This document shows positions 1 to 22,775 of a stretch of 22,775 nucleotides of DNA, one piece after another (position 1 is the first letter of the stretch; each line of letters begins with the position of its first letter). Below the pieces are notes generated by a model, which was given only the letters and a program-made list of their open reading frames with translations, ran no database searches and was not told the origin of the DNA. A program made the position numbers and the translations under genes. Source of the stretch: Octopus sinensis (taxonomy: Eukaryota); the NCBI RefSeq assembly GCF_006345805.1, contig NW_021836755.1, forward strand, positions 1-22,775, in the 5' to 3' direction.

Positions 1-3
1 ATA

Positions 4-36
<33 letters not shown>

Positions 37-61
37 ATGTTAGTCTATGTGTGTGTGTGTG

Positions 62-220
62 TGTGTTTATTTCGCTCGTAACTTAGTGGTTCGGCGAAAA
101 CGACCGAAAGGATGAGTACCAGGTTTTAAAGAATTTAAAACAAATGGTGAGGGGTCATTTTGTTTGAGTAGTATTGCTGCCGCATGGCCGTACTCAACTG
201 AATGAAACAATAAAAGAATA
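62..220 (+). mobile_element. Family-A tRNA-derived SINE, 3' half (diverged)
   Basis: gtaacttagtggttcggc...gatgagtaccagg...gcatggccgtac...gaaacaataaaagaata matches the 3' half of the better-preserved copies at 3362-3720 and 19064-19462. Confidence 0.7.
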
Positions 221-382
221 CATAAATATATGTGTAACCTACAGGTATATCTGTAGCAGGCGCTGGTTGCCTATAGGTTCAATTACGGAGATAAACATGT
301 AAGGAGGTATATGTGTGTTGTGTACACGTATACATATACAAACATATACAAATGTGTGTGTGTGTTATATATATATATATAT

Positions 383-584
383 AAAGTTAATCCAAACACG
401 AAAACACAATAACGCGAGGACGTGGAACAAGTATAGTATTATTGGACGCTCAGGAAAGAGGGAAAGAAATAGGGTTTAACGTTTCGAGCGGAACTCTTCG
501 TCAGAAACATACGAAAGGAAAGATCCAAAGAAGGGAAGACGGAGGAAAAAAATCGCCAACGGTATACATGCGGTCACATTTTGA
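383..584 (-). mobile_element. About 200-bp non-coding hammerhead-containing element (PLE pseudo-LTR-like or retrozyme-like), subfamily 1
   Basis: Complex sequence flanked by (TA)n on both sides. It contains the hammerhead at 474-508 and shares the downstream motif ttcc(t/c)gagcgt...taata with the elements at 605-803 and 8157-8345. Confidence 0.6.
474..508 (-). ncRNA. Minimal type I hammerhead ribozyme motif
   Basis: Minus strand reads GUUU-CUGACGA-A-GAGU-UCC-GCUC-GAAA-CGUU-AAAC. Helix I is GUUU/AAAC, the core is intact, helix II is GAGU/GCUC, and helix III is the loopless palindrome ACGU. Predicted cleavage GUU^ between 478 and 477. Confidence 0.75.
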
Positions 585-604
585 ATATATTTATATATAT
601 ATAT

Positions 605-803
605 AATAGTAGAATTTACAAAAAACCCCACAAAAGACGAAGACGGGTGTGTAAACAACAAACAGATGCATTAGTTTAACGCTCGGGAAGTGAGAAAGTC
701 TTTTACGTTTCGAGCCTACGCTCTTCGACAGAAAGGAACACAGAAATAAGCAGGGATAGAAAATAGAAAGAGGTATAGTGGCTAGCGATCTATCATGGCG
801 AAT
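605..803 (-). mobile_element. About 200-bp hammerhead-containing element, subfamily 2
   Basis: Its reverse complement aligns along its length with 8157-8345 (attcgccatgatagatcgctagccac...ttcccgagcgttaaactaat...tgtttgttg). Flanked by TA/TG microsatellites. Confidence 0.7.
700..735 (-). ncRNA. Minimal type I hammerhead motif with a core substitution (CUGUCGA)
   Basis: Minus strand reads CUUU-CUGUCGA-A-GAGC-GUAG-GCUC-GAAA-CGUA-AAAG. Helices I and II pair perfectly and helix III is the ACGU palindrome. A6>U in the core probably impairs cleavage. Confidence 0.65.
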
Positions 804-1102
804 ATATGTGTGCGTTTGTGTGTGTATGTATGTATACAAGACTTAAAGAATGGAGTAGATAAGATCCGGGCTACATATATTTCATATGGAGCGGAACCTC
901 GGAAGTGGGGAAAATACAACCGAAGGGCATACCGCAGGCCACTCGCAGGCTGTGTGTACTGTGATTAAATGAAAGTTTACATTGCCGGAAGGAGGTATAT
1001 ATTAACACATGGAAGATTCGATCGTAATGCGTAGAGATCACGGATTGCTTGAAGCTAACTTTCTCCCTACATCTCGATCATTGAATCTGATATATATATA
1101 TC

Positions 1103-1141
<39 letters not shown>

Positions 1142-1234
1142 GTTTGTGTATGTGTTTGTGTATGTTTGTGTGTGTTTATATATAGATAAATAAAGAAATG
1201 GAGTTAAACGCAGGTGTTATTCAAATCTTTATAC

Positions 1235-1281
1235 TTCCGACATATGTTTCGAAGAAAACATTGGTATTATTCCAGAGGGAA
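1235..1281 (-). ncRNA. Decayed hammerhead motif
   Basis: Minus strand reads UUCC-CUCUGGA-...-UUC-GAAA-CAUAUG-UC^-GGAA. Helix I UUCC/GGAA and palindromic helix III ACAUAUGU are kept, but the CUGANGA box is mutated. Confidence 0.35.
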
Positions 1282-1570
1282 TAAAATGATGTAAAATAAT
1301 ACGATATTCTCATTCGGGGGAAAATAGAAACGACCCCAGTAAGCTATTTTAACCGAATGTGATTACTGCATATACGATGAAGGGAACGCTGGTATGTTAT
1401 TAAAAAAAAATCGTTAATAGATTTCGCGTCAAATGCAATATTGAGAAACAGAAAGGGAGAAAATATCAGAAATCCAAGAGGGGAGAAATGTAATGCGTTA
1501 GATGAATGGGAATAACGCTTAAAGGCGTGGAAATATATAGAATTCGTGGAAAATAAATGCAAAAAGAAAG

Positions 1571-1909
1571 TTAAACGTCGATTTTTATACATTGGTAGAA
1601 ATTACTAATAGGAAAAAAGGTATGTTTTTGTGAGTCTTTACAACGATAAACGCGTTGTTTAAACGTGTTTACAAGCGAAATCTCAGAGAACCGGATGAGA
1701 TAGGATTCATCGATACAGAGCGGAAAAGAACATTTACCTTTTTCATATGGAAAGGACCTAGATAGAATATTCCATTCCAAATCAAATTGTTTATTATGTT
1801 CCTTCAGAGATCAAATTACTTTACTTAGCCCAGTATTGCTGCGTTTATTGATATATATAAATGTAGAGAAATGGTTTGATATTCTTTTGGACAACTGAGA
1901 TGAAGAACA
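1571..1909 (-). pseudogene. PLE GIY-YIG endonuclease C-terminal fragment with one in-frame stop
   Basis: One frame reads SSSQLSKRISNHFSTFIYINKRSNTGLSKVI*SLKEHNKQFDLEWNILSRSFPYEKGKCSFPLCIDESYLIRFSEISLVNTFKQRVYRCKDSQKHTF. This follows the PLE endonuclease pattern as I recall it: KR..NH..F, T.LSK.IW.LK, W.IL....PY..G...C.LC..E..LI, LN......C.H..K. The TGA lies where Trp is expected. Confidence 0.7.
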
Positions 1910-1973
1910 TCAGAGAAGAGTTTCTAGTCTTAGAATTATAGCCAAGGTAATTCTACCAATAATTCAAGGCTAG

Positions 1974-2025
<52 letters not shown>

Positions 2026-3224
2026 ATATATATACTATATATATATATATATGTATATTATATACAAGGATATTATATATAATGTATATTATACGGACAC
2101 AATTATACATTGAATGAGTTCACGGACTTATATATACATGTGTGTACAAATGTATCTATCCATGTTCGTTCGTTTCTGAATGATTGAATGTATGTTTGTA
2201 TGTACACACACACAACACACACACACACACACAAACACATACATACATACACAGACATATACAACAAGGTATTTTAATGATAAATTAATATATTATGATG
2301 TATCAAATACATTATATATAGGTGGCTAAAGCAATCAAAAAGCAAAAGGGTAGAATTCAAAAATAAGGGTGCAAATAACACCTACAATTGCTAGAAATAG
2401 GAGCTAAATCATATAAGCCAAATAGCCGCACAAAACCATTATCTCATGAGTTGTTCAGGGGACTTCGAGCGACAAGCCTCACCATCTTTCTCCATATATA
2501 TCAAATTTATAATGGCAACATATATAAGTATATATACATACATATACGTACATAAACACACAGACAGGCCCCAAGATGCACGCATGCACACACACACACA
2601 TACACAGAGAAATACACACATATATATATACATAGATATCAAATATGCACACAATGTATACAGAACGCACAGTTATATCCTGTTCAGAGATAAGAAGAAT
2701 TCAAAAGGATTCTATGCTAATCCAACCAAAGACAATAACACCAAGAACGAAGCCTTATAAAAATTATCGAACGTGTAGTTGTCTTAAGCTTCTAATGTTG
2801 TCGAAAGGGGGAGAATAGCCGAAGATTATGCGCATGCGTGATACACTGAAACACACAAACCCGCAACAGGAGCATATATGCATACACACACACACACAAG
2901 CATAAATACATACATGCAAATCATACATACACTCATGCACGTTTCACAAATCAATGTGCACGCATATAAACGTAAATATATACATATTCGTACACCTACT
3001 CTTATATACACCAGCATATCACACAGAAGGTGAGTTTCGGGGAGAGAATAGGCGGTAAAGGCAGAGGGAGGCGGAGATTAAGAAAAATCTATGAGGTAGG
3101 TAAGTATATTGAGATAGGTCTACATTTAGTGATATATTTCTCAAACAAAAGATTGAGCACTACATATATATACGCGTATGCTTATGCATATATGCATATC
3201 CATATATATACATATATACCCCAA

Positions 3225-3264
<40 letters not shown>

Positions 3265-3282
3265 TTATATTATATATATATA

Positions 3283-3361
<79 letters not shown>

Positions 3362-3363
<2 letters not shown>

Positions 3364-3720
3364 CATAGGAGTGGCTGTGTGGTAAATAGCATGCTTACGA
3401 ACCACATGGTTCCGGGTTCAGTCCACTGCGTGGCGCCTTGGGCAAGTATCTTCTACTATAGCCTAGGGCCGATCAATGCCTTGTGAGTGAATTTCGTAGA
3501 CGGAAACTGAAAGAAGCCCGTCCTATATATGTATATATATATGTGTATATGTATATGTGTGTACATGTTTGTGTGTCTCTATTTGTCTGTGTTTGTCCCC
3601 CCAACATCGCTTGACAACCGATGCTGGTGTGTTTACGTGCCCGTAACTTAGCTGTTCAGCAAAAGAGATCGATAGAATAAGTACTAGGCTTACTAAGAAT
3701 AAGTCCTGCGGTCGATTTGC
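3362..3720 (+). mobile_element. Family-A tRNA-derived SINE, nearly full length, 3' tail truncated by (TA)n
   Basis: A-box TGGCTGTGTGG and B-box-like GGGTTCAGTCC. A CORE-like ccttgggcaagtatcttctactatagcc segment, an internal TA/TG microsatellite and the 3' half are all present. Confidence 0.85.
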
Positions 3721-3907
3721 TATATATATATATATATATATATATATTACGGAGATGTACTTGCATAGCGAGTGACTTGATCAGAGTTCGTGCGCTGGAA
3801 CGAAAACGATTGCAGCGTGGAAGGTGTTTATAAGCCATTTAAGAAACACGCAAAAACGTTAGATTTATATATATATATACATTACATATATATATATATA
3901 TATATAT

Positions 3908-3952
<45 letters not shown>

Positions 3953-4231
3953 ATATATATATATATACTTATGTATATATCTTCATACTTAGGTTAGTTA
4001 AATATTTTTGTGGCTGTTTTTAGAAATCTTCTATTACTGTAAAATGTGCAAAAAACCAAACAAACAAAACTTCTGCTATAAGGGAGATTTTTTTTCTTTC
4101 GACGGTAACTGCAATGAATGTGCCTTTAGAAGTTGATATATGTCACAAATATATTTTAACTAATCCAATGTTCGCTTATGCCCAAACACTGTTGGCGCTG
4201 ACACTGCTTCACTCGCGCACACAAGCACATG

Positions 4232-4293
<62 letters not shown>

Positions 4294-5660
4294 ATACAGA
4301 GAATCCACTATGTGGACGCTCTTACGCTAGATATAGATCCGCAAATGGAATCCACCGCTAAGAATTGTTCTCAAAGAATAATTCAACACACACATAGTGG
4401 ATTCTCTCGTATAGTTGTGTATTAATAATATTTACTGAATCTCAGTCTTTTATACGCTAGGCCACTTGGTGTTTAAATTGGTGTTATTAAAAATTAATAT
4501 CCAATTTTTTCCCCCTTAATTTGACTTTAATTATGTATATATATATATACGTATATATGTATATATATATAGTTCACAATACAGCAAATATGTCATTTTG
4601 GTATCCCTTTCACATTGAAACACACGCACAAATAATGAATATAATTCCGCATGAATGTGTTGGCTCATTCAAGGACCCACAAACACGTACACATACACAT
4701 GTCATGTTCAATGAAACATTAGAAAACATGGAGTACACAAAGGGATCAATATTCAATGTTTCCCAGATAAATAACCTCTAATCCCACCCGTTTATCAGTT
4801 TACATATAACAACAAATGTGGTAAATAACCAATTCTAGAATTAATAACTAAACTCTATCAACCGGGTGTTTACTAAAAGCTACATAAGAAGAACAATATG
4901 AAAGATAGCTATAGGTGCACAGGAACCACAAATTACGTCACCGAATTTACGAACAGCTAATTATCTAGAAACGAACAGCTTATAACCGAATGTAGGTGCA
5001 GCTGAAATAAATGAAATCCCTGCATGTAAAGCGGATGCCCATAAGGCAACCGTAAAGAATAATCGATTTAAACTATATCTGAACAACAAGTGTGATATTC
5101 GAAGCTTGACATGAACAATACGCATTGTTCACTTCCCACAGTATATACACGAAGAATGGTATGTATGCATCGAAATATATTTACAATTCAAGGAACAGTC
5201 TGTAAGTATAAACAGAGTAACAATAGATACTTCTAACAATCACATAAAATTTCTCTGGGACATTCCTTCCCTTGTGAACCGAGGGAAAAAACGATAAAAC
5301 CTGTATCTGAGAAATTTTTCAAGTCCATACACAATATACTGCCGCATATTCGCAGAACGTATTGTCTTATCATAGATAACAGTACAGAAGGGTCAAAATG
5401 TCGCCACCAAAGCCCATTTTCGACCTAAGTAACAAAATATATGTATAATATTCATATTATACATTAGGGAAAGAGGCAGGATTAACGCCGAGAGGTGATA
5501 TTTATCCCCACTTAAACGTAGATGTTCTGTTGGAAAAAGTATACTGCGGTAGTTGTCACGAGAGAAACTCTCATGTTGGCTTTTGGTGAAAAATGAACTG
5601 ATGTTAATCTTGCTGGTGGAAAGATAAATTCTTGCCCCATCTAGTGTCGATGCCACCAGT

Positions 5661-5795
5661 TCATGTGATTTCGACCTTCCTTGGTCTTGTCAATGATGGA
5701 CGCTCGACTGCTTGGGGAATGCCGCCCATTAACCATACGTAAATGGTCATCAGAATCAATTGCAAAAAGACTGATCTGAATTGCAATCCGGTTAA
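5661..5795 (-). CDS. Candidate terminal exon, LTGLQFRSVFLQLILMTIYVWLMGGIPQAVERPSLTRPRKVEIT*, unknown product
   Basis: Pyrimidine-rich acceptor (ccattttatag|TTA), 44 codons including a hydrophobic stretch, then TGA. No homology recognised. Confidence 0.12.
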   Translation of the reverse strand, partial: LTGLQFRSVFLQLILMTIYVWLMGGIPQAVERPSLTRPRKVEIT

Positions 5796-6782
5796 CTATA
5801 AAATGGCGCAGTGGAGATACAAAAAATGGGAGCCTAGCGTACGCACGCAAAAAAAAAAAAAGATTGCCATGGAAACTCAGTGATTAAGAAACCAAAATAA
5901 AAATTAAGAGATACCAAATTCAATTAAAACGACAATAGGAAAAAGGAAAATTAGCTGTATCTGATACATCGCACCGCTTTAACACTCACTACAGACATAA
6001 GCAAAATGCCAATTTCGTAAACCCGGATATGATAATAAAATTGAACGATCGATGTGAAACACGCTGGGCGGTAAAATAAACAGCATCACATTAAAAATAT
6101 AGATGAATTAACAAGATGGATTTAGAGGAACCGGATGCAATGACGAAATCGATTAACAGATACAAAACAACTGATGAATTGACCAATGGAAAACCTCAAT
6201 ACGAAAATATAATAAAATGCTACACTAGAAGGTTATAGAAAATCACCAACGACAATGATAGTTAAACACAAAAGAATGAGCCTTTCAATTTATACAAAAT
6301 GTGTATCAAATTCCGAAAATGCTCACCCACATGCTTATCCACATAGAGATACACGCATAAGCATACATGTAAACACACACACATATATACATCTGAGAGT
6401 ATGTGTATACATGCGTGTTTATGAGCCCAGCCATTAACAAGACGAAGGAACCACACGAAGCAAACTTGTAGCTATAGCGACATCAGTCTCCGCTTGTCAC
6501 CTTCCTCCCCATCACAACTTTCTCCCTTTCGTCCTCCTTCTTCTCTCCCCCCACACACCTCTGAGCAGGTGTGTATTTTTTATATATGCATTCTCATGCA
6601 TATAGTTACATATCTAGACTTGATCATATATATTTAAATGGTAAACTTCAGGAAAGTTTTACAGATATTTACAGTTCCAGTGATGGATTCGATCGGTGGT
6701 CTTCGAATTACCTTTCTCCTTTTTGATTTTGACAAGCCTAATGTCTCAAGATTGGTATTTAGACAATGTGTAACATATCCAG

Positions 6783-6836
6783 GGCCCCAATAATTGCAGG
6801 TACAAACCTGAACTTGTAATACCTGAACTAGATAGA
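6783..6836 (+). CDS. Candidate internal exon GPNNCRYKPELVIPELDR (phase 0-0)
   Basis: atatccag|GGC...AGA|gtaagt. The donor is perfect and the acceptor is weak. A competing minus-strand exon (6712-6827) is also possible. Confidence 0.18.
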
Positions 6837-6909
6837 GTAAGTGCAGATTTCTCAATAGTGTATGTTTGTATGCATGTGTGTGTGAATGAATGTATGTATT
6901 TATATATGT

Positions 6910-7591
6910 GTTATCTGCTACTTGCTTCGGTCATTTGACTGTGGCCAATCTGGGGCACTGCGTCGTAGAGTGTTAGTCGAACAAATCGAGCTACTTTTTT
7001 TAAAGAAATGTATTTATTCTGTTGGTCTTTTATAATCATCATTGTTCGACCGTGGTCGAGACAAAGGAATTTACTATGTTACGCCAGACTTCAAGGTCCA
7101 TCATAGTATTACGGAGGCCCTGTTGCTGGATGCTTGTATCCCTGGAGATTACATCAGGGTAGGAGAGTGTGCGCCCTCTGGTATCGCGAGGAGATGGCTT
7201 CCAGAGGAGAAGAGTAGAAATTAACTCGTTTTCAGCTCTACAAAAATGTCCAGCAAACTGAACTCTTCTACCTTTCACAAGAGATGATACAGGTGGTAAT
7301 TTCCCATATATTTGTACTTTGGTTGGATGACGCCTCCAAGTGATATTTTGAGGACGTAAACACACTAATACCAGTTGTCAAGCGTTAGTGGTGGACAAAC
7401 ATAGACACAAAGAAATAAACATACACACATGCACAAACATATACATATATACTGCGGGCGTATTTCAGTTTCGCTAACCAAATCCAGTCACAAGGCTTTG
7501 GTCAACCCATGGCTATAGTAGAAAACTCTTGCCGAAAATGCTTTGTCGCTGGGAAGCGCAAGCTTCGCGCCACACAACCACGCCTACGCCT
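6910..7591 (-). mobile_element. Family-A SINE interrupted by an RTE fragment, B-box region deleted
   Basis: Head aggcgtaggcgtggttgtgtgg at 7591 and ctactatagcc core. The 3' half is split between 7351-7410 and 6910-7031. Confidence 0.7.
7033..7350 (-). mobile_element. 5'-truncated RTE-clade LINE (ORF C-terminus plus short TGA-repeat tail)
   Basis: Open frame QNITWRRHPTKVQIYGKLPPVSSLVKGRRVQFAGHFCRAENELISTLLLWKPSPRDTRGRTLSYPDVISRDT...AMMD-like...EVWRNIV resembles the post-RT C-terminal region of RTE ORFs (I.W..H.T...IYG, RR..FAGH, LLW.P, R.W). Confidence 0.8.
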
Positions 7592-7703
7592 ACTGTATAT
7601 ATGTATGTATGTACATACGCATGTATGTGTGTATATATATATTTATGTATATGTAAGTATATAGTATATATTAGTGTATATATATATATATATATAGTAT
7701 ATA

Positions 7704-7746
<43 letters not shown>

Positions 7747-7755
7747 GTATATATG

Positions 7756-7793
<38 letters not shown>

Positions 7794-8156
7794 ATGTATA
7801 TATACACACATACACACATACAAATCTCTTCACTCCTACCCACCTACTCCCTTCCACTCTCCCTTTATCGTCACCCCTCCCTCGTAACACCACTACACCA
7901 TAGACCACCATACCACACAACACCACATCACATGACATCACATCACACCACCAGCACACACTAGCACTGACCACATCCCAGCTCCACACTATTATACACA
8001 CAACTACACACACGCAAACATCAAGGTCACCAGCCTCCTTCCATACGCACATACATGCTCTTTATACACACGCACGCACACCTTCATTTTGGTATCACCA
8101 CTATTTTATTATCTCCTCCTTCTTCCTAGCCCTCCTGTGTGACCCCTTTCTCCGGC

Positions 8157-8345
8157 ATTCGCCATGATAGATCGCTAGCCACAACAAAATCTTTATTTTC
8201 TCTCCCTGTTTCTTTCTGTGTTCCTTTCTGAGGAAGAGAGTAAGCTCGAAACGTTAAAGACATTTTCACTTCCCGAGCGTTAAACTAATAAAACTGTTTG
8301 TTGTCTACACCTTCGTCTTTTGATTTTTTCTGCGAATTCTCCCTA
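8157..8345 (+). mobile_element. Hammerhead-containing element, subfamily 2 (inverted homolog of 605-803)
   Basis: Colinear with the reverse complement of 605-803 and ends in (TA)n. Confidence 0.7.
8224..8259 (+). ncRNA. Minimal type I hammerhead ribozyme motif, core intact
   Basis: CUUU-CUGAGGA-A-GAG-AGUAAG-CUC-GAAA-CGUU-AAAG, with helix I CUUU/AAAG, ACGU palindrome and GUU^ cleavage triplet. Confidence 0.7.
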
Positions 8346-9113
8346 TATATATATATATATTTTATTTTATTCTACCTATATATATATACATATATAGATA
8401 TATATTTAAATTCTCCTCATATATATCTATATATATATATAATATATATATATAATATATATATATATACGTATATATATATATATTATATGTTATATAT
8501 TTATATATATATATATGTATATATGTATGTTTGTGTGTGTGTGTACGAAGGATTTAACATGAAAAATAGGAAAAATTCAAAAGCTGACGGAAAATTTGAC
8601 AACACACACACACACATCGGTGAGTCTTACTGTACGTGTATTGTTAAAAGCTGTATTGTTACAACGTTAAAATTTCTAATCATTTCACAAATATTTCACA
8701 AATCAACAGTATGCACACATGAATGCATGCATACATACACACATACATACATACGTACATATATTAACACATACGTACATAAGTACATACATACATTTAT
8801 ACATACATACATATATACATACACATACACCTCACATATACAACACACTCAAAACGTATGCGTCCATAAACACATTCCCGCTCTTTACACAGACACAGAA
8901 GGATAAAACTAAAAAAAGAAATAGTTTGCGGATATATATGTGTGTGTGTGTGAGTATGTACGTGTGTGTGCGCGTGTTTAAACAGCCAAAATATAAATAA
9001 AGTATACATACATACATACACATATATATATATATATATATATACATATATACATATATATATACATTATACATACATACATACATACATATATATATAT
9101 CTATATACTACGT

Positions 9114-9152
<39 letters not shown>

Positions 9153-9789
9153 CATACATACATACATATATATATATTATAAACATATATATATATATAT
9201 ATATATATACATACATACTACATACATACATTATAATATACATATAACATACATGCATATATATATATATATACATATATACATACATACATATATATAT
9301 ATATATGTATGTATATATATATGAAATAAAATAATCGAATTTTTAATCCATAAGTAGAGATGTGTCTGGCTCTACTTTTCTCACTGTCTCTGTGTCTGTC
9401 AACCGCCTTTTGACTGTTCATAGTTATTTATTCGTTTCGCTTCGTATCTCCACTCCTTCTCTTCGCTTTTACTAAAGTTCGCGCTGATGAAATTTAGCAT
9501 TGCGTAAACTTCAATAATGTTTTTAGCAGACGTTGAATTCACACTTTGTCAATAATATTCAAATCTAACATGAAATGGAAAGCCCCGCAATGCGTCAACA
9601 CTAAGATAGGCAATCAGAGGAACCCATAAGTGGTCGTACGGCCTGCTGAAAGTAGTAACAAAGTTTCCCTGAAATTGTACACAAGAATCTTTCTAAAGGA
9701 AAAAAAAACTTTCGCTATATGTAGATTTTGATATCTCTTACAAGTTTCTTGTCATTTGTTTTTGTGTTCGTCATGCTAAAAAGAAGGCG

Positions 9790-9910
9790 TTTTTGGATGC
9801 GGCCATGCTGGGGCTATGCATTGAAGCGCTTAATCTAAGAAATCGACCACAATATTTCTTTAAAACGTTGTGTTTATTCTCTCATTTCTCTCTGCCGAAT
9901 CACTAAATTT
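9790..9910 (-). mobile_element. Diverged family-A SINE 3' tail
   Basis: tgcggccatgctggggc...aaatcgacc...tattct...tgccgaatcactaa matches the reverse complement of the family-A tail. Confidence 0.55.
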
Positions 9911-10059
9911 ATCCAGTAATTCTGCTGCTCTAATGGCATCTCTGCTTTCGAAATAATATCATCTCATTTGTACCATAGAAAACACATTTTCAATGCTTAA
10001 TAAATGAACAAATATTTGTTTGTTTAAAAATGTTTTTTCCATGAAGCTAAAGTATTTAG

Positions 10060-10191
10060 CGTTTAAATTCGGCGGTGAATTTGTCAGCGGACGGTTTAGC
10101 TTAATGGTGAATCATGTATCCGCAGTCTTTGAAAGATACAGGTTTGAGTCCCTTCGTTGTTTGCTAACAATTATTTTCCCGCCTTGTAACG
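10060..10191 (+). CDS. Candidate internal exon (phase 1-1) FKFGGEFVSGRFSLMVNHVSAVFERYRFESLRCLLTIIFPPCN
   Basis: gtatttag|CG...AAC G|gtaatt, open frame, phase-compatible with 13214. The acceptor is weak. Confidence 0.18.
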
Positions 10192-10296
10192 GTAATTTAC
10201 CCATTATTTTTGATGTTCTAAGGGCAAATCTGCGTGCCATAAAGATATCAACTTATATCTATCGATAAATAAATAAATATATATATGTATATATAT

Positions 10297-10610
10297 GGTC
10301 GTCGTGGCACTCCGTCAGTTAAGCCGACGAGGTTTCCAGTTGATCCGATCAAGAGAACAGCCCACTCGTGAAATTAATGTGCCAGTGACAAGCCTGGCCC
10401 TTCGAAACACAGGTACAACAGAAACAGGAAGAAAGAGTGAGAGAAAGTTGTGGTGAAAGAATACGGCAGAGTTCGCAACCACCCCTTTCTGGAGCCTCAT
10501 TGAGCTTTAGGTGTTTTTACTCAAACATTCACAACGCCCGGTCTGGGAATCGAAACCGCGATCCTATGACCGCGAGTCCGCTGCCTTAACTACTGGGCCA
10601 TTGCGCCTCC
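10297..10610 (-). mobile_element. Family-C tRNA-derived SINE, apparently with an internal deletion
   Basis: Head ggaggcgcaatggcccagtagttaaggcagcggactcgcggtcataggatcgcggtttcgattcccagaccggg has clear A and B boxes. The tail is ...gatcggatcaactggaaacc...gacggagtgccac. Confidence 0.8.
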
Positions 10611-10621
10611 ACTATATATAA

Positions 10622-10994
10622 GGCAGAATCGTTAGCACGCCGGGCGAAATGCGAAGCCGTATTTCGTCTGCCGTTACGTTCTGAGTTCAAATTCCGCCAA
10701 GGTCAACTTTGCCTTTCATCCTTTCGGGGTCGATAAATTAATAATCGACTTAATCCCTTTGTCTGTCCTTGTTTGTCCTCTCTGTGTTTAGCCCCTTGTG
10801 GGTAGTAAAGAAATGGGTATTTCGTCTGCCGTTACGTTGTGAGTTCAAATTCCGCCGAGGTCGACTTTGCCTTTCATCCTTTCGGGGTCGATTAAATAAG
10901 TACCAGTTACGTACTGGTGTCGATGTAATAGACTTAATCCCTTTGTCTGTTCTTGTTTGTCCCCTCCATGTTTAGCCCCCCGTAAGCGATAAAG

Positions 10995-10999
<5 letters not shown>
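10622..10999 (+). mobile_element. Family-B SINE as a head-to-tail dimer (10622-10816 with an internal deletion; 10817-10999 lacking the A-box head)
   Basis: gtatttcgtctgccgttacgtt.tgagttcaaattccgcc...cctttcggggtcgat...cttaatccctttgtctgt...gtttagcccc occurs twice. B-box GAGTTCAAATTCC. Confidence 0.85.
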
Positions 11000-11046
<47 letters not shown>

Positions 11047-11154
11047 GTAAAATTAAATAATAAGGGTAGAAATTGATATTAATCAAATAAAACCAGTGAC
11101 TTAGTATATTTAAAAAATCCGAAGATAAAAAATTTTGTTACATACAAAATTAAG

Positions 11155-11347
11155 AGGAATGACCACTAACGTGGACACCTTGTATGCTAAACATAGACGT
11201 GAAATCGTCATTACTACGAAGAATGTGTTCTCAAGAAAAAAAACTCAGTAAAACGCCAACATTTTTCTTGAGAACTCATTCTTCGTGGTAATGACGATTT
11301 GACGTCTATGTTTATCATACAGGGTGTCCAATTTAGTGGTCATTCCT
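11155..11347. repeat. Long inverted repeat with 86-bp arms (11155-11240 and 11262-11347) and a 21-nt spacer
   Basis: The reverse complement of the right arm matches the left arm with 7 mismatches and no gaps (manual count). Confidence 0.9.
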
Positions 11348-11693
11348 ATCAATTTTATATATATATATATAATATATATAGCGCTTAGGCATAGTGATGG
11401 CAATAACCAGGTGTTAGAACTTAATATAGTTATGGTTCAGAAAAAGCAGTCGAGTACAGACTATCATAAGACATTATATAAATGACAAAGGAACAGGAAT
11501 TTATGTAAAGAGTTTCAATAGATTACGGCTGTTTCTGCTATGGGACGCAATGCACCCCTATTTGAGTACGGATGTAACACATGAAGACTCCGAGCTTTCA
11601 GGCTCCTGCGAAGGTACAGCGTGATACTTAAGCTTTCTATTATAGGTGAATTGCTTATGCAAGCTTATGTAAATATGTATGTATGTAAACAGG

Positions 11694-11926
11694 TATGTCT
11701 TTACTACCCACATGGGGCTAAACACAGAGGGAACAAACACGGACAGACAAACGAATTAAGTCGATTACATCGACTCCAGTGCGTAACTGGTATTTAATTT
11801 ATCGACCCCGAAAGGATGAAAGGTAAAGTCGACCTCGGCGGAAATTGAACTCAGAACGTAACGGCAGACGAAATACGGCTTCGCATTTCGCCCAGCGTGC
11901 TAACGTTTCTGCTAGCTCACCGTCTT
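11694..11926 (-). mobile_element. Family-B SINE, full-length monomer
   Basis: Reverse complement aagacggtgagctagcagaaacgttagcacgctgggcgaaatgcgaagccgtatttcgtctgccgttacgttctgagttc..., highly similar to 10622-10999. Confidence 0.85.
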
Positions 11927-12592
11927 GTATGTATGTACGTTTGCTTAGCCAAAAACATAACCATGATTCTTAAATTAAACATGTATTTGTTCAAGTGTGG
12001 AGAGTCATTTTGTCGTAGGAATAAAATAGTAAAAGACGCTACGGTAGTATAATGTCTACAACAAGAACATCGTCGGATGGATATATATGAGCGTATGTAT
12101 ATATTCAGACATAGTATAAACGGATACGAAAATAACCAGAAACACATCCACAAATATACCATATTCAAGATATTTATGATGGTTCTGATACACCTTCTCT
12201 CAGATTCATATAAGTCTTTGTGTATATACGTTTCTTAGTATGTCTGTAAGCATACATACATATGTATGTAGATATATATATATTCATATATGCATACCTA
12301 TGCACAAACGCGATGTTTAGTTATTACATAGCTATAAATACGAAACATATCAAATATATATATATACATATGTTATATGTTTATATATATATTTGCGTGT
12401 ATATATATATATAATTTATATATTTAAATTTATGTATGTACATGTAATTTCATATATATATATATATCATACATATGAATATACACACTTTTATGTGTTT
12501 ACACAAGCATGTACATACAATGTCATCGTTATGTGTCTCCTTATCTATATGGAAACTACTAGTCATTTAATCACTCAAGCTTAGTTTACTAA

Positions 12593-12634
<42 letters not shown>

Positions 12635-12950
12635 GTATATGTGTCTGTATGTATGTATGTATATGAGGAAAAGAGATAATATAAATAAAGAAGTGTTTGG
12701 TTGCACAAGGAGAATTTATTATCTTACGTTACTTGCAATAAAAACATTTCCCCGATTCGCTGTTTTATCTCATGTTGACCGGATAAATAGGTTAAAGAAT
12801 GCTATACGAAGACTGATATGGACAGCCAAGTCTGATATCTAGAAATGAATAGTGATAAATTCGATCGAAATATAACTGATGCTTTCTTTTCTCTGCTTGT
12901 TAGAGTATGGTTAGCTTTAGCTTTATGCCAAGATATTACATAGTTGTACG

Positions 12951-13180
12951 AAGGTGGAGGGCTAGTAGGATTGTTAGAGAGATGGGTGAAAAGCTCAGTG
13001 TCGTTCATTTCTTCCGGCTCTTTACGGTCTGGGTTCAAATAACACCGAAGTCGACTTTGCCCCTTTGTTTTTTTTCCTTTCGACGTTGATGAAATATATA
13101 TCAGCGGAACAGTGGGGTCGATGTAGCTGACTAATATCCTCTCTTGATATTGCTGAACTTGTTTCAAAATTATGAAAACT
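12951..13180 (+). mobile_element. Family-B-related SINE, diverged
   Basis: aaggtggagggctagtaggattgttag...gggttcaaat...gtcgactttgcc...ggggtcgatgta. Confidence 0.6.
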
Positions 13181-13213
13181 TATCAGATGGTTGTATTGCT
13201 AATTTTTCAACAG

Positions 13214-13263
13214 AGAAAGCATCACAGAGCACTGAAATTGGAAAGTTTATGTTCCAAGTTAAG
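13214..13263 (+). CDS. Candidate internal exon (phase 1-0) KASQSTEIGKFMFQVK
   Basis: gctaatttttcaacag|AG...AAG|gtactt, with a branch-like CTAAT and an open frame. Phase-compatible with 15685. Confidence 0.33.
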
Positions 13264-13773
13264 GTACTTACAATGTTTGATTACGTATGAAAAATTGGTC
13301 CTAAAAATCACCCCCGGTCCTCTATGCGAAGCTGTTCTTGCATTAGTCTTTATACACTAAAATCTCGTTTCTGAAAATATGGGCCGATGAAAGTGGTCAC
13401 CATCTAATGTTCCCGTGTGTCTTTTATGCCGTCAAACACGGTTGTTGTTACATAATACTTTGCTTATCATTTTAAATATATACAGACTTTGCCAAAATTA
13501 TGGAGCAGCTATGAAAAATTATAGAGAATATGGTTGAAACTTAATAATTGAAAAAGAGTATAATAAACATTCTAGAGTCTATGCCATCAATGCTTAGCAA
13601 TTGATGTGCCCTCATTTTGCTTTTATAACTACTTTAATGCGTTTTGGCAGAAGGAGGACACAGTAAATATCAATTATTGACTGGATGAACTCTAGAATAT
13701 TTATTACACTGATTTCGATTAATAACTAAATGAGTTTAAATCAGATTCTCTGTTTTGTCATACCTGCTTTATA

Positions 13774-13792
13774 ATTCTGAGATTTAATTATG

Positions 13793-13867
<75 letters not shown>

Positions 13868-13886
13868 CATAATTAAATCTCAGAAT
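13774..13886. repeat. Palindrome: perfect 23-bp inverted arms around a 67-bp (TA)n core
   Basis: attctgagatttaattatgctta (13774-13796) and taagcataattaaatctcagaat (13864-13886) are exact reverse complements. Confidence 0.9.
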
Positions 13887-13947
13887 GAGATTGAAACAGT
13901 AATTGCTCGATAATGTAAAGTATAGAAGCCATCTTATCATGGCTAAC

Positions 13948-13990
<43 letters not shown>

Positions 13991-13998
<8 letters not shown>

Positions 13999-14480
13999 GT
14001 TGTATACTGTCAATCTAACAATAACGTGACAGTAGGGGGTACACCACCGTTGTATAGCCCTAGGAGGCATCGAACGCCTCCTGATAGCTTCGAGACATTT
14101 TTTCCCTGTGTCCTTATATACATATACGAAGGGGAGACAAACACCCCCGGCCGCCGGAACTGCATCTAGGGACACCGTGTTTCAGGAACATTGTCCTTCA
14201 TCGGCCTAGAGTAGCAGACACCGGTCAGCTGGTGATATTTGCCTCGACTTCATAATTGTATATATGTATATTCAGTGAAGTTTATTCACTGATTATCAAA
14301 ATAAGAAATATTGAATTTCTAAATCTCTCGTAGAGACATGTACGGTGGTGGGGCGATAGAATGGTTGTATACTGTCAATCTAACAAGAACGTGACAGTAG
14401 GGGGTACACCACCGTTGTATAGCCCTAGGATACATCGAACGCCTCCTGATAGCTACTTCCACACAGCCACTCCTGCGTCT
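13991..14480 (-). mobile_element. Hammerhead-bearing 365-bp unit with a 99-bp terminal direct repeat, capped by a family-A SINE head fragment
   Basis: 13991-14089 and 14356-14454 are 96/99 identical (manual count). The hammerhead lies between them. 14451-14480 reads gacgcaggagtggctgtgtggaagtagct on the minus strand. Confidence 0.6.
14165..14210 (-). ncRNA. Type I hammerhead motif with U4>C core change
   Basis: UCUAGG-CCGAUGA-AGGAC-AAU-GUUCCU-GAAA-CACGGUG-UC^-CCUAGA. Helix I is 6 bp, helix III is the near-palindrome ACAC-G-GUGU, and the cleavage triplet is GUC (14171/14170). Confidence 0.65.
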
Positions 14481-14759
14481 ATATATATATATATATATAT
14501 ATATGGCCATCAGTATGCTCCTGTAATGACGATGCCTTATTCCCATCCAAATGGTTCTCAGCTAGCTTTTACTGACCAGCTCCTTGAATGCCTTCACTCA
14601 AATTTCAATTTAATCAATGAATTGTTCTGAAATTGTGATATAAGATATATAAGCACAAATTAAAATTAATAAATAGAGTATATTTATTTGTTTTAATTTT
14701 AAACTACAAAATTAAAATATATAAATAAAGTCTATTTATATTTTCTCTTTTATAGTTTA

Positions 14760-15087
14760 TATGTTTCGGTCTCTGGATCGCAGCTATGTTTTGGAACCAC
14801 TTTAAAGCATTTAGTTGAATAAGTCGATCAACTTATCATTTATGTAAATCTGATACTTATTCTATTAGTCACTGTTTGTTGAACCGATATGCAAAAAAAG
14901 GAATAAAGACACCGACAACAGTTGTCAAACGGTGAGGCGATAAACGCATAATTATGTCTATATATATGTATGTGTGTGCGTGCGTGAGTGTGTGTGTGTG
15001 TGTCTATGTGTGTATCACTGGCAGTGCCCCAGCACACCACAACCTCAGGGCTGAAACATATGTGTGTCTGTGTGTGTATATATATGT

Positions 15088-15126
<39 letters not shown>

Positions 15127-15292
15127 GATATATATATATCAACGAAGGTCTTCCACCATCTATCTACCAAATTTTGGTTAGCCAGCACGGTGTTATAGTA
15201 AAGGACACTTGTCCATGTCGACATGCTGTAGGATTGAGCCTGAATCCACCTGGATTAACAGCGATCACTTTAACGACACGGCCATGCTTGCA
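14760..15292 (-). mobile_element. Old, diverged family-A-related SINE
   Basis: Tail-like sequence at 14760-14935 and head/core-like sequence at 15140-15292 (ttatagtaaaggacacttgtcc...cacggccatgcttgc), separated by microsatellite. Confidence 0.5.
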
Positions 15293-15684
15293 TTTATAAT
15301 ATATTTTTTATTATAAATCTTACATTTAATCTATGCAGTATTATTTATATAAATGTATATATATATATGTATATCTGTGTGCTTGTATATGTATATGTGT
15401 GTATGTATATATGTGTGTGCGTATATGCATATATATGTGCGTATGCGTATATATATGTGTGTATGTGCGTAGATATGCGTAAACATGCAGAAACACGGAA
15501 TTAAGAGGGTCACTTTGTAGAAAATGCGTTACATATAAGTAATTAGTGAGACTGTGTGTTGACGAGTGTTACGTTAAATTGAGCGAAGCTGATAGGAAAA
15601 AGGGAAAGAATATAGAAAAAAATGGCGACCTCGTTCAATTTGACGTGTCCGACTATTGTTGCACTTAAAGTCTTTCTTTGACAG

Positions 15685-15731
15685 CATGATGTTCGACTAG
15701 CAATCATATGGTTTTTGAAAGAATCAATCAG
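15685..15731 (+). CDS. Candidate internal exon (phase 0-2) HDVRLAIIWFLKESI
   Basis: cttaaagtctttctttgacag|CAT...CAG|gtaatc, with strong acceptor and donor. Phase-compatible with both neighbours. Confidence 0.38.
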
Positions 15732-15829
15732 GTAATCGATTCGATATATGGTTTATGGTCTAGTATGTTCATCGATCGATACAGTCTACAAGACGGCAAT
15801 TTGATCATTTTTGTGTTCGGTGTTCTCGT

Positions 15830-16006
15830 AGCCAAGGCTGTGGGGTTAAGGCGCTCGTTGGTAACCGCGAGGTTTTGAGTTCTACTTGACACCTTAGACT
15901 AGTGTCTTCTACTACCGACTCGGGCTCATCAACGGCTTGTGAGTGAATTTGGTAGTCGGAAATTTTGGAAGCTCGTCCTTTATACAGATTTACATGTATG
16001 TGTGTG

Positions 16007-16052
<46 letters not shown>

Positions 16053-16084
16053 ATATTATATATATTATATATATATATATATTA

Positions 16085-16115
<31 letters not shown>

Positions 16116-16355
16116 GTGTGTGTGTGTATGAATGGGTACGCGTCATTGTATCTATGTTTCTCACACCACTGCTTCACAACTGGTGTTTGTTTGTCCAGTC
16201 ATGTAATCTAGCGGTTCGGCAGAAATAACCGATAGAATAAGTACAAAGCTTTATAAAAGAAAGCAACCACTGAGATAGATTTGTTTGACTAAAACACTTT
16301 CAAGCTGTCATTATGAGCGTAGTCCAATGACTAAGACAAATAAAAGATGAAAAAT
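15830..16355 (+). mobile_element. Family-A-related SINE, diverged, with expanded internal (TA)n
   Basis: ggctgtggggttaaggcgctc...gagttc...gtgtcttctactac...ttgtgagtgaatttggtag, then ...gtaatctagcggttcggcagaaataaccgatagaataagtac...aataaaagatg. Confidence 0.65.
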
Positions 16356-16651
16356 TTAGTAACTTAAAGGGCAGTTTTGAGAATTTAAAAAGAAAATCCG
16401 ATTCGCTATTATCGATTAGGTCTATGTTTACATGTATTCCAGCTGTTGAAGTGAATAATGTATGAGTACATTTTCCCACGAGCATTTCTATTTTCGATTC
16501 AGTACGATTAGAAATTTGGTTCCTTTTACTCTAGATTTGAGCCACCATTTAGCTGCCCCTTCGTTGGCCCGCAGGTTAGCGTTAGAATCTGGACGATATT
16601 ATTTACATTATTTACATTTGACGGATATTTGTCTTCATCTTGTTTGTTGTT

Positions 16652-16697
16652 AACACAACGTTTCAGCTGATATAGCCTCCAGCCTTCATCAGGTGTC
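16652..16697 (-). ncRNA. Minimal type I hammerhead ribozyme motif
   Basis: GACAC-CUGAUGA-A-GGCUG-GAGGCUAUAU-CAGCU-GAAA-CGUU^-GUGUU. Core intact, helix I 5 bp, helix II 5 bp closed by a G-U pair, ACGU palindrome. Cleavage predicted at 16657/16656. Confidence 0.8.
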
Positions 16698-16760
16698 TTG
16701 GGGAAATTTCGAACCTGCGTTCTCATTCCTAAGGTATTTATCGATGTTGCTGTTGTTGCT

Positions 16761-16948
16761 ATCATCATCATCATCATCATCGTCATCGTGATCATCGTCA
16801 TCGTCATCATCGTCATCGTCGTCATCGTCATCATCGTCATCATCATCGTCATCGTCATCATCGTCGTCATTTTTCTTCTTCTTCTTCTTCTTTCTTCTTC
16901 TTCTTCTTCTTCTTCTTCTCCTTCTTCTTCTTCTTCTTCTTCTTCTTC
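16761..16948. repeat. Compound trinucleotide microsatellite (ATC/GTC)n-(TTC)n
   Basis: Read directly from the sequence. Confidence 0.95.
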
Positions 16949-17024
16949 ATGTCACTGCCTGGAATGGAACTAGGAATCTTGACGTTAGTAGCCCGCGCCC
17001 TTAAGCACTACGCCATATGCCCGC

Positions 17025-17086
17025 GGACATAGTGCTTCAGAGCGCAGGCTACTAACCCCAAGGTTCCGAGTTCGATTGGAACAGTC
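17025..17086 (+). mobile_element. Inverted second copy of the tRNA-derived head (A-box partly deleted)
   Basis: tagtgcttcagagcgcaggctactaaccccaaggttccgagttcgatt aligns with the reverse complement of 16951-17022. B-box GAGTTCGATT. Confidence 0.7.
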
Positions 17087-17109
17087 ATTTCAATGAGGAG
17101 GCATGATTT

Positions 17110-17230
17110 TTGTCTGAAGATTTTCATCCCGTTCGTCCTTGATAGCTGACCAGAGGGGTCGGTGTAATCGACTGGCCCCGCTTCTCACAAATTTCAGACC
17201 TTCAGCTAACAGTAGAAAACATTATTACAC
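17110..17230 (+). mobile_element. Family-B-related SINE 3' fragment
   Basis: tttcatccc...ggggtcggtgtaatcgact...caaatttcag...agtagaaaacattatta. Confidence 0.5.
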
Positions 17231-18138
17231 TGCTAACTGGAATACTACTGTTAATAATCATAATTATAGAAAAGAGGGTGATAGTAATGATTTCAATGTA
17301 TTATTCCCATGAAACTAGCTAGAAGCAATGCAATGAACAAGAAATAACAACGTAAATATATATAGAAAGCGTTTGAAAAGATAACAAAAAGTAGAGATAA
17401 TACCAGCAGATACAATTTTCTTGATAATATCAATGTCAGTAACTTAGGACCAATCGTAAGGACCTAAAGAACTTCGATTACCCTGATGAGATAGTGTAAG
17501 AGCTTTCTACAGGCGCATACATCGGTCTACTGGCGCATAGTTCAAGCACACCTCTTCACTTATAAATCAATTTTCAACAACTATAACTATACTTTATGTT
17601 ATGTACATCAAAGGCCCAATACGCAGAGGACAGCAGATGACGAACTACACAATCTATAGTAATTAGGTGATTTCAATAAGGATAAATTAGAACCCAAAGC
17701 GACAATAACAATAACAATGGTTTATAAACATATGATGTAAACAAGACAAAACCCACTAGTTTAAAAGGATGCACCCTAAATAATGTCCCATATTTTTTGC
17801 AACGGCAAACGACAGAAGCAAATCAATTTACGCAGCTCGAGTTTTAACAAGAAAATTTCCTCTATTTAAGGCAGTTTGTCTTCTTAGTAATTCCCAGAGT
17901 GTGAATTGTATGTACGAGAATTATTCAACAAGCAATTTTTCTCGAACCACAGATACATACGTAGTTACATACATACACATAAACATGTTTACACACACAC
18001 ACACACATACATATATATATATACACTTAACTATTTATATATATGCCAACTATATATATATATATATATATATACACACTGGTATATAAGTATCACTATA
18101 TATCATATATACAAGCATATGTATATATATGTACGTAA

Positions 18139-18174
<36 letters not shown>

Positions 18175-18210
18175 ATATATATATATAGATATATATATAT
18201 ATTATATATA

Positions 18211-18266
<56 letters not shown>

Positions 18267-18376
18267 GATATATATATATACACGCATACTCACATATACA
18301 TACATACATACACGAACGAAACGTCTACGAAAGTCTCTGCTTCAGATTTTATTTTATTCCTTATTGTATTTTCAAG

Positions 18377-18488
18377 AAACTGGCAAAATGCATATTTAAG
18401 GATGACAGACAAAATGTCGTTTATCGAAAGACAATATGTCATCTGTGAATGCCAATATGTCTTCCGTAACTTCTCCGAATTGACGTAG
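18377..18488 (+). CDS. Candidate exon (phase 2 start) R-NWQNAYLRMTDKMSFIERQYVICECQYVFRNFSELT*
   Basis: Long pyrimidine tract attttattttattccttattgtattttcaag| followed by a frame that continues from 15731. It may end at TAG 18488 or at an earlier donor. Confidence 0.33.
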
Positions 18489-18632
18489 AGCTGATTGACT
18501 TGAATGCAGCTTCTGTCAAGTAATGTTCTAAGTACACAGACAAAGTGATGCGAACGTACAACGAAATGGAAGTAAAAGTACACTTGTGTGGATATTTAAG
18601 TCATGCACAGAAGTGTTTTGAGTCTGCATGCG

Positions 18633-18912
18633 TGTATGTATGTATGCATGTATGTATGTATGTGTGTATGTATGTATGTGTGTATGTATGTATGTGTGTA
18701 TGTATGTATGTATGTATGTATGTATGTATGTATGTGTGTATGTGTGTATGTATGTATGTATGTATGTATGTATGTATGTATGTATGTATGCATGTATGTA
18801 TGTATGTATGTATGTATGTATGTATGCATGTATGTATGTATGTATGTATGTATGTATGTATGTATGTATGTATGTATGTATGTATGTATGCATGTATGTA
18901 TGTAAGTATGTA
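18633..18912. repeat. (ATGT)n tetranucleotide microsatellite, about 280 bp
   Basis: Read directly from the sequence. Confidence 0.95.
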
Positions 18913-19063
18913 TCTATCTACATATTTATCTATCAGCCTGTCTGGTTGTCTTTTCGCTTGTCTCTAACTCCTTTCACTTTTTTCTCTCTCTCTCTCTCTC
19001 TATCTCTGATTGTACACACACACACACACCACATACACACACACACACACGTATGTATATATA

Positions 19064-19462
19064 TTCTTTTACTCATTTACTTGTTTCAGTCATTTGATTG
19101 TGGCCATGTTGGAGCACCGCCTTTAGTCGAGCAAATCGACGCGAGGACTTATACTTTGGAAGTAAGGTACTTATTCTATCGGTTTCTTTTGCCGAACCGC
19201 TAAGTTACGGGGACGTAAACGCACCAGCATCGGTTGTCAAGCGATGTTGGGGGGGGGGCAAACACATACAAACAAACACACACACACATACATATATATA
19301 TATACATATAAACGTCGGGCTTCTTTCAGTTTTCGTCTACCAAATCCACTCACAAGGCTTTGGTCGGCCCGAGGCTATAGTAGAAGACACTTGCCCAAGG
19401 TGTCACGCAGTGGGAATGAATCCGGAACAATGTGGTTGGTAAGCAAGCTTCTTACCACACAT
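19064..19462 (-). mobile_element. Family-A SINE, near full length and well preserved
   Basis: gtgtggtaagaagcttgcttaccaaccacattgttccggattcattcccactgcgtgacaccttgggcaagtgtcttctactatagcc through to the tail gaaacaagtaaatgagtaaaaga. Confidence 0.9.
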
Positions 19463-19475
19463 ACACACATACTCC

Positions 19476-19715
19476 TTTATTCTTTTATTCTTGTACTTCT
19501 TTCAGTCACTTGACTGCGGGCATGCTGGAGCACTAGTTTGAAAGTTTAAAGTCGAACAAATCGAAGCTCAGGACTTATTTTAAAGCCTAGTACTTATAGC
19601 AGCGATCTCTTTTGCCGAACCGTTAAGATAAGAAAACGTAAGCACACCAACACCCGTTGTCAAGAAGTGATGGGGTGACAGACACAAAAACACACACACA
19701 CATACATATATACAG
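19476..19715 (-). mobile_element. Family-A SINE 3' half
   Basis: tcagtcacttgactgcgggcatgctggagcac...ttttgccgaaccgttaag...gttgtcaag. Confidence 0.75.
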
Positions 19716-19775
19716 ACGTACAAGGTGGATGTTTTACACCCCATTGAAGGAGTGTTTTCCTTCGTTTCTTGCAAG

Positions 19776-19826
<51 letters not shown>

Positions 19827-19854
19827 ATATATACTATATATATATATATATGTA

Positions 19855-20020
19855 TAGGTACAGGCGTGGGTGTGAGTTAATAGATTTGTTTTCCAGCCTC
19901 GTGGTTCTGGGTTGAGTGCAACTGCGTTGCACCATAGAAAAATCTCTTGTAAAATAGCTTCTGGCCAATCAAAGCCTTATGAGTGGATTAATAGATGGAA
20001 ACTGAAGATATCCCATCGTA
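19855..20020 (+). mobile_element. Family-A SINE 5' half (diverged)
   Basis: caggcgtgggtgtgag...ggttctgggttgagt...caaagccttatgagtggatt...ggaaactgaag. Confidence 0.65.
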
Positions 20021-20045
20021 CGCACACACATATATGCATATATAT

Positions 20046-20089
20046 TTATCTGTCTATCTATCTATCTATTATTATATCTATCTATATAA

Positions 20090-20157
<68 letters not shown>

Positions 20158-20181
20158 CTCTCTCTCTCTCTCTCTCTTTCT

Positions 20182-20226
<45 letters not shown>

Positions 20227-22775: not shown

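What the first reader, a model, noticed from the sequence alone, without database searches (positions are those of the whole stretch)
16599..17022. tRNA-promoter + microsatellite linker + hammerhead: a candidate self-cleaving SINE
Seen: on the minus strand, a tRNA-like head (A-box TGGCGTAGTGC; anticodon-like arm gggCTACTAAc; decayed B-box, intact as GAGTTCGATT in the inverted copy). It is followed by about 190 bp of GAA/GAT/GAC repeats, an intact-core hammerhead and a short (ATGTAAATA)x2 tail. There is no run of four or more T on this strand between head and ribozyme, so Pol III could read through, and cleavage would give a 5' RNA of about 366 nt. Known: PLE pseudo-LTRs carry such hammerheads, and Schistosoma SM-alpha repeats combine a tRNA-derived region with a hammerhead. 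Inference: a SINE-like element that uses a Pol III promoter and PLE machinery rather than a LINE tail. I do not know of a description of this in cephalopods, but cannot search.
Basis: partly seen in the sequence, partly recalled or inferred. Interest (0 to 1): 0.85.

Follow-up and report, generated by a model that had tools for sequence, protein, structure and literature searches.

The report
Octopus SINE carrying a hammerhead ribozyme
The segment is one well-preserved copy of a short mobile element found repeatedly in octopus DNA, which joins a tRNA-like promoter head to a small self-cutting RNA motif of the kind carried by Penelope-like retrotransposons; such a combination was known from a flatworm, and I found no description of it in cephalopods.

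Summary
On the minus strand, 17022-16595 is a full copy of a repeated SINE-like element.

- **Head (73 nt).** It lines up with tRNA numbering: A box at position 8, CUACUAA at 32-38, B box at 52. No tRNA model detects it.
- **Linker.** It is short and AAT-rich in other copies. Here it has expanded to about 190 bp of (GAA)n and (GAY)n.
- **3' module (about 150 nt).** It holds a minimal type-I hammerhead with the hallmarks of Penelope-like-element (PLE) hammerheads. Chance expectation is about 3e-4 per window.

A protein-space search found 60 related ORF clusters. DNA fetched for several of them gave nine module copies at seven loci. Head and module sit together, in the same order and strand, at 4 of the 5 loci where the upstream DNA is readable.

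The family consensus encodes an even more canonical hammerhead. The window copy is 95% identical to that consensus and is the only one of nine DNA copies with an intact core. Copies decay neutrally.

An inverted partner abuts the 5' end at four loci, as is typical of PLE insertions.

Pol III transcription, self-cleavage and PLE mobilisation remain inferences. Closest known are Schistosoma Sm-alpha and animal non-LTR retrozymes. I rate it a new variant of a known kind.

The parts
16595..17022 (-). Full-length copy of the SINE-like element: head, expanded linker and hammerhead module
   Evidence: nhmmer with family HMMs places the head at 17037-16929 and the module at 16740-16595. The boundaries agree with the other copies.
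16950..17022 (-). 73-nt head colinear with tRNA numbering and starting GGGCATA; the cloverleaf stems are lost
   Evidence: Head alignment and consensus. The A box falls at position 8 and the B box at position 52. No tRNA model detects it and it folds no better than shuffled sequence.
17005..17015 (-). A-box-like TGGCGTAGTGC, matching TRGCNNAGTGG at 10 of 11 positions
16985..16991 (-). Anticodon-loop-like CTACTAA at tRNA positions 32-38
   Evidence: conserved in the window, its partner, L010d and L010i.
16961..16971 (-). B-box-like AGTTCCATTCC (9 of 11); the family consensus AGTTCGATTCC matches 10 of 11
   Evidence: The spacing from the A box is 44 nt, as in tRNA genes.
16873..16948 (-). (GAA)25 microsatellite, first part of the expanded linker
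   Evidence: Tandem Repeats Finder. Other copies carry short AAT-rich linkers or other microsatellites at this place.
16761..16870 (-). (GAT/GAC)n microsatellite, second part of the expanded linker
   Evidence: Tandem Repeats Finder. L004 also carries (GAT)n directly upstream of its module.
16595..16745 (-). 3' module of about 150 nt, shared by all family copies and 95% identical to the nine-copy consensus
   Evidence: Alignment and consensus; nhmmer E = 9e-45; 60 related ORF clusters in protein space.
16652..16697 (-). Minimal type-I hammerhead. It has a 5-bp helix I, core CUGAUGA, a bulged A, a 6-bp helix II, GAAA, and ACGU in place of helix III. The predicted cleavage lies between 16657 and 16656.
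   Evidence: Descriptor hit and shuffle control. The features match PMC4209133. Helices are 74.6% paired across copies against 20-45% when slid.
16598..16618 (-). 3' end motif AATGTAAATAATGTAAATAAT, always two units in the family
   Evidence: Tandem Repeats Finder. The motif is conserved and the copies diverge just after it.
17025..17290 (+). Head-to-head partner. It has the same head family (17025-17100), followed by a different SINE body weakly like the family at 11925-11690. It has no hammerhead module. The 3' end is approximate.
   Evidence: Head similarity z = 13.4 and body against family A z = 2.2. No module HMM hit. The tail is not colinear with this body.

Best explanation
Window 17022-16595 (minus strand) is one young-looking copy of a non-autonomous, SINE-like retroelement family of octopods. 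It has three parts:
- a 73-nt tRNA-derived head that has lost its cloverleaf but keeps A and B boxes at tRNA positions 8 and 52;
- a short AAT/GAA-rich linker prone to microsatellite expansion, about 190 bp here;
- a 3' module of about 150 nt holding a PLE-type minimal type-I hammerhead about 55 nt from the 3' end.

Likely mechanism:
1. RNA polymerase III starts from the internal promoter and reads through, since there is no T4 run until 16396.
2. The hammerhead has no helix III of its own and carries the palindrome ACGU. It can therefore only become active by pairing with a second copy, and it would then cut after U16657.
3. The RNA is copied into new sites by the reverse transcriptase and endonuclease of a Penelope-like element, not by a LINE. 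This often produces an inverted partner at the 5' end.

Shown: the architecture, the family, the motif and the inverted-partner arrangement. Inferred: Pol III use, cleavage and the PLE partner.
For: **The family is real.**
- A phmmer search of 1.84 billion representatives with the 78-aa translation gave 60 clusters aligned over the hammerhead and the 60 nt after it.
- Logan contigs fetched for six of these proteins plus one cluster member gave nine module copies at seven loci.

**Head and module co-occur.**
- Head HMM hits lie directly upstream of the module, on the same strand, in the window, L010 (two copies), L015 and L001.
- The three other contigs stop inside the linker microsatellite.

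**The hammerhead is a family feature.**
- The nine-copy consensus reads GGACAC-CUGAUGA-A-GGCUGG..UCAGCC-GAAA-CG-UU-GUGUU. It has a G10.1-C11.1 pair, a bulged base after A9 and a palindromic 15.2-16.2.
- These are exactly the non-descriptor hallmarks listed for PLE min-HHRs (PMC4209133).
- The motif is expected 3e-4 times per window by chance.
- It is also conserved in a second, divergent group with core CUGAAGA and a C-G for U-A swap in helix II.

**The head is promoter-like.** The A/B pair has the tRNA spacing and is expected 0.043 times per window. There is no Pol III terminator before the ribozyme.

**Links to PLEs.**
- An inverted partner abuts the 5' end at four loci: the window, L010, L005 and L001. 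This arrangement is described for PLE insertions (PMC8557442).
- There is no poly(A) or variable 3' repeat.
- A relative forms a 129-bp tandem array.
- PLEs are abundant and recently active in Octopus vulgaris (PMC13282606).
- Animal retrozymes are argued to be non-autonomous PLE derivatives.
Against: - No tRNA or hammerhead model in Rfam, nor ARAGORN, recognises the parts.
- The head does not fold as a tRNA.
- The window copy has G.U at 10.1-11.1.
- In its 91-nt context the hammerhead fold is 4.6 kcal/mol less stable than an alternative that uses the GUUGU/ACAAC hairpin.
- Eight of the nine DNA copies have broken cores. Conservation is no higher inside the hammerhead than outside it (0.82 against 0.79).
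- There is no covariation beyond shuffles, so nothing shows selection on inserted copies.
- Cleavage would remove the 3' 55 nt from a Pol III transcript, which is awkward for a 3'-end-recognising reverse transcriptase.
- Inverted partners put the two ribozymes on opposite strands, so they do not supply a dimer in cis.
- No PLE ORF was found in the window or near any copy. No autonomous PLE sharing the module could be searched for.
- The head also occurs with a different body, in the partner at 17025-17290.
- Only five loci had readable upstream DNA.
Confidence: 0.7

Rival explanations
1. The element is a conventional LINE-dependent SINE. On this reading the 3' module derives from the 3' end of an octopus LINE (for example CR1, RTE or Dong-R4). 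The hammerhead is an inherited relic with no role. The inverted partners arise by twin priming or template switching during LINE-type reverse transcription.
For: - Octopus genomes are rich in tRNA-derived SINEs and LINEs.
- The 3' end is a short direct repeat, (ATGTAAATA)x2, loosely like stringent-type LINE tails.
- Copies decay neutrally with no sign of selection on the ribozyme.
- The same head is joined to an ordinary SINE body in the partner at 17025-17290.
Against: - The 3' repeat is fixed at two units in all copies and is not variable.
- The consensus motif carries four features specific to PLE min-HHRs that a chance relic would not.
- The motif is conserved in a second, divergent group that forms tandem arrays.
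- Variably 5'-truncated inverted partners are a described PLE hallmark.
Confidence: 0.2
2. The segment is not a separate SINE. It is a solo or truncated pseudo-LTR of an autonomous Penelope-like element whose pLTR happens to contain a tRNA-derived stretch.
For: - PLE hammerheads sit in pLTRs, and most genomic min-HHRs are single motifs thought to be truncated PLEs.
- Inverted and tandem arrangements are PLE features.
Against: - The unit has defined 5' and 3' ends about 250-280 nt apart in L010 and L015, with unrelated flanks.
- No reverse transcriptase or GIY-YIG ORF lies within the 22.8-kb window or on any of the contigs.
- The 5' end coincides with tRNA position 1.
Confidence: 0.1
3. The juxtaposition is incidental: a SINE head fragment, an unrelated microsatellite and an unrelated hammerhead-bearing fragment happen to lie side by side.
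For: - No second copy of either part exists elsewhere in the window.
- The adjacent inverted head has a different body.
Against: - The same head-linker-module order occurs at three other independent loci.
- A microsatellite or AAT-rich linker sits at the same junction in all copies.
Confidence: 0.05

Closest known systems
Sm-alpha repeats of Schistosoma mansoni (hammerhead-bearing non-autonomous retrotransposon with a tRNA-derived part)
   Same: Both are short non-coding repeats that combine a tRNA-derived region with a type-I hammerhead. The tRNA-Glu sequence in the S. mansoni unit is shown in PMC4918200 Fig. 7. Sm-alpha is described as a non-autonomous retrotransposon with a type-I HHR in PMC6155905. 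That it carries Pol III A/B boxes rests on my own knowledge of Ferbeyre et al. 1998, a paper not held in the library.
   Different: Sm-alpha carries a canonical, fast-cleaving hammerhead with a helix III and loop-loop contacts. The octopus motif is the minimal PLE type without helix III. The octopus copies seen here are dispersed singles or head-to-head pairs, not tandem arrays. There is no sequence similarity, and the host phylum differs.
Minimal hammerheads (min-HHR) of Penelope-like elements (Cervera and de la Pena 2014)
   Same: The motif has a 5-bp helix I, an unpaired base between A9 and G10.1, and G10.1-C11.1 in the consensus. Helix II is 6 bp, against the 6-8 bp reported for PLE min-HHRs. 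There is no loop 3, and positions 15.2-16.2 are palindromic, which implies action as a dimer. Copies vary widely in sequence, and motifs occur as opposite-strand pairs 100-700 bp apart.
   Different: The motif is not found in a pLTR flanking an RT/GIY-YIG ORF. Instead it sits in the 3' module of a unit of about 260 nt that starts with a tRNA-like head.
Animal non-LTR retrozymes
   Same: They are non-coding, non-autonomous elements with type-I hammerheads, proposed to depend on PLEs. A divergent relative of the octopus module forms a 129-bp tandem array (L017).
   Different: Retrozymes are tandem repeats processed into circular RNAs and are reported to lack promoters of their own. The octopus element is dispersed and has A and B boxes. 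No circular RNA evidence exists here.
Octopus tRNA-derived SINEs (Ohshima and Okada 1994; unclassified SINE families of O. vulgaris)
   Same: The architecture is the same: a tRNA-derived head, an internal microsatellite-prone linker and a 3' body. The abundant SINE copies at 3363-3712 and 15836-16352 in this window share it. The partner at 17025-17290 shares the head.
   Different: The 3' body is unrelated and carries a hammerhead. I could not check the published consensus libraries.

Membership tests
PLE-type minimal type-I hammerhead (min-HHR) | Catalytic core CUGANGA ... GAAA with H17 not G | tested here: met
   The window copy has CUGAUGA, GAAA and cleavage triplet GUU. The core is intact in the nine-copy consensus too.
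PLE-type minimal type-I hammerhead (min-HHR) | Open helix I of 4-5 bp (type I topology) | tested here: met
   GACAC pairs with GUGUU over 5 bp including one G.U. Helix I cells are 70.7% paired across 12 sequences.
PLE-type minimal type-I hammerhead (min-HHR) | Unpaired nucleotide between A9 and position 10.1 | tested here: met
   A16685 is that base. It is present in the consensus and in the group 2 relatives.
PLE-type minimal type-I hammerhead (min-HHR) | Conserved G10.1-C11.1 pair closing helix II | tested here: inconclusive
   The window copy has G.U (CAGCU). The family consensus and group 2 have G-C (CAGCC, CGGCC).
PLE-type minimal type-I hammerhead (min-HHR) | No helix III or loop 3; palindromic 15.2-16.2 allowing a dimeric helix III | tested here: met
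   A-CG-U (ACGU) lies at 16661-16658 and is kept in the consensus.
PLE-type minimal type-I hammerhead (min-HHR) | Located in the pseudo-LTR of a Penelope-like element | tested here: not met
   No RT or GIY-YIG ORF occurs in the window or on the contigs. Most published min-HHRs are also solitary.
PLE-type minimal type-I hammerhead (min-HHR) | Self-cleavage, as a dimer | not testable with these tools
   Folding only: helices I and II are in the minimum-energy fold of the isolated 46-mer but not of the 91-nt context.
Rfam hammerhead families (Hammerhead_1, _3, _II, HH9, HH10) | Match to the covariance model | tested here: not met
   No hit at E <= 10 on a 101-nt slice. From my own knowledge, the canonical type-I hammerhead that Hammerhead_1 represents has a helix III, which this motif lacks.
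tRNA-derived SINE | Internal Pol III promoter: A and B boxes at tRNA spacing | tested here: met
   The A box matches 10 of 11 and the B box 9 of 11 (10 of 11 in the consensus), 44 nt apart, at tRNA positions 8 and 52. The expected number is 0.043 per window.
tRNA-derived SINE | Recognisable tRNA similarity or cloverleaf | tested here: not met
   ARAGORN finds none. Rfam tRNA has no hit at E <= 10 in the window or E <= 1 in L010, L015 and L001. The fold is no better than shuffles.
tRNA-derived SINE | Many dispersed copies of 80-500 bp with the same modular order | tested here: met
   There are 60 ORF clusters and seven independent loci read. Head plus module occurs at 4 of the 5 loci with upstream DNA.
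tRNA-derived SINE | Target-site duplications | tested here: inconclusive
   Only L015 is a solo copy with both flanks. It shows a possible interrupted repeat (ATAAAC..TCAGAAATT) seen by eye.
tRNA-derived SINE | 3' tail shared with a partner LINE, or poly(A) | tested here: not met
   There is no poly(A). The 3' end is a fixed two-unit ATGTAAATA repeat. No partner sequence could be searched.
tRNA-derived SINE | Transcription by RNA polymerase III | not testable with these tools
   The only finding is that no T4 terminator lies between the head and 16396.
Non-LTR retrozyme / Sm-alpha-like tandem hammerhead repeat | Head-to-tail tandem units, each with a hammerhead | tested here: not met
   The octopus copies are single or head-to-head. 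Only the divergent relative in L017 is tandem, 129 bp x 2.8.
Non-LTR retrozyme / Sm-alpha-like tandem hammerhead repeat | Circular RNA products | not testable with these tools
   No expression data were available.
PLE-mobilised non-autonomous element | Inverted, variably 5'-truncated partner next to the 5' end | tested here: met
   The arrangement is seen in the window (partner head 17025-17100), L010 (full partner), L005 (both truncated in the module) and L001 (partner reduced to the last 50 nt). It is described for PLEs in PMC8557442.
PLE-mobilised non-autonomous element | Sequence shared with the pLTR or 3' end of an autonomous PLE of the same genome | not testable with these tools
   No cephalopod genome was searchable. 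The metagenome and prokaryote collections gave nothing.

The most novel reading that the evidence does not exclude
This is a true SINE/PLE partnership. A Pol III-transcribed, tRNA-headed element carries its own promoter, processes its RNA with a dimer-dependent PLE-type hammerhead, and is copied by Penelope-like reverse transcriptase and endonuclease. That would be a third way of making SINEs, besides LINE-tail and poly(A) dependence. It would also show that PLE hammerheads act on a defined small RNA.
Probability: 0.35. Interest if true: 0.8.

Novelty: new variant of a known kind. Interest (0 to 1): 0.62.

Why it matters
The role of the minimal hammerheads of Penelope-like elements is still called unknown, and animal retrozymes are reported to have no promoter of their own. 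A compact element of about 260 nt offers a small, defined substrate for three questions:
- which polymerase makes these RNAs;
- whether they cleave in vivo;
- whether PLE enzymes can mobilise a SINE.

The element has a recognisable Pol III-type head, a PLE-type hammerhead and PLE-like insertion scars, and it sits in a genome where PLEs and SINEs are both abundant and recently active.

It also matters for annotation. The family produces spurious proteins such as A0A0L8FV75. It supplies the predicted first exon of an O. bimaculoides dystrobrevin beta isoform. Its linker seeds long microsatellites.

Tried and rejected
- **Rfam and ARAGORN.** Rfam at gathering and at E <= 10 on ever smaller slices, and ARAGORN, found no tRNA and no hammerhead. 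The only hits were hairpin-driven microRNA look-alikes on the head-to-head repeat.
- **Self-BLAST of the window.** No second copy of the module was found. The head matched only its inverted neighbour.
- **An interim conclusion later overturned.** I first took the head to be a mere partial inverted duplicate of the neighbouring SINE and the juxtaposition to be incidental. The tail shows no similarity to that SINE's body, either locally or in chained alignment. The family data overturned this reading.
- **Word-indexed protein searches.**
  - The hammerhead-frame ORF gave one hit, from O. bimaculoides.
  - The partner SINE ORF gave none.
  - The opposite-strand ORF gave none.
  - Only the exhaustive phmmer search revealed the family.
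- **Exact-protein look-ups.** Look-ups of window ORFs and of P0001 found nothing on record. The look-up of the O. bimaculoides dystrobrevin model returned no DNA because the gene range is too long.
- **DNA pattern scans.** Scans of metagenome and prokaryote genome collections found nothing.
- **Pfam.** Ten window ORFs gave no hits. No RT-like ORFs occur on the contigs. The RT near the L017 array is a LINE, not a PLE.
- **Covariation tests.**
  - The amino-acid proxy for pair 10.4-11.4 fits independent CpG decay.
  - Pair counts on 12 DNA copies do not exceed shuffles.
  - Selection on inserted copies is therefore rejected.
- **Species and orthology.** I could not tell whether P0001 is the orthologue or a paralogue of the window copy, and I could not identify the window's species.
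Full report
**The observation.**
- The A-box-like TGGCGTAGTGC lies at 17015-17005.
- The heptamer CTACTAA lies at 16991-16985.
- The B-box-like AGTTCCATTCC lies at 16971-16961.
- (GAA)25 spans 16948-16873 and (GAT/GAC)n spans 16870-16761.
- The two-unit ATGTAAATA repeat spans 16618-16598.
- No run of four or more T interrupts the minus strand between 17216 and 16396.

I wrote a descriptor for a minimal type-I hammerhead. It requires:
- helix I of at least 4 bp;
- the box CTGATGA, followed by an optional bulge;
- helix II of at least 4 bp;
- GAAA, followed by a self-complementary insert of 0-6 nt;
- U, then a base other than G.

It finds exactly one site in the window. In 3000 dinucleotide-preserving shuffles it hit 3.3e-4 times per window. 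At the stricter setting that the real site satisfies, it never hit. A/B-box pairs of the observed quality and spacing are expected 0.043 times per shuffled window.

Standard detectors see nothing. ARAGORN finds no tRNA. Rfam finds no tRNA or hammerhead family, even at E <= 10 on slices of 100-180 nt. The only Rfam matches are microRNA look-alikes caused by the hairpin that the two inverted heads form.

**First impression, later overturned.** Within the window neither part has another copy, apart from the inverted head at 17025-17100.
- That inverted head continues into a body that weakly resembles another octopus SINE present at 11925-11690 and 10817-10990.
- It shows no similarity to the sequence after the microsatellite, either locally or in chained alignment.
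- Word-indexed protein searches gave one hit, an uncharacterised O. bimaculoides protein (A0A0L8FV75, 86% identical) for the ORF that happens to run through the hammerhead. The neighbouring SINE gave nothing.
- Pattern scans of the metagenome and prokaryote collections were empty.

At that stage an incidental juxtaposition looked likely.

**The family.** I ran an exhaustive phmmer search of 1.84 billion cluster representatives with the 78-aa translation of 16762-16529. It returned 60 clusters, all aligned over residues 13-58. That stretch covers the hammerhead and the 60 nt after it, up to NVNNVNN, which is AATGTAAATAATGTAAATAAT. Two of the 60, P0005 and P0010, are unrelated repeat proteins and were set aside. 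The rest fall into two groups.
- **Group 1** has the form MRTQVRNFPKTPDEGWRVYQLKRCVNNKQDEDKYPSNVNNVNN. Its members come from Logan contigs of runs SRR11869384-94, which also carry the abundant octopus SINE. Two come from O. bimaculoides itself. One of those two is the predicted N-terminus of dystrobrevin beta isoform X1, XP_052825882.1.
- **Group 2** has the form ...SRVRQTPEEGWRTYRPKRCGNNNKDEDNSPKTLNDKN... It has the core CUGAAGA and helix II GGCCG/CGGCC, and often occurs as 43-aa tandem units. One ENA contig, L017, shows a 129-bp array of 2.8 units.

Contigs could be fetched for six of these proteins plus one cluster member. They gave nine DNA copies of the module at seven independent loci.

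In L010 the head is joined to the module by only about 25 nt: CTGAATAATAACATAGGAAAAATG. A second full copy lies head-to-head with it. In L015 the head's T-arm and B-box region, a 45-nt linker and the module follow each other. L001 starts with the same GGGCATATGGCG as the window, followed by an A-rich stretch and the module.

Family HMMs confirm these placements. They find head hits nowhere else in the fetched DNA except directly upstream of modules. The fifth locus with readable upstream DNA, L005, is an inverted pair truncated within the module. Three further contigs (L003, L004, L007) end inside (AAT)n or (TAC)n(GAT)n at the linker position.

So the head, a microsatellite-prone linker and the hammerhead module form one element of about 250-280 nt. 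The 190-bp microsatellite is a local expansion.

**The head.** The consensus of the available heads is GGGCATATGGCGTAGTGCTTAAGAGCGCAGGCTACTAACCCCAAGATTCCGAGTTCGATTCCAGGCAGTGACC. It can be numbered like a 73-nt tRNA without gaps.
- The A box starts at position 8.
- C32-U33-ACU-A37-A38 sits at positions 32-38.
- A-G-T54-T55-C56-G57-A58-T-T-C61-C62 sits at positions 52-62.

The stems no longer pair, and the sequence folds no better than shuffles. That explains why the covariance models fail. This is the usual state of a SINE head: the promoter is kept and the cloverleaf is lost. Pol III use is an inference from it.

**The hammerhead.** The nine-copy consensus of the module contains GGACAC-CUGAUGA-A-GGCUGG-AGGGUAUA-UCAGCC-GAAA-CG-UU-GUGUU. 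Four features match Cervera and de la Pena (PMC4209133), who list them as emerging from PLE min-HHRs beyond their search descriptor or as typical of PLE motifs:
- an extra base between A9 and G10.1;
- a G10.1-C11.1 pair;
- palindromic 15.2-16.2 with no loop 3;
- a short helix I together with a longer helix II.

The motif is therefore ancestral to the family, not a chance feature of one copy.

The window copy is 95% identical to the consensus, while the others are 73-85%. It is the only DNA copy with an intact core. Its single structural change is C to U at position 11.1, which turns G-C into G.U. Across 12 sequences the two helices are 74.6% paired, against 20-45% when the partner strand is slid. 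They show no covariation beyond shuffles. Columns inside the hammerhead are no better conserved than those outside (0.82 against 0.79). The W/R and Q/R alternation in the proteins fits independent CpG decay.

Inserted copies thus decay neutrally, as expected if only source copies matter. Between the two groups, one helix II pair differs by a double change, U-A against C-G.

Folding gives mixed results. Helices I and II are in the minimum-energy fold of the isolated 46-mer. In 91 nt of context an alternative fold using the GUUGU/ACAAC hairpin is 4.6 kcal/mol more stable. Published PLE min-HHRs also cleave poorly and only as dimers.

**How it probably moves.** At four loci an inverted partner abuts the 5' end of the direct copy:
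- in the window, the partner is a head with a different body;
- in L010, it is a full copy;
- in L005, both copies are truncated inside the module;
- in L001, it is reduced to the last 50 nt.

Craig et al. (PMC8557442) describe exactly this for PLE insertions: an inverted 5'-truncated copy next to the upstream end. Cervera and de la Pena note min-HHR pairs on opposite strands 100-700 bp apart.

Other points fit a PLE partner.
- The 3' end has no poly(A), and its two-unit repeat never varies in number.
- PLEs are present and recently active in O. vulgaris, with 30 Penelope families and 329 young insertions. SINEs make up 11.6% of that genome (PMC13282606).
- A 2026 preprint argues that animal retrozymes are non-autonomous PLE derivatives.

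These points make a PLE partner the best guess. But no PLE ORF lies in the window or on the contigs, and I could not search an octopus genome for a PLE sharing the module.

Two points remain awkward. Cleavage would detach the last 55 nt of a Pol III transcript. And inverted partners do not provide a second ribozyme on the same strand.

**Comparison with the known.** The nearest precedent is Sm-alpha of Schistosoma. It is a non-autonomous hammerhead repeat with a tRNA-derived part. Its Pol III boxes are known to me from Ferbeyre et al. 1998, a paper not held in the library. It differs in its canonical, efficient hammerhead and its tandem organisation.

Animal non-LTR retrozymes share the proposed dependence on PLEs. 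However, they are tandem, form circular RNAs and reportedly lack promoters.

Full-text searches found no description of hammerheads in octopus. For cephalopods as a whole they found only a count of 235 Rfam Hammerhead_1 hits in the giant squid genome. The family may well sit unrecognised among the 893 unclassified SINE families of O. vulgaris.

**Verdict.** This is a new variant of a known kind: a tRNA-headed SINE-like element carrying a PLE-type minimal hammerhead in octopods. Its transcription by Pol III, its self-cleavage and its PLE partner are still to be shown.

Noticed in passing
protein P0034 = XP_052825882.1 (O. bimaculoides, GCA_001194135.2); no DNA returned: The predicted dystrobrevin beta isoform X1 (94 aa) begins with about 33 residues (MPMGIWHSGEGWRVYQPKCCVNNKQDEDKYPSK) that are a translation of the hammerhead module. 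A copy of the element therefore seems to supply an alternative first exon in the gene model.
   Followed up: partly
protein P0001 = UniProt A0A0L8FV75 (O. bimaculoides): This 51-aa 'uncharacterized protein' is an ORF artefact of the same module, 86% identical to the window's ORF. Its implied changes (C15.2 to A, G1.3 to A) would break the palindrome and helix I. I could not tell whether it is an orthologue or a paralogue.
   Followed up: partly
L017 10097-10516 (ENA ERZ21867824, contig ctg122172l, organism unknown): A divergent relative of the module forms a 129-bp tandem array of 2.8 units, preceded by an inverted unit. This is retrozyme-like. Its hammerhead cores are degenerate. A LINE-type RT ORF lies 4.7 kb upstream at 3162-5246.
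   Followed up: partly
group 2 proteins such as P0021, P0038-P0040, P0043, P0044, P0046: Many start with MANGIRTGDPRGFNKGRSSKF about 20-30 residues before the hammerhead. Back-translated, ANGIRT looks like the antisense of a tRNA T-arm and acceptor end (GGGATTCGAACC). In that lineage the tRNA-like part may therefore be in the opposite orientation. This was not checked on DNA.
   Followed up: no
window 10097-10151 (+) and 10600-10546 (-): There are two more A-box/B-box pairs with the exact tRNA spacing of 44 nt: TAGCTTAATGG..GGTTTGAGTCC and TGGCCCAGTAG..GTTTCGATTCC. They are presumably heads of other tRNA-derived SINEs. ARAGORN calls no tRNA there.
   Followed up: no
window 3363-3712 (+), 15836-16352 (+), about 19100-19420 (-): These are copies of the abundant octopus SINE, each with an internal TA/TG microsatellite between head and body. 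This is the same head-microsatellite-body plan as the element studied. The copy at 15836-16352 ends about 240 bp from the element's 3' end.
   Followed up: partly
window 10817-11027 and 11666-11876: A 211-nt inverted repeat, 84% complementary and 638 nt apart, is made of two copies of another SINE family (GGTGAGCTAGCAGAAACGTTAGCACGC...GGGGTCGATAAATTAAATACC...). The partner body at 17100-17290 weakly resembles it.
   Followed up: partly
window 16965-17075: The two inverted heads form a hairpin of about 110 nt that draws sub-threshold microRNA-precursor matches (MIR1151 33 bits, mir-77 28 bits). The head-to-head pair in L010 does the same. These are structural look-alikes, not family members.
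   Followed up: yes
window 7042-7377 (-): This ORF fragment (..ITWRRHPTKVQIYGKLPP..) resembles by eye the C-terminus of the LINE reverse transcriptase in L017 (..SWRQHPTRLQLYGHLPP..). It is probably a LINE remnant. It has no Pfam hit.
   Followed up: no
whole window: The window is extraordinarily rich in microsatellites. Tandem Repeats Finder reports 130 rows, mostly (TA)n, (TG)n and (TGTA)n, and they dominate every repeat search.
   Followed up: no
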